From NCBI GenBank assembly GCA_965197745.1, contig CBDANS010000007.1, positions 832,001 to 896,000 on the forward strand: a DNA stretch of 64,000 bases, given 5' to 3'. The notes under the pieces were generated by a model that saw only the letters and a list, made by a program, of their open reading frames with translations, was not told the origin of the DNA and made no database searches. Shown one piece after another: positions 1 through 64,000 of this stretch; positions within the stretch are counted from its first letter, which is position 1, and each line of letters begins with the position of its first letter. The stretch is from Opitutales bacterium (lineage in GTDB: Bacteria > Verrucomicrobiota > Verrucomicrobiia > Opitutales > PNEW01). The translations under genes and the position numbers were made by a program.

Positions 1-677
1 CGGGCTAGATCAATAGCCGTAGGGACGTTATACTTACCATGGGCATCAATAAGAAGTTCGATGCTTGGCCCTACGGTTTCTCTGATAGCTGCTGTAATTT
101 CTGTCGCTTCTTCTGCGCCCTTAATTGAAATCTGACCATCCATATAAGCGGCATTGCCTTCAGGAATGGCGTGCATAAACGGGTCGAGTTTAAATGCGCG
201 GTGCCCTGATTCAACAATAGCCACAGCATCAGCTGCCGCCGTCACCGGGTCTTTGGGCTCAGGCGGGTGACAGTAAAGACCGATGCGGTCCCTTACTGGT
301 CCACCGAGCAGCATGTAAATGGGTTGGTCCAGAACTTTTCCTCGAATATCCCAGAGAGCGATGTCGATCGCGCTGACCACGGCACTCGCCGCGCCACGTA
401 TCCCGACATAAGTCAAAGATCTGAGGGTTTCATGCCACAAAGTTTCGATATGGGAAGGATCACGTCCGATTAATCCTTTACCGATTTCCCTGACCATGGA
501 AGCAACAGCAGTATTCGCCGTTGGTCCGGGATAAGTTGTAATTTCCCCCCAACCGATGAGGCCTTCGTCTGTATCAACCTCGATAAAGAAGTACTGACGA
601 TCGATGGGGGACTGTTCTCCATCTCGATTCATCCACGGGACATTAATGATCCATGGGTTGATAGCGGTAATTTTCAT
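1..677 (-). CDS. Mandelate racemase/muconate lactonizing enzyme (enolase superfamily, galactonate dehydratase-like), runs off the window start
   Basis: Hand translation from ATG at 677: MKITAINPW...VDTDEGLIGWGE...SAIDIALWDIRGKVLDQPIYMLLGG...AFKLDP...LLIDAHG. Not in the ORF track because it has no stop in the window. Confidence 0.9.
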   Translation of the reverse strand, partial: MKITAINPWIINVPWMNRDGEQSPIDRQYFFIEVDTDEGLIGWGEITTYPGPTANTAVASMVREIGKGLIGRDPSHIETLWHETLRSLTYVGIRGAASAVVSAIDIALWDIRGKVLDQPIYMLLGGPVRDRIGLYCHPPEPKDPVTAAADAVAIVESGHRAFKLDPFMHAIPEGNAAYMDGQISIKGAEEATEITAAIRETVGPSIELLIDAHGKYNVPTAIDLA

Positions 678-1280
678 TATGTATTAGTTCATGGATTCAA
701 TGAAGTGACCCGTTTGACACTATTAAAAATGGTGGGCATTTAAATTATCACAAACAACTATTTTCTGATTCGAGTTCCAGCAATGTTTATAAAATCGATG
801 TTGTTTGTATATATTCTTAAGTCAATATGTGATCGCGACACAGTCCTGGCGTATGCTGATCATTTTGAGTGAAGAATTGGATCAATCCTATTTAAAAATT
901 ATTAAGTGACTAACAGTAAGACAAAGGCAATGAATTAACCTGTCACCCAAGATTATCAGTCTTCGTGCGGTGTCGTATTTTTACACTGTTTAATTTGTAA
1001 ACGAGAATGTAAATTCATCTATGTAAAATAAGAAAAATTTTAGGACAAAAAGAAGTTAAAGAAATGTAAAAATAAAAACGCTAAATCAATGCAACTTGCC
1101 TTAGACTATGATTAGTATATAAATAATATTTACTATGAGGTGTTATATGTCAGGAACAGTAATAATAAAAAGCATTTCAATATTGGGTGAGTTCCATCTT
1201 GCGATCGGAAAATAATGAGCATGGACCTGAATACCTTATATAAAAAACCGATAATGTAATAACTTAAAAATTTAATTAAA

Positions 1281-1739
1281 ATGAAGAATATATATATAAT
1301 CGAAGATGATGAAGTAGTGCGTAATCTTCTCGTGCGTTATTTAGATGAAATAATACCGGAGTATGAATTAGTCGGAACCAGCGTGGACGGTGAAACGGCG
1401 AGAGAGGACTGTGTTAAACTGAATCCCGACCTCGTCATTCTGGATTTGTATTTACCGGGAATAAATGGGCTCGAAATATTGCACTTTATTAAGAGCAATT
1501 TACCCAAGACTAAGGTAATCATATTTTCGGGAATAGCGGAAAAAAAGATTTATGATATTGCCGTTCAGGGTAAAGCGGATGGTTATGTTATAAAATCCTC
1601 AGGGTTTGAAGAATTTTACCATGCCGTAAATACGTATATGCGAGGGGGGCACATATTACAGTCCGGTGTTTCACAAAACACGGCTCTCTACAGCCATATA
1701 AATTTTATTCATTGTCCACATTGCGTGACCCTCGGGTAG
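1281..1739 (+). CDS. Receiver-only (NarL-type REC, no HTH) response regulator; probable frameshift at G6 1644-1649, alternative end 1701
   Basis: IIEDD, DLVILDLYLPG, FSG and GYVIK motifs. The shifted frame reads GGTYYSPVF, matching paralogue 37099-37557 (GEVYYSPTV). Confidence 0.85.
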   Translation: MKNIYIIEDDEVVRNLLVRYLDEIIPEYELVGTSVDGETAREDCVKLNPDLVILDLYLPGINGLEILHFIKSNLPKTKVIIFSGIAEKKIYDIAVQGKADGYVIKSSGFEEFYHAVNTYMRGGHILQSGVSQNTALYSHINFIHCPHCVTLG

Positions 1740-2091
1740 GCTCTTGATGGCTTCCTGAACACAGGCGTTTATTAGTGGAATGCATTGTGAATTGACTGGG
1801 ACATAGGCGTTTGTCCCTATCGACTTAATTCAGGACAACCTTTGCTGCATTAGTTCAGGGGCATGCGGATCTAAGCACTTATTGCAGCGCTGACTGTCGT
1901 AGTCCGGGCACCATGGGACAACTGCTGAAGCACACTGGGGGACACGGTAATGGTTGGCATACCCAATTTTATGACGACTTCCAATCTTTCAAACCATGAG
2001 TTAATGGTCGATGGTTGAAGAAACGCGAATTAGCTGTGATCAATTTTAGGGAAGACGAAGTATACTATCCCCTTACAGGTCCGTTTTACGG

Positions 2092-2868
2092 TTAGAAGCC
2101 TTCATTGATGAAAGCTATTGCCGGGTCTTCCTCTTTGATCTTAACGACTTCCAGGCCTTCCGTAGTTTCGCCAATATATGGAATCAATGCCGCGGCCATC
2201 AAAGGTATGTATTTATTCAGATCTTCCTCCTCATTATTATTGATGATCTCTATTTTCCAGATCTGGACGGAAGATCTATTTTTCTCAGGTGCACGGTTGT
2301 CATGCGATATCATGCTCAAGCGTTTTTCAAAAGTTAAGACTGGGATATAGGATTCTTCGACCATCGTAAATGAACCGATAATGGGTTCCGTGTGCCTTTT
2401 GAATTTACTGGTCAGCGGTCCGCTAACACTGTAAGATATATCAATAATCATTTCGGCTTGCTCAGGATCAGGTGACTCGTAATAGCCTCTTCCCGATAGT
2501 GCCGTTTTGATATATTGAGTCGCTTCTTCGAATAACATCGGTTGTTCAGCCAATTCTTCTGTCGAACTGACAATCTTATAGGATTCAGGTCGATTAACGG
2601 CTACAGCCATTTGTGGGCTAGTTAAGGCGTTAACTTTAAAAGTATAGGTAGTCGTAGTACAGCCACCGAATATTATCCCGAAACATAGGACAGTTAGTAC
2701 TAATAATTGAATTTTTATATACTGAATGACCTCTCTCAAATCGTCATACCAAAAGAGTCGAAGGACACTCGAATTCAATAGAGGAGGGTCATATCTCTCG
2801 CTTCCGATGGCATAGCTCGGCGGAACATCGGGTCCGATTTGGGCAATTGTAGGAATGGTACTCATCAT
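2092..2868 (-). CDS. Putative lipoprotein (DUF4136-like); true start probably downstream of the ORF start
   Basis: Hydrophobic stretch ending in lipobox-like IIFGGC, followed by YIKTALSGRGYYE...AEMIIDISY. Confidence 0.6.
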   Translation of the reverse strand: MMSTIPTIAQIGPDVPPSYAIGSERYDPPLLNSSVLRLFWYDDLREVIQYIKIQLLVLTVLCFGIIFGGCTTTTYTFKVNALTSPQMAVAVNRPESYKIVSSTEELAEQPMLFEEATQYIKTALSGRGYYESPDPEQAEMIIDISYSVSGPLTSKFKRHTEPIIGSFTMVEESYIPVLTFEKRLSMISHDNRAPEKNRSSVQIWKIEIINNNEEEDLNKYIPLMAAALIPYIGETTEGLEVVKIKEEDPAIAFINEGF

Positions 2869-3264
2869 TAGTATATTTAATGTTCAATAAATATAACATT
2901 ACCAAAACTTTAATAAAAAGGCGATAAAAATACGCTATTTTACGTGTGAATAAAATGTGAAAATGCTGATAATCAATAAGATGATAAATCCATATAAGCA
3001 GACACACCGACCCTAACGGTCAACTATAGCAAAGTAGTTGATTTACGGAAATATAGAGATCCGTGAATTAACGATTATTTGAAGATCGTTAAAGATAGAG
3101 CAATTGGAAGGAGCAGAAATTACCGCGGATAACGATTAGCAATATGAAAAAAAAGAGTAAAAACACGCGAACAGGTGTTGAAAAATGATGTGACTTATCT
3201 GATCAGGTTATGAGAGGATATAGGTTTCGGTGTTGAGGTGGGATCCTTTCAATCGCTTATGCGC

Positions 3265-4365
3265 TTAAAGACGATTAAGAACCAGTTCAACTTCATCCCA
3301 CATTGCCAGGACTTTGGCTTTCTGAATGGCAGCGCGCTCCTTTAATTTTGTGATAAGAGAGGTACGCTTAGTTTCGTCAGTGATATACGATAATTTTTCA
3401 TCTAACTCACTTTCCGAATGGATTGAGTCGATTAGGCAGTCGCTACAATCATAATCCTCGAAAAGAGGATTATATTTATGGATCCATCTGGTTCCGATTG
3501 TGGGAATCGCTTGATTGAGACCGCTTATCAGTGCATGATAGCGTGATCCGATCAAGCCGTAGCTACATCCAATTATCCCTTTTGCTCTTATAGCTGTTTC
3601 ATCGATAATTTGGATTTTAAAATTTAATGATTGAGCAAGTACAGAGGTAAAAGAACGGTCCTCTTCGGCATGAAGCATAATAAAAGGCTCCAGACCCCGA
3701 TTAATAATTTTGTAAATACAATTTTGAAGAAATGTTAAGTAATGACTGCCGATATCATGGGGCGTTTTATCGATCATTCTAATATTCGGAACGATACAAA
3801 CCTTATTGTGCCATTCAGCGGGATTGGCTGGAATTTCCCCGGGAAGAAGGAGAGTAAAATCGGGTGATATCTTTAGATTGGTAGCGTGCGGAGAGCATTT
3901 GAGGAGGGATTGATATGAAGTGTAATCTCGGGCGTAGACTAAATCACAACAGTCAATTATACTGGCCATAAACTGCTGTAGATATTCAGATTTAAAAGCG
4001 CCAAAGGTTTGCGGTAACAATATGATTTTACCCCCCAGTTTTTTTAGTCGCTGGTACAAGTACAGCCTATACTTATCCTGGGAGGAATGTTCCTTCCAGA
4101 GATCACTGTAATGAAAGCCCGAACAGTCGAAAACCGCATCAGTGCTGCGAGCGCGTATCTCTTCACGCAATATTTTTAAAAGATGGCGGGGGATAAATTT
4201 AGAAAATGCCACCTTCATAAACTGAAGGGATCTCTGAGAAGTCTCTATTTTTTGGGTATTAACATTGAAGCGGGTACTCAGTTTTTGCTCTATGGCTCTT
4301 GCCATCAAAACATCACCTTTATTGATGAAGACAGGTCCTATAACATTTATGGTTTTTGTTTGCAT
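3265..4365 (-). CDS. Polysaccharide pyruvyl transferase family protein (WcaK-like)
   Basis: NKGDVLM, PQTFGAF, YARD, PDFT and GSRYHALI motifs. Confidence 0.85.
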   Translation of the reverse strand: MQTKTINVIGPVFINKGDVLMARAIEQKLSTRFNVNTQKIETSQRSLQFMKVAFSKFIPRHLLKILREEIRARSTDAVFDCSGFHYSDLWKEHSSQDKYRLYLYQRLKKLGGKIILLPQTFGAFKSEYLQQFMASIIDCCDLVYARDYTSYQSLLKCSPHATNLKISPDFTLLLPGEIPANPAEWHNKVCIVPNIRMIDKTPHDIGSHYLTFLQNCIYKIINRGLEPFIMLHAEEDRSFTSVLAQSLNFKIQIIDETAIRAKGIIGCSYGLIGSRYHALISGLNQAIPTIGTRWIHKYNPLFEDYDCSDCLIDSIHSESELDEKLSYITDETKRTSLITKLKERAAIQKAKVLAMWDEVELVLNRL

Positions 4366-4895
4366 CTATTCGGGGGCCAATTTCATATCACAGAACCAAT
4401 AGGCTAAGACCATTAATTAAGCAAATCCCTGATTGCGCAATGGCTGGATTTAATTCGGTGAATAAAGAAATAATAGAAACGGATCTTCCCACCCGTCGTT
4501 TAGGAAAGACCTGATCGGACCCCGTATTTCGTATCAAATTTTAAGTGAGAGAACTACCGGGTGTTAATGGTTTTAGGATTGATGTATATGAGAGATCTTG
4601 GCGCAGTGAGGGCGTAGCCCGAACGCGGCCAAGAGCGGAAAGGAATGTGACAAACTCTTGTGGGCTTTTAAAGCCTAATCGACTGTGGGGATGTTCATTG
4701 TTATAGGTCTGACGCCATTGTTCTATTAGCACTTGCGCTTCAGCCACGCTGAGCAACACTTCACGGTTCAAACACTCATCGCGTAAGCGGTTGTGAAACG
4801 ACTCGATGAAACCGTTCCAGGGACTGCCCGGATCGATATATATCGCCTTGATCTTTTTGTCGGACAACCACTGCTGCACCTGATGAGCAATGAAT

Positions 4896-4927
4896 GGCTT
4901 CGCATGTCGTCGCTTCGCTCCTCGGAA
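4896..4927 (-). repeat. 32-nt GA-rich hairpin insertion in IS3 orfB (SDNGS-E-F site)
   Basis: TTCCGAGGAGCGAAGCGACGACATGCGAAGCC; 31/32 identical to 11565-11596. Confidence 0.9.
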
Positions 4928-5055
4928 CACTGCCGTTGTCACTGCGGATATAGCTAGGAACTCCCTCTTCATCGATGGTTTCGCTGAGTACCGAGAGAAC
5001 ATCGGTTGAGGTGAGCTGTCGAGCTACCCGGATGCGTAAACATTTACGCGTATAT

Positions 5056-5098
5056 GTCTTCGCTTCGCTTGAGTGTCGTCGCTTTCAGCTCCTCGGTA
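5056..5098 (-). repeat. 43-nt related hairpin insertion in IS3 orfB (ID-E-YTR site)
   Basis: TACCGAGGAGCTGAAAGCGACGACACTCAAGCGAAGCGAAGAC; absent from the equivalent site of the second IS (GATGAGTACACC). Confidence 0.88.
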
Positions 5099-5527
5099 CA
5101 TCGATCAAGGTCATCATCTTTAGCATACCGCCATTGTCTGTACGATCATGGACAAAGTCCCAGGACCAGACGTGATTGCGACCGGTTGCTTTAGTAGGGA
5201 GCCCAGTAGAGATCCCCTGACGGTGTCTACGCTTTTTTGGGGGCTTTACCTGTAAGCCCGAAGAACGTCGCACTGCCTGTACAAATTTCCTGCTTGCCGC
5301 CCAACCTTCTTTCACCAGCAAGGCACGAATGCGCCGGTAACCGTAACGGGGATGTTCCCAGGACAAGGTCAAAATCCGCTCGGCCAATTGCTGAGCCTTC
5401 TTACTGGCCTGCTTGGGTCGGTAGCTGTACGTTGACCAACTGAGGCTGAGATAAGCACAAGCCCTCTAAAACGAGCACAGCCCCTTCTCAGCCGCATCTT
5501 TTACTGCTCGCTTCTTCTGCTTTGGGC

Positions 5528-5794
5528 TCACCATTTTTTTGAGAGCGTTTCCTCCAACACCCGAAGCTTGAGCATTTGATCAGCGAGCATCTTCTTCAGC
5601 TCCGTATTCTCCTTTTCCAGCTCTTTAAATCGCTTCGCATCAGCCAGCTCCAAGTTGCCATACTTTTTGCCCCAGCGATAGAAGGTCTGTTCACTTAGGT
5701 TGTTGCCGTGGCAGACTTCCTGCACGGTTTTGCCCGTATCGGGCTGCCGCAGTATTGCTATGATCTGTTCTGTTGTATATCTTTTTCTTTTCAT
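5528..5794 (-). CDS. IS3 OrfA (HTH_Tnp_1)
   Basis: MKRKRYTTEQII...SEQTFYRW...LEKENTELKKMLAD, ending in an A-rich slippery tract. Confidence 0.9.
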   Translation of the reverse strand: MKRKRYTTEQIIAILRQPDTGKTVQEVCHGNNLSEQTFYRWGKKYGNLELADAKRFKELEKENTELKKMLADQMLKLRVLEETLSKKW

Positions 5795-6795
5795 TGAGGT
5801 TATCTGTTTATCCCGATAACCTCTCTCTGTTAATGATACCATTTTTGGGGGTCACTCCATGCCGAATTATACCCGACGGTGCTCAGTCTCGGTGGGGTCC
5901 ATTTAGGAGGTGCGCAGAACGGTCTGGGTATAGAGGGTGATGATGAAAGGGCTGCGGACATGGTGGAAACTGCCTGTCGTTTGGGCATAACTCTTGTCGA
6001 TACTTCGCCCCTTTACGGAAGAAGTGAATACCGAGTCGGAATAGCATTAAAAAGAAATAAATTTTCCGACCTCATAATATCAACTAAAACGGGCACTCAT
6101 CCGGAACGTCAATACAGTTATTCTAATGAGGATCTTCGCTGGTCATTTAATAATAGTCTGCGCATGCTGGGCCGAATATGTGTGGATGTAGCAATGATCC
6201 ACGATCCACCCAGTATGCAACCTGTATTTAAGTCGGGTCATGGATTTGACACTATGGAGGAGCTGCGAAAAGAGGGTAAACTGCGTTATATTGGGCTCGG
6301 CGTTCGGGATCACTCATTTCACATTGAGGCCATCAAAGCGGGTAAAGTGGATGTCATTCTCACTTACGGAGATTTCAATCTAGTTCGAAGAACCGCGCGT
6401 TCTCTTATTGACATGGCCTACAATGAAGGGGTGGGAGTATTTCTCGGTTCACCTCAAATGCTTGGACTGCTTGCTCGTGGTGAGCCCGCACATGTTGCGA
6501 AGGAACAATTAAATCTTACTAATTGGTTTAATGATGGGGATTTTAAAACAGCTCAGGAGTGGTGGTTGTGGTGTCGCGAGCGTGATATACAACTCAGGCA
6601 TTTGAACATGCGTTATATCATGAATAATCCCAAAATAGGATGTGTTCTCACGGGGGGGGGCGACAGTAGAAGAATTAGAACAAAATATTCACGAGGCACT
6701 GACACCAATTCCAAAAGATATATGGAATGAAGCAATGGAGAGGATTGTCATGCTGGATGAAAAAGCTTCGCGCTGAAATGACAAGAAACACATAG

Positions 6796-6834
6796 AAAAA
6801 AGCCACCATCCTGTTGCCGCAGGATGATGGCTTT
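6796..6834. terminator. Intrinsic, likely bidirectional terminator
   Basis: AAAAAA-GCCACCATCCTG-loop-CAGGATGATGGC-TTT between convergent genes. Confidence 0.75.
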
Positions 6835-6865
6835 ATTAATCTGACCTCTATTAATCTATCGGAAA

Positions 6866-7396
6866 TTATCCTTTAATAATTGTCCTGTATTGCAGCTCGG
6901 GAACGAGTTTTTCAGTTGCTCGTCGAGCCGAGGTTTTGAAATGCTCAATCGTGGTGGCGGGCGGATTAAAATCAATGGTTAGATAACGCCCGACAAATAT
7001 TCCGAGCTTTTCTTTTCCACTTGGTGAATTAAGCGTAGCAGACATCCGTGTTTCAAATTCACCTAATCGGTTGATTCTCCACTCCAGGAGATTGATATTT
7101 AGAACAGTAACGCCTTCCGGAATATCGCTTCCAAAACGAATAAACTTTAGATTAACTGGATATTCTTCGTTTTCGATTACTGAGCTGATACTTTGACTGA
7201 GATGATTGAATCGGTCTTTTTCACCAATATCCGTCAGGTTGGCTTCAGCCGTATAGATCCCTGAATGATCAATTATGCGAACGTAAAGTGTATCGTACGC
7301 GGAGATTTCCACAATCTTCTCTTCTTTTGCATTCAGCGTTCCTATGAAAGCAATGAATAGTGAGACTAACACTGCTGTTGTCATTTTTAATTTCAT
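6866..7396 (-). CDS. Hypothetical exported protein
   Basis: Signal-peptide-like MKLKMTTAVLVSLFIAFIGTLNA from ATG 7396; no family recognised. Confidence 0.7.
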   Translation of the reverse strand: MKLKMTTAVLVSLFIAFIGTLNAKEEKIVEISAYDTLYVRIIDHSGIYTAEANLTDIGEKDRFNHLSQSISSVIENEEYPVNLKFIRFGSDIPEGVTVLNINLLEWRINRLGEFETRMSATLNSPSGKEKLGIFVGRYLTIDFNPPATTIEHFKTSARRATEKLVPELQYRTIIKG

Positions 7397-7556
7397 CGTA
7401 GTAACTTTTTTTTTTAATATTTCAGGCCCATTCATCATCATGCCTGTTATGTGATCGTCACATTTTTTTAAACAATTAGAGATAATAGGATGGTGATTTA
7501 TTCCCGTTCAGTCCGTCCGAATAAATACGTGACGATGCAATATTTCAAACTTTCTG

Positions 7557-7663
7557 GCGGCCACGATCAGCCGTCGCCCCGCAACAGCGAAGCTATGGCC
7601 GACAGGCATTGCCTGGCCCACCAGAATGAAAACAAATGGGAGGACCACGCGTTGTCGTGGCCG
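7557..7663. repeat. Inverted REP doublet (GGAG-type) with a 40-nt palindrome inserted in the left copy
   Basis: GCGGCCACGA[7567-7606]CATTGCCTGGCCCACC ... GGAGGACCACGCGTTGTCGTGGCCG; compare 17910-17980. Confidence 0.7.
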
Positions 7664-7695
7664 AAGACGAAGCGAACGATGATTTTATTCTAACT

Positions 7696-8433
7696 CTAAC
7701 TCCATAGAAGCTTTGATTTTCGCCCATGTTTTTCTAAAAGCGATTCGGCTGCGTTTATAACTAGAGCGTTTATATCAATAGCTTCCATGATGTCAGAGAT
7801 CATATGTTTACCTGCGGCATGAACTTTATCCACAGCCTTGGCAAAAGCTTCTTTCGCTTTAGGATGATCAGGTTCTCCTGGAAGATCCAATGATTGGGCG
7901 ATATCTTCGGGGCCCCCTGTAAAATAATCTATACCGTCGACAGTAAGAATCTCATCCAGATTTTCAAATGCGGTGATACTCTCCAATTGCGGGACTAACA
8001 TTGTATTTTCGTTGGTGAAATTATAGACATACTTACGATCGGTTTTCGCCGCGTTAAAAATCATGCGAATACCGGTGGCGCTACGAGCTCCCTTGGGGCC
8101 GTAATATGTATATTCAACAAGGGCTTCAGCTTCCTCCCTGGTCTTTAAATTGGGAACTACGATCATTCTTATCCCCCGATCCAGATAGCTGAGGATCGTG
8201 CTCTCTTTCTGATCAGGAATACGCATGGCAGGCGTAATTCCAAAACCGTCAGCGACACGACACATATGCTCCACGGTTTCGGGAGGAACCGATGTGTGTT
8301 GACCTTCAAAGTAGACATAATCAAGCCCCGTGAGGGCGGCTAATTCAATAAGATCTTCTTCTCCCGACCTGACATTCAAGCCTAATGCTTTTTCACCTTT
8401 TCGCACCCTTTCAAGTATTTTGTTAGTCTTCAT
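7696..8433 (-). CDS. HpcH/HpaI aldolase/citrate lyase family protein
   Basis: DYVYFEGQH, LDRG, YGPKGARS, PQLES and GPEDIAQSL motifs. Confidence 0.9.
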   Translation of the reverse strand: MKTNKILERVRKGEKALGLNVRSGEEDLIELAALTGLDYVYFEGQHTSVPPETVEHMCRVADGFGITPAMRIPDQKESTILSYLDRGIRMIVVPNLKTREEAEALVEYTYYGPKGARSATGIRMIFNAAKTDRKYVYNFTNENTMLVPQLESITAFENLDEILTVDGIDYFTGGPEDIAQSLDLPGEPDHPKAKEAFAKAVDKVHAAGKHMISDIMEAIDINALVINAAESLLEKHGRKSKLLWS

Positions 8434-8650
8434 AAATAACCTTTCATGTTTATCGTTCTTTTTCGATTAACTACGCCTCCTTATGATCGAAATATACATC
8501 AGGATATATATCAAGAGTCTATTGCGTATCAGGTAATTATTAAATTGAATTCGTGCCTGAAAAATGAGCCATGCGTGGTTATATTCTTTTGCTTTTTAAA
8601 TTATTGCTTAATAATCTGGGCCTGAATCTAAAAAACAAAAGATTGGATTT

Positions 8651-9787
8651 ATGAAAACTTATGATTTTCGTTCTGGATGCACTGATCCGGCCTCATTTCC
8701 CGCGGCGCAGATAGCAGAGTATGCGGCTGAGGCAATTAATGAGGTGGGCATTGATTTTGCGAGATATCCGGGAGATCTGGGTCATTTAGGCCTTCGAGAA
8801 GTGATGGCTGCGCGAGAATCCCAGCGGGAAGGCGTGGAGGTTTCACCCGACAATATTTCCTTAATGAATGGGTCGATGCAGCCCCTTGCTCTCGTCGCTG
8901 AAGCACTGATGGAAAAACGCGGCGATATAATAATAACAGAGGAGCTGACCTATTCGGGAACGATCAGCGTTTATAAAAGTCTGGGGGCTAAACTGGTCGG
9001 TATACCCATGGATGAACATGGCATGAAAATAGATGCGCTTGAAAAAACAATGAATGAACTCCACGAAAAGGGCACACCACCTCGTTTTATCTACAGCTTG
9101 CCCACTTACCAAAATCCGACGGGAACCCTAATGCCTGAATCCCGTCGCTTGGAACTCATAGAAGTGGCACTTAAATATAATACCGTATTAGTGGATGATA
9201 ATTGCTATGGAGATGTTCATTTTGAAGGTAAAAAAGAGCCCTCGCTATATGCTTTGAATGATAGCCCCAATATAATTTATTTATGTTCGCTCTCGAAAAT
9301 TTTGGGGCCGGGTCTTCGCTTGGGATATCTTATTGCTCACCAGCCCATGCTCAGCCGCATCCTGGATCGTCGTTTTGATGGGGGGAACAGTCTTTTAGCT
9401 GCGTCCGTATGTGCCGCCTACTTAAAAGATAATATTTGGGATTATGTCGCTAAAGCAAACACGCTGCTGAAAGAAAAAAGGGATGCGGTTTATGCCGGAT
9501 TGGAAGCGAGCGTGAGTGATATTTGCACCTGGTCCCATCCGATCGGGGGCATTTTTATCTGGGTGCAATTTCCCGACGATGTGGATAGAGCTAAGCTTGC
9601 TGCTCTCCTTGAGAAAGAGGGAATCCTTTATGGACCCGGATCAGCCTACCATGTAGAGGGAAAAGATATACCTTATCTCCGCCTGGCTTTCGGCTATTGC
9701 AGTTTGGAGGAGATTAATAAATGTATTCCTCTTGTTGGTCAGGCAATTCATGCATCGAGGAAATCAATTGCCCAAGCTGCAGTATAA
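8651..9787 (+). CDS. PLP-dependent class I/II aminotransferase (LysN/MocR-type, no HTH)
   Basis: YQNPTG, DDNCYG, SLSKILGPGLRLG and LRLAF motifs. Confidence 0.9.
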   Translation: MKTYDFRSGCTDPASFPAAQIAEYAAEAINEVGIDFARYPGDLGHLGLREVMAARESQREGVEVSPDNISLMNGSMQPLALVAEALMEKRGDIIITEELTYSGTISVYKSLGAKLVGIPMDEHGMKIDALEKTMNELHEKGTPPRFIYSLPTYQNPTGTLMPESRRLELIEVALKYNTVLVDDNCYGDVHFEGKKEPSLYALNDSPNIIYLCSLSKILGPGLRLGYLIAHQPMLSRILDRRFDGGNSLLAASVCAAYLKDNIWDYVAKANTLLKEKRDAVYAGLEASVSDICTWSHPIGGIFIWVQFPDDVDRAKLAALLEKEGILYGPGSAYHVEGKDIPYLRLAFGYCSLEEINKCIPLVGQAIHASRKSIAQAAV

Positions 9788-9871
9788 ACATAGACCTCCA
9801 TATAATTCCCTGTTTAAGTGAAAATAGTTAACCCCTAAATCCTAACGCTGAAAATCTATTGGATTTTCAAT

Positions 9872-10489
9872 TTACTTCACCAGAACAGTGTAAGAAAGCA
9901 CACCGTCTGAAGGGGAATCAAACTTAACATCCGTGTAACTGTCTTTTCGCAAGATTAATTTTTGAGTTCCACTGGGTTGGAGATCAAGGCTGCCCTCTAT
10001 TCGAAAGGAGCATGATACCTGGATGCGTAATGGTCCATTAGTTTCATTTTTTATACGCGCCCAAACACGAATATGATTATCATTCAGGGGATGGGCTTCA
10101 ACACGGGGAAGTGTGACAGAAGCATTATAGGCCTTTGACATGACCTTCATGTCCGGGATCAGGACGATACCATTCCAATCGGGTTCAGGCAGAGAGACTT
10201 CAATCTCGGGTTTAGGTGTGCTTGCTCGATTCGAAGCGTTCGCATCAACTGGCACTGCAGGAAAAAGAGTAGGGGGTGCAGCTTCTTCTGTCAGATAAAC
10301 AATGGAGTTTTCAAAGTAGGTCTGGGTCTCTACAGCGTGAGGGAGAACTTTTGGATTATCGGTTGATTCAACCAGGGTTAAAGCCGCTTTAGGCAGCTCA
10401 TCTTTCCCCGCAGCGAAGAATTTGAGGTAAATAAAAAAACCGCCAACTCCGAGAACCATGATCAAAATAATAATGAATAGCTTTTTCAT
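9872..10489 (-). CDS. Membrane-anchored protein with YcfL/DUF1425-like C-terminal beta domain
   Basis: N-terminal TM helix, Pro-rich linker, then IRVWARIKN...IQVSCSF...YTVLVK. Confidence 0.6.
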   Translation of the reverse strand: MKKLFIIILIMVLGVGGFFIYLKFFAAGKDELPKAALTLVESTDNPKVLPHAVETQTYFENSIVYLTEEAAPPTLFPAVPVDANASNRASTPKPEIEVSLPEPDWNGIVLIPDMKVMSKAYNASVTLPRVEAHPLNDNHIRVWARIKNETNGPLRIQVSCSFRIEGSLDLQPSGTQKLILRKDSYTDVKFDSPSDGVLSYTVLVK

Positions 10490-10739
10490 ATCTTTAATTG
10501 TTAGAACAGTTTCATCACATAATATAATTTATAAAAATTTAGTCAACGCATCTCATTGTGACTTCATAAATAACTTGTAGTATGTTGAAAAACAACATTT
10601 TATAAATATCAGAAAAAGGTGATGATGACCTTGCTTAAAGTAGGTTATATTAATAGTGCAGGGTGGACGCAGTGGTCGTGACCACGAAAACTGGTCCACT
10701 TGAAAAGTTAGTCTGGTCCAACTAGAAAGGACACAGACA

Positions 10740-11006
10740 ATGAAAGGCAAAAGATACACGACCGAAGAGAAAATACGGATGCTGCGCCAGGCGGACAAAG
10801 GGAAAACGATCCTGGAAGCATGCCGCGAGAACAACATAAGCGAACAGACCTTCCACCGCTGGAAACGTGAGTTTGGGATGATTGATGTCAACCAGGCCAA
10901 GCGGATGAAGGAGCTCGAGAAGGAGAACGCGCGGTTAAAACGGATGCTGGCGGACAAGATGCTGGGGATAGAGATCCTGCAGGAGACCCTCGAAAAAAAA
11001 CTGTAA
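10740..11006 (+). CDS. IS3 OrfA (HTH_Tnp_1)
   Basis: MKGKRYTTEEKI...SEQTFHRWK...LEKENARLKRMLAD. Confidence 0.93.
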   Translation: MKGKRYTTEEKIRMLRQADKGKTILEACRENNISEQTFHRWKREFGMIDVNQAKRMKELEKENARLKRMLADKMLGIEILQETLEKKL

Positions 11007-11026
11007 GCCCTGGGCACAAGCGGCAA

Positions 11027-11981
11027 GTGGCAGAGAGACTTGTGACTCGGGGCCAGTGTTCGATGCGAGCGGGGTGCCGGTACTTTCGGCTGCACCGTTC
11101 CACCTATGCGTATAGGGCCAAGCATCCGGATGCCTGGCTAACGAAACTAAAAGCGGCAGTAAGGCGGTTATCACGGCAATACGCGAGGTGGGGCTATCCC
11201 AAGATCACGAAGCTGTTGAAGGACGAAGGCTGGCAGGTGGGTAAACGTCTCGTGCAAGGTCTGCGACGTGAACTGGGTCTGGCGATCCCCCCACGCAAGC
11301 CAAGACGCCGGCGCAGGGGTGTCTGCACCGGGCTACCGACAAAGGCCGAACATCCCGACCATGTTTGGACCTGGGATTTTATCCACGATAAGACGGTTCG
11401 CGGCGGCAGTCTAAAAATGCTGACCGTGCTCGATGAGTACACCCGCGAGTGCCGGGTGATCCATGTTGATCGCCATATCAATGCGGAAACGGTGCGCGGT
11501 ATCATGCAAAAACTGCTCGACCGGCATGGGCCGCCAAAATATATTCGTAGCGACAACGGTTCCGTTCCGAGGAGCGAAGCGACGACATGCAAAGCCATTC
11601 ATTGAAAGCCAATTGAGAGCCTGGCTAACTGCGATGAAAATCAAAACCCTCTATATCGAACCAGCAAGCCCTTGGCAGAACGGATACATTGAATCGTTCC
11701 ATGCCCGTTTTCGCGAGGAGTGTTTAAACCGTGAACAGTTATGGACTTTGACCGAAGCCCGCGTGGTCATCGAAGATTGGCGCTGGCTTTACAATCATGT
11801 CCGACCCCACCGCAGCCTCGGCAACATCACTCCACGGCACTTCACTGAAAACCTCAATACCGAAGGCTCGGGCTCCATTCGGGCTACGCCCTCATTGCGC
11901 CCAAGCCTTGACTTCCTCTACCAACTTAACTTCAACATTAACCTCTCCAGACTAACTCTCCCGGTGGACCAGTTTGTGTAA
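11027..11981 (+). pseudogene. IS3 OrfB, frameshifted only by the 32-nt insertion at 11565-11596
   Basis: WTWDF...LDEYTREC...RSDNGS in one frame; FIESQLRAW...SPWQNGYIESF...RPHRSLG in the +1 frame. Confidence 0.88.
11565..11596 (+). repeat. 32-nt GA-rich hairpin insertion in IS3 orfB
   Basis: TTCCGAGGAGCGAAGCGACGACATGCAAAGCC, at the same site as 4896-4927. Confidence 0.9.
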
Positions 11982-12085
11982 CCCGACCAGCAGAGACAGT
12001 GACGTCGAGCCAAGGGGGCTGGATCTTGACAATAACTATCGGCCTCTATTTTGTGCCGCTGTGCGAAAGTTTGATTATTAACGCC

Positions 12086-13414
12086 ATGAATAGTGAAGAA
12101 TTGAAACAGGTTGTGTGCGCGGCCATAGACCAGCGCAGCGAGCGTATCGTCGAGACGGGTGAAGCGATTATGGACGAACCCGAGTTGGGGTTTAAGGAGA
12201 GGGCTACCGCTGATAAAGTAAAAGCCACATTCGATGAATTGAATCTGGAATATGAAGACAGGCTCGCGTTGACTGGTGTGAAAGCCAGGTTGAAGGGTGG
12301 GCGACCGGGACCGACGCTGGCGCTTATGGGTGAGCTGGATGCCTTGCTCGTGCCCGATCATCCACGAGCTAACAAAGAGACTGGGGCGGCGCACGCCTGT
12401 GGGCACAATGCCCAAATTGCGGGATTGCTCGGAGCGGCCCGGGGATTAGTTGATTCCGGTGCGGCCAAAGAGCTGGCGGGGGACATAGTTTTTTTTGCGG
12501 TACCGGCTGAAGAATATGTGGAGATCGAATACCGTTTGGGTTTGGTAAGAGAGGGACGCACCACTTTTCTCTCGGGAAAGCCAGAGTTGGTTCAACTCGG
12601 TCATTTTGATGATGTGGATATGGCGATTATGATTCACAGCATCAGCGCGGGGCCCGCCGATGGGGCCATGGGAGTTACAAGCTCGTTTAATGGATTCATC
12701 GCAAAATGTATTCGATTCACGGGACAAGCAGCCCATGCCGGGTGTGAACCCGAGAGTGGTATCAATGCTTTGAATGCCGCTCAACTGGCAATTAGTGCGA
12801 TAAACGCTCAGCGTGAAACCTTTCGCGACCAGGATTGCGTGCGTGTGCATCCGATAATCACTAAAGGTGGCGATCTGGTGAATATCGTACCTGCTGAAGT
12901 GCGTATGGAGACCTATGTTCGCGCTCGAACCCATGAAGCAATTCTCGATGCCACGCTCAAAGTTGATCGCGCCCTCAAAGGTGCTGCTTTAGCCATCGGC
13001 TGCCAGGTGGAGATCGAGACGGTGCCCGGCTATCTGCCATTGCGAAATGATCCGGATCTGGCCCGTCTCTTCCGGGAAAACGCGAGCCGCTTTTTTGGCA
13101 AGAATAAATACAGGGACTACCCGCACAACGGGGGTTCGACAGATGCAGGTGATCTGAGTCATATTATGCCGGTACTGCATCCCATGATGTCAGGAGCAGC
13201 GGGAACGGTACACAGCCCAGATTGGCATATCGCCGATCCCGTTGCCGGTTATCTGACTCCAGCCAAAACACTCGCGGTGATGGCTGTCGATCTATTGCAT
13301 GGTGATGAAAACAGAGCGAAGGGCATTGTCGACCGACATAAGCCGGCTTTGACAAAGAATGAGTATTTAAAACAGCAGCGAGCGTTGTTCAGCACCGATG
13401 TTTTCTCCGGATAG
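12086..13414 (+). CDS. M20 family amidohydrolase (ACY1L2/AbgB-like)
   Basis: PELGFKE, GELDAL, HACGHN, PAEE and GSTDAGD motifs; likely start ATG 12086. Confidence 0.92.
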   Translation: MNSEELKQVVCAAIDQRSERIVETGEAIMDEPELGFKERATADKVKATFDELNLEYEDRLALTGVKARLKGGRPGPTLALMGELDALLVPDHPRANKETGAAHACGHNAQIAGLLGAARGLVDSGAAKELAGDIVFFAVPAEEYVEIEYRLGLVREGRTTFLSGKPELVQLGHFDDVDMAIMIHSISAGPADGAMGVTSSFNGFIAKCIRFTGQAAHAGCEPESGINALNAAQLAISAINAQRETFRDQDCVRVHPIITKGGDLVNIVPAEVRMETYVRARTHEAILDATLKVDRALKGAALAIGCQVEIETVPGYLPLRNDPDLARLFRENASRFFGKNKYRDYPHNGGSTDAGDLSHIMPVLHPMMSGAAGTVHSPDWHIADPVAGYLTPAKTLAVMAVDLLHGDENRAKGIVDRHKPALTKNEYLKQQRALFSTDVFSG

Positions 13415-13431
13415 AAAGTTGAGAGAAACCT

Positions 13432-14145
13432 TTACCATTGGTAATTATCGGTATTCCCATCGCGACCCATAAACTGACTGGTATTGTCGATTGTTAACCG
13501 GTGGGCCGTGTTTGCAATACAAAGCGCGGATTCTTCAGTTGAGATCTCAGCGTCAGCACCACCCATGTCGGTTCTTACCCAACCCGGGCTAAGGGCGATA
13601 ACAGTTATTCCCTCTGGTTTAAGTTCAGCAGCTAAGGCGCGAGTAAACATATTTAAGGCTGCTTTTGAAGTACTATAACTGTAAATTTTAAAGTTAGATT
13701 TTGCGGATATTGAACCCGCGCCGGAAGATACGTTGATAATACGCGGTTGATCACTTTTTCTAATGAGCGGGAGAAAAACCCGAGTGACGCGAGCGGTACC
13801 AACAAGGTTAACTTCGAAGGCATCCTGAAAATGGTTGAGATCCATTTCCTCGAATTTTTCATCTTTGGAATCGGGATTCACCCCGGCGTTATTGATAAGG
13901 ATATCAAGACTGGAGAATGATTGAGGGATATTATCATAAGCATGGTTGACGGACTCTTCATCTGTAATTTCCAGGGGCAGGAGAGTAAGAACCGGTTCCT
14001 TTATGGTTTGGCTCAGGGCTTTTAATTCATCTGCTTTCTCAAGCTGACGTGACGTTGCGATTACGTTGTCACCCCTTTTGAGAAATTCACTGACCAAGGC
14101 CAGCCCAATGCCGCGATTCGCCCCCGTAATAAGTACATTCGCCAT
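13432..14145 (-). CDS. SDR family oxidoreductase (CsgA-like)
   Basis: TGANRGIG, NNAG, YSTSK and PGWVRTDMGG motifs. Confidence 0.93.
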   Translation of the reverse strand: MANVLITGANRGIGLALVSEFLKRGDNVIATSRQLEKADELKALSQTIKEPVLTLLPLEITDEESVNHAYDNIPQSFSSLDILINNAGVNPDSKDEKFEEMDLNHFQDAFEVNLVGTARVTRVFLPLIRKSDQPRIINVSSGAGSISAKSNFKIYSYSTSKAALNMFTRALAAELKPEGITVIALSPGWVRTDMGGADAEISTEESALCIANTAHRLTIDNTSQFMGRDGNTDNYQW

Positions 14146-14174
14146 GGTTATTAAATCAAAAAATTGCTGACGCA

Positions 14175-14202
14175 GTGTTAAGTTTTATGTGTTAAGTGTT
14201 AG
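14175..14202 (+). repeat. Degenerate heptamer tandem repeat (GTGTTAA-type) x4
   Basis: GTGTTAA GTTTTAT GTGTTAA GTGTTAG; same unit at 59514-59534. Confidence 0.7.
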
Positions 14203-14308
14203 GTTTGAGTAATATCACTGAAACAATTATGATCAATAAAAGTCTACATATTCTGATCTAATCGTCTTATTTAAAACCTAAACCTGAATAGTCGAATGAC
14301 TTTCACAA

Positions 14309-15154
14309 CTATTCCACAATATCTTTATAATAATAATCCCAGGGGTGATAGTAAGGTGTTTTTAAAAGACGCGTTTTAATTTCATCATCCTCCGTTCTGG
14401 CCCTTAATTCCTTAGAAGCTTCGCAACCCGGCCAACTCAACATATAAGACGGGCCGTATTGGTAAGAGAGCCAGCACTGGCGTTTTTGTATAACTAATTT
14501 CATCGTGTGCGATAAGTTCTCACTGAAGATCACAGCGTCTCCAGCTTGTAGAGAGACATCTTTTAAAACAGTAATTTCTTCGAGGGGAGTGTCACTATAC
14601 GGATGAGGAAAATTACTTTTATGACTGACTGGAATCACGCAGAATGATCCATCACCTTGAGACTGATTATCAAGCGCGATAAGACAGGTTGTCATCAGAC
14701 AGCGAAATTCACCTTCAACAAAGCAGCGATACCTGGTATAGCGCCTTGGATCCGCTTTTCCTCCCTGGGTCAATTTCCCTACGCTGCCGGGCTCTCTGAG
14801 AATCCCCCGCGAGGCAACAAGCCTTACCTGGTTACCCCAGATAATTTCTTCCATTGCATTGAGCAGTCGAGGTAAAGTAATTGCATCTTCAATAATACCT
14901 CCACTTTCGACAATGTTCAAAAGCTCCGTTTCTGAATTGCTATTGTCGCTGGTTACCTTGGGGGGTGGGTTCTCCATTGCGTCTTCCAGAAGCTTATGCG
15001 CTTCTTTTACATGGTCGGCACTTAAAAATTTTTCAATTACGAGGTAACCTCTTGTATCAAAAAAATGCCTCTCTGCATCAGAGAGATGGCGCTGGCCAGT
15101 CCCCGTCTGTAATTGATTTTTTCTTTCTTTTTTATGCTTAACTTTAAGTTCCAT
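14309..15154 (-). CDS. Phytanoyl-CoA dioxygenase (PhyH) family protein lacking the first Fe-binding His
   Basis: FDTRGYLV, GSFCVIPVSHK and AGDAVIFSENLSH motifs; LTQGG where the paralogue has LHHG. Confidence 0.85.
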   Translation of the reverse strand: MELKVKHKKERKNQLQTGTGQRHLSDAERHFFDTRGYLVIEKFLSADHVKEAHKLLEDAMENPPPKVTSDNSNSETELLNIVESGGIIEDAITLPRLLNAMEEIIWGNQVRLVASRGILREPGSVGKLTQGGKADPRRYTRYRCFVEGEFRCLMTTCLIALDNQSQGDGSFCVIPVSHKSNFPHPYSDTPLEEITVLKDVSLQAGDAVIFSENLSHTMKLVIQKRQCWLSYQYGPSYMLSWPGCEASKELRARTEDDEIKTRLLKTPYYHPWDYYYKDIVE

Positions 15155-15189
15155 ACTATATAATCAGGTTAAGTTGTGCCTGTCTTTAG

Positions 15190-16005
15190 TTATGTCCCGG
15201 CAATGGCAAATGGCGAGGGTCCATTGATCAACTCCAATTGTCTGGAGGTAGCTCTACTTTCGAAGCCATCCGCGGTATCGATAAGTTGCCCCCAAGGGGA
15301 TTGAAATGCCGGGGCATAAGAGATAAATAATGTCCGACGCGTTTTATCAGTTTTGTTTACCATTGCACCGTGTGTAAGGTCTTCAGAGAAAATCACCGCA
15401 TCTCCGGCTTTGCAGGGACATGCTTCAATTAAGGGGTGATTTTCATCGGGAGTCGATCCGGCAAAAGGATTGTCAAAATTACTTTTGTGACTTCCTGGTA
15501 TAACGGCGAAAGAACCATCCTCAATAGAAACGTCTCTTAGAGCGTAGGCGATTTTCACACTGACACATTTAAACTGTCCATCATCAATAGCATATTCACT
15601 GTAAGATAAAAGCTCAGCGTAGCCATGGTGTAAATTGGAACAACGCCCGCGATTGCGTGCCATAAACATAAATCCATCGAGACGCAGGGGTTCACTAATC
15701 ATCGCATCAATGTAGGGGAGCGTCCGGGGGCAGTCGATTATCTCCTCAAAAGGCCCTCCTAATCTTAATATATTACAGTCGTAGTCACGTCGTCGATTCG
15801 GATCGAATTCTTCCTCCCATCCGCTTTTGGGGTCATCGTGAAACTTTCGCAATATACCGAGTGCGTCTGTATTCTCGTCATTGAGAGATTCCAGTTTGTC
15901 AATTTCATCATTTAATCGTTGCACCAAGTCTGTCGGTATTGCCTCGGGTATGAAAAGAAAACCCTGAAGGTCAAATAAGTATCTTTCTTCTGGTGTCATA
16001 ATCAA
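15190..16005 (-). CDS. Phytanoyl-CoA dioxygenase (PhyH) family protein, HxG motif
   Basis: FDLQGF, LHHG, GSFAVIPGSHK, AGDAVIFSEDLTHG and RRTLF motifs. Confidence 0.9.
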   Translation of the reverse strand: MIMTPEERYLFDLQGFLFIPEAIPTDLVQRLNDEIDKLESLNDENTDALGILRKFHDDPKSGWEEEFDPNRRRDYDCNILRLGGPFEEIIDCPRTLPYIDAMISEPLRLDGFMFMARNRGRCSNLHHGYAELLSYSEYAIDDGQFKCVSVKIAYALRDVSIEDGSFAVIPGSHKSNFDNPFAGSTPDENHPLIEACPCKAGDAVIFSEDLTHGAMVNKTDKTRRTLFISYAPAFQSPWGQLIDTADGFESRATSRQLELINGPSPFAIAGT

Positions 16006-16154
16006 TCACTCCTTAATAGATCTACGTACGCTTTGTTCTACCGTTACATTACATTACAATTATTATAGCCAATAAGGTGAAAGTAAAGATTATCTGCTTT
16101 ATTCAGACGGTTTTACTCAATCGTAGAATAAATAGAACTACTGCTTAATCTGCT

Positions 16155-17525
16155 GTGACCCAAGAGACTCCACACAGTGAAAGATACGGGGAACCATCTC
16201 CCCATACGCTTCCTTCTTCTACAGGTGATTGGTCGCGACGGGTCTGGGTACTTGCCGGGCCGATAATACTCTCTAACCTGACGGTGCCTTTAGTGGGAGC
16301 TGTTGATACCGGTGTTGTTGGGCATTTACCCGATCCAATATATATCGGGGCAGTAGCCCTTGGGGCGGTTATTTTTAATTTCCTATACTGGGGATTTGGA
16401 TTTTTACGTATGGGGACCACTGGATTTGTCGCCCAGGCATTTGGATCCGGCGATGCATCTGAAATACGGGGCGCTCTGGCCAGAGCCCTGATCCTGGCGG
16501 GTGTGCTAGGAATACTCGTGATAATATTGCAAAAACCCATAGTGCGACTAGCCATTTATATTCTGGAGGGGAGTGAAGATCTTGAAAAGCTGGCGGTAAG
16601 CTATTACTCATTCCGCATCTGGGGAGCGCCCGCAGCGCTCGCCAACTTTGCTATTCTCGGATTTCTTATTGGCATTCACAAGACGAGCGCGGCACTCGCT
16701 CTCCAACTGACACTGAATATTTGCAATGTTCTCCTGGATCTTCTATTCGTTTTGGGCTTGGGCTGGGGAGTAAAAGGGGTAGGACTTGCCTCTTTTATCA
16801 GTGAGTACTTAGCCGTCCTCGTGGGTATCGGGCTGATAAAAAACAATATCAAGATCATTGGTGGTGAATGGCGATTGCGCTCTATTCTCGCCCCGGCTCA
16901 GTTAAAGAAGCAGCTCCATGTAAATGCTAATATCTTTTTAAGAACCTTGAGTGTTATATTCGCTTTTTTTTATTTCACCGCGATGAGTGTTAAACTGGGA
17001 GAAATTACCCTTGCGGCCAATGCGGTACTCATGCACTTACAGCACTTTCTTGCTTTTGGTCTGGATGGATTTGCCTTTGCCGTTGAAGCCCTGGCTGGCA
17101 GCGCTTATGGTATGCGCAGTAAGCGTCAATTCCGCGCGGCTGTTAAGGCCACTACTTTTTGGGCGCTCATTGTCGCGTTAGTGTATACCATTGTCTATGC
17201 TTCATTAGGGATGATCATTATCAGTGCCATTACAGGAATTGAAGAAGTTAAAATAAGAGCAGCTGTATTTATGCCGTGGTTAATAGCTTCACCTATTATC
17301 TCGGTTTGGAGTTATCAGTTGGATGGTGTTTTTATTGCAACTACGCGATCGGTCGAAATGCGTAACGCGATGATCTTATCAGTCATCGTATTTCTCGTTT
17401 CGGTATGGGTTTTTTTACCCCGTTGGGAAAACCATGGGTTGTGGTTTTCGTTCATTATTTTAATGATAGCACGCGCTGTATTTTTAGCTATCTTCTATCC
17501 CCGTATCGAAAGGTCATTAGGTTAA
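16155..17525 (+). CDS. dinF: MATE family efflux transporter (DinF-like)
   Basis: PIILSNLTVPLVGAVDT, FGFLRMGTTG, LDGFAFAVEAL and LDGVF motifs; about 12 TM segments. Confidence 0.9.
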   Translation: MTQETPHSERYGEPSPHTLPSSTGDWSRRVWVLAGPIILSNLTVPLVGAVDTGVVGHLPDPIYIGAVALGAVIFNFLYWGFGFLRMGTTGFVAQAFGSGDASEIRGALARALILAGVLGILVIILQKPIVRLAIYILEGSEDLEKLAVSYYSFRIWGAPAALANFAILGFLIGIHKTSAALALQLTLNICNVLLDLLFVLGLGWGVKGVGLASFISEYLAVLVGIGLIKNNIKIIGGEWRLRSILAPAQLKKQLHVNANIFLRTLSVIFAFFYFTAMSVKLGEITLAANAVLMHLQHFLAFGLDGFAFAVEALAGSAYGMRSKRQFRAAVKATTFWALIVALVYTIVYASLGMIIISAITGIEEVKIRAAVFMPWLIASPIISVWSYQLDGVFIATTRSVEMRNAMILSVIVFLVSVWVFLPRWENHGLWFSFIILMIARAVFLAIFYPRIERSLG

Positions 17526-17632
17526 GGTTTTATATCAAGGATGAAGACGAAGAGGCAGACGAAGATGAAGAATATTGCAAATCACCATACCTATTTCCAG
17601 CGTCCTTTAGGTTTAAATAATTGACAATAAGT

Positions 17633-17830
17633 AGCCCCTGAGGGGCGACATAAACTTAGCCCATTGCGTGAGCAATGGGTATTAGAATTACCCAACACCT
17701 AGAGCCCCGGAGGGGCGACACAACCTATCTTCCGACAGTAATTGAGTCGCCCCTCCGGGGCTACTTTTTATAATTATATTATTTTCCACAGCTTGCGCTG
17801 TGGTTTATGATTGTGTCACCCTTCAAGGGT
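17633..17830. repeat. Approximately 200-bp palindromic MITE-like element (A-B-A/A'-B'-A')
   Basis: AGCCCC(T/G)GAGGGGCGACA at 17633 and 17703, inverted at 17746 and (degenerate) 17814; hairpins CCCATTGCGTGAGCAATGGG and CCACAGCTTGCGCTGTGG. Confidence 0.8.
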
Positions 17831-17909
17831 GATGCCCTTCGAGCTCGACTGAATGAGTATGCTGTTTAATTTATTAATCATACTACCGAGATAATACTTA
17901 ACACTTATG

Positions 17910-17980
17910 GCGGCCACGACGACGCGTGGCCCTCCCTTTCATCAATCCCCTTCTGGAGGGCCACGCTCCGTCGTGGCCGC
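17910..17980. repeat. Inverted REP doublet (REPIN-like), GGAG-type
   Basis: GCGGCCACGACGACGCGTGGCCCTCC ... GGAGGGCCACGCTCCGTCGTGGCCGC. Confidence 0.85.
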
Positions 17981-18052
17981 TGGGAAGACCGAATAAAATT
18001 TTTTAGCTATTTAAAGGAGACAAACGCAGATGAAGAAAGTGAGTAATCTCAT

Positions 18053-19533
18053 TCACGGGGTGATAGCTGCAAAGTTTTTTTCAGTGAATAAACTTTTGTG
18101 GTGACGGTACCAGTCACTTTGGAACCGTTCATCGGGGTCATACATCTTCTTTTTTTGAAGAAATGCTCGAAATTCCGGATAGCAAGATTGAACCTGCTCA
18201 AGCGTAGCAAATTTATGATAGGTTAAATAATAACTTCCTCCAAATCTGATCGCCAGGTCAATGAGACGGCGGAATGCTTCCGCAGAGTGTGCTATGCCTT
18301 CGTTCGTGTGTTCAGTGTGAAGATTAAAAATAACACAAGCATAAGATTGTTTCGCCCATGCTAAATAGCTTTCCTCGTCTCGCGCGATCATCCTAATTGT
18401 TCCATAAATTAAATTGACATCGTTATCTATGAAATCGCCGCGCACATCACTCATGAATTTCTCCAGTTTATCTCTGGGGACATAAATTTCTGTGATAATT
18501 TCCGATGCCGGATTGCAGGTTCCCAGTTTCAAGTCCATGTCTCGATGGTAGTCATCAATATAAATACTTAACTGATGAGTGTCAGAGTAGTATAACTGGT
18601 TAGAGGTAGAGAGATAAAAATCAGCGTATTTTTGAAATGCCTTTCCCTTGTCGCAATGCGCTTGCTTCAAAAGGTCTCTCCAATCATCAGCCGAGAGCTT
18701 TTTCTGATCTGTCGGCATCGGCGTATTCGGGTCAACGGGTCGATAACATGAGAAGACTCCTTTTCGCAAAAAGTCCTCAGATGTCTCGTCCGTAGAAAAT
18801 TGAAAATCTCCATAAATATAGCCATCATCAATACGTTTGTTGACAACGCTAAGCAGGTTTTCAATTTTTTCTATTTCTACATGCCGTATAATTTTTTTCG
18901 GGGCACCAGTCGCAATGTCACCGAATAGACAATTCCAAAAAGACCGTACCCGCCAATTGCCAAACGAAATAGAATGGGATTTTCCTGGCGACTGCACCGC
19001 TGTAATATGCCTCGCGCATCAATCAGGAGGAATGATTCGATGTCCTGGATAAAAGGTTTGAAGCAAAGCCCCCTCCCGTGAATGTTGGCAGCTAGTGCTC
19101 CGCCAATACTCAATCGATCAGCGCCTGTTTGCTTTTGGTTGATTGTCCAGGAATGTGTGGAATTCCTCTCTACCGTATTTAAGTAAGCAATTAATTCTGG
19201 CCAACGAATACCGGCTTCAACCTCAATCGTTCCTCGTTCGCAGTCAAAGCTTAGCACCCGATTTAATCCTGTGGTATCGAGCAATATGGCATCATTTGCG
19301 AATTGCTGTCCTCCCATCGCATGCTTCCCTCCGGCTATGCAAATCTCTCTACCTGTGTTTCTGGCGTAAATGATAGTCTGCTGTATGGAACCAATCGAAT
19401 CTACCTTCACAACACGGTTTACCCAGGTCCGGTTGAGTTGGGAATGTATATCATTAACCCAGATTCCGTCACCCTCTGACGGACTGCGTTCAACGGGATC
19501 AGATCGAACACGATTATAACTCATGGATGGCAT
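18053..19533 (-). pseudogene. FAD-binding oxidoreductase (FAD_binding_4, DprE1/ALO-like), frameshifted at T7 18892-18898
   Basis: GGKHAMGGQQ, SIGGALAANIHGRG and GGYGLFG in ORF 18877-19533. It continues as IIRHVE...GGSYYLTY...YDPDERFQSDWY in ORF 18053-18997. One extra A joins the two. Confidence 0.85.
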
Positions 19534-19799
19534 CGTTTATTGTGCTCCTACTAAGCACGAGTGATGCCAGCCTTATAAAAATTTAATATAATGTTATATA
19601 ATAATAACTTATGTAATTATAATAAAGAGGATCCACATTTACAGAAACAAAGATAATTGACCTAAAATGCCAGGTTGTATTCATAGGATGTCAGGTAATG
19701 AGGAATAAGATTTATAGCTGATAACGATCGCCTCAGCGTTGAAGTGCTCACGTAATTTAAGTACTGCAATCAAATCTGATTAACATAAAAATCTGAATT

Positions 19800-20945
19800 A
19801 TGATTAACACAGCTGATATCGTTATCATCGGTGGCGGAGTTCATGGAGCCAGCCTGGCCTATAATTTAGCGCGGGAAAAAGCGGGAAAAATTGTTCTTCT
19901 CGAGAAGAAACATATGGCTTCAGGCCCAACCGCAAAATCGAGTGCCATGATCCGTCCACTTTTCAACGAGTCCGTATATATCGAGCTGGTCAGTGAAGCG
20001 ACAAAAATGTTTGAACAATGGGATGACTGTGTGGGTGGTGACTCAGGATTTGTGCAAAATGGTTTTCTCAGAATTACTGATTCCTTAGAAAAAGAGGCAT
20101 TGGCGGGGGATCTTAAGCTTGCGAAAAGCCTCGGGGTGAATTATCAGATTATACCGAACGATGGATTGAATAACTATGCCCCTAACGGAAAATTTGGTGA
20201 TGAAGAAATAGGTGTTTTATTCCCCGAAGGTGGATTTGCTGATCCTTACTTAACAACAATTTCTTTAGCCTCAGCCGCAAAAAGGTTGGGCGCAGAAATA
20301 ATCGAGGGGGTTAGTGTCACGGGTATTAAATTATCCCAGGGTCGCGTTGATACGATTCAAACAGATGCCGGAGAAATCAGCACCCGCATCGTCGTCAATT
20401 GCGCCGGGTCCTGGAGCGATCGCATTGCTGCCTATGCGGGTATTCAACTGCCTATAGAAATTCACCGCATTCCCATATGTCTCTTTCGCAGGCCCCTGGA
20501 CATGAATATAGAGAACCCCGTTTACTCTGACGGGACCCATGGCGTGTATTTGCGAAAAACCGATGAGAATATATTCAGATCCGGTCTCTTCGGTTTTGAT
20601 ATAGATCCTGTCGATCCTGACTCTTATGATGAAACGATAAGTAAAGAGCAGCTCAATGTCATTCGCAAACCCCTGAATCAGCGGTTTACAGCAATTAATA
20701 AAACTTATTTTACGGGTGGTTTTTCCGCTATCTATGATATGAGCCCCGACGGACATCCGATCATTGGAATGATGCCGGAGGTTGATGGTTTCTGGTGTGA
20801 TTGTGGATGGAGCGGAAATGGTTTTGCCAGCTCACCGGTTATCGGGCGCTGTTTAGCTTCAGAGATCACGGGTGGAAAAAGTGATATCGATATCTCTTAT
20901 TTTCGCTGGCCGCGTTCACCGGAAGTAACAAATCGCAAGAAGTAA
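19800..20945 (+). CDS. FAD-dependent amine/amino-acid oxidoreductase (DAO/sarcosine oxidase beta-like)
   Basis: IIGGGVHG, NCAGSWS, YDMSPDGHPIIG and GWSGNGF motifs. Confidence 0.9.
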   Translation: MINTADIVIIGGGVHGASLAYNLAREKAGKIVLLEKKHMASGPTAKSSAMIRPLFNESVYIELVSEATKMFEQWDDCVGGDSGFVQNGFLRITDSLEKEALAGDLKLAKSLGVNYQIIPNDGLNNYAPNGKFGDEEIGVLFPEGGFADPYLTTISLASAAKRLGAEIIEGVSVTGIKLSQGRVDTIQTDAGEISTRIVVNCAGSWSDRIAAYAGIQLPIEIHRIPICLFRRPLDMNIENPVYSDGTHGVYLRKTDENIFRSGLFGFDIDPVDPDSYDETISKEQLNVIRKPLNQRFTAINKTYFTGGFSAIYDMSPDGHPIIGMMPEVDGFWCDCGWSGNGFASSPVIGRCLASEITGGKSDIDISYFRWPRSPEVTNRKK

Positions 20946-21073
20946 GGGAAAAAACCGTATATTTTAAAGCAATTCACATGGTAAGGATAATGTCATGCGT
21001 AATCGTTCGAGAGACTCGAAGAACCGGGGCTTAAAAATAGTAAGTAATCCTCAACTCCATCAGGTATTACTTT

Positions 21074-22063
21074 ATGAACAAGATAAGAGTCGGTGTAATT
21101 GGCTCGGGGGGGATGGCAAAAAGCAGGATTTCATCGTTTTCTTGTCTCGATGGATGTGAAATCGTGGCCCTTGCCGCGCGCAATGCCGAAACAGGCACTG
21201 CATTAAGCAAGGAATATGAAATCCCCTATCGTCCAGATTGGCGTGAATTACTGAACCAAAATGATGTAGATGCGGTAATTATATGTACAAACAATGATAG
21301 CCACGGGACAATCGCCCTGGCCGCAATTAATGCAGGCAAGCATGTATTCCTTGAATACCCGCTTGCACGCAGTTTGGAGGAGTGTAATCAGTTGGTAAAG
21401 CAGGTGGAATCCACCGGGCGTGTTCTAAGAATAGCGCATGACGAGTCTCTGTCAGCGGTTCACCGGCAATTGAAAGAGCAGGTTAACTTATTGGGTGACC
21501 TACTGACCACTGTCTTTGTGCGCCTCACACCCGGTAAAGGAGCGCGCCCCGATGTATTGTTTAATCTGAATATATCAGGTCCACCGGCACTTTTTTTTAT
21601 TTATCATATTTCTCCGCTTGTCGATCTCTTTGGGCCGGCAGTTTGGGTTGAAGGTCATGCTGAATATCCCGGATTGGAAAAATCAGGACGCTACGAACAG
21701 TTTATCAATGCGGTGACCGTAAAATTTGAGCGGGGAGGATCAGCTCATTGGACATGGGCGGGTGGAATTGCTATCAATAAAGCTGAAGAATATCAGCGTA
21801 TTATCATGAGCGAGGGAACACTGATAAAGGAAAATGGAAAATGGTTTAAATCCCTATCAGAAAATGAAGTGGAGATTCAATTCACGAGGGATGATAAATT
21901 ATCATTAGAAGAATTATTTTTGAATGAAGTAAGAGGTGTGGAATCGTTATGGCGCGACGATTTGCAACGAGAATATGAAGCTGTTACCATCAGTTTAGCT
22001 GCCGAAATATCATTTCAGGAAAAGAGACGAGTCTTTATTAACGAGCCACTTTTTTCTTCTTGA
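21074..22063 (+). CDS. Gfo/Idh/MocA family oxidoreductase
   Basis: VGVIGSGG, DAVIICTNNDSH and AGKHVFLEYP motifs. Confidence 0.88.
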   Translation: MNKIRVGVIGSGGMAKSRISSFSCLDGCEIVALAARNAETGTALSKEYEIPYRPDWRELLNQNDVDAVIICTNNDSHGTIALAAINAGKHVFLEYPLARSLEECNQLVKQVESTGRVLRIAHDESLSAVHRQLKEQVNLLGDLLTTVFVRLTPGKGARPDVLFNLNISGPPALFFIYHISPLVDLFGPAVWVEGHAEYPGLEKSGRYEQFINAVTVKFERGGSAHWTWAGGIAINKAEEYQRIIMSEGTLIKENGKWFKSLSENEVEIQFTRDDKLSLEELFLNEVRGVESLWRDDLQREYEAVTISLAAEISFQEKRRVFINEPLFSS

Positions 22064-22159
22064 GGAGGCTGCAATTGATAGCCTTTTACTTTTTATGTAA
22101 CAATGAGATAATTTAAAATTTCCAGTCGTAATAAATAGATTCGAAATGGAGATTAAAAT

Positions 22160-22930
22160 ATGGAAGCGGTAAAATTTGATTTAGAGGGGAAAGTTGCGAT
22201 TATCACCGGAAGTGGAACAGGTATCGGGAGAACCCTTGCTATAGGTTTGTCTCAAGCCGGCGCTGATATTGTCGTAACCGAGCTTCCTGGAAAAGAGGCG
22301 GCAGCTGAAGAAACAGCAGATGCGGTACGTAAACAGGGGAAACGGGCGATAACAGTGGAACTGGATGTAACACAAATAAAGAGTGTCGAGCGTATGATAG
22401 CAGTAACCATGGAGAAATTAGGGAGCATTGATATTCTCGTAAATAACGCGGGCACCATTATCAGGAAAAAAGCAATCGATATAACGGAAGAAGATTGGGA
22501 CACAGTAATGGACGTTAATTTGAAAGGGTTATTTTTTACGAGTCAGACAGTGGCCAGGGAAATGATAAAACAGCGATTCGGTAAAATCATCAATATATCG
22601 TCTATTAATGGTGTCATTGGGTCAGCAGAACGAGCATCATACACCGCGAGTAAAGCGGGAGTAATCAATTTAACCCGTACCCTCGCCGCGGAATGGGCAG
22701 AATATGGAATCAATGTAAATGGTATAGGTCCCACCTATTTATTAACCCCGTTAACCGAAACATTATTTGAAAATGAAACCTTCAAGGAGAAATACTTTGA
22801 TCGTCAACCCATTCAGCGAATAGGCAGACCCGAAGACATCCTGGGTGCTGTTATATACCTGGCGAGTTCCGCATCCAACCTCGTAACAGGGCATACCATC
22901 ATGGTCGACGGGGGATGGACAGCGGTTTAA
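22160..22930 (+). CDS. SDR oxidoreductase (gluconate 5-dehydrogenase/KduD-like)
   Basis: TGSGTGIG, NNAG, YTASK and VDGGWTA motifs. Confidence 0.9.
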   Translation: MEAVKFDLEGKVAIITGSGTGIGRTLAIGLSQAGADIVVTELPGKEAAAEETADAVRKQGKRAITVELDVTQIKSVERMIAVTMEKLGSIDILVNNAGTIIRKKAIDITEEDWDTVMDVNLKGLFFTSQTVAREMIKQRFGKIINISSINGVIGSAERASYTASKAGVINLTRTLAAEWAEYGINVNGIGPTYLLTPLTETLFENETFKEKYFDRQPIQRIGRPEDILGAVIYLASSASNLVTGHTIMVDGGWTAV

Positions 22931-22990
22931 AAATAAGATTTACAAAACGTATAATTCTTCGTCTTCGTCCCTCCTCTTTATTCTTTTCCT

Positions 22991-23051
22991 GGAGGGCCAC
23001 GCGTCGTTGTGGCCGCAGGGAATATCGAGATATAATTTTTAGCTATTTAAA
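22991..23051 (+). repeat. REP plus conserved AT-rich tail, homologous to 17955-18015
   Basis: GGAGGGCCACGCGTCGTTGTGGCCGC-AGGGAA...TTTTTAGCTATTTAAA. Confidence 0.8.
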
Positions 23052-23150
23052 TGAAGCAGACCAAGACGCCGCTACATTGTTTAATGCAAACCCTTAATCC
23101 TTTACTCAATCCACCGATATATTTTCCGCGGAAAATATTCAAAGAGAAAA

Positions 23151-23528
23151 TTACTCGGCCTTTATAGCGCTCTCAATTTCCTGAATAAGAATATCGCTAT
23201 CGGTAATAGGCTTACTGATGTATCCGGAAAATCCCTCACTCAAGTAGTGTTCCCTGTCATTTCCCAATCTCTGAGCAGTAACAGCGATAATAGGAACCTT
23301 GTCATACTTATTATAAATGCGAATGTTCTCCAATATTTCACCCCCGTTCATTCCCGGTAAATTAATATCCATGAGAAATGCATCAGGGACGATACAATCG
23401 GGTTGGTCTAAAAAGTTAAAGAGCTCAAGGGCATTGGTAAATATTTTTATTTCGTAAATGCCGCTGAGCATATCGAGAATTAAATCAGCATTGTCTTTGT
23501 TATCTTCAACTAAATATACTTTTTTCAT
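23151..23528 (-). CDS. Single-domain response regulator (DivK/CheY-like)
   Basis: LVEDN, MDINLPGMNG, AVTA and YISKP motifs. Confidence 0.9.
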   Translation of the reverse strand: MKKVYLVEDNKDNADLILDMLSGIYEIKIFTNALELFNFLDQPDCIVPDAFLMDINLPGMNGGEILENIRIYNKYDKVPIIAVTAQRLGNDREHYLSEGFSGYISKPITDSDILIQEIESAIKAE

Positions 23529-23684
23529 AATTAATAATAGATGCCAGCTAGAGAATGTATATCAGCTAATTGTGATAAAGTTAATATTGTCAGGATGAGC
23601 GATTTTTAACAAGCATCTTTTACTTGAATTTTTCATGACCTGTTTGGAAAAATAAAAGCGTGATTAATTCAAATTAACCTATGT

Positions 23685-24596
23685 TTAAATCGCAAGAGAG
23701 ATAAGTTCACTGATGTTTTCAGGAATATTAACCCAAAGATGAGAGTTGTCTTTCCAAATCATTGATTGAGGAGAAAGGTATTTATTAATTACATTTTTCA
23801 TATCGGTAATCGACTTACCCTGCCAGTAGCCATCGTTCGTGGCTGATAAGACATAGGCTTTTATGTCGAGTGGGGCTTTTATATTTTCGGTGCAGTGGGG
23901 TAAGAGCCAATTCATACAATCAGAGGAAACATAGGTCCAGGATAGCCCAAAAATTTTAAAACGGGATTCAAGATCGTGCTTGAAGAATGTTTTATTTTGC
24001 ACCCCATATTTCCAATTATAAGTTAAGCGGGTCTCAGGATTAATAAATGACAATAGGTTACTATTAGGTAGGGCGCAGTATCGAAAACCATTTCGTTTAA
24101 CACCATTAAGAGGGAAAAATAATTTTTCCCAAAAGCTGTCATCCACGCTATCTGGCGCTGAAGCGACCCAGAGCAGTTGTAAAGACTGCTGAGTATCCTT
24201 AGATAATTTTGGGTATGCTTGAAGGAAGTCATAAAATCCGGTGCTTGATGCAATGACAGAAACCCGGTTAAATTTTTGAGAAAGTTCATTTAAGTCTGAA
24301 CACATTTGGACTTCTCGTTTATTTTGATTTTCTTTCGTGTACTTTTCCCATATTGGAACGGTGGCTGAAAATTCTGAAAGATAAAGCGAGCGAATATAAA
24401 ATCTATTTTTGAGTTTGCGGTATAAGCTGGGTAGGGCGAAACGGATCTGCCCCGGCGATCCATCTAAACCATGAATAAAATAGAAGGCTTCATCTGCCTG
24501 TTCTTCATTACCGTACTCGTTCAGATCATCGTAGAAAAATCGATAATAATTCAATGATTCGTAATATTTATTTTCGAATTTATCGGATAGTGACAT
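23685..24596 (-). CDS. Hypothetical protein, probable alpha/beta-hydrolase fold
   Basis: FIHGLDGS, IASSTG elbow, NDG and SHL near the C-terminus; AT-rich. Confidence 0.6.
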   Translation of the reverse strand: MSLSDKFENKYYESLNYYRFFYDDLNEYGNEEQADEAFYFIHGLDGSPGQIRFALPSLYRKLKNRFYIRSLYLSEFSATVPIWEKYTKENQNKREVQMCSDLNELSQKFNRVSVIASSTGFYDFLQAYPKLSKDTQQSLQLLWVASAPDSVDDSFWEKLFFPLNGVKRNGFRYCALPNSNLLSFINPETRLTYNWKYGVQNKTFFKHDLESRFKIFGLSWTYVSSDCMNWLLPHCTENIKAPLDIKAYVLSATNDGYWQGKSITDMKNVINKYLSPQSMIWKDNSHLWVNIPENISELISLAI

Positions 24597-24779
24597 ATGA
24601 TGAGGAAAGGTCGGAATATTTAGATCTATAGCGGTAAAAAAATAATATTAATTTATATTTCAGATATTTGAAGAGCGTAATTTTTAATTATGAACCTTTG
24701 ATTCAGATTAAGTTACCACCTTTTATATAATATTTGATATACGGAGGACGAGGATGAGGAAGAATTTTTACTTAAACTC

Positions 24780-25517
24780 TCATTTCTGCTCTTGCCGACA
24801 TGCATTTTCAATCTGTGAAAATGTATCGCGTATGTGTTCTGCGCAACGTTTCACAATTATTGCCAATGCCTTTTCTCCTTTATCTCGAGAGGCTAAACTC
24901 GATTTACCCCACACCCCCGTTTTGCTCATCGCGCTCATGGGTAAATAGTCGAAATACTCTGCGGTTTTACCAGGAGGCACATGATCATGACGCTCTTTCC
25001 CCACAGTGGATTCATCAATAGTCAGCATCAGAGAGGTTTCAAAATCGCCACCATGTAAATCGTTGTCGAAATCAGGAAATATTTGGCATAACTCTTTAAG
25101 CGCCGGCATCCAGGGGTTAATAAGTAGAACTTTACCATCATTTCGGGTGGTGTTCAGTTTGCGCACCGCGATTTTTAAAATAGCATTGCCACCATGGAGA
25201 TTGACGATCACGACCTTTTTAAAACCCTGCACGAAAAGGCAAGTGACCAGGTCTTCAGTTACTTGAGCGAGGGTCTCATGTTTGAGGGAAACAGTACCTC
25301 GAAAATCAGCATGCGCTTCCGAATTACTAAAGGGTAAGGCCGGCAGGAGGTAGGCATTCAGTTCATGAGCAATACCTTCACCCACAGCATCAGCCTCCAT
25401 CCAATCGGTGCCAAGGGGAAGATGCGTGTCATGTTGTTCGATCGCCCCTACAGGTAATATTGCTATTTCGGCCTTGCTTTTTTCCAATTCAGGGCTGGTA
25501 TTTTTTGCGTTCCACAT
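24780..25517 (-). CDS. Creatininase family protein
   Basis: PVGAIEQHDTHLPLGTD, NLHGGN and HGGDFETS motifs. Confidence 0.93.
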   Translation of the reverse strand: MWNAKNTSPELEKSKAEIAILPVGAIEQHDTHLPLGTDWMEADAVGEGIAHELNAYLLPALPFSNSEAHADFRGTVSLKHETLAQVTEDLVTCLFVQGFKKVVIVNLHGGNAILKIAVRKLNTTRNDGKVLLINPWMPALKELCQIFPDFDNDLHGGDFETSLMLTIDESTVGKERHDHVPPGKTAEYFDYLPMSAMSKTGVWGKSSLASRDKGEKALAIIVKRCAEHIRDTFSQIENACRQEQK

Positions 25518-25540
25518 CTTATACCTCTCTCGTTGATATT

Positions 25541-26428
25541 TTACTCAATTATCTTCAGCGTTTGGGCCAGTTTTTTTATCTCTTCCAAATGCCAATCGTC
25601 GGCTTTAGGGTAGGGGGGGCGGGTCGTTGCATGATCAATGATCCCCTTCCATTGAAGAATGTGTTTAGCGACCGAAAAGGCATAGGGGTCCGGGGTTATG
25701 AAGGTTATGAGGGGTATCATATTTTCATAGAAATGGGCTCTTGCTTCATCCCATTTTTTTTCTTGCACCAGATCATACAAGACAACTTCGTGATCGGGCA
25801 TAACCGCCGCGCTTCCGGCAATCACCCCATCGCTTCCGGCGATATAGGTGATCAATGAATACATGTCTGAACCGCATAAAGCGGGAATGGATAGTGATTC
25901 GTGTTTCAACACTTCGTAAGACCCGATATCGCCGCTTACTTTCAAGGCCGCAATCCGATCACAATCCCTTATGATAGGGAGAACGTCCTTTTGCATATTG
26001 AGCCTTCCCTCGTTGGTCATATCATAAAGCATAACCGGCACCTCTTCCGCGATTTTGAGGAAAAATGAGTGTAAATCCTTGTAGGAACGCTTTTTTACCA
26101 TGGCGAAACTGGCCCCTTTCCGAGAGGCAATCTTTGCCGCTTTCATACCCTCATCGAGGTCGAGAGAGATAATGCCCATTCCGACGGGCACCCTGCCATT
26201 CACATGTTCCAGAACATGGTCCAATACCGCTTCGATCTCATTGAGGTTCATCCCCTCAAACTCCCCCGCTTTTCCACAGGCTACCAGGCCATGTACTCCA
26301 CCGTCCAGGATGTAATCTATTAGACGACTCATACTCTGAGGATCGAACTTACTTCCATCCTCACTAAATGGTGTAGAGAGAAGGGTGTATACTCCTCCAC
26401 TGAGTTGGATGTCACTACCCTTAGTCAT
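25541..26428 (-). CDS. Dihydrodipicolinate synthase family (class I aldolase) protein
   Basis: TPF, GKAGEF, MLYD, ALKVS and RPP motifs. Confidence 0.88.
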   Translation of the reverse strand: MTKGSDIQLSGGVYTLLSTPFSEDGSKFDPQSMSRLIDYILDGGVHGLVACGKAGEFEGMNLNEIEAVLDHVLEHVNGRVPVGMGIISLDLDEGMKAAKIASRKGASFAMVKKRSYKDLHSFFLKIAEEVPVMLYDMTNEGRLNMQKDVLPIIRDCDRIAALKVSGDIGSYEVLKHESLSIPALCGSDMYSLITYIAGSDGVIAGSAAVMPDHEVVLYDLVQEKKWDEARAHFYENMIPLITFITPDPYAFSVAKHILQWKGIIDHATTRPPYPKADDWHLEEIKKLAQTLKIIE

Positions 26429-26472
26429 TTTTATATTTATTTTTACTTAGCATGCCTATAAATTTGCTACTA

Positions 26473-28380
26473 TCATGTAGGGATAATCGGGAGCACCACA
26501 TGGGATGGGTGTTCTGCGTCCAGGTGAATGGTATTGTCCGCGCTGGCTTGACGTCGGTTGAGGCCAATCTTTTCGCCGGTGTTGGGGTTTACATCAAAAC
26601 GTGGAAAATTGGAACTGGAGATATCAAGCCGCATGCGGTGGCCAGTGACAAAGAGGTTGCTCGTAGGATAAAGGGTGATCGTCACCGTGTCGATTTCACC
26701 GGGTGGCAGAAACCGGGCGGTCTCAGGACCCTTGCGATATCGCAAGCGCATGATACTGTCTGTAAGGTTTAAAGCGTAACCGAGTGGATACGATGCACTG
26801 GGCGGGTAGAGGTCGATCAGTTTGGCCGTGAAGTCAGTGTCGAGAGCCGACGAGGAGACCCAAAGGGTTACGGTGATTGGGCCGGTCACTTCTACATCCT
26901 GTTCAAGCGCCTCAGTTTGAAAAATGATGACATCGCTGCGTGAACCTAATGGCAGGTAGGGTGGCTCACAACCGTAAATATCTGGCGATTCTACCTGGTT
27001 GAATCCTCCCGCGTTCATGATCGGTTCAGCTCGGGCGGCGAAGTGGAGAATCCCTGGGTCGGCCAGGCCTGGGGGCATGGGACCAACCTCCTGATGTGAC
27101 GAAACACCTCCACCGATTGACGGCACCGGGTTTGAAGGATCGAATCGATAAGTGATGGCCGCTTCTGTTTGATCAGGCGGCTGACGCCGCAACAATTGAT
27201 CCTCGTGCAGATAGTAATGGGTGAATTGGGTGCGGGCCAGCGGCCATTCGTTTTCATCTCGCCACGATCCGCCATGAAACAAGCGACCGTTCCTTGAGCG
27301 ACAGCCATGGCCACCCCCCATAACGAATATGCGCACCGGTGGTTGGTCTTCGATAGCCGAACCCTGCCCCTTTAAGACAGCGTCGAACCAGGAAAAATGC
27401 AGATCGCGAAAGCTATCGAGCGCCGCCTCCGGTCCGAACTCCACGTCGCCGGCAAAGGACTGTTCGACTGTCGTGTTGCCATGGGTCCAAGGTCCGACTA
27501 GAACTTTAATGGGGCCTTTTTTTCGTGACGACAAACCAATGTAATTCTCGAATGTCGCCCGTGTATAGGAGTCATACCAACCGCCAACGATGAGCATGGG
27601 TATATCCGGGAATTGATCCCAATGTTCGGATGGCGCCCAGCTTGGGTTTCGCCAGTAGTCATCGTAATCACTATGGGTGAGCAGTTCCATCGCCCAGTCT
27701 TCGTAAGGCGGCACCAGGCGCAGTTGCGTTTGTCCTCGACGAATAGGCATGCGCTGGAGCCAGTCACCAAAGGTGTTAGCGCCCAGATTCAGAGCGTGAT
27801 CGATACTGGGGTCATTCTTCAGTTCGGCTTGGGTATTGCCCGCGGAATGCCAGAACGCCCAGGCCATAAACCGCAGTTCCAGCGCTCCGCCATGGCGCAC
27901 GCTGCTGCTGTGCGCGTTGGACCCGCTCATGTTGGGGATCATCGTAGCAAGTTGTTCAGGACCCAGCGCGGCCATCGCCGTCTGTGTCCAGCCGCACCAG
28001 GAGGTTCCCCAGCTGCCCACCTGGTCGTTTGACCACGGTTGTTGTGCAATCCACGCGAGGGTATCGTAGCCGTCTTGGGCCTCCGGCAGGAGAAAGTTGA
28101 CTTTACCGCCTGAACTGAAGCATCCCCGACAATCCTGAAGGACCACTGCAAATCCGCGGCGGGCAAACCATGATCCTTCACCCGTCGAGCGTTCAGTGTT
28201 ACTTTTGTCATAGGGCGTGCGGAAGAGCAGAGTCGGCATTTTCTCAGGAAGTGGATTTCCCTCTTTTGCCGGAAGAAAAATATCGGTTGCCATCTCCACG
28301 CCGTCACGCATGGGCACCATTACGTCTTTCTCTACAATGACATCATAAATATCAGGTGACGATTGCTCACTCATAGCCAT
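26473..28380 (-). CDS. CocE/NonD family hydrolase
   Basis: VPMRDGV, RTPY, GTSWCG, GGWYD, GPWTH and ISSSNFPRFD motifs. Confidence 0.93.
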   Translation of the reverse strand: MAMSEQSSPDIYDVIVEKDVMVPMRDGVEMATDIFLPAKEGNPLPEKMPTLLFRTPYDKSNTERSTGEGSWFARRGFAVVLQDCRGCFSSGGKVNFLLPEAQDGYDTLAWIAQQPWSNDQVGSWGTSWCGWTQTAMAALGPEQLATMIPNMSGSNAHSSSVRHGGALELRFMAWAFWHSAGNTQAELKNDPSIDHALNLGANTFGDWLQRMPIRRGQTQLRLVPPYEDWAMELLTHSDYDDYWRNPSWAPSEHWDQFPDIPMLIVGGWYDSYTRATFENYIGLSSRKKGPIKVLVGPWTHGNTTVEQSFAGDVEFGPEAALDSFRDLHFSWFDAVLKGQGSAIEDQPPVRIFVMGGGHGCRSRNGRLFHGGSWRDENEWPLARTQFTHYYLHEDQLLRRQPPDQTEAAITYRFDPSNPVPSIGGGVSSHQEVGPMPPGLADPGILHFAARAEPIMNAGGFNQVESPDIYGCEPPYLPLGSRSDVIIFQTEALEQDVEVTGPITVTLWVSSSALDTDFTAKLIDLYPPSASYPLGYALNLTDSIMRLRYRKGPETARFLPPGEIDTVTITLYPTSNLFVTGHRMRLDISSSNFPRFDVNPNTGEKIGLNRRQASADNTIHLDAEHPSHVVLPIIPT

Positions 28381-28434
28381 ACACGGACAGTGATTAAATA
28401 CTCGATGGGGTGACTGATGTTGAGAAGATTCATC

Positions 28435-28623
28435 TTAGCGTTCTGTCCAATACTTTTTTCCCAGGATGGCACTGACAATAAAGAGGGCGAGAGCAAGCAT
28501 CATTTTTACTATCCATAAATCAGTGGTATAAAGGTTGGATGCCATTAACAAAATGGCAACCAGAAGCAGGATCACCGCAGAATAAATTTTTTCCAGCTGG
28601 TTTGTTCTTTTGTCGTCTTCCAT
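28435..28623 (-). CDS. Small two-TM membrane protein
   Basis: 62 aa with two hydrophobic helices, co-oriented directly after the symporter. Confidence 0.6.
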   Translation of the reverse strand: MEDDKRTNQLEKIYSAVILLLVAILLMASNLYTTDLWIVKMMLALALFIVSAILGKKYWTER

Positions 28624-28686
28624 ATTAATGAATGTTTCGAGAATGGTGATCTATCATCAAATCATACATGCCGTGCTGAAAAAATA

Positions 28687-30393
28687 TTACCATAGCAAAA
28701 TAAAAAGCAAATAACAGACAATGATGAGATAGAATATTGCTAATAATCCCGGACGTCGATACCACGGAAGACCATCCGGGGGAACTTCGAATGGATACTC
28801 AGGTTTGATCGGCGCTTCAATTAGCGTTTTCTGCAGCCATGTGCCTTCCAACACTTTTAAGCGATGACCCATAAGTTCCCTTAAGTCCGTGGCAATAGTA
28901 TGCCTATCGTAAACCAGGCCCTTATACTCCTCCTCCTTCATCGGTCCATGAAAAATACTGATCATTCTCGATACCACAAGCATAGTTGTAGCGGGCAGAA
29001 TTATATTCCACAAATAGGTCCACCAGGTATTCGTGATCCATACCGGCCAATTCCATTCACGGGCGTCTGCGATTATCGCAAGAATTCCGTAAGTGAGGCC
29101 GGCGAGGAGACCGAATATGCCGGTGCGGCGGTGAACGCGTGTGAAGACCCCCATCAGAATAACGGTCATGAGTGGTACCGCAATGGCACCTGCCAGTCTC
29201 AGGAAAAAAAGCAACATACCTTCCTTGATAAAGGGTATATAGACAAATCCGAGCGCGATGATGAAGGGAACAGAAATTCGACCGACAAGCGTATAGTGAG
29301 CATCATCAGCTTTTCTTACGATAAAACGGGCATAAATATCACGCACGAAGAGACTGGATATGCCGATGGCAACGGAATCAAATGTAGAATAGGCGGCCGC
29401 TATGAGACCGGCCACGACCAGACCGATCAGGCCGGGAGGCAGATATTTAGCCATCATTAAAGGGTAGGCTGCGTCAACGGTTTCCAGGTTTGGAAAGTCG
29501 GCATGGGCCATGGGACCGAGGCTTACATTAAACCAAAGGCATAGCGCGGTCGCGACGCTCGCGACCAATGCCGCCATCTTGAAATCCCACTCCGATTTCG
29601 CTCCAAGGAAGCGAATGGCCTCGTACTGGTTGATCACCGCGTAGGTTGTTAAGACGACCAGAAACCCGAAGATCACGATAATCGCGGGAACACCGTCCGG
29701 CGAATATCCGCCAACATGAAGGAGGGTGTCCGCTAATTCCGGATCGATGGCAACCAGTCTTTCATTCAGACCCTTCCAACCCCCTCCTTTGACCCATACC
29801 ACTCCCCATAAAACAAAAGCGGCTACGATCATAATGGTACTCTGCAAGGCATCGGTAAGTACTCCCGCTTTCAGGCCGCCGCGGACAATGTAGAGTGCGG
29901 AAGTTATGGCTACTCCCACTACAATCATCCAGCTCCATCCCGTACCGATATTTGCAACAATCTTCAGGACGAGAAAAAGAGAGAAAAATATATTACCCAG
30001 AACATTGGTGCGGGATTGTATGTTGATTAGAACGGCAATTACGCGGGCTGCCGGTCCAAAGCGAAATTCAAGCCACTCAGCATTAGTGAAGACACCGGAG
30101 CGGTACATGGGAACGATGACGAAAAAACTCAGGACGATCCATCCCACAGCTATACCCAACCACCATGAAGATAATTGAGATAATCCTAATTCATAGGAAC
30201 CACCGACAATAGAAACATAATCACCGCTGTCGACTGCTGTTCCAAACGCAGATAATCCAATGACCCACCAGGGCATTGATTTCGCCGCCAGGTACCAGTC
30301 AAAACTTTCACCTTTGCCCCTGAAGACAACGATACCATAGAGAACGATTCCTCCATTGATTACAAGGACGAGCAACCAATCAACAAGAGTCAT
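28687..30393 (-). CDS. Sodium:solute symporter family protein
   Basis: MPWWVIGLS, EWLEFRFG, GGLKAGVLTDALQ and AAAYSTFDS motifs. Confidence 0.93.
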   Translation of the reverse strand: MTLVDWLLVLVINGGIVLYGIVVFRGKGESFDWYLAAKSMPWWVIGLSAFGTAVDSGDYVSIVGGSYELGLSQLSSWWLGIAVGWIVLSFFVIVPMYRSGVFTNAEWLEFRFGPAARVIAVLINIQSRTNVLGNIFFSLFLVLKIVANIGTGWSWMIVVGVAITSALYIVRGGLKAGVLTDALQSTIMIVAAFVLWGVVWVKGGGWKGLNERLVAIDPELADTLLHVGGYSPDGVPAIIVIFGFLVVLTTYAVINQYEAIRFLGAKSEWDFKMAALVASVATALCLWFNVSLGPMAHADFPNLETVDAAYPLMMAKYLPPGLIGLVVAGLIAAAYSTFDSVAIGISSLFVRDIYARFIVRKADDAHYTLVGRISVPFIIALGFVYIPFIKEGMLLFFLRLAGAIAVPLMTVILMGVFTRVHRRTGIFGLLAGLTYGILAIIADAREWNWPVWITNTWWTYLWNIILPATTMLVVSRMISIFHGPMKEEEYKGLVYDRHTIATDLRELMGHRLKVLEGTWLQKTLIEAPIKPEYPFEVPPDGLPWYRRPGLLAIFYLIIVCYLLFILLW

Positions 30394-30477
30394 CGAAACG
30401 TTTCTCTTTTACCCATTATTGTAACTTCCGATCACAGCGCCTGGAAAACGATTCCCTTCAAATCTTATAATCGGCCC

Positions 30478-31524
30478 CTACTTGGGAGGAAGTTGGTAAC
30501 CGTATTTTTTCATCTTGATCCGATACAGATTAGATTCACAGGTAATATAGAGCGTGTTACTTTTCGATCCTCTGCCGAATCCAACATTTGTTGGCACAAA
30601 AGGTGTCGGAATGTATGCTAATTCCTTTCCTCTTGGGGTGTAGACATAGATCCCATATCTTGTTAAATCGCGTACCGCTACATAAAGGTTGCCTTCAACA
30701 TCGACGGTGAGGCCGTCCGGTCCGTCTTGTGGCGAGTAGTCTACAAGGACTTCCCTGAAGGAAGCGGAACCATCTTCAAAGAGATCGTAGGCTAAGAGGG
30801 CCATGCGTCCTTTATGAAAGACGGTGCCTACAGGCAGGCGATCAAAGCCGAGTGCGCCGTCATCATTACTCACTACATAGAGTGTTTTCTGATCAGGTGA
30901 AATAGCGATGCCGTTTGGTCTGCCCGCATCCGTCACTATCAAGTGTATCGTTCTATCGGGATCGATGCGATAGACTCCCATTATGGGTTGATCAATCGGT
31001 TCATGCCCTAAATATCGCGGATCACTAAAATAAACGCGTTCCTTTTCGTCGATCGCGATATCATTTGGCGAATTTAACGGTCGTCTCTGGTACAAACCTG
31101 CGATGATTTCAGTCTTGCCTGTCACCAGATCAGTGCGCGTAACCCGGCGACCTCCGTAATCGGCTCCTTCCGCTACAATCATCCTTCCCCTGGCGTCAAA
31201 CTTGATACCATTGGACATCCCACTAGGGGAGCGAAATACCTTCGTTGTTCCAGTTTCCGGATTATATTTCCAGATGCGCCCCGCCTGCATATCTGATTTA
31301 AAGGTAAAGGTGATATCACTGAAGTAGACAGATCCATCGCGCGCAACTGCCGGTCCCTCTGCAAAAAAGGCGCCGCTAAAGAGCAACTCTAATTCTGCAT
31401 CGGGTGAAATAATCGTCGGGTCTCCCACCGGTTTATCACCAGCTAAGCCGTGCCCCATGAATAGAAAGAATAAAACTGGAAATAACAGGCCGATGACCCT
31501 GGGGATATTTTTCATAGATAGCAC
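30478..31524 (-). CDS. SMP-30/gluconolactonase family protein, exported
   Basis: Signal peptide; EGP, YFSD, NSPND, PNGIAISPD and PDGLTVD motifs. Confidence 0.92.
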   Translation of the reverse strand: MLSMKNIPRVIGLLFPVLFFLFMGHGLAGDKPVGDPTIISPDAELELLFSGAFFAEGPAVARDGSVYFSDITFTFKSDMQAGRIWKYNPETGTTKVFRSPSGMSNGIKFDARGRMIVAEGADYGGRRVTRTDLVTGKTEIIAGLYQRRPLNSPNDIAIDEKERVYFSDPRYLGHEPIDQPIMGVYRIDPDRTIHLIVTDAGRPNGIAISPDQKTLYVVSNDDGALGFDRLPVGTVFHKGRMALLAYDLFEDGSASFREVLVDYSPQDGPDGLTVDVEGNLYVAVRDLTRYGIYVYTPRGKELAYIPTPFVPTNVGFGRGSKSNTLYITCESNLYRIKMKKYGYQLPPK

Positions 31525-31697
31525 TTTTTTAATGATTTGATGGATTATAAGGCAAATTAACCGTATTTCTTAGGTAAATTCCTATCTTTTGGTTTCAATT
31601 CAATTTTTCTCAACTTTTTTCAAAATTATCTTGATTTACGTTATAGTGAACATAAATATACTATTCTAAATTAATAAAAAATAAAGAAAGACAAAAC

Positions 31698-32045
31698 ATG
31701 AATATTACACACATTACGGGAAATCTAACCGCCGATATAGAAACAGTGCCTTTGAAGGACAAGTCTATCTCAAAATTCACACTGGCCTGCAATCAGGGCG
31801 AACGAACGCTATTTATACCTGTGGAAGCCTGGAATCAGGATCATTTACAGAGTTATCTGAGAAAGGGTTCAAAAGTTCTTCTCAGCGGCTATCTCAAGCA
31901 GGATACCTGGCAGAATAAATCTGGTGAAAATCGCAGCCGGGTGGTCCTTGTGGCCAACAATGTAGAGTTTATCGATATCCGATCCAGAGGTAAAAATTCG
32001 AGTGAAAGTCACGGGATTAATCCTAATATGCCCGTAGTCAATTAA
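31698..32045 (+). CDS. ssb: Single-stranded DNA-binding protein (short, no acidic tail)
   Basis: MN...GNLTAD, FTLA, YLRKGSKV, GYLKQDTWQNKSGENRS. Confidence 0.9.
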   Translation: MNITHITGNLTADIETVPLKDKSISKFTLACNQGERTLFIPVEAWNQDHLQSYLRKGSKVLLSGYLKQDTWQNKSGENRSRVVLVANNVEFIDIRSRGKNSSESHGINPNMPVVN

Positions 32046-32157
32046 TCTGACTTCCAGTGATCGGCTCATCAATGACGGCCCGCTTACTTACACCCCTGAA
32101 CAATTCAGAGATTCAGCGGGATCGTCATTGGGTGCTGCATTTTATACCCTGGAGCTA

Positions 32158-32973
32158 TTATTTATTCTTTACTTCGGCCAGGTGTAATACACTCACGTAG
32201 GGATAAGACAGTTTTCCCCCGATGCTATCGATTAAATCACCAACGCGTAAAAAGAGTTCCTCTCTCTTGGTTGATTCCATTGTTCGGTGGTCTGAATAAG
32301 TGTTCAACAGTTTTAAATAGTCTTCGCGTTGATACTCGCTGATCCAGTTGTAACAATGCGATTGTATATTTTTAAATTTTCCAGAAACCTTGATCTCATT
32401 TTCTGTTTTTTCTATTCCCTCTTTCATTTTATCATCCGGCGACTTGATTTCGGCTTGTTCATCCAGGTAGAAGGGCAGTTCTTTTAAAAAATAATCCCGG
32501 TATATAGTGTCCAGTTGTGTCCAGATTTCGCGGTCCATATTATAGGGTTTATTCCAGAACAATGCTATGAAACCCTTAGGTTTTAGTACTTCCGCTGGTT
32601 TGTGATATTTTATACCAGGATCTATCCAGTGAAAGGATTGTGCTGCGGTGACCAGTCCAAATTGTTCACCCCGGGTCTCCCAGTCTTCGAATTTCGATAG
32701 CTCAATAACGACCTTAGGGTTGTGATGAAACTTTTTCTCGGCAATGGCCGCCATCGCTTTCCCCGGTTCAATAGCGAGCACGGAATGCCCGCGACGGGCA
32801 AACATTTCCGTGGCTTTGCCCGTTCCGGCACCTATTTCAAGGATACGATCACTACTCTTGAATCCACTCAATTCCAGAATATCATCGATCAGAGGTTCAG
32901 GATATGAAGGTCGCGCCTCCTCATACATGGATGCCGCGGAGTCAAATGATACTCTTCTCTTTTCGTTGATCAT
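32158..32973 (-). CDS. Class I SAM-dependent methyltransferase
   Basis: YEEARPSYP, LEIGAGTG and AAQSFHW motifs; start ATG 32973 avoids overlap with the upstream gene. Confidence 0.9.
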   Translation of the reverse strand: MINEKRRVSFDSAASMYEEARPSYPEPLIDDILELSGFKSSDRILEIGAGTGKATEMFARRGHSVLAIEPGKAMAAIAEKKFHHNPKVVIELSKFEDWETRGEQFGLVTAAQSFHWIDPGIKYHKPAEVLKPKGFIALFWNKPYNMDREIWTQLDTIYRDYFLKELPFYLDEQAEIKSPDDKMKEGIEKTENEIKVSGKFKNIQSHCYNWISEYQREDYLKLLNTYSDHRTMESTKREELFLRVGDLIDSIGGKLSYPYVSVLHLAEVKNK

Positions 32974-33010
32974 CTCTATGTGAATTGTTGAAAACTTACG
33001 GTGATGTCTG

Positions 33011-33607
33011 CTACGGCGATGAAGCGGAATTGGAGTTAGCAGCGTTCTTGTCTTTGGCATTAAGTATTTCTCTGTATTGATCGAATGCTTTGGGATAACG
33101 GTTCGAATGAAATAACTCTTTCAATTTTAAAGCATTTTCTTCGGGAGAATTGATTTCAGTATTAATTTCGAAGTCATAATCACAAAAGCCGTGGACGATT
33201 TCATACTGCCATTTAGCAAATCCAATTTTACGGTCGCCTCTTTCTTTTTCTCTTCTTTCAAGCTCCATTAGAGAACAATCTACCTTAACAAAAAATACTT
33301 TATAACCTTCAAGATTCTCGACAATTTCGTCCATCCAATCTTTTCTTTCAATAACATGGTCAATAATCATCGGAAATCCGCAGGTACCAATTAAAGGAAG
33401 AGAATGATGAAATGCACTCAGGAGTGGTAAAAGTATCCGAGGTCTTAATTCATCATTTTTCAGGTCTCGTTCATTTACCATAAAAATATATTGATCATTA
33501 GAAACGTAAAGGACCGGATCGTCCATTTCCTTTTGGAAGGCTTTAGCAACGGTAGTTTTTCCCGAGCTTGAAGTTCCGTTTAAAAATATAACGGTTCCTT
33601 TTTCCAT
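33011..33607 (-). CDS. Chloramphenicol phosphotransferase (CPT)-like kinase
   Basis: IFLNGTSSSGKTT P-loop, IIDHV, RREKERGDR and YDFEINT motifs. Confidence 0.88.
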   Translation of the reverse strand: MEKGTVIFLNGTSSSGKTTVAKAFQKEMDDPVLYVSNDQYIFMVNERDLKNDELRPRILLPLLSAFHHSLPLIGTCGFPMIIDHVIERKDWMDEIVENLEGYKVFFVKVDCSLMELERREKERGDRKIGFAKWQYEIVHGFCDYDFEINTEINSPEENALKLKELFHSNRYPKAFDQYREILNAKDKNAANSNSASSP

Positions 33608-33721
33608 CTATACTTATCAACTAAAAGACTGAAATTACGGGAGTGGATCCAGCTCAATGCTATGCGGGCTGTTATTTTTCTGTTGATCCCAACCCACTCG
33701 TAAAATGGTTGGGTCTTCTCA

Positions 33722-34504
33722 TTAGTTTAACTTCATTGTATGGATTACTATCTCTCTGCTCTGTATCAGGGCCTTGAGAGGATCTGCCAGTGCAGCATTC
33801 AGTTCCAGGCTGACGGCTCCCGCATAATCAATCTCTTTCAGCGCTGAAAACATTCGGCGTAGCGTATCTTCAGTCAGCACGCCGTCAGTCAGTGACCAGT
33901 GCAGATCGTTATTGCCGTCATTGTCATCCAAATGTACATAACCAAGTCGGGCTCCAGCATTGGCAATGACATCCGCGGGGTCTTCATCAGTCATCTGAGC
34001 ATGTCCTATGTCGAGGAGGAGGTAGAGATTGGGATGATCAATAGCTTTAATAAAATCGAGCGTCTTTGAAGCAGTAGGGAGTGAACAGCCGGGAAAGTGT
34101 TCTATACAGAGCTTTAGCCCAAGCGATGATGCCTGATCAGCAGCCTTGCAAAGAGAGCGGGTGTAGCGATCAAGGGCCTCTCGACTTCCATCACCCCCGG
34201 GGACGACATAAGCCGTTTCGGCACCAAGATTTACACCGTAATCCAGGACTTCTGAAGTATAAGATAAGGCCTGTTCAACACTATCTGCATTCTCGCTATC
34301 CAGCGATATTCCTTCCGGCATTCCAAAAGAGGCTGCGAGGCAAGAGACCCGTAAATCAAGCTTTTCGAATTGGATGCGCCCATTTTCAAGATTGAGGGTA
34401 AATGGGCGCAGGTCGATATTCTTAAAACCGGCCTCGGCGATTTGAGTCAGGTTTTCGTCATCGGGCCCTGTCAGGGCCCATACACAGCAGGACAGTCGCA
34501 TCAT
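33722..34504 (-). CDS. Sugar phosphate isomerase/epimerase (xylose isomerase-like TIM barrel)
   Basis: CIEH, LDIGH, YVHLDD and SLE metal ligands. Confidence 0.88.
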   Translation of the reverse strand: MMRLSCCVWALTGPDDENLTQIAEAGFKNIDLRPFTLNLENGRIQFEKLDLRVSCLAASFGMPEGISLDSENADSVEQALSYTSEVLDYGVNLGAETAYVVPGGDGSREALDRYTRSLCKAADQASSLGLKLCIEHFPGCSLPTASKTLDFIKAIDHPNLYLLLDIGHAQMTDEDPADVIANAGARLGYVHLDDNDGNNDLHWSLTDGVLTEDTLRRMFSALKEIDYAGAVSLELNAALADPLKALIQSREIVIHTMKLN

Positions 34505-34725
34505 GGTTAAATAGCTTATTAGTTGGAAGTGAAGTACTTAGTAATGTTACAATAAAGGGTGAGGCATCGGACAACGGCAATACTAATAAGGAGAAAATGA
34601 ATTTCAGCAAAATAGGGAGATCAACACATATGATCGCTTCTCTCTGTCAGCAGCCATTCAATACTTTTTAAACTTTCATTGTTCCTGCTTTTCCTCATTT
34701 TTATATATCTCAGGCGATTTTATTA

Positions 34726-37086
34726 ATGGCCCAGGACATCGACATTATCCAGAAAATTTTTGAGCACCGTCTTCAACAAGCGGATTTGGATGGTATTCTT
34801 GATGTTCTCTCCTCTACGGCGAGGGAAGAGCTGATCAATAAAATTGGCGATCTGTTAAAAAGGATTTCCGCACTGGTGGAAGTATCCAATAAGGTTTCCG
34901 ATACGCTCTCTCTCGATGTCTTGCTCCCGCGGTTAATGGAGATCGTTACCGAGTCGCTCAATGCTGACCGCAGTACTCTCTTTCTTTACGACCCGGAGAC
35001 CAATGATCTTTTTTCGCGTGTTGCTCTTGGTGAGTCTATGAGCGAGATCCGATTTCCCAGCCATCTAGGTATCGCCGGTTCTGTTTATACCAGTGGTGAA
35101 TCAGTGATCATTCCCGACGCCTATGCCGATTCACGGTTTAACCCTGATATTGATAAAAAGACAGGATACCGGACTCGCAATATTCTTTGCATTCCTGTTC
35201 TCAATAAACAACACAAAGCCATTGGCGTCACCCAAGTCTTAAACAAGGAGTCGGGCGACTTCGATCAGGAAGACATGACCTTACTGGCGGCATTAACCTC
35301 TCAGGCGGCCTCTGCCCTTGAGAATGCGCGCCTCTTCGAGACGGTGGAACGACAACGACGTGAAGAGGCCCAGTTGTTGGAAATTACCAGCGCCATATCA
35401 TCTGATTTGAAGTTAGACACTTTGCTGGCTAAAGTTATCGATGTTGCCACGGACATGCTGGAAGCCGAACGCAGCACCCTTTTTATGTATGATAAGAAAA
35501 CGGATGAATTGTGGTCCCGGATTGCTCAAGGACTGGAGCTTAAAGAAATCCGGTTTCCGTCGACGGCGGGTATTGCCGGCGCCAGCTTCACTTCAGGTGA
35601 TATCATCAATATTCCCGATGCCTACGATGACCCGAGATTCAATCCGGAGGTAGACAGGAAGACAGGTTACCGAACGCGCAATATTCTTTGTATGCCGATC
35701 CTTAATAAAGAAGGTCAGAGTTTGGGAGTGATGCAAGTGTTAAACAAGAAGGGAGGTCCATTCAATGTTATTGACGAGAACAGGTTGCGCGCTTTTTCCT
35801 CCCAGGCCGCTATCGCCCTCGAAAATGCGCAATTGTTCGAGGATGTCTTAAACGAGAAAAATTATAATGAAAGCATCCTGCGAAGTTTGAGCAATGGTGT
35901 CATTACTTTCAATGCCGAGAAAAAACTTATAAAAGTTAATGACGCAGCGCTGACTATTTTAAAATGGGAAATAGATGAAGTATTAGGTCAGCCTATTGAA
36001 GATTTGTTCGGCAATAAGGAAAACAGATGGATCCTCGAAAGCCTCGATAAAGTAGCTGAAAGCAATGAGGTCGATATTTCAATGGATTCTGATATCAGTC
36101 TCGAAAATAAAGAGTCAGTCTCATCGAACGTGTCATTAGTCCCTCTCATCGATGTCAACGATGAAGCGATTGGCTATATGTTGATTATTGAAGACATTAC
36201 CAGTGAAAAGCGGGTAAAAAGTACGATGGCACGCTATATGACTAAGGAAGTCGCTGATAAACTTCTGGAAGGTGGTGAAGACTCCCTCGGCGGGAATACG
36301 CAAATTGCAATGGTGCTTTTTTCTGACATCCGAAGTTTCACGACCATCTCTGAAGAGATTGGCGCCCGGGAGACGGTTACGATGCTCAATGATTATTTTA
36401 CCGATATGATTGATGTCATCTTTCAGCATGGTGGTATCCTCGACAAATATATTGGTGATGCGATTATGGCCTTATTTGGAGCGCCATTCCCAAGCCCCGA
36501 TGATCCTGAAAATGCGGTCATCGTCGCAAACGAGATGATCAGTGTTCTCCAGAATCTCAACAATGAACGTAAGCTCGAAGGTAAACTGGATATAAAAATC
36601 GGTATTGGATTAAGCACGGGTGAATTAATTGCGGGTAATATCGGATCACCCAAGCGCATGGATTACACGGCCATTGGTGATACTGTTAATCTGGCTTCAC
36701 GCCTCGAAGGGGCTACGAAATATTATAACGTGCGTATTTTATTAAGCGAATATACAGCGAAAGAATTAAAAAACGGAATTTTGTTCCGCGAAATTGATCT
36801 TATTCGGGTTAAAGGGAAAACTAAACCCGTAGCCATATTTGAGGGATTAGGCTATCACACCCCGGAGTCATTTCCCAATATGTCTAAAGCTCTGGCCGTT
36901 TTCGATAAGGGAATTAAACATTACCGTCGTCGGAATTGGAAGAGAGCGATCGAGGCCTTTCAGGAAGTCTTAAATCTTCACCATAGTGATGGTCCGTCCA
37001 AGCTTTATATAAATCGCTGCCAGCATTATCTTACAGAACCGCCACCTGAAGATTGGAGGGGAGTCTGGACGATGAAAGATAAATAA
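34726..37086 (+). CDS. Class III adenylate cyclase, GAF-GAF-PAS-CYC
   Basis: Two GAF repeats (DAY.D.RFNP..D.KTGYRTRNILC), PAS, and FSDIRSFT, DKYIGDAIM, TAIGDTVNLASRLE catalytic motifs. Confidence 0.95.
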   Translation: MAQDIDIIQKIFEHRLQQADLDGILDVLSSTAREELINKIGDLLKRISALVEVSNKVSDTLSLDVLLPRLMEIVTESLNADRSTLFLYDPETNDLFSRVALGESMSEIRFPSHLGIAGSVYTSGESVIIPDAYADSRFNPDIDKKTGYRTRNILCIPVLNKQHKAIGVTQVLNKESGDFDQEDMTLLAALTSQAASALENARLFETVERQRREEAQLLEITSAISSDLKLDTLLAKVIDVATDMLEAERSTLFMYDKKTDELWSRIAQGLELKEIRFPSTAGIAGASFTSGDIINIPDAYDDPRFNPEVDRKTGYRTRNILCMPILNKEGQSLGVMQVLNKKGGPFNVIDENRLRAFSSQAAIALENAQLFEDVLNEKNYNESILRSLSNGVITFNAEKKLIKVNDAALTILKWEIDEVLGQPIEDLFGNKENRWILESLDKVAESNEVDISMDSDISLENKESVSSNVSLVPLIDVNDEAIGYMLIIEDITSEKRVKSTMARYMTKEVADKLLEGGEDSLGGNTQIAMVLFSDIRSFTTISEEIGARETVTMLNDYFTDMIDVIFQHGGILDKYIGDAIMALFGAPFPSPDDPENAVIVANEMISVLQNLNNERKLEGKLDIKIGIGLSTGELIAGNIGSPKRMDYTAIGDTVNLASRLEGATKYYNVRILLSEYTAKELKNGILFREIDLIRVKGKTKPVAIFEGLGYHTPESFPNMSKALAVFDKGIKHYRRRNWKRAIEAFQEVLNLHHSDGPSKLYINRCQHYLTEPPPEDWRGVWTMKDK

Positions 37087-37098
37087 TACCTGCTTGTA

Positions 37099-37557
37099 TT
37101 ACGACACTGGCAATTGATTCTCTCCTTGAGAATCAGTGGTTTTAAGAGAAAGTAATGTCTCTAAAACGGTCGGACTGTAATAGACTTCGCCGGATAAAAC
37201 GGTTTCAATAGCGGACCGTAATAGGTCAAGGGTTCCCGGCTTCTCCATGATTCCTTCTGCTTTGCCGTGATAAGCGTGTTTTATGGTATTTAGATTAAGG
37301 ATACCTGAATAGATCAAGATCTTGGTTTGTGGACTTCTCTTTTTAAGGATATGCAATATTTCTAAACCGTTTACACCGGGCAATCGAATATCAACAATCG
37401 CAAGATCAGGTTTTAATGAGATGCATTCCTTTATCGCTATCTCTCCGTCTCCTTCACAACTGACTATCTTAAAGTCGTCAAAGCATTCATTTATAACTGC
37501 GGCAATCGTGTCGCAAGATAATTTATCATCTTCAATTATGTAGATGCGCTTATTCAT
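37099..37557 (-). CDS. Receiver-only NarL-type response regulator
   Basis: IIEDD, DLAIVDIRLPG, YSG and GEVYYSP motifs; ends before any HTH. Confidence 0.88.
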   Translation of the reverse strand: MNKRIYIIEDDKLSCDTIAAVINECFDDFKIVSCEGDGEIAIKECISLKPDLAIVDIRLPGVNGLEILHILKKRSPQTKILIYSGILNLNTIKHAYHGKAEGIMEKPGTLDLLRSAIETVLSGEVYYSPTVLETLLSLKTTDSQGENQLPVS

Positions 37558-37840
37558 TTCCCGGAAATGAGCAAAACTTAATCATTGTAAGGCTATAGAG
37601 ACTTATAACGTCGTATTAAAATCATTGGTAACGAGACAGATTGACTGATCGCAAAGAGCTTGATGAGCCATTTGAATCAATTTAACTCAAGTAACGCTTA
37701 TTATTCTTAAGAAGAATTAATCAATAGCTTAAGTATAAATGCGTATGTAGCAAGTGTATACTAAAGCTATACAAGAATGTATTGATACTATAATTTCAAA
37801 GTGATGAAAAATCCTTATTGCTGTAAATGATTAACCGATA

Positions 37841-39808
37841 TTACTCCTGGTCGCGAAATGGTTGGAGGAACGCATCTATCTTATGATAAAGTTCAAATTT
37901 ATTGTCGGGTTTCCGAAACCCGTGCCCTTCATCTTTTTTGACAAGCCATTCATGCGCTTTTTTCTGTTTTACTAAATTGGAGCGCAGTCTCTTTGCCTGG
38001 TCGACAGGAACACGGGGGTCTTGCGAACCATGAACGATAAGTACTGGGGCCTGAATACGGTCTAGAAAGTTAATCGGCGAATAGGCATGAAGCATTTCCT
38101 TGTCTTCTTTTGGATCTCCGATCGTTCTTGTATAGAAAGAATAAGCTACTTTCTGTTTCCATTTCTTGCGCCAATTTATGAGACTGATTAAATCTATAGG
38201 CCCGAAAGCGGTAATTCCAAATTGATACTTATCGGGATAAAAAACCAATTGTGCCATTGTCGCATAACCGCCATAGCTTGATCCATAAATGCCAATACGA
38301 TTCTGGTCGACGAATCCCTGTTCCACAACCCAGTTAATACCGTCGATTATATCCGTTTGCATCGTCGTCCCCCAATTTTTATCACCGGCGTGAAAGAACT
38401 TGCGGCCGTAACTATATGAGGACCTGAAGTTAATTTGTAGAATAGCAAAGCCGCGGTTGGCGAGGAACTGGATTACAGGATTATACCCCCAGGAATCTCT
38501 CACCCAGGGCCCTCCATGGGGATGGACAATCATAGGTAAATTCCTCGGTTCTCTATTGTTTGGTAAGGTCAGGTATCCGTGTATGATCAATCCATCACGA
38601 GCGGCAAAAATAATGGGCTTCACTTCACTTAAGCGTTCTGGGTTTATGACACCATTATTGGCGAGAATCTCAAATTCCAAACGATCATCTTCAATACTGA
38701 GAAGTGAATATATTACGGGATGTCGGTCATTGTAACTGGCGGTGATAATGCGCGTCTGGTCCTCGCTGGCATTGACAATAAGGTTGATAAATCCCGGAAA
38801 CTTTGCCTCTAGAAATTGCTGGATCATTTTTTTCTCTTCGTGAAACCAGAATACCTGGGGCTTATCTGTTTCATAATACACCCCCACGGGTTTTTTGAGA
38901 AAATCCGATAAAATTAATAGGGTAACATCATTGGTTGGGCATGCGAAGAGCATCCTCTCGAGTTTAAGTGTTCTTAAATCATAGGTGTAGAGGGCCGCCA
39001 CTTCACGTCCAATATCACTTGAGACATAGAGAGTATGGTCGTCATAACCGAATGGTTGCTGCTGTGGTCTCAGGCTGGTAAATCGTTCGCGGATGTTTGG
39101 TTCAATCGGAGCCCATCCTTCTTCCTTAAATGAAAATTGGGCGATAGTATCCCAATTAGAATTTACATCATTTCGGTAGTAGTAGGTGGTACTTCCATCA
39201 ATTGCTTCAGCTTTGGCCAGGCGAATCCTCCCTTTTTGATCCGTGTACCATTGGGTGAAGGTCCCTGGATTCAAAGCAGCAAGAACGCGTCCTCCATTCT
39301 TGATGTTCAGGCGGTAGACATCCGGGTAATCGACATTATTTTTATTGTTAACAACAAGAATTTCGTTAGGTGAATCTGGAAGAAGGTCTAACGGCCAGGT
39401 ATAGCGAAAGACCAGACTTGCTGTTGAACGCAGAGGGGGCACAAGGACTTTGTAATTAGCCCCATCCCGGTCAATGGCGAAAAGACCCCATAACTCATTG
39501 CCATTAAAATCCATGGAAAATACCAGTCTGTCGCTATTTGCCCAAAAATAATCTTTAATAGTCTGCTCCTTAAGAGCAGTGATTCTGGTAGGTGTGCGGG
39601 TTTCAAAATCGATGACATAGAGATTCATAGACCCTTTCCATTCAGCTAAGGCAGACAAGTGCTTGCCATTTGGTGAGACACGGAACTTGGCAAACCCCGC
39701 GCTCTTGAAAAAAGATTCAACGGAGATATCTTGAGCGCGAAGAGATGTTCCGAGGAAACCAAAGGTTATGCAGAATACAATCAGGATCCAACGTTGGGAA
39801 ATCATCAA
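37841..39808 (-). CDS. S9 family (prolyl oligopeptidase/acylaminoacyl) peptidase, exported
   Basis: HGGPW, GSSYGG, DPRVP and EGHGF motifs. Confidence 0.95.
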   Translation of the reverse strand: MMISQRWILIVFCITFGFLGTSLRAQDISVESFFKSAGFAKFRVSPNGKHLSALAEWKGSMNLYVIDFETRTPTRITALKEQTIKDYFWANSDRLVFSMDFNGNELWGLFAIDRDGANYKVLVPPLRSTASLVFRYTWPLDLLPDSPNEILVVNNKNNVDYPDVYRLNIKNGGRVLAALNPGTFTQWYTDQKGRIRLAKAEAIDGSTTYYYRNDVNSNWDTIAQFSFKEEGWAPIEPNIRERFTSLRPQQQPFGYDDHTLYVSSDIGREVAALYTYDLRTLKLERMLFACPTNDVTLLILSDFLKKPVGVYYETDKPQVFWFHEEKKMIQQFLEAKFPGFINLIVNASEDQTRIITASYNDRHPVIYSLLSIEDDRLEFEILANNGVINPERLSEVKPIIFAARDGLIIHGYLTLPNNREPRNLPMIVHPHGGPWVRDSWGYNPVIQFLANRGFAILQINFRSSYSYGRKFFHAGDKNWGTTMQTDIIDGINWVVEQGFVDQNRIGIYGSSYGGYATMAQLVFYPDKYQFGITAFGPIDLISLINWRKKWKQKVAYSFYTRTIGDPKEDKEMLHAYSPINFLDRIQAPVLIVHGSQDPRVPVDQAKRLRSNLVKQKKAHEWLVKKDEGHGFRKPDNKFELYHKIDAFLQPFRDQE

Positions 39809-39820
39809 GTGAAATTAGCT

Positions 39821-42550
39821 TCAGAAATTTTTCTTTATCGATAGCGAGACAATGCGACCATAAGGATTATGAGCGCCATTGCGACTATCGTAACCGTCTG
39901 AACGAGATACATCGGGGGGTGGATCCCGGTCAAATAAATTACGAATCCCCAGGGTAATATCAGTATTCCATAATCCGGAATAGGTAAGACTCAAGTCAAA
40001 GGTGGTAAAGCTGCCTACGCTAGGAATTGTAGCGTACTCGGTCTGGTATCCCGAGGAATAGTTGGCTGAGAAAAATGCAGTGAGATTGCGATTGCTGCTG
40101 GCCCATTGCAAAGAGTTACGCGTTTGGTACTTGGGGATTCTAAAAAAGCCGACGAGATTGAATCCCCCATTGATGAACTGGTCAACGTATACGGTGTAAC
40201 TGCGCAACCAGAAATCTCCCTGCGCCTGGGTGCGGAAACGGTAATAAACTTCGAAGTCAATTCCCTCCAGGTCCACTCCCTCAAAATTTCGATATCTGTT
40301 TATGATGTAATCGATATGACCCGGTACCGTAAAACCTCTATAAAAGGTGTTGGGTTTTCGGAAAATACCTGTCGCCTCTCCTCGCGTCTCTGGGTCCATC
40401 AAGAGGAAAGCGAGGGCGTCCTCATTATAGAGATCTATTTCACTGCGAAGTAAACCGAGAACAGACCGTGTGCTGATAACATCTTTGATTTCTAATCGCC
40501 ACAAATTTAATCCCAGGTTAAAATCTTCAATAGATTTCGGATTATAGACGACACCGATGTTAAGATATTGCGATGATTCAGGATCGAGTAGTGGATTGCC
40601 GCTCGTTCGCACATCGCGCGATCTGAAATCATCAAAAGGGTAGGGCCTGTTTTGTTCTGCATCAAAAGTTAGGCTGTAGCGGAGTAGGTCTCGTTCCTGG
40701 ATGAACCCGCGCGTAGTACCGCCAAAAGCTTGCTCCAGAGAGGGAGCTTGAAAACCTTCTGAGTAAGACGCGCGTAAAAGTAAGCCGGGTTTAATTTTTA
40801 TGTTTAATCCAATCTTCGGATTTGTCGAATCACCAAAGTCACTGTATTCCTCTCGGCGCACAGCAACATGGCTTTCCATCCAGGAGGTTATGGGAATTAC
40901 CAGCTCACCGTAAAAAGCATTTATATTCCTGTCTCCCCTCGCAGAGGTGCCGCCAGAACCAAATAGAAGGAAGTTTTCCGCAAGTTCCGATTGGTTTCTG
41001 ACCATGGACTCTTCGCGGTACTCGCCGCCGATGTAACCCTCAACTGTACCGGCCTTTAAATCAAAAAGTTTATGACTGATCCCCGCACTGAATTGATTAA
41101 ATTCTCTATGCCCAAAACGGATGTCATCGGTGGTAATACTTTCGTAGTGAGAGGTATTATTGTTTTCGTCTGGACCTGAAGCGAAAGGATTGAGCGCCTC
41201 AGTTCCCGGTAAGTTAAGAGCGTCTTGAAATAAATCGACGCGTATCAGGTTGGCGTTCAGGTTTGTTACTTCACTCTGCGTTTCCAGATACGCAACTTCC
41301 CATTGTGTATTTGCGCCTGCTTTTCCGTTAAGGCCAGCGACGACACGAGTGGAATCAGAGTCGATTCTGAAAAAACGAGGTCCTGGATCCGTAGGGCGTA
41401 GCAACACGTCACTCAAATCTATTCCTCCCTCTATTATATTTCTCGTTGGATTATACACATTGCTGGCGGGAATCGTGAATGGCCGGTCGAGTGCGGAAGG
41501 GGCAAATTGAGATTCTGATTTATTCGATTGGTAACTGATCTCGGTAAAAAATTCGAGTGAATCGGTCAGGCTATAATTGCCGATCATTGTAACTCCGTAG
41601 CGCTCAGCAGCGCTAATCGCGGTTTTAAATTCATTATAATTAAAGCGTTCGTAAATCAGGGAAGTTTCAGGTGAACCGTCTCCGATAAAGAAAAAAGCGT
41701 CGGTCCCCGACGTAAATGAAAAGATCCCCGGATAGGAAGCCCAATCGCGAAAGTCAAAACCGCCCTGGTCTGAATGGTCGGCACTGGACGAGTAAGATCG
41801 GTTACTCAGTCTGATAGAATTACGGTGTAAGAAATTGGCAAATACCGCGAAGTTAGACTTTGTTGAATTACGACCCCAGGCAATATCTGCTTTTGTGGTG
41901 GAAAAGTCATCATCGCGCGTAGTGTTGCCGTAAAAAGTGCGTACTTCAGCACCCTCAAAATCTTTGCGCAAAATAAAATTAATCACGCCGGCATGCGCAT
42001 CAGAACCATATATGGCTGAACCGCCTTCTTTTAGGATTTCAATTTTTTCCAACGCTTCCACAGGGATGGCATTTAAATCTACAAAATTAGTCCCGTTAGC
42101 AGTGGAAAAGGCGTAAGGTGCTAACCGCCGTCCATTAAGCAATACGAGAGTGCCACCCACACCTGTCCCGCGTAAATTAGCTTGAGCACCATCACCGGCA
42201 AAGGAGCCGGATTGATCTGCTTCCGAAGCTCCTGCGGTGATCGGCAGTCGACGTATGAGATCGGAAATTTGCGGTGTTGGGTTAAGATTAAGCTCTTCCT
42301 GGTCAACTTTCAGGAGGGGAGCTACATCTTCGAGATGGATGGTCTTGATTCGCGATCCGGTTATCAGCAAGTCCTCCAATTCAACAATCTGTTCCGTTTC
42401 CTCTTGCTTTGAAATTCGCGGTTTAGGCTCCTGCTTTTGCTCTGGTGGAACTTCCGCATGCTCATCATTCTCTGCGTAAGCGGGAAAACCAGCTGCCAAA
42501 AGGACCAATAAAACAATCAAGGTCTCAACTAATTGGATGAAACGTTGCAT
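39821..42550 (-). CDS. TonB-dependent receptor
   Basis: ITGSRI, TLVLLNGRR, IEILKEGGSAIYGSDAHAGVINFI, NLFDRDPP and a C-terminal Phe. Confidence 0.95.
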   Translation of the reverse strand: MQRFIQLVETLIVLLVLLAAGFPAYAENDEHAEVPPEQKQEPKPRISKQEETEQIVELEDLLITGSRIKTIHLEDVAPLLKVDQEELNLNPTPQISDLIRRLPITAGASEADQSGSFAGDGAQANLRGTGVGGTLVLLNGRRLAPYAFSTANGTNFVDLNAIPVEALEKIEILKEGGSAIYGSDAHAGVINFILRKDFEGAEVRTFYGNTTRDDDFSTTKADIAWGRNSTKSNFAVFANFLHRNSIRLSNRSYSSSADHSDQGGFDFRDWASYPGIFSFTSGTDAFFFIGDGSPETSLIYERFNYNEFKTAISAAERYGVTMIGNYSLTDSLEFFTEISYQSNKSESQFAPSALDRPFTIPASNVYNPTRNIIEGGIDLSDVLLRPTDPGPRFFRIDSDSTRVVAGLNGKAGANTQWEVAYLETQSEVTNLNANLIRVDLFQDALNLPGTEALNPFASGPDENNNTSHYESITTDDIRFGHREFNQFSAGISHKLFDLKAGTVEGYIGGEYREESMVRNQSELAENFLLFGSGGTSARGDRNINAFYGELVIPITSWMESHVAVRREEYSDFGDSTNPKIGLNIKIKPGLLLRASYSEGFQAPSLEQAFGGTTRGFIQERDLLRYSLTFDAEQNRPYPFDDFRSRDVRTSGNPLLDPESSQYLNIGVVYNPKSIEDFNLGLNLWRLEIKDVISTRSVLGLLRSEIDLYNEDALAFLLMDPETRGEATGIFRKPNTFYRGFTVPGHIDYIINRYRNFEGVDLEGIDFEVYYRFRTQAQGDFWLRSYTVYVDQFINGGFNLVGFFRIPKYQTRNSLQWASSNRNLTAFFSANYSSGYQTEYATIPSVGSFTTFDLSLTYSGLWNTDITLGIRNLFDRDPPPDVSRSDGYDSRNGAHNPYGRIVSLSIKKNF

Positions 42551-42741
42551 TTTCAGGGGTAATTAATAATACAAATATAATAGCTAACACTTGTTGAGCA
42601 AACCCATTCTCTTTAAACCTTTATAGTATGGCTCAGAATTATTCAATTTCCGGATAAAAGGGGAGTCGATGAACATTAAGAAGTGACAATATCAAAGACC
42701 TGTTGATATTTTAATATTAGGTAATAGCAGATATCGAAACG

Positions 42742-43584
42742 ATGATAGTTGATTGTCATACCCATTTATCTACCAATGAGCAATGGGGAGATGTTTTCTT
42801 AAATGCATTCGCTGTTTCTTATAAGGGATCCGGTATAGATTTACATGTTACTCCGGATCGGCACTGGAAAGCATCTGAAGCGGCAGATAAGGTCATTGTT
42901 TTTGGAATTAACTCTCAATTCCTGAAAATGCAAACCCCCAATGAGCAAATTGCTGACTACGCCGGTTCACATCCTGAAAAGATTATTGGGTTTATGTCTA
43001 TAGACCCAAATGATTCAAAGGCTATTGAAGAGCTGGAAAGGGGTGTGCATGATTTAAAACTGCGCGGTATCAAAATGAGTCCTGTCTACCAGAACTACGA
43101 TCCAATGGATAAGTGTGTGCAGGAAATATATCAGCGCGCGGTTAAATACAATCTGCCCATCCTGACCCATTCTGCCTATCAAATGATCTCGCAAACGCCG
43201 ATGAAATGGGCGAATCCATTACTCTTTGATGATGTCGGTATTCGCTATCCTGACTTGAAGGTTATCATCGCTCATGTCGGCGTTCCATGGTATGCTGATG
43301 CCATGGTCGTGGTCAGAAAACACCACAATATATATGCTGATATTTCGGGAATAATGACTAAACCCAACTGGGGTTACCAGGCGATACTTGCTTTTCATGA
43401 ATTCGGTATTTCACACAAACTTTTATTTGGTACCGATTTTCCTTTTCTTACTGTTGCTGATACGATCACCGGGCTACGTAATGTTAATCAGGTGCTTCCG
43501 GAAAATGGGATGACAGAGATCCCCCAGACTTTAATTGAAGAAATTATCCATCGGGAAACACTGTCGCTTCTGGAATTGGAGTGA
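42742..43584 (+). CDS. Amidohydrolase_2 family protein
   Basis: DCHTH, RGIK, IAHVG and LFGTDFP motifs. Confidence 0.92.
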   Translation: MIVDCHTHLSTNEQWGDVFLNAFAVSYKGSGIDLHVTPDRHWKASEAADKVIVFGINSQFLKMQTPNEQIADYAGSHPEKIIGFMSIDPNDSKAIEELERGVHDLKLRGIKMSPVYQNYDPMDKCVQEIYQRAVKYNLPILTHSAYQMISQTPMKWANPLLFDDVGIRYPDLKVIIAHVGVPWYADAMVVVRKHHNIYADISGIMTKPNWGYQAILAFHEFGISHKLLFGTDFPFLTVADTITGLRNVNQVLPENGMTEIPQTLIEEIIHRETLSLLELE

Positions 43585-43628
43585 AGACGCGGCCGAAGAG
43601 GCAGACGAAGACGAAGGTTGCAGTCTGC

Positions 43629-44435
43629 TTAATATACCTCTCGTTTCATTCCTTTGACTGAAATAGCAATCCCACACAGGGTGAGAATGAGCCACACCGT
43701 GTAACAATACCCCAGCTTGTATAACTGAGCAGCGTCAATCGCTGGTGAATAGCCCTCAATAAAAGCAAACAGGGGGTAGAGCGGGTGGTGGAAGAATGCT
43801 GCGTAAGAGACGACTACACCCCAGGTCGATGAAGAGCCATTGACAAGACTGAGTGCCAGACCACCAAAGAGGGGAATAACGGTACACCATCCAAAAAGAA
43901 CGATACCGGTTACGAGGTAGGCAGTAAGGGAACGTCCGAAAAAGCCTGATAACCCAATCGCGAGACTGGCAATCGTCAATCCCGCAAGGAGGTTTGATCC
44001 CGTGCAAATGATGACGACCATGGGTTGGGGGCCACCCCATAATGTGCCAAGAAAAAGAAAAGGAAATGGAATAATTCCCAACCATAATATAAGCGTCCAC
44101 GCGCCGAAAAGTTTTCCCATGACAATTTTGGTTCGAGATAGAGGTGAGTTTATTAAGGCCGTGATCGTCCTCTGTTCACGCTCTTGAGAGATTCGACCTG
44201 CTGCTCCTAATGGTGATAAAATGATAATGATACCAGCCTGTATAAAGAGCGTTGACCAGATAAGGCCCGCACCCACCTCGTGGGGCATGGTGTAATTATT
44301 TGAAGAAATGTGCATTGTTGTAAAAACCATCCCCACAACAACAAGGAGGGTAAGAATTATAAATACAACTACCATCCACAGCCGCTTCTCTCGGGTGCGG
44401 ACACGTAATTCAAGCCAGTAGAGAGGATTAATCAT
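43629..44435 (-). CDS. ABC-2 type transporter permease
   Basis: ISQEREQRT...SPLS...GKL motif; six TM segments. Confidence 0.88.
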   Translation of the reverse strand: MINPLYWLELRVRTREKRLWMVVVFIILTLLVVVGMVFTTMHISSNNYTMPHEVGAGLIWSTLFIQAGIIIILSPLGAAGRISQEREQRTITALINSPLSRTKIVMGKLFGAWTLILWLGIIPFPFLFLGTLWGGPQPMVVIICTGSNLLAGLTIASLAIGLSGFFGRSLTAYLVTGIVLFGWCTVIPLFGGLALSLVNGSSSTWGVVVSYAAFFHHPLYPLFAFIEGYSPAIDAAQLYKLGYCYTVWLILTLCGIAISVKGMKREVY

Positions 44436-45382
44436 GAGCCATTACCTTCGAGTAATTTTCGTACCACCGAATTAAGTTCCAGTTGTTCACGGGAGAAGGA
44501 ATATACTTCTATTCCATCATGAACTACATGTTGCAGCACTGTAGCAGCTTCGTGTTCGTCGGATGCAGAGAAGACTAGCCCGTTAGAGATCATTTCTACG
44601 ACTTCAGCATCGAGAGTATCAATCGTTGCTCTGGCCTGCACAGGGTCGGAACACTCCAGTCGCCATCGTGTCTTTTCTCGGCTGTCGTTAAATTCATTTC
44701 GTGAAAAAAAGATTTTTTGCGGGCGTATTTCGACCCAGGTACCCTGCTTAAGCACGCCAAAATAATCAGCTAACTCTTCCAGTTCTGGCAGTATGTGAGA
44801 TGAAATGACAATGGTGTGATTTTTCTGGGCAAGCTTTCGAATGATGTCCAGGAGATCGTGACGCGCTGATATGTCGAGTCCGGCCGCCGGTTCGTCCAGG
44901 AGAAGAACGGGAGCTTGCGATAGAAGAACGCGACCCAGTGCAAGACGTCGTTGCCAGCCTGCGGATAGTGTTTCAACCTCAGCATCAAGCCAGGGCTCAA
45001 ATTCAAGCAACCCGACCACTTCATTGATTCTACTTTTTGCTTCCTTTTCAGGAATTTCCAGAACGCGCGAAAAAAAATCAAGATACTCAATTGCGGATAG
45101 GTCTGTGTAGACACCGAGAGGATCGGGCATCAGACCCACAAAACTGGCGGCGTTTTGTGGATGTGCGGTTACGTCGTTCTGATTACAGAATACCTGACCT
45201 GAATCAGGTGTGAGCAGTCCACTTGCGAGCAAAAGCAGGGTAGACTTACCCGCTCCATTCGGACCGATAAGTCCGAATATTGTCCCCGGTTCCACGGTAA
45301 GAAATACATCGGAAACTGCTTTTACCCCATTGGGATAAGTTTTATGCAGGTGCTTAAGTGAAAGTGTTACCGGCTCCATCAT
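44432..45382 (-). CDS. ABC transporter ATP-binding protein
   Basis: GPNGAGKS, LSAGWQRR, LLLDEP and SSH motifs. Confidence 0.95.
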   Translation of the reverse strand: MMEPVTLSLKHLHKTYPNGVKAVSDVFLTVEPGTIFGLIGPNGAGKSTLLLLASGLLTPDSGQVFCNQNDVTAHPQNAASFVGLMPDPLGVYTDLSAIEYLDFFSRVLEIPEKEAKSRINEVVGLLEFEPWLDAEVETLSAGWQRRLALGRVLLSQAPVLLLDEPAAGLDISARHDLLDIIRKLAQKNHTIVISSHILPELEELADYFGVLKQGTWVEIRPQKIFFSRNEFNDSREKTRWRLECSDPVQARATIDTLDAEVVEMISNGLVFSASDEHEAATVLQHVVHDGIEVYSFSREQLELNSVVRKLLEGNGS

Positions 45383-47355
45383 TATCCTTGTTCACTATCG
45401 GGGTTGGGGAGAGGCAATTGTATGACCCATACTACCTTCGAATAGGTGAGAAGGGCATCATTGTTCAAGGTAAGAAGTGGAGCTTCTTCAGATAGACCGA
45501 TGACGACTAAACTGTTTGGAAACGCTCCTTGGTTCTCAATTCTATTTTCTAAATCAGCAGCATGTTTAAGTTGAGATCTCAACGATGAATTTTGGGTTTG
45601 GTGGGTATAGGGAAAGGTTTCCGCAAATTGTGTTGCTCTGCCATACTTAAATAAAGCAGATAGGGTGAGGGGCATCCCGTATAGTTGCTTCGTCTTACTG
45701 CCTCTAAAGGGGTCAACAATATCTCCCTTTTTCATTTTCCCGAAGTGATGCCACTCGGTGTTGTCCCATACTATCACCCGCTCAAGATTGTCACGCGCTC
45801 TCAATTGTAACTCATGGTTCTCCCAAAATAATTCCAAGGGAATACTCATCTCCTTGAAGTGGGCGACTTCACGTTCGGTAACATCACCCCGTATTAATGA
45901 CTTCCATTGATATTGAGTGAGCGGTTGATCCGAATAGTTATGATCGGTATTCGTGGTTGTCCGTCTGCGAATGGCACGCCAGTTAACATTTGGTACAGAG
46001 AAACTATTTGCGGGAACAGACATAGCTACCTTTTCTCTATTAAACGACAATATTCGAATTACATCTCTCACATAAGTATCAGGCCAGGATGTATGAGCCA
46101 ATCGAAATTCAGTAACTTCCACAATGGGTTTGCGTGGTAAATAAACAGTGCCAACACCCCATCCGATAGCCGCTGTAAGGAGTGATATAGCAGGAACCGT
46201 CCACCACAGGTGCAGACGCTTTGCCCCTTTCAGGGTGTTAAACGCGAGTGGGGTTCCTATGAGTAAGGTGATGCTGAATATAATTATTAAAACCATAGTC
46301 CATAGTATATATGAATGCCGGTATGGCTCAAAAATATGTTCCTTGCTCAGCAGCGTTCGCGTGTCTTTACTATTGTAATTACCGTCGGGTTGTAGAAATG
46401 AGCGCCAGGCAGTGCCGCTTGTGTGTGACCATAAGGTTTGAAGTGATAGCTGGTCAGGGACTCCGATCCCACCAAGAAGAACGGTATCGGGAGTAGATAA
46501 CTCGAGCGAAGCCGCTATAGATTCCACGGTTGTTTGGCGGCCATAGAGCCAGACCCCCATTAAGAGGAGGCGTTGAAGTGTGCGGGAGGTAAGGGGAGAG
46601 TGTTCCCAGAAATTTTCAGAAATCCATAATGCGGTTACCTCAGAAAATGGGTTCAAGTGAGGGGGAATATCGTTAACAGTGTGAAAATTTTGCATATTCA
46701 CATACTCTCTCAATATTCTATCAGCTTCAGCTTCATCCATGACCCAACCGGTTGCATTCTCCATATGCTCAGCTTCGATGCGATCGATAACAAGATAACG
46801 GCCGAGTATATTTCCCTCGGCATTTTTTATTTCCAGACGGCAGGACAGGGCCACTGACTCTTTCATCATGCGGTAATATGAAAAGCGGGGCAGCACCAGG
46901 GGAATATCATTACGGTTTTCGCGCGTTTTTATGTGAAAAGTATCACGATGATATTCGTCTCGAATTTTTAAATTTCGATTGAGATTACCCGAGCTTCCGA
47001 GATCAGCATTTATCACTTCTGCGTAGATGAGCGCAACCGAGAGTGGGTATTGAGGGGGTGTTGAAAGAACGGGATGAATATTTAAGCTTCCAATATAGCC
47101 ACCAGGCGGACGATTTAATTTTATTCTCTTTTTCTTCAACCTTCCTCCATCAAGGTGTGATGATTCAAGGTTTCTTGACATGCTCGTGTTATCGACAAAG
47201 TTTCCAAAGGCATTGAACTCGACTTTAATCTCTGAGGAGGAAGGATAATTTAACCAGTCTCGATAGGATTCTGCATCCAAAGTTAAATGAATAAGCAGAA
47301 CAAAAGCATACAACCATAATGCCCTTATTGCTGTCATTGGCCTGTGAATACACAT
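45382..47355 (-). CDS. Hypothetical membrane protein in the ABC operon
   Basis: Signal-like N-terminus and two central TM helices (WWTVPAISL); stop overlaps the ATPase start. Confidence 0.7.
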   Translation of the reverse strand: MCIHRPMTAIRALWLYAFVLLIHLTLDAESYRDWLNYPSSSEIKVEFNAFGNFVDNTSMSRNLESSHLDGGRLKKKRIKLNRPPGGYIGSLNIHPVLSTPPQYPLSVALIYAEVINADLGSSGNLNRNLKIRDEYHRDTFHIKTRENRNDIPLVLPRFSYYRMMKESVALSCRLEIKNAEGNILGRYLVIDRIEAEHMENATGWVMDEAEADRILREYVNMQNFHTVNDIPPHLNPFSEVTALWISENFWEHSPLTSRTLQRLLLMGVWLYGRQTTVESIAASLELSTPDTVLLGGIGVPDQLSLQTLWSHTSGTAWRSFLQPDGNYNSKDTRTLLSKEHIFEPYRHSYILWTMVLIIIFSITLLIGTPLAFNTLKGAKRLHLWWTVPAISLLTAAIGWGVGTVYLPRKPIVEVTEFRLAHTSWPDTYVRDVIRILSFNREKVAMSVPANSFSVPNVNWRAIRRRTTTNTDHNYSDQPLTQYQWKSLIRGDVTEREVAHFKEMSIPLELFWENHELQLRARDNLERVIVWDNTEWHHFGKMKKGDIVDPFRGSKTKQLYGMPLTLSALFKYGRATQFAETFPYTHQTQNSSLRSQLKHAADLENRIENQGAFPNSLVVIGLSEEAPLLTLNNDALLTYSKVVWVIQLPLPNPDSEQG

Positions 47356-47386
47356 TCTGTTTCTGTGTAAGGTCGGGTTCTGGACC

Positions 47387-48808
47387 TTATTTTTTTATTT
47401 TGTGGCCGCTTTTATTTCCGAGGCCATCGTATGCAGCATATTTATAGAGCTCATGCAGCGTCGGTGAATTGATGGCTATCGAAATGCAATATTCGATGGG
47501 CTTTTTGCTTTCCACCAGTGCCATGCCGAAATGAATTATCTCGGTGGCAATCGGTCCGATGAGGTGAACACCTAATATCGTGTTGTCATCACGATTAAAT
47601 ACTATTTTGATAAATCCGTTTTCCGCGCCCATAATTCGACCGCGAATTAAATCACGGTAACGGGCACGTCCTACACAGGTATCGTAGTTTTGTTTTTTCG
47701 CTTCTTCTTCGGTGAGCCCTATCATAGATACCTCCGGCACTGTATACATTCCCAGGGGATACTGCTCGGCGATGTGTTCTACATCATTTAAACTGAACAT
47801 ATGGGCGACAGCCACGCGACCTTGGTCCATGCTTATACTGGCGAGAGCGGGAAATCCTATGACATCGCCCACCGCGAATATGTTGGGTGTATTACTTCGG
47901 TAATATTTATCGACGATGATAGTTTCACGATTCCCGGTTTTTAAACCCGCTTTTTCACACTGCAAGTTGCCGATGTTTCCACAACGCCCTGCGGCATAGA
48001 GAAACATATCCCCTACTATTGTTTTATCCGATGAGAGTAAGGCGTGCGCTTTTTGCCCGGCTTCGACGTCTTCAATGGTGACTTTTTCCAAGCGCGTATT
48101 GAATAGTATCTCCACTTCATCCCTCTTCATCTGTTCAACCAGGGCATTTGAAATTTCTTCGTCAAGAAATTTGAGGATCTTGTTATGACTGTTTACGAGC
48201 GTAACCTTACTGCCCAGAGTGGAAAAGATAGTTGCATATTCGCATCCAATGACACCTGCGCCCACAATGCAAATTGTCTCGGGTATGCGATCAATATTCA
48301 GAATCGTATCCGAGTCATGGATAGTATTTCCGTTAAAGGGAATGCCGGGTGGATGGTAGGGATAAGAACCCGTGGCGATAATTATATTTTTCCCCTCGAT
48401 AACGAGTGTTTCCTTACCTTTTATTTCGATATGGTGCTCATCTTGAAAAGAAGCCGCTCCTTGATAAATGTCCACATCGTGAATCATTAAGTTATGTCGC
48501 ACTTCATCGCTTTGGGTTTTTACAATAAGATTTTTTCGGTATAGGAAATGCTCAACAGATGCTTTTTCCTGTAGCTCGCGTTCGATCCCATAAAGACCCT
48601 TGTCGTACTTCCCCGATAAATAAAGAGCGGTTTCCTTAAGGGTCTTTGAAGGGACTGTCCCTGTTTTAACTCCAGCCCCACCGTAAGCTGAATCCTTTTC
48701 AATAATCGCAACTTTATAACCGAAATAGGCTGCCTTTACCGCTGCTTTTTCGCCCGCAGGGCCGGATCCTATAACAATGAGGTCGTATATTTTATCGGAT
48801 TTCGCCAT
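47387..48808 (-). CDS. sthA: Soluble pyridine nucleotide transhydrogenase
   Basis: IGSGPAGEKAA, TGTVPSKTL (no redox disulfide), GDVIGFPALAS, MDQGR and YKYAAYDGL motifs. Confidence 0.88.
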   Translation of the reverse strand: MAKSDKIYDLIVIGSGPAGEKAAVKAAYFGYKVAIIEKDSAYGGAGVKTGTVPSKTLKETALYLSGKYDKGLYGIERELQEKASVEHFLYRKNLIVKTQSDEVRHNLMIHDVDIYQGAASFQDEHHIEIKGKETLVIEGKNIIIATGSYPYHPPGIPFNGNTIHDSDTILNIDRIPETICIVGAGVIGCEYATIFSTLGSKVTLVNSHNKILKFLDEEISNALVEQMKRDEVEILFNTRLEKVTIEDVEAGQKAHALLSSDKTIVGDMFLYAAGRCGNIGNLQCEKAGLKTGNRETIIVDKYYRSNTPNIFAVGDVIGFPALASISMDQGRVAVAHMFSLNDVEHIAEQYPLGMYTVPEVSMIGLTEEEAKKQNYDTCVGRARYRDLIRGRIMGAENGFIKIVFNRDDNTILGVHLIGPIATEIIHFGMALVESKKPIEYCISIAINSPTLHELYKYAAYDGLGNKSGHKIKK

Positions 48809-49123
48809 GTATTAATAATAATGGATTTTCAGGTTAGGGGAAAAGTATTCTTATTTACAATTTAAAAGACCCACAAGTAATACCTTACCTAGGGGTAGAG
48901 GTATAAATTCGATCACAATCTGTAATTAAGTTTATCTTCGTCTGCGTCTTGGTCTGTCTCTGCGTCACTGATTTTATACGAAATATAGAAATCATAATAT
49001 TTAATAATGTGACCATTTGCTCACAGAAATCCGGTGACAGTAGAGTAAAAGAGGATGGGGACGAAGAGTCAGGCCGGGAGGTAGATTGGCGACTAGATAT
49101 CCCTTTAATAATTATCGTAAAGG

Positions 49124-50320
49124 CTATCGTAAAAATACATAGCCCATCGCTGCGGAAAAAATAACGACCGACCATGATGGGTACTTCCAAATGGCAAGCA
49201 AACCGAAAGCCACTAAGCCAAGAATAAAATCGCGAGTATCATGGATGGCGCCGGACCATACCGGATTATAAAGTGCGGCTAATAATAAGCCCACTACCGC
49301 AGCATTAATCCCTTTAAGTGACGCCTGGGTTGCTGGTAACTGTCGCAATTTATCCCAATAGGGGAGCACTCCTAACAAGAGTAGAAATGAAGGTAGATAA
49401 ATTGCAGAGAGGCACCCAAGTCCCACAAACCAGCCGTTAGGACCAGGTTGCATAACGGTTCCTAGATAGGCAGCGAATGAAAAGAGGGGGCCGGGAATTA
49501 CCTGGGCTGCACCATATCCTGCAAGAAACTGGTCTTCACTTACCCAACCTGGAGGGACAACCCCCGTTTGAAGTAAAGGGAGAACGACGTGACCTCCGCC
49601 GAAGACGAGCGATCCGGCTCGATAAAAGTTGTCAAATAAGACCAGTGAATGATGAGGGTAAATAGCGGTGAACACAGGGAGACCTATAAGCAAGAGGGAA
49701 AAAAAAATAAGACATATGAAGCTCAGTTTTTTATGAATCTTTATCGGTAGCGACTCTACTGAAGCCGTTTCCCCTGAGTTTCTATAAATTATCCATCCGA
49801 TAATTCCACCGATAATTATACTGAGAATTTGGGTCGACGGACCAGGCCAGGCTAATATTCCAATAGCAGATAACAGAGCGAGGGTAATACGATTACGGTC
49901 AGGACATAATTTGGTGGCCATTCCCCATACCGCTTGAGCGACCACGGCGACAGCCACGATTTTTAATCCTGCGAGCAAACCTGACTGATTTAATTCGGCC
50001 AGCGATGATACACCATAGGCAAAGCCGATGAGCGCTATGGCTGAGGGTGTGGTAAAGCCCAGCCATGCTGCGATGCCTCCGGCCAATCCTCCTCGAGATA
50101 ATCCAATGGTGATACCTGTCTGACTGCTCGCGGGTCCTGGTAAAAACTGGCACAAGGCGACAATATCAGCATAGGTATTCTCCTTTAGCCAACGGCGACG
50201 GATTATAAATTCTTCTCGAAAGAACCCGAGGTGAGCCACGGGCCCACCAAATGAAGTTAAGCCCAATTTCAGGAATACAAAAAAGATTTCACCAAATGAT
50301 GATTTTTTAGCGTCAACCAT
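49124..50320 (-). CDS. chrA: Chromate efflux transporter
   Basis: SFGGPVAH, LPGPASSQ, VFGGGHVVLP and PGPLF motifs. Confidence 0.95.
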   Translation of the reverse strand: MVDAKKSSFGEIFFVFLKLGLTSFGGPVAHLGFFREEFIIRRRWLKENTYADIVALCQFLPGPASSQTGITIGLSRGGLAGGIAAWLGFTTPSAIALIGFAYGVSSLAELNQSGLLAGLKIVAVAVVAQAVWGMATKLCPDRNRITLALLSAIGILAWPGPSTQILSIIIGGIIGWIIYRNSGETASVESLPIKIHKKLSFICLIFFSLLLIGLPVFTAIYPHHSLVLFDNFYRAGSLVFGGGHVVLPLLQTGVVPPGWVSEDQFLAGYGAAQVIPGPLFSFAAYLGTVMQPGPNGWFVGLGCLSAIYLPSFLLLLGVLPYWDKLRQLPATQASLKGINAAVVGLLLAALYNPVWSGAIHDTRDFILGLVAFGLLAIWKYPSWSVVIFSAAMGYVFLR

Positions 50321-50594
50321 TTTTAACGCTTAGAGAAAATAATCATGCCCCTCTATGTTAATTAAATAACTATAAAATTTTAAAACTTATGATTTTTCTA
50401 CAACGGCCACGATTTGATGTCGTCCCGCAATTACAGGACTGTATTCAGAGGATAAATGATATACTCAAAGTATTTTTTATGCTAATTGGGCCTATCTTAA
50501 TCAAGGACGCTTACATCAGTTGTCAGGACCCTGCCTTATATTAAAACGGTGCCAGTTTGAGTGAAAAACTGGGGTATTTAATATAAATAGAGGT

Positions 50595-51521
50595 TCAACT
50601 TACTTTTTCCATTACTCGACCCTGGGCCTGTGCAATAATGTCGACATCCACTAACTCACTCCAAGCTTGCATAAGCTTTTTAAAAACAGGGCCTGGTTTT
50701 CCATTTCCAATTTGGTATTGGTTAAATTGTGTTACCGGTAGAAGGCAATAGGATGTACTGGAAAAGAAAGCTTCATCGGAATTGATGACATGGTAGGGCT
50801 GTATGTCTTCTTCACTGGTGGGTATTCCCAATTCCCTTGCTAACTCCATGGCCGTGGCACGGCTAATGCCGTCCAGGGTATTCTCAACTTTGGGTGATCT
50901 TAATACACCCTCTGAAAAAATTAGGAAATTCGCACCTTTATTCTCCGTAAGGTTTCCGTTAAGATCCATAAAAAGCGAGTACGCTTCAGGATCTGCCGCT
51001 TTCACTTCAAATTCACCCAAAATTAAAAAAAGCCGACTCTTGTGCTTAAGTTTTGAATCCAATGTCTGGGGTGAGATGTGACGGATAGTTGGGATCACCG
51101 CATGTGCACCGGTTTCGTAAAGATGCGCATAATTATGGAAACTGAGAAGAGGGGTCGCGATAATGAGCGATGGGTTATGAAACTCCCAGCCGCCAACAAC
51201 CTGTTTCATCGTCCCACCGGAAATATAAGGATTTAACCAGACATCCATCTCTGGATCAATACGCGGCTTATTTGCTTCCAGGACTTCCAGAGTTAATCTT
51301 TCCATTTCCTCGAGTTCTATCCCGGGATTGATTCGCGCGGTGCGCATGGATCGGTAAAAACGAGCGATATGCTCGCGTAATTTGAAGGGCTTGTGCGCGA
51401 AAGTTCGGGCGCTATCAAACACCGAATATCCCCAACCAATACTCGAATCTGAGTGGTGGATTCTTACTTCAGAATCGGGAACTAACTTTCCGTTAAAATA
51501 GGTGATGAATTCATCTGTCAT
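50595..51521 (-). CDS. Aminotransferase class IV (BCAT/D-amino acid/ADC lyase-like)
   Basis: YFNGK, FKLREHIARF, KLKHKSR, LDGISR and GKPGP motifs. Confidence 0.9.
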   Translation of the reverse strand: MTDEFITYFNGKLVPDSEVRIHHSDSSIGWGYSVFDSARTFAHKPFKLREHIARFYRSMRTARINPGIELEEMERLTLEVLEANKPRIDPEMDVWLNPYISGGTMKQVVGGWEFHNPSLIIATPLLSFHNYAHLYETGAHAVIPTIRHISPQTLDSKLKHKSRLFLILGEFEVKAADPEAYSLFMDLNGNLTENKGANFLIFSEGVLRSPKVENTLDGISRATAMELARELGIPTSEEDIQPYHVINSDEAFFSSTSYCLLPVTQFNQYQIGNGKPGPVFKKLMQAWSELVDVDIIAQAQGRVMEKVS

Positions 51522-51630
51522 TTTCTGGCTCCTTGTTTATTTGTTTTATCTTTAAATGGACTATGTTCCGCTGAAATAATTTACTAAAGTGACACCTTAT
51601 CCGACATTCCTTGAGAAAAAAATGATGTCA

Positions 51631-52683
51631 TCAGGGTTGGAGTACGACGCGGCCCGAGACATTGCCTTTTCGGAGATCATTTAAGGCTTCATTCGCATCC
51701 TTGAGGGGGCGCGTTTTTATCGGTATTGGTGACACGCTTCCCGCCTTCACTAAGTCGACAAGCTCAAACATTTCGGTCAGGGTGCCCATTTTTGATCCCC
51801 GTATTTTCAACATTCTTTGCATCACTAAGGCCAGCGGTAAAGATAAGGCACCTCCGTAAAGTCCAACCGAGACTAATGTTCCGCCATTACGTAATATATC
51901 GATTCCGAATTGAGCAGTCGACGGCATACCAACGAAATCAATGGCCGCGGCGGCGCCGCCGCCAGTTAATTCTTTAACATTCTCGATCGCGGTTGGATCA
52001 CTATTGTCAATCGTTTCCTCGGCGCCGGAGTGCTGGGCAACATCCAGTTTCACGCTGTCAATATCGGCAACGATAACTTTACCTTTCACCACGTTGGGAG
52101 CGATTGTCAGGGCACTCAGACCAAGTCCCCCGGCGCCGATGAGGACAACCGCATCACTTTCGGTTTTCACTTCTGTTTTATTGAGAGCACTGTAAGCCGT
52201 AATCCCAGAGCAGGCATAGGTGCATGCAAGTTCTGACGGTATGCCGGTGTAATCAATCAGGTACTTAGGATGGGGGACAACAACATGATCACTATACCCC
52301 CCTCCACGAAAAACACCGATGTACTGAGGGGTTGTGCAAAGCATGTTTTCATCACGTAAGCATGCTTTGCACGCTCCACAACCAATCCACGGATAAACAA
52401 TTTTCCTGTCTCCTTCCGCTATGCCTTCAGCTTCCGGTCCCCATGTCTTAACGACACCGACAACTTCATGTCCCATCGTGAAAGGTGGGGTTAAACCGCG
52501 CTCAGAAAATAAAAGCTGTTCATCGCCCCCCAGTTTTAAGTATCCATCACAGATGTGAATATCAGAATGGCAGACGCCACAGGCATCGACGCGTACGATT
52601 ACCTCGGTGCCTGTTGGTTTTGGAGTCGGCAGGTCCCGTGCTTCCAGCGGTTTTCCCCAGTCAACTACCTGATAGCTGCGCAT
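51631..52683 (-). CDS. Zinc-dependent alcohol dehydrogenase
   Basis: CHSD, GHE, CGACKAC and GAGGLG motifs. Confidence 0.95.
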   Translation of the reverse strand: MRSYQVVDWGKPLEARDLPTPKPTGTEVIVRVDACGVCHSDIHICDGYLKLGGDEQLLFSERGLTPPFTMGHEVVGVVKTWGPEAEGIAEGDRKIVYPWIGCGACKACLRDENMLCTTPQYIGVFRGGGYSDHVVVPHPKYLIDYTGIPSELACTYACSGITAYSALNKTEVKTESDAVVLIGAGGLGLSALTIAPNVVKGKVIVADIDSVKLDVAQHSGAEETIDNSDPTAIENVKELTGGGAAAAIDFVGMPSTAQFGIDILRNGGTLVSVGLYGGALSLPLALVMQRMLKIRGSKMGTLTEMFELVDLVKAGSVSPIPIKTRPLKDANEALNDLRKGNVSGRVVLQP

Positions 52684-52899
52684 GATTCCTTCCTGATATC
52701 GTTTTGTGAGGTAAATCAGTTTATGATGACAACTGAGAGAGATATGAAATGTGATTTAATAAATGAAACTTGTAAAGGGTTGATTCTTTAGTTGAGGAAA
52801 CTTGATCTCACGAAGTGACATGTGCAGCAGCGATATAAGGTTGTTAATTTGTTAAGATTATCTTCAATCTTCGACCGCTACCTTGTTGCTCGGAATATT

Positions 52900-54325
52900 T
52901 TATAATCCAGTTTGAATACGGAATTGCGCACTGAAAACACTATAGCTTATCAGAGCCATAACCGGCACAACAAAGCCGCCCACCCCGGGGATCCATTGCA
53001 GGCCGATGAGGACGAAAAAAAGAAGGCGGGTTAACCATTTTAAGAGGAAACTGTGTCTTAAAGGAATATATTGCCGAAAGGGGCTGACAAGTCTCATGCG
53101 GTAATAAATAATCCCTGGCACCAGGCCTATTATGGGGATGAGGCTGAATAAAAAGGCAATTCCGCATACTCCGGGAACGCGCAAGCGGATTCGGTGGAGA
53201 TAATATCTGGCAAAATCTTTCTCCGCCATTAATTCATGTCCACAGGCTTCACACCTTTGCTTGACTGCGCGTTGTTTGAAGCGTGTTGCGCACACAGGGC
53301 ATCTTTTCTTTGCCGCCAGGCGATAGGGGTGCTCTTCAAGATCATTTTCGACTTTCTTTTTCGACTGGCCGAGCATCCCCACCTTGTTCGGGTTTTCTCG
53401 TTTCTCTCCGCAATGAGGACAGGCCAGAGCTGATCGGTAAACACTCTCTCCACAATGCGTGCATTCAACTTTTGATTTCTCTTCGCGATAAGTGGCGTAT
53501 TTTTGGGCGAGGTAAAGGATTCCTAAAGCAACCCCATTGATGACCAGCATCAGGATTGGGAAAAGCAAGAGGAGGACGATACCGAATGCAGCCCAGATAT
53601 CCTCAATCCAGCTTATCAGGTTTTGAATTCCGAGATCGTCATCCTCGTCAGCTGTTCGCAGCGCTTCGAGTAAAGCTATTCTCAACCTGCTTGCGCCGAA
53701 TGCCGCGCCGGCAACAAATACGGTGCAAATTGTATCGAAGACTCCCGCCTGTGCCAGTGTTTTTTCGATAAAATCAATATCTATCGCGCTCACCACACCT
53801 AAATACGATAGACCTGCTAATGCCGTTTTTGTGTAACCGTCAATTTCCTGTAACGCGATTCTCGCTTCAGGAATTTTATCGGCAGCCATCTCGAGAATAG
53901 AGAGCAAGCCCAAGATAGTAATCGTTGCGCCATGCGTAAACCATGTGGGCTCTTCTCCAATGTGATGAATAAGATCAATATCATTGAGAAGTGGAATTAC
54001 ATTACCGTAACGCAACGAGAAAGCGGTTATGAATGCGGGAAGGACCCTTTGTGTAACCGTCAATTTCCTGTAACGCGATTCTCGCTTCAGGAATTTTATC
54101 GGCAGCCATCTCGAGAATAGAGAGCAAGCCCAAGATAGTAATCGTTGCGCCATGCGTAAACCATGTGGGCTCTTCTCCAATGTGATGAATAAGATCAATA
54201 TCATTGAGAAGTGGAATTACATTACCGTAACGCAACGAGAAAGCGGTTATGAATGCGGGAAGGAAAGCACGAGAGGAAAACATTCCAATCGAACCTAAAC
54301 CATGCACTAATGCATTAATGTCCAT
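52900..54325 (-). pseudogene. DUF4126-like membrane protein with double zinc ribbon, frameshifted by a 220-bp internal duplication
   Basis: MDINAL...SSRAFLPAF...LEMAADKIP, SWIED, CTHC..CPHC, CPVC..CEAC. Removing one repeat unit gives a single 401-aa ORF. Confidence 0.8.
53828..54264. repeat. Perfect 217-bp tandem direct repeat (53828-54044, 54048-54264) with a CCC spacer
   Basis: Identical sequence at an offset of 220 by direct comparison. Confidence 0.95.
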
Positions 54326-54759
54326 GATATGATGGAGTATTATTTTCTTTCAGCAGACAATGGCAAAAGATTGCTCACCGCTCTCAAGGACCAATTGCTC
54401 CTTTAATATAAAAATTAAGTCTATTGATTAAACACTGTGTGATAATCAATAGGTTAGAGTGAATACGGGAATAATTAATGTTTATTTGAGGTTTAAGACG
54501 GAACGTTTGAGACAGAATGTCTGTCCTATCATTAATGGATAGTGATGCTCATTGACGCTCTTTATAGAGTATCAGCATTTAATTATAAGAATCTTATAAT
54601 TAATAGTTTATCAAGATAGGAAGATTTGCTCATCATGATTTAATAATATTTATTAAACCAAAAACTCGACAAACTTAAATTGTTATTTATCAATATAATA
54701 TAACTTAATTGGAACATTGAACATTTTTTAGATAAACCCGAATAGATTCGATATTAACG

Positions 54760-57012
54760 ATGAAAACAAAGCTGATACTAATCCTCACACTATCCATTGG
54801 AATACTTGTAAACTTAACCTTTGCTCAAACGGGCACCTTTGATTTTGAAAATGATACGGCGGCAGGGACAGAATTTATCATCGGCCAATCGCCAACGAGT
54901 ATTCATGTAATAAACTTTACCCTGGAGACAGTGGATGATCCCGCACTTGCGCATTCAGGCACAAAAGCCCTGGTCCTTGTGCCCGGTGCTTCGGAGGGAA
55001 AAATTCTTTTTGAAAGAGGGGTGAACAATCTCCAGTTCTATGCCGCTGATACCGGGGGAGGGGGCCGCATTGAGTTAAGAGATAAAGTTTTTCTTGTTTT
55101 GCACCCAAATGGTACGGTAGACGGCCTTCCCGGTAACATCAGTCCAGGCGCTAGTCCTCCTCTGCATAGTTTCGTTGCTTTCAGTGGGGTATTCAATGAT
55201 CTCTCGGATCTAAATTTTACGAATGGCATCAAGGAAATTAAAATTGTTAATGCCTCCGGCCGGGTTTCCATCGATGACCTTACTTTTACCAATGTTGAAG
55301 GACCTCCCAACAATACTTTTTTCGAAGATTTTTCAGATTTAGATAATCATCCCATTTTTGGGGAAGATTTTGTAAACCGCGTAAATTTTACCCTCGGTCA
55401 ATCACCGAACACGGCTCACTTTACTATGGGTGTCGTTACCGCCATCAGTGTCTCAACCTATGGAAGCGCCGGTAGGCCCTTTAATCACACTTTCCCCTTA
55501 TCCCCAGCGCAGGGTGGTGATTTTGAAAGTGGTTCCTGGCAGGTACTTGATGAAACGATGGGAGAAATAAATTTTGAAGAAACACCGGCAGGAAAAGTGG
55601 AATTTTATGCAGTGGTGGGAGAGGAAGGTGATGGAAGGTTAGATGTTTATGATACGGCAGACAATCTACTCACTTCTACGACCGATATACCTTTAAATAT
55701 TAGTATCGAGTTAGAGGGCTCCATCTTTACCTATTTTTCTTTTGACGCTGTTGAATTAGGAGCGCCCGACGGGATAGGAAAAGTTACCTATAATAATGAT
55801 CCCTCACCGCAGGCGCAGACCGGTGGGTTTTTAACAAATATCGCCCTTGACGACTTTGGCTTTACACCGATCGGCATCCCGTCAGGTGGGGAACCACCCC
55901 CTGCTGAGGGACCCGTTATTACGACTCAACCCGCTAGCCAGGAAGTGCAGTCCGGTACCGCTATAGCATTAACGGTCGCCGCCAGCGGTGATGATCTTAC
56001 TTACCAATGGTTCACCGGCAATAGCGGTGACACCGTCAGTCCCGTCGCCGGTGCCACGAGTAGCACTTTAACCACCGGCGCTCTCACCGCGAGCACAAGC
56101 TACTGGGCGCAGGTTACAAATGCCGGCGGCACCGCTGACAGCGATACCGCAGTCATCACCGTAGCCGCTCCCTCTGTTCCCCTCGTCCTTGATGGCTCTG
56201 GCGATATCGCCGGTGAGAACATCCAGCATGCCAACGGCAATGTCTTCGACCAGATTTTACTCACTGGAGAGTTCGTCCAACTCCAGGCCAAACCGGGACA
56301 GATCACCCGCGTTTCCTTCATGGACGAAAACGAGGACATTGTACAGGTAGAGTTCTCAGGTAACGGGACCTTTACCGTAACCCTGGACCCGGCCACTTTC
56401 CTGCCTCCGGCCATACCCCCACGCTACAACCAGGCCGTTGAATATGTGACAGGCAAGCCGAGCGTGGTCATCGACGGAGCGGACGCCAATACCTTCTTCA
56501 GCATCTTCACCGTGGGCAGGATCAACGCCTTTAACCAGGCCCTCTTCCCCGAAGGACAGGTCTATGACGCCCAAGCCGACGTGGCCCTCGTGGAAGTAGT
56601 CAACTCCACAGGACTGGGAGGGGTGCAGTTATCGAACACCGTGTTTAGTGGAAGCACCGGCAAGGTCGGCTTCGATGCGCGCGGCGTGCCGATCGCGGTA
56701 CGCTTAACAATTGGCGACATCGATGCTGATGGCGATGCGGTGTCCCACATATTATTCGCTGACGGGTCCTTCACGGTACCCGCGGGCAACCCCGGGTTGA
56801 GGATCACCGGTGGCGACCTCTTGCAGACGAACGGCGTCGCGGTCGTCGTCGCGGAGAGTGGTTCAACAACGACCGGGTTTGAGACCCTGATCACGCAGAA
56901 TAATTTTAAATCTGACAACACCCCTCAGCCCACGCAGAGCATTGATGCCACCTTCGCCAATGAAGACGGTGATGACATCACGGTTGCCATTGAAGAAATA
57001 ACAATAGAATAA
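54760..57012 (+). CDS. Secreted protein: two beta-sandwich repeats, an Ig domain and a conserved C-terminal module
   Basis: Signal peptide (LTFA-Q); ITTQP...YQW...YWAQVTN Ig domain; NGNVFDQILL...ITRVSF...DIVQVEFSG module. Confidence 0.85.
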   Translation: MKTKLILILTLSIGILVNLTFAQTGTFDFENDTAAGTEFIIGQSPTSIHVINFTLETVDDPALAHSGTKALVLVPGASEGKILFERGVNNLQFYAADTGGGGRIELRDKVFLVLHPNGTVDGLPGNISPGASPPLHSFVAFSGVFNDLSDLNFTNGIKEIKIVNASGRVSIDDLTFTNVEGPPNNTFFEDFSDLDNHPIFGEDFVNRVNFTLGQSPNTAHFTMGVVTAISVSTYGSAGRPFNHTFPLSPAQGGDFESGSWQVLDETMGEINFEETPAGKVEFYAVVGEEGDGRLDVYDTADNLLTSTTDIPLNISIELEGSIFTYFSFDAVELGAPDGIGKVTYNNDPSPQAQTGGFLTNIALDDFGFTPIGIPSGGEPPPAEGPVITTQPASQEVQSGTAIALTVAASGDDLTYQWFTGNSGDTVSPVAGATSSTLTTGALTASTSYWAQVTNAGGTADSDTAVITVAAPSVPLVLDGSGDIAGENIQHANGNVFDQILLTGEFVQLQAKPGQITRVSFMDENEDIVQVEFSGNGTFTVTLDPATFLPPAIPPRYNQAVEYVTGKPSVVIDGADANTFFSIFTVGRINAFNQALFPEGQVYDAQADVALVEVVNSTGLGGVQLSNTVFSGSTGKVGFDARGVPIAVRLTIGDIDADGDAVSHILFADGSFTVPAGNPGLRITGGDLLQTNGVAVVVAESGSTTTGFETLITQNNFKSDNTPQPTQSIDATFANEDGDDITVAIEEITIE

Positions 57013-57038
57013 AAAAAACTTATTATTAAATTCTTTTT

Positions 57039-57071
57039 AAAAACCCGTTTTCGTAATGAAAACGGGTTTTT
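57039..57071 (+). terminator. Intrinsic terminator
   Basis: AAAAACCCGTTTTC-GTAAT-GAAAACGGGTTTTT just after the stop at 57012. Confidence 0.85.
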
Positions 57072-57203
57072 CAATACTCTAAATCAAATTTAACAAATGA
57101 CTGTCTTAGTTTTAGATTTATCTAATTATCACGGTCCGCTTTTGAACGAAAATCATTTTAATCACATTACGGCATAACCTTAACTTACATCCTAAGAACT
57201 GAA

Positions 57204-59447
57204 ATGTTTAAGATAAGATTCATTACCAGCTTGTGTCTATCCATTGGGATTCCATTCCTCATCACTAATGCTCAAACGGCCACTTACGATTTTGAAAATG
57301 ATACTGCCGAAGGGACAGAATTTATCATCGGCCAGTCACCAACGAGCATCCATGTGATAAATTTTACCCTGGAAACGGTGGAAAATCCCGCTCTTGCCCA
57401 TTCCGGGACCAAGGCCCTGGTTCTCGTTCCCGGCGCTACCGAAGGTAAAATAATTATGGAAAGAGGCGTTCAGGATCTACAGTTCTATGTTGCCGATACC
57501 CAGGGTGGAGGACGCGTCGAATTAAGGGATAAAAACTTTCTTGTATTACATGAGAATGGAGTCGTGAATGGGTTTCCCGCTGACATCAGTTCCGGGGCAA
57601 ATCCGCCCGCACAAAATTTCGTTGCCTTCAACAGTGATATCTTCGTTACCACGGATCTCAATTATACGAATGGCATCAAAGAAATAAAAATTGTTAATCC
57701 CTCAGGTCAAATTTCCCTCGATGACCTCACGTTTACCAATGTCATTGGGCCCCCTAACAATATTTTTTTTGAAGATTTTTCAGTTCTAAGTAATCATCCC
57801 ATTTTTAAGGTGCCGGTTAATCGTGCCAATTTTACCCTCGGTCAATCACCCGTGACGGCTACATTTTCGGGTGGTATTGTTACGACCATATTTTACGGTG
57901 GCGCGGGTGGCGCGGGACGACCCTTTAATCACACTTATCCCTTATCACCCAGTGATTTAGCTGAGTTAGAATCTGCCTCCTGGCGGGTCCTTGATGAAAC
58001 AGAAGGCGAAATTAATTTTAACGAAACACCGATGGCAAAGGTAGAATTTTACGCTGCGGTAGGGGAGGAAGGCGATGGGACAATAGAAGTTTACGATACC
58101 TCAGATAATCTACTCACCTCGACTAATGATATCCCCTTAAATATGAGTTTCGAGATTGAGGGATTTCCCTTTACCTTTTTCTCTTTTGCCGCAGAAGAAT
58201 TAGGCGCACCGGAGGGAATAGGAAAAATTATATACAAGAACGCTCCCTCGCCCCAGGCGCAGACAGGGGGCTTTTTAACGGATATTGCTATCGATGATAT
58301 TGGATTCACTCCCGTTGGCGTCGGGACACCCCCTCCCGCTGAAGGGCCCGCGATCACCACCCAGCCCGTCAGCCAGGAAGTGCAGTCCGGCACGGCTATT
58401 GCATTATCTGTTGTTGCCAGCGGTGATGATCTCACCTACCAGTGGTATACCGGCAATAGTGGTGACACGGTAGCTCCCGTCGCCGGTGCCACCGGAAGTA
58501 CTTTAACTACCGGCGCCCTTACCGCGAGCACGAACTACTGGGTGCAGGTAACTAATACCGGCGGCACCGCAGACAGCGATACCGCGGTCATCACCGTGTC
58601 AGCGCCTCCCATTCCCCTCGTCCTTGACGGCTCGGGCGATATCGCCGGTGAAGACATTCAGCATGCCAACGGCAACGTCTTCGACCAGATTTTACTCACC
58701 GGAGAGTTCGTCCAACTCCAGGCCAAACCGGGACAGATCACCCGCGTTTCCTTCATGGACGATAACGAAGACATTGTGCAGGTAGAGTTCTCAGGTAACG
58801 GTACCTTTACCGTAACCCTGGACCCGGCCACCTTCCTGCCTCCGGCTGTCCCACCACGCTACAACCAGTCAGTAGAGTATGTGACGGGCAAACCCAGCGT
58901 GGTCATCGACGGAGCAGACGCCAATACCTTCTTCAGCATCTTCACGGTGGGAAGGATCAACGCCTTTAACCAGGCGCTGTTCCCCGAGGGACAGGTCTAT
59001 GACGCCCAGGCCGATGTGGCCCTCGTAGAAGTAGTCAACTCCACGGGACTGGGAGGGGTACAGTTATCGAATGCCGTATTCAGTGGAAGCACGGGCAAGG
59101 TCGGCTTCGATGCGCGTGGCGTACCGATAGCGGTACGCTTGACCGTTGGCGACATTGACGCCGAGGGCGATGCGGTGCCGCATCTCCTGTTCGGAGAAGG
59201 GTCCTTCACGGTACCGGCGGGCAACCCCGGGATGAGGATCACCGGGGGCGACCTGTTGCAGACGAACGGCGCCGCAGTTGTGGTCGCCGAAAGTGGTTCA
59301 ACAACCACCGGGTTTGAGACCCTGATCACGCAGAATAACTTCAAGTCTGACGAAACGCCTCAGCCGACACTGAGTATCGATGCCACTTTCGCCAACGAGG
59401 ACGGCGATGAGATCACTGTGGCTATTGATGAGATTACGATAGAATGA
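57204..59447 (+). CDS. Tandem paralogue of 54760-57012
   Basis: Colinear over the full length; C-terminal half nearly identical in protein sequence. Confidence 0.85.
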   Translation: MFKIRFITSLCLSIGIPFLITNAQTATYDFENDTAEGTEFIIGQSPTSIHVINFTLETVENPALAHSGTKALVLVPGATEGKIIMERGVQDLQFYVADTQGGGRVELRDKNFLVLHENGVVNGFPADISSGANPPAQNFVAFNSDIFVTTDLNYTNGIKEIKIVNPSGQISLDDLTFTNVIGPPNNIFFEDFSVLSNHPIFKVPVNRANFTLGQSPVTATFSGGIVTTIFYGGAGGAGRPFNHTYPLSPSDLAELESASWRVLDETEGEINFNETPMAKVEFYAAVGEEGDGTIEVYDTSDNLLTSTNDIPLNMSFEIEGFPFTFFSFAAEELGAPEGIGKIIYKNAPSPQAQTGGFLTDIAIDDIGFTPVGVGTPPPAEGPAITTQPVSQEVQSGTAIALSVVASGDDLTYQWYTGNSGDTVAPVAGATGSTLTTGALTASTNYWVQVTNTGGTADSDTAVITVSAPPIPLVLDGSGDIAGEDIQHANGNVFDQILLTGEFVQLQAKPGQITRVSFMDDNEDIVQVEFSGNGTFTVTLDPATFLPPAVPPRYNQSVEYVTGKPSVVIDGADANTFFSIFTVGRINAFNQALFPEGQVYDAQADVALVEVVNSTGLGGVQLSNAVFSGSTGKVGFDARGVPIAVRLTVGDIDAEGDAVPHLLFGEGSFTVPAGNPGMRITGGDLLQTNGAAVVVAESGSTTTGFETLITQNNFKSDETPQPTLSIDATFANEDGDEITVAIDEITIE

Positions 59448-59473
59448 TGAGTGATCTATCGATCAGTTTTAGC

Positions 59474-59534
59474 CGCCGTCGTCCCGCGGGTGCGGGACTA
59501 TGGCGTGCCATGGGTGTTAAGTTTTAAGTGTTAA
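59474..59534. repeat. Small palindrome followed by three GTGTTAA-type heptamers
   Basis: CGCCGTCGTCCCGC-GGGT-GCGGGACTATGGCG, then GTGTTAA GTTTTAA GTGTTAA. Confidence 0.7.
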
Positions 59535-59615
59535 GGTGGAGCGGGTTTTGCGTTCGTAATTTGTCAACTTTCTTGTCCCCATGACTCTCTCTCAATTTCC
59601 CCATTCCTCATAAGC

Positions 59616-60752
59616 ATGAGGGACATTGTAAAATTTCATTCCCTGGAATTTGTCGCATTTCCAGCGACTGTCCGCACAGATTGGGTACACGCCTTATTCC
59701 AGGACGATAATGGGATGGTCAGTATAGTCGAAATAATGAAATCGGGCGGCAGGGGTAATGCCGTGAAGTATTTAACTGAAGCGATAGAAAAAATTCGTGG
59801 AATGGCAATAGACAGAGAAGAGGAAATCCCCAGTCTTCTTAGATTAGATGATGAAACGATTCGAAAGGAACTCGACCTTGCTTGCTCTGTAAGCGCGTTG
59901 CGTACTGCAGTAACGCAATTTCAATCAGACTACAGGGGCGTCAATCTGACCCAGGCATTGGGCGGTAAACCATGTGAGAGTATACCTTTGTATGCGAATA
60001 TAAATCGATCCCTTTTAAATAGCCGTTCTCCTGGTTCATTTGCCCATGCTGCTGATCTCGCGGTCAGGAGCGGATTCAATGTTATAAAGTGCGCGCCCTT
60101 CGATGAAGTAGAATTTAAAGACTCAAATGCGGATAAGCTCAAAAATGCGAAAAAGGGGATTGAGCGCGTTGCTGCGATTAAGCGTACCGTTGGTAAAGAT
60201 GTAACCGTGTTTGTTGACTGTCACCAGCGGTTTGATGAACAAACCGCGCTCATCATTTTTGAGAAATTAGCGGAGATTGGAATCGGATGGTTTGAAGAAC
60301 CCATCCCGGAAGGAAATAATCAAGCCATGGCGCGTATTTTAAAGGCTATTTCTGTGCCCATGGCCGGTGGAGAGTGCCGATACGGGAAATCACAGTTTTT
60401 GGATTTAATCTCATGCAGTGCCTGTGACATAGTAATGCCTGACATCAAATTTTGTGGAGGCATAGCTGAAGCTCAACGTATTGGCCGGTCGATAATCGCG
60501 GCAGGGGGAAAGTATTCTCCACATTGCCCATCAGGCCCAGTATCGTTATTAGCAAGTGCTCACGCCACCGCTGCGGTTAAGGGTGCCTACTTATTGGAAC
60601 ATGCGGTTAATGAAATTCCGTGGCGAGCTGAAATCCTCTCTCCACGGGAACAGATCGATAAAGGGCGATTGTGGTTTCCCGAGGGTAAAGGATTAGGGGC
60701 AATCTTTGATGCGAGAACTGTCGAAAAACGCGGTCGCCGATGGTCCCCCTAG
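59616..60752 (+). CDS. Mandelate racemase/enolase superfamily dehydratase
   Basis: LYANINR, KCAPFD, VDCH, WFEEP, GGE, MPDIKFCGG and SPH motifs. Confidence 0.9.
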   Translation: MRDIVKFHSLEFVAFPATVRTDWVHALFQDDNGMVSIVEIMKSGGRGNAVKYLTEAIEKIRGMAIDREEEIPSLLRLDDETIRKELDLACSVSALRTAVTQFQSDYRGVNLTQALGGKPCESIPLYANINRSLLNSRSPGSFAHAADLAVRSGFNVIKCAPFDEVEFKDSNADKLKNAKKGIERVAAIKRTVGKDVTVFVDCHQRFDEQTALIIFEKLAEIGIGWFEEPIPEGNNQAMARILKAISVPMAGGECRYGKSQFLDLISCSACDIVMPDIKFCGGIAEAQRIGRSIIAAGGKYSPHCPSGPVSLLASAHATAAVKGAYLLEHAVNEIPWRAEILSPREQIDKGRLWFPEGKGLGAIFDARTVEKRGRRWSP

Positions 60753-60943
60753 TTGCCGCGACGATACTTAATATTAAATACTGTTCAGGTTTTACTCTGA
60801 GATCGGGATGAGAAAACGAAGAATAGCCTGATCTGCTTTATATTTGTCTCATGCACATCCCCCCGTTAATTATTAAATTATCCTGGTGTTGTCATAAGTT
60901 GGGTATTGATGTATGATTTTTTAAATTAATAATACAAAGCGAA

Positions 60944-61843
60944 GTGGCACATGACCATCAGAGTGTTTCTCATGGCGCCAGGAATATTAAGCTGGCGTTC
61001 TTTTTAAACCTTATTTTTGCCGTCTTTGAACTTATTGGTGGACTCTTTATAAACAGCCTGGCTATCATCTCCGACGCGCTACATGATTTGGGTGACAGTA
61101 TTTCCCTGGGGCTTGCGTGGGGACTTGAGAAAATTTCTGAGAAGGGCGCGACAAGTCAATTCACTTATGGCTATCGCCGGGTATCGTTACTTGCTGCTCT
61201 GATTAATACCATCATTCTGATTGTTGGGTCATTGATCATTTTATCTTACGCCGTACCAAGAATTCTTGAACCCGAACCAACGCATGCTACCGGTATGCTG
61301 TTGTTTGCGATTATTGGTATTTGCGTAAACGGGTACGCTGCATTGCGAGTAAGTAAAGGGCATTCCATGAATGAGAAAGTGGTTACCTGGCACTTGCTCG
61401 AAGATGTAATCGGGTGGGTCGCCATACTCATTGTTGGCATCATCCTAATGGTAAAAGATCTCTATATTCTCGACCCGATTCTCTCTGTTATCATCACCCT
61501 CTATGTCCTCTTTAATGTGCTGATCAATTTAAAGAAAACTCTGCTTCTTTTCCTGCAGGGAGTGCCCGCTAATATCGATCTGATACAGGTAGAAGAGAAA
61601 TTGCGGTCAATCGATAAAGTAATATCGAATCATCATACTCACATCTGGTCGCTGGACGGCAGTGATAACGTTCTCACCACCCACCTCGTTGTCGAACCCA
61701 CTATCTCTCGAGATGAAATTAAAGAGATAAAATCACAGGTCAGAACAATTGCCCAAAATTTATCAGTGAAACACGCTACGGTCGACCTTGAATTTGATGG
61801 TGATTCGTGTATTATCCAGAAAGTGAGCAGTGAAAACTTTTGA
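60944..61843 (+). CDS. Cation diffusion facilitator (CzcD/ZitB-like)
   Basis: SLAIISDALHDLGD, FTYGYRR, HLLED and HIWSLDG motifs. Confidence 0.93.
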   Translation: MAHDHQSVSHGARNIKLAFFLNLIFAVFELIGGLFINSLAIISDALHDLGDSISLGLAWGLEKISEKGATSQFTYGYRRVSLLAALINTIILIVGSLIILSYAVPRILEPEPTHATGMLLFAIIGICVNGYAALRVSKGHSMNEKVVTWHLLEDVIGWVAILIVGIILMVKDLYILDPILSVIITLYVLFNVLINLKKTLLLFLQGVPANIDLIQVEEKLRSIDKVISNHHTHIWSLDGSDNVLTTHLVVEPTISRDEIKEIKSQVRTIAQNLSVKHATVDLEFDGDSCIIQKVSSENF

Positions 61844-61916
61844 GGCCAGGGTGGATGGGAAATTGGATGTTTTGAAAGCTGTGCTTTTTTCCAAGCATGA
61901 CGCCTTCATCCGCTTA

Positions 61917-62447
61917 ATGGTTCTTCCAATCATCCAATCATCCATTCTTCTTTTTCTCTGCTTATTTCCCGGGGCATTATTGGCTGGACGAATTGATAAT
62001 CCTTCAAGGGCTCAATTCCCAGAAAAAGTGAAGGATCTCAATGGGAGGGTGATTGACATCAGTCAACTTACAGAGAAAAAGACCGTCACTGTAGTGACAC
62101 TCAAAGCGACCTGGTGTCCGGTTTGTCAGGAGCAATTGATTCGCCTTAAAAACAATTTACACTTGATCGATACGAAGCGGGTAACCTTTATTGTCCTTTC
62201 ACCCGGCCCCAAAAAAAACCTTTTCGAGATTAAGGAAAAGACCGGATTTCCCTATCCATTTATCGAAGATAAAAATCTGCGAATTTCCACATCGCTGGGG
62301 TTAGCAATGAGCGAAAAAGAGATTTCCCCCAGCATATTTATTTTGAACAGGAATCTGAACATTCGCTGGATGCAAAGAGGAAGAAGCGGATGGTACTATG
62401 GAGACGAGGAATTGCTTAACGAAATCGGAATTGTGCATTGGATGTAA
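61917..62447 (+). CDS. Exported redoxin (AhpC/TSA-like, CxxC)
   Basis: WCPVC motif and thioredoxin-fold pattern; signal-like segment from ATG 61917. Confidence 0.8.
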   Translation: MVLPIIQSSILLFLCLFPGALLAGRIDNPSRAQFPEKVKDLNGRVIDISQLTEKKTVTVVTLKATWCPVCQEQLIRLKNNLHLIDTKRVTFIVLSPGPKKNLFEIKEKTGFPYPFIEDKNLRISTSLGLAMSEKEISPSIFILNRNLNIRWMQRGRSGWYYGDEELLNEIGIVHWM

Positions 62448-62561
62448 GAGATGATGTTTGCGCATATAACTGTTACCTTGACTGGTATTATCTGTGTATG
62501 CAAAAACATCACAGGGTTGAAGGTTGGGGTCTAATAAAAGTAAAAAATGGGGAGAATGGAT

Positions 62562-64000
62562 ATGTCTGAAAAAAAAAGGTATTATTTAACTGAGAACAAA
62601 AGTTTGAACATAAAGATTGCTGCTATCGGTATAATTTTAAGCTCTCTTGTTGTCTTTTCACCTGTCTATCCGATGGGGCGAAAACCAAAAGAAGCGGAAC
62701 CACCGATGCAGAAGGAATACTGGGTGCATGGTGGATTTGCAGCATTTTCTCAAGGCAGTTTTGATAATGGGGGCGCCAATCTTTACGTAAACGCCAACGG
62801 CATCATTGAGATGATCAACCACTATGACGTAAACAACGATGGTTATGTCGACCTCGTTCTCTCGAATGATCATGATAAAATCGAGCGAGGTCCGACCTGG
62901 GGCTATATCGTTGATCATTATCCCGGTGAAAACTGGAAACGTTATCAAATGTCCGCTGACAGCGGATGGATGAGCCGGATTGCCGATGTGGACGCGGATG
63001 GGCACCAGGATCTCATAACCGTTAATTGTTATAACGGGGTGACTTCGGAGTTGCCTTCTTTCATTTATTGGGGTGGTCCGGATAGTCCTGAGGAAAGCCG
63101 GACCGACCTACCGACAATCGGCGCCTATGATGTCGCTTTCGTAGACATCAACCGCGATGGTCGACTGGATTTAATTTTCCCCTCGGCTTGGCGAGACAAT
63201 CATAATCCTGCATTACCCCGGCTGGTTCATGTTTATCTTCAAGGTGAGGACCGTCAATTTGTAGATGAAGGGGAACAGTATGGTTTGATCGCGACCGGAG
63301 CGTTATCCATCGCGGTAGCCGATTTAAATAAAGATACCTACCCGGATATTGTAACAGCCAGTTATCGAGAGGGCCAAAGAAACCTTCCCTTGAATACCAA
63401 GTCGAAAGTTTTCTGGGGTACAGCGGAAGGTGTAGACAGTGATTCACCACTGATCCTGCCGACTTATGGAGCACGGCAAGTGGTGTTAAAGGATCTGAAC
63501 AGTGACGGGAATACGGATATCGCATTTAGTGGCACTGGCGAGGTTAAGATCTATTGGAATAAAGATGAGGGCATCGATACCGGTAATCCTTTGACCATAG
63601 AAGCAAAAGGAGAATCCGGCGAATTTTCAGAGAATGTCGTGCGTATTGAAATAGCTGACATCGATGAAGACGACCAGATGGAATTAATGATCGCTACCTC
63701 TGAAGGGGTACAAGTCAGATCCGGCAACGATCTGATGAACATTGAGATGACACTTCCTGTTAAGCATGCCCGTTGGCTAACGGCTGCCGATTTAAATGGC
63801 GATAATCGACTGGAACTTATCGTCAGTAAAAATTACGATGAGAATGAGTTTAAAACCAAGTCTCCGATTTTCTGGAACGGGCCGAATGGGCTTTCCTTTG
63901 AAAATGCAAGCTGGGTTCACACGCTTGGCGTAGTTGGTAATACTGCCGGTGATCTGGATGGAGATGGTCGCCCCGAGGTAATATTCAATAATGTTTATGA
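62562..64000 (+). CDS. FG-GAP/VCBS repeat protein, exported, runs off the window end
   Basis: Open frame from ATG 62562 to the end with repeated DxNxDGxxD motifs (DVNNDGYVD, DVDADGHQD, DINRDGRLD, DLNGDNRLE) and YWG/FWG motifs. Confidence 0.9.
   Translation, partial: MSEKKRYYLTENKSLNIKIAAIGIILSSLVVFSPVYPMGRKPKEAEPPMQKEYWVHGGFAAFSQGSFDNGGANLYVNANGIIEMINHYDVNNDGYVDLVLSNDHDKIERGPTWGYIVDHYPGENWKRYQMSADSGWMSRIADVDADGHQDLITVNCYNGVTSELPSFIYWGGPDSPEESRTDLPTIGAYDVAFVDINRDGRLDLIFPSAWRDNHNPALPRLVHVYLQGEDRQFVDEGEQYGLIATGALSIAVADLNKDTYPDIVTASYREGQRNLPLNTKSKVFWGTAEGVDSDSPLILPTYGARQVVLKDLNSDGNTDIAFSGTGEVKIYWNKDEGIDTGNPLTIEAKGESGEFSENVVRIEIADIDEDDQMELMIATSEGVQVRSGNDLMNIEMTLPVKHARWLTAADLNGDNRLELIVSKNYDENEFKTKSPIFWNGPNGLSFENASWVHTLGVVGNTAGDLDGDGRPEVIFNNVY

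Follow-up and report, generated by a model that had tools for sequence, protein, structure and literature searches.

The 33-nt block that interrupts two divergent IS3-family transposases in this Opitutales genome belongs, as the variant here called "type I", to a lineage-restricted family of very small DNA repeats. The explanation we favour, with a probability of about 0.6, is a mini-insert resembling the SDR and REP repeats that puts the transposase out of action, passes from one IS copy to another by copying and multiplies along with them.

The window is the whole 64,000-nt stretch of DNA that was analysed. The core CGAGGAGCGAAGCGACGAC was found in it twice, at 4906-4924 (minus strand) and at 11568-11586 (plus strand), against 0.01 matches expected, and two or more matches occurred in 0 of 100 shuffles. 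The sequence-only reading had described the same block in two divergent transposases, and this was borne out: the 32-nt strings at 4896-4927 (minus) and 11565-11596 (plus) were identical at 31 of 32 positions, with a one-base difference (ATGCGAAGCC vs ATGCAAAGCC), while the 300-nt flanks of the two blocks had only 55-60% identity. The codon preceding the block is AGT in the 4895-4927 copy and TCC in the 11565-11597 copy, and codons two or more positions after it also differ. Outside the window, four IS-B copies of this genome have an empty site, GGTTCC-G-AG-TTT-ATT, and the window IS-B reads GGTTCC-G-[TTCC...GCCA]-TTC-ATT. Since 33 nt stand in place of AG, the true unit is 33 nt (11565-11597 and 4895-4927), and the direct comparison confirmed the net gain of 31 nt in the Glu codon. 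Nine filled and four empty IS-B copies were otherwise identical. A contig of a public run (X1) skipped exactly 4895-4927 and had CT instead, which is AG on the gene strand, and contigs from independent public runs of three studies contained both filled and empty forms, so the block is not an assembly artefact.

Table 1 Mini-inserts and host IS3 elements, in window coordinates
Feature	Position	Strand	Remarks
Type I mini-insert, 33 nt, TTCCGAGGAGCGAAGCGACGACATGCAAAGCCA	11565..11597	+	Replaces AG of Glu codon, SDNGS-E-FI, IS-B transposase; net +31
Type I mini-insert, 33 nt, G variant	4895..4927	-	Homologous Glu codon of IS-A transposase
Type II mini-insert, 44 nt, TACCGAGGAGCTGAAAGCGACGACACTCAAGCGAAGCGAAGACA	5055..5098	-	Replaces AA of Glu codon, LID-E-YTR, IS-A; net +42; in-frame TGA
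IS-B, IS3-family, 1317 bp, TGG...CCA ends	10673..11989	+	Pfam on intact copy L053
IS-B orfA	10740-11006	+	A-run frameshift site near 10990-11003
IS-B orfB, split by insert	11027-11563 and 11598-11981	+	
IS-B target duplication GCAG, 4 bp	left 10669-10672, right 11990-11993	.	Direct repeat
IS-A, IS3-family, 1348 bp	4512..5859	-	orfB broken by type I and type II; Pfam HTH_Tnp_1 on orfA

The host elements belong to the IS3 family: orfA carries an HTH domain and orfB an rve DDE core, the two are linked by a -1 frameshift at an A-run, the ends are of the TG...CA type, and 4-bp duplications occur. In the window IS-B, a GAAAAAAAACTG run lies at the end of orfA. The intact IS-B copy L053 had an open orfB of 307 aa and matched HTH_Tnp_1 (3.6e-20), HTH_21, rve (1.7e-22) and rve_3 (4.2e-26). 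The insert and one synonymous TTT/TTC change were the sole differences between L053 and the window copy, so the insert is indeed the only evident lesion of this second IS, whose perfect target duplication was also as first described. Two other IS-B copies were flanked by CTTC and CTCT duplications. Broken IS copies have multiplied. Two fully intact IS-B copies (empty site and intact orfA) were found, and no intact IS-A-type transposase was found in the 92%-complete genome. All 27 full-length IS-A-type copies carried types I and II, one of them with a one-base variant of type I, and perfect 4-bp target duplications flanked 6 of the 27. The IS-A of the window also lacks one codon (CAA) by a 3-nt deletion at 4816/4817.

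Besides type I there are four sister variants, each at a fixed site of its own in the same ISs: three at other transposase codons and one at the frameshift site, on the opposite strand. Regular-expression counts over the whole genome gave 71 filled of 81 sites (10 empty) for type I (site 2), 30 filled and 42 empty for type II (site 1), 8 and 71 for site 3, 9 and 70 for site 4, and 7 and 36 for the frameshift site, and each of the five sites held its own variant only. The four codon variants had net lengths of +31, +35, +42 and +42; types II and IV contain in-frame stops, and types I and IV shift the frame. Empty alleles were GAG or GAA, as in the intact 307-aa orfB.

Genome-wide, the family follows the pattern T[AT]CCGAG - variable stem-loop - CGACAT..CA over 24-44 nt, with a short tail ending in CA. 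The strict pattern matched 44 times in this genome and 66 times in a close relative; reversed as a control, it matched 0 times in both. The 103 instances contained 63 different hairpin regions, in which the sequence varied while the pairing was kept, often as a GCGNAGC-type mini-hairpin. Of the 63, 42 paired fully down to a loop of at most 5 nt, against 710 of 3150 among the shuffled regions, and 17 different stems were used. Most members sit in non-coding repeats; hosts of the family include MITE-like repeats, short tandem arrays (CAATCGN-type and TAGCCAC/AAAAGGCAC) and T-loops of tRNA fragments. A loose search with the first 11 nt of the MITE-like GTCATTGCGAGG element (TCATTGCGAGG, up to one mismatch) gave 226 matches, many of them by chance, and 44 of these 226 carried a family member. 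The earlier suggestion that such an element, as a kind, targets transposases is not supported by this distribution.

Comparison of filled and empty pairs showed that two nucleotides are replaced, with no target duplication and no terminal inverted repeats. This dinucleotide replacement was common to 7 of the 8 host contexts compared: IS sites 1-4, the frameshift site (opposite strand, CTTAC-AG-TTTTTTT), the TAGCCAC-AA-AAGGCAC arrays and the tRNA-fragment T-loop GGTTCG-AA-TCC. The MITE-like host GGC-AA-TCCAGG departs from it by one base. Left flanks varied and had only C/G in common, and no extended target of the family as a whole was discernible in the flanks compared. A MITE was rejected on the replaced dinucleotide and the absence of terminal inverted repeats and target-site duplication. 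An IS200/IS605-type single-stranded DNA element (PATE) was rejected too: there was no fixed left-flank tetra- or pentanucleotide, and orientation relative to local GC skew was unbiased (31:31 and 23:18), in a comparison that the nesting of members in other repeats confounds.

The inserts are much more recent than the ISs that carry them. Between IS-A and IS-A' (144 codons), dS was 0.65, dN 0.08 and omega 0.12, and the inserts showed 0/44 (type II) and 0/33 (type I) differences, that is 0/77 against 43% synonymous divergence; both sublineages carry both types. Filled and empty alleles also occurred on identical IS backgrounds. Recombination was visible at the inserts: an A/B chimera was found at C6:204096, three B/A chimeras (L032, L034, L040) occur in the close relative, the A-type copy App1 has approximately 75 nt of B-type sequence directly after the insert, and a TTT to TTC change accompanies the insert in IS-B. 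An orfA polymorphism was shuffled among filled and empty IS-B copies, and target duplications were absent from many copies. Around type II, the stretch identical in IS-A and IS-A' extended no further than about 8 nt on the upstream and 9 nt on the downstream side, far less than the length of a usual conversion tract. Lateral copying would therefore have to be unusually short-patched, or the flanks restored. The idea of an element that targets IS3 transposases site-specifically was upheld in part: the same variant stands at the same codon in A and B and in A and A', despite their divergence. The finding of one variant per site is explained better if empty sites receive the variant by copying from filled homologous sites than if targeting is free.

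In the mechanism that we propose, primary insertion would replace a dinucleotide (A plus any base) after C or G, leaving neither duplication nor terminal inverted repeats. Type I took the place of the final two bases of the Glu codon that comes shortly after the second catalytic Asp, and the reading frames, with the +31 shift and a TGA 9 nt after the insert in IS-B, indicate that the enzyme is probably inactive. This agrees with the earlier view of a tiny non-autonomous element that disables the transposase. Each variant may have arisen rarely and then spread in two ways. One would be passive, through the multiplication of the IS copies that carry it. The other would be lateral, with recombination or gene conversion transferring it from a filled site to the homologous empty site of other IS copies and lineages. 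The broken copies were most likely moved by transposase from a few intact relatives. IS3 transposases reportedly prefer to act in cis, and because there is no intact IS-A in the genome, mobilisation of IS-A in trans would need a lost or cross-acting helper. That the inserts are fixed throughout several sublineages points to a bias beyond plain conversion.

Searches for reverse transcriptase (RVT_1) and Y1/RAYT genes brought out no candidate enzyme for primary insertion. RVT_1 was absent from this genome and from the relative's 4.5-Mb chromosome record. Y1_Tnp had one match (C6:163380-163706, 46.3 bits), and no family member lay within approximately 3 kb on either side, which disagrees with the expectation of a HUH/RAYT gene flanked by the motif. 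Its motifs NHYH and YIHLNP match RAYT subclass 2.1, which is listed without REP in the available parts of the REP/RAYT sources (PMC3116915, PMC2817692, PMC6006769).

It had also been proposed that the insert is a built-in switch that excision, splicing or recoding removes or bypasses. On this view the ribosome would pass over it by a hop or a +1 shift, or it would be spliced from the RNA or excised from the DNA, and filled copies would still make transposase. The recent look of the broken copies with their target duplications, the lack of intact IS-A and the otherwise open frames on either side of the inserts would fit this, and by our own inspection type I offers CCG and a CCA triplet 28 nt downstream as possible take-off and landing codons, with AGGAG after CCG. 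However, by inspection no such pair was common to the four variants, whose net lengths differ and two of which contain in-frame stops, and simple removal could not restore Glu because two codon bases are gone; the empty alleles are the ancestral GAG/GAA. Inserts I and II were retained in contigs from an RNA library that may also hold some DNA, and the only insert-free joints of this library were AG or AGTTT, the genomic empty allele. Splicing and recoding found no support in these contigs or in Rfam, where the inserts had no covariance-model match, which also discards a known structured RNA (intron, ribozyme); the sole match up to E = 1 in window 4400-12100 was an unrelated chance match at 7327-7515. 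The RNA folding z-scores of the inserts were +0.2 and +1.3. A recoding role would also be meaningless for the members in non-coding DNA, and we regard the switch as very improbable. As to the hairpin itself, a GCGAAGC mini-hairpin has been published (PMC13037366, in the part available) and the family covaries, but nearest-neighbour folding did not reproduce it (z-scores +1.2 to +2.0).

Two further explanations start from the sharing of near-identical inserts by lineages with 55-60% identical flanks. One ancient insertion in a common IS ancestor, kept by selection and precisely lost in the empty copies, would account for this sharing, but it is scarcely credible: many precise reversions of a two-nucleotide replacement to exactly GAG/GAA on identical backgrounds would be required, along with extreme constraint (0/77) on a gene-breaking sequence. 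The four codon inserts also occur in all combinations, and more distant IS3 relatives in the genome were all empty (19 loci, one codon only). The other is a site-specific "homing" parasite or host IS-silencing system, in which a dedicated activity recognises the empty codon and installs the matching variant with a transmission bias. Identical inserts at homologous codons of lineages at dS 0.65 with less than 10 nt of common flank speak for it, as do type I at the same codon of superfamilies A and B, type II at site 1 of B-like copies too (C6:198369, C6:552641, C7:1061241), the fixation in several sublineages, and the single inserts in different combinations in the relative's copies. In another genome, a longer type I relative was found in the Y-E-F codon of an unrelated IS5-like transposase (L037), where it is in frame (+42) and the 456-aa ORF stays open. 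We still consider such a system unlikely, with no candidate enzyme, no discernible extended target and most family members in non-coding repeats. One variant per site, co-converted flanks and chimeras are what homology-guided copying predicts, and conserved motifs are the only places where the diverged ISs share enough sequence for recombination.

Among known systems, the closest are the SDR1-8 repeats of Nostoc/Anabaena, reportedly described by Elhai and colleagues in 2008 as "very small mobile repeated elements" of 21-27 nt, for which an RNA intermediate is said to have been proposed. Our family resembles them in its size of tens of nucleotides, a stem-loop kept by compensatory changes, its occurrence within heptamer-like tandem arrays and mini-transposon-like repeats such as the GTCATTGCGAGG element, its nesting in other mobile DNA, the lack of target duplication and the confinement to one lineage. 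It differs in its somewhat larger units (24-44 nt), the clean filled/empty pairs with dinucleotide replacement, the variants at fixed transposase codons and the lack of a reverse transcriptase. The host is also a relative of the Opitutales (Verrucomicrobiota) and not of the Nostocaceae, so the family, which is likened to SDRs by features and not by sequence, may be called an SDR analogue at best. The SDR work (Elhai et al. 2008) is cited in PMC5861425 and PMC3116915, and according to the available part of PMC5861425, SDRs were not seen outside Nostocaceae among the cyanobacteria examined.

With REP/REPIN repeats, as far as the available parts of PMC3116915, PMC2817692 and PMC6006769 describe them, the family shares short hairpins with a conserved 5' motif beside a variable stem, tens to hundreds of non-autonomous copies and some GCGAAGC-like loops. 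Unlike the REP examples (PMC2817692 Table 1), the head is T[AT]CCGAG with no GT[AG]G, copies lie inside genes with a dinucleotide replaced, and the single Y1 gene is not flanked by the motif; REP/REPIN with a cognate-flanked RAYT was therefore rejected. As for inverted doublets, nearby inverted pairs of family members were seen inside the MITE-like repeats.

Translational bypass elements (T4 gene 60, the Magnusiomyces mitochondrial "byps") are hairpin-bearing inserts of 27-55 nt in coding sequence and can be mobile. They are similar as short hairpin-bearing inserts, but here inspection showed no take-off and landing pair consistent across the four variants, the codon cannot be restored and members of the family also sit in non-coding DNA. 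Rickettsia RPE are palindromic elements in frame in genes, and MITE-type repeats (Correia, RUP) also lie inside genes. They are likewise selfish hairpin DNA in ORFs, with the in-frame L037 copy as the nearest parallel, but our inserts are several-fold shorter, have no terminal inverted repeats or target duplication, and types I and IV shift the frame.

At 24-44 nt, the family marks the lower end of the size range of mobile DNA. This genome and its close relative are unusually clean material, with dozens of filled/empty alleles on identical backgrounds and a defined signature (T[AT]CC...CA in place of a dinucleotide, without duplication). No reverse transcriptase was found, and five variants are tied to five sites of one gene family. 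Most copies of two IS3 superfamilies appear to be knocked out at catalytic-core codons and yet multiply, which bears on how IS expansions are curbed. A bolder and rather doubtful reading is that the mini-hairpins are self-propagating "homing" inserts, hyperparasites of ISs, spread by hairpin heteroduplex copying or by an enzyme that installs them site-specifically. In the former case, the hairpin loop in a filled/empty heteroduplex would escape mismatch correction while flanking mismatches would be repaired. If this were true, an insert would be copied to the homologous codon of strongly diverged ISs with a gain bias, leaving the flanks behind, and whole IS families would be progressively silenced. 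In practice, the inserts lead to split or "pseudogene" transposase calls and to recombination hot spots between unrelated ISs.

A further family-like hairpin core, GAGGGCGTAGCCCGA, which matches listed family members, lies at 4608..4622 (plus strand), antisense to the 3' end of the IS-A transposase. The same block is also found in IS-B at 11879-11893 (minus strand), and contigs of public runs join IS-A and IS-B at it.

Two copies of the core CGAGGAGCGAAGCGACGAC lie in the window (chance expectation 0.01), at 4906-4924 on the minus strand and at 11568-11586 on the plus strand, one in each of two IS3-family elements, IS-A and IS-B, which have HTH_Tnp_1 in orfA and HTH_21, rve and rve_3 in orfB. 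The 32-nt strings reported from both ISs by the sequence-only reading were present and differed at one base, and that observation as a whole was confirmed. Filled and empty copies are here those with and without a mini-insert at a given site. The insert-bearing IS was indeed found at several loci, since 9 of the 13 near-identical IS-B copies in the genome had the block and 4 did not. Empty copies read GGTTCC G AG TTT ATT and filled copies read GGTTCC G TTCCGAGGAGCGAAGCGACGACATGCAAAGCCA TTC ATT, which means that 33 nt (type I) substitute for the AG of the Glu codon in SDNGS-E-FI (site 2), with the net gain of 31 nt that had been claimed. IS-A-type empty copies (GGCAGT G AG/AA TTC) showed the same replacement. 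Compared with L053, an intact copy with an orfB of 307 aa, the window IS-B showed no change but the insert and a synonymous TTT/TTC difference, so the insert was rightly called its only evident lesion. This IS has TGG...CCA termini and a GCAG target duplication. A contig from public run X1 skipped exactly 4895-4927 with CT in between (AG on the gene strand), and contigs from runs X2 and X17 skipped 11565-11597 with AG or AGTTT instead, so the filled/empty polymorphism exists in independent data. The type I insert is predicted to disable the IS3 transposase.

A search of the genome with the type I core gave 79 matches at two or fewer mismatches, 64 of them exact (control 0), and these lay in the same Glu codon (73), in a MITE-like repeat (5) and in a sister variant (1). 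By regex count, 71 type I sites were filled and 10 were empty. A looser regex found 82 sites, with 34 filled and 5 empty in superfamily A, 36 filled and 5 empty in superfamily B, and 2 with flanks of different superfamilies; the 300-nt flanks of A and B are merely 55-60% identical. Alignment of IS-A-type copies uncovered sister inserts at sites of their own, whose occupancy was also counted by regex (see table). All variants start with T(A/T)CCGAG and end with CA, the dinucleotide they replace has A first and is preceded by C or G, and no site holds the variant of another site by regex. In a decayed B-type copy (C7:1466429), site 2 is empty and its sequence is TCC TAG TTC, with a stop where the Glu codon has mutated. 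The window IS-A lacks the entire CAA codon at 4816/4817, precisely at the site that takes type III elsewhere (site 3); TTG (plus strand) is present there in other copies and in public contigs, and the loss may be a scar or mere coincidence.

Host elements, sister inserts, other host sequences and adjoining integrase genes (C4 to C7, contigs of the host genome)
Feature	Coordinates or site	Strand	Length	Net change (nt)	Empty/filled	Remark
IS-A	window 4512-5859	-				IS3-family element, carries one core copy
IS-B	window 10673-11989	+				IS3-family element, carries the other core copy
Type II	LID-E-YTR		44 nt	+42	42/30	
Type III	SPW-Q-NG		44 nt	+42	71/8	
Type IV	RD-E-CLN		37 nt	+35	70/9	
Frameshift-site variant	orfA/orfB frameshift site	opposite	25 nt	+23	36/7	
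Host, MITE-like repeat	GTCATTGCGAGG...GGC-AA-TCCAGG					e.g. C7:491383-491500
Host, arrays	TAGCCAC-AA-AAGGCAC					filled and empty units both clear
Host, arrays	CAATCGN					heptamer-like
Host, T-loop of partial tRNA copies	GGTTCG-AA-TCC; C6:355467-355720, C5:236461-236620					downstream of tRNA-Asn and tRNA-Gln; type-II-like variant
Tyrosine-integrase gene	C4:136043-136489					
Tyrosine-integrase gene	C7:1065131-1065586					
Tyrosine-integrase gene	C7:1087573-1088037					
Tyrosine-integrase gene	C7:164755-165216					
Tyrosine-integrase gene	C7:945540-945992					
Tyrosine-integrase gene	C7:1352039-1352509					

Repeats built in the same way (T[AT]CCGAG - stem-loop - CGACATCTTCCA) occur across the genome, and a strict pattern gave 44 matches with a control of 0. 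Its hosts often include arrays of CAATCGN and AAAAGGCAC units and a MITE-like inverted-repeat element, GTCATTGCGAGG...CCTCGCAATGAC, which is found genome-wide and has variable hairpins of its own; a loose search with its first 11 nt returned 226 matches, many of them by chance. Mini-inserts were also linked to tRNA genes: after tRNA-Asn(GTT) and tRNA-Gln(CTG) there are partial tRNA 3' copies with a type-II-like mini-insert of 39-40 nt in place of the AA of the T-loop, and after tRNA-Asn this arrangement is found twice, in tandem. The stem-loop differs in sequence and length among members while pairing is kept, as 42 of 63 distinct regions were fully paired vs 710 of 3150 shuffles, with 17 different stems. 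Many of the stem-loops contain GCGNAGC, a DNA mini-hairpin that the review PMC13037366 describes as extraordinarily stable, with a Tm of 76.5 °C for GCGAAGC, and as unexplained by standard thermodynamic models. Nearest-neighbour folding with ViennaRNA, with the inserts as DNA and their surroundings as RNA, was no better than shuffles, which agrees with the statement in that review that such models miss this motif. The mini-inserts form a family of mini-hairpin repeats spread over the genome and are not specific to transposases: the idea of a tiny mobile insert, found repeatedly at one codon and predicted to disable IS3 transposases, held, but its supposed specificity for transposases did not.

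Among 185,579 species records, the exact 23-nt type I core was found in only two others. The first, a complete chromosome of an Opitutales MAG, has 11 loci, each of them at this same codon, and two unique matched flanks 95-99% identical mark it as a close relative. When filled ISs were compared with this relative for non-orthologous positions, the flanks were repeats. The family pattern was counted 66 times in it, and a sample of 400 other genomes of the phylum contained none. The other record is an Opitutaceae MAG contig (locus L037), in which the Glu codon of ...GRKY-E-FGQKV in an IS5-like transposase (DUF772 + DDE_Tnp_1) has given way to a 44-nt relative of type I; this insert is in frame, and the 456-aa ORF stays open. 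A loose pattern gave 13 matches in the L037 genome vs 2 in the control, and these look like chance.

The inserts and their carriers differ in apparent age. Between the sublineages IS-A and IS-A', the 144 codons surrounding the inserts gave a dS of 0.65, a dN of 0.08 and an omega of 0.12, a divergence under purifying selection, and 43% of synonymous sites differed, so about 33 differences would be expected in neutral inserts of equal age. Inserts I and II had 0 differences over 77 nt, which means that they are much younger than the carrier lineages or are being kept identical. Empty alleles occur on matching backgrounds: copy A4 has the A' background with site 1 (that of type II) empty, and in the close relative some copies have type IV alone and others type II alone. 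The occurrence of one variant per site argues for transfer from a filled site to a homologous empty site and against a free element choosing its targets. Direct traces of recombination were seen as A/B chimeras joined at the insert (including the relative's loci L032, L034 and L040), as about 75 nt of B-type sequence immediately after the insert in the A-type copy App1, as a TTT to TTC change that accompanies the insert in IS-B, and as an orfA polymorphism common to filled and empty IS-B copies together with the lack of target duplications in many copies. However, A and A' share no more than about 8-9 nt on either side of type II, which counts against a simple conversion model.

The inserts had alternatively been read as a built-in switch, removed or bypassed by splicing, excision or recoding. 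All 27 full-length IS-A-type copies have types I and II, and 6 of them have perfect 4-bp target duplications, so the broken copies or their immediate ancestors transposed. There is no intact IS-A in the genome; two IS-B copies are fully intact, and IS-A and IS-B resemble each other in their terminal sequences. We infer that broken copies may be mobilised in trans by intact relatives. Nothing seen would enable transposase production from filled copies: removal of the insert leaves the Glu unrestored, types II and IV have in-frame stops, and the net lengths differ among variants, which on inspection have no common take-off/landing pair. An internal start in the insert (AGGAG, 12 nt, ATG) has the ATG in the wrong frame and meets a stop after 9 codons in IS-B, and Rfam gave no match at the inserts. 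In contigs of four runs over window 4400-12100, in which rare variants are invisible, the joints at the inserts were only AG, AGTTT or CT, i.e. the genomic empty form. RNA-library contigs retained the inserts and their insert-free joints were likewise the genomic empty allele, which is weak evidence as these are contigs only and DNA was possibly present. No sign of a switch was seen, and the earlier interpretation was partly right.

Candidate insertion machinery was searched for in the same genomes. RVT_1 was absent from the genome (92% complete) and from the 4.5-Mb chromosome record of the relative. The genome has one Y1_Tnp gene (RAYT-like), whose NHYH and YIHLNP motifs fit subclass 2.1, listed without REP in Table 1 of PMC6006769. 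The suggested HUH/RAYT gene flanked by the motif was not found, as this sole gene has no motif nearby, and Y1_Tnp counts of 1, 6 and 2 in the genome, the close relative and the L037 genome showed no obvious correlation. Family members had no strand bias with respect to GC skew, and neither target duplications nor terminal inverted repeats were found at the mini-inserts. To our knowledge, the two-base replacement is unlike the known footprints of DDE, HUH, serine or tyrosine enzymes.

The mini-hairpin inserts belong to a known but poorly understood kind. Of the systems compared, SDRs of Nostocaceae (Elhai et al. 2008) come closest to them. REP/REPIN elements come next, but the GT[AG]G head and the flanking of a RAYT gene that define REPs were tested and are absent from this family. 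No earlier description of this family was found in the literature searched.

Several smaller changes were seen in the ISs. In 6 of 13 IS-B copies, filled and empty, CTC-GA-GAAGG in orfA has become CTC-TTT-GAAGG, a +1 nt frameshift (window 10915-10920 region, alignment columns 285-287), and in A4 (C6:662523-663871) GC-GA-AGCG has become GC-TCT-AGCG; each is three bases for two. The decayed IS-A-type copy E3 (C7:150710-152091) has a 28-nt extra segment, CTAGGTGAGAAGACCTGCCATACCGAGC..., in orfA (alignment columns ~275-303), a partial repeat of neighbouring sequence. Tyrosine-integrase genes (419-432 aa frames) adjoin or lie inside IS-B-type copies, and the one at C7:1065131 truncates its IS about 100 nt 3' of the type I insert. 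Finally, a block that matches the core of mini-hairpin family members exactly, GAGGGCGTAGCCCGA, is present in both ISs (window 4608-4622, plus strand, and 11879-11893, minus strand), where it lies antisense to the 3' end of orfB (peptide RATPSLR). App3, an IS-A-type copy, lacks 22 nt at this block, and IS-A/IS-B junctions lie at it in contigs and in one genomic copy (C6:1444799).
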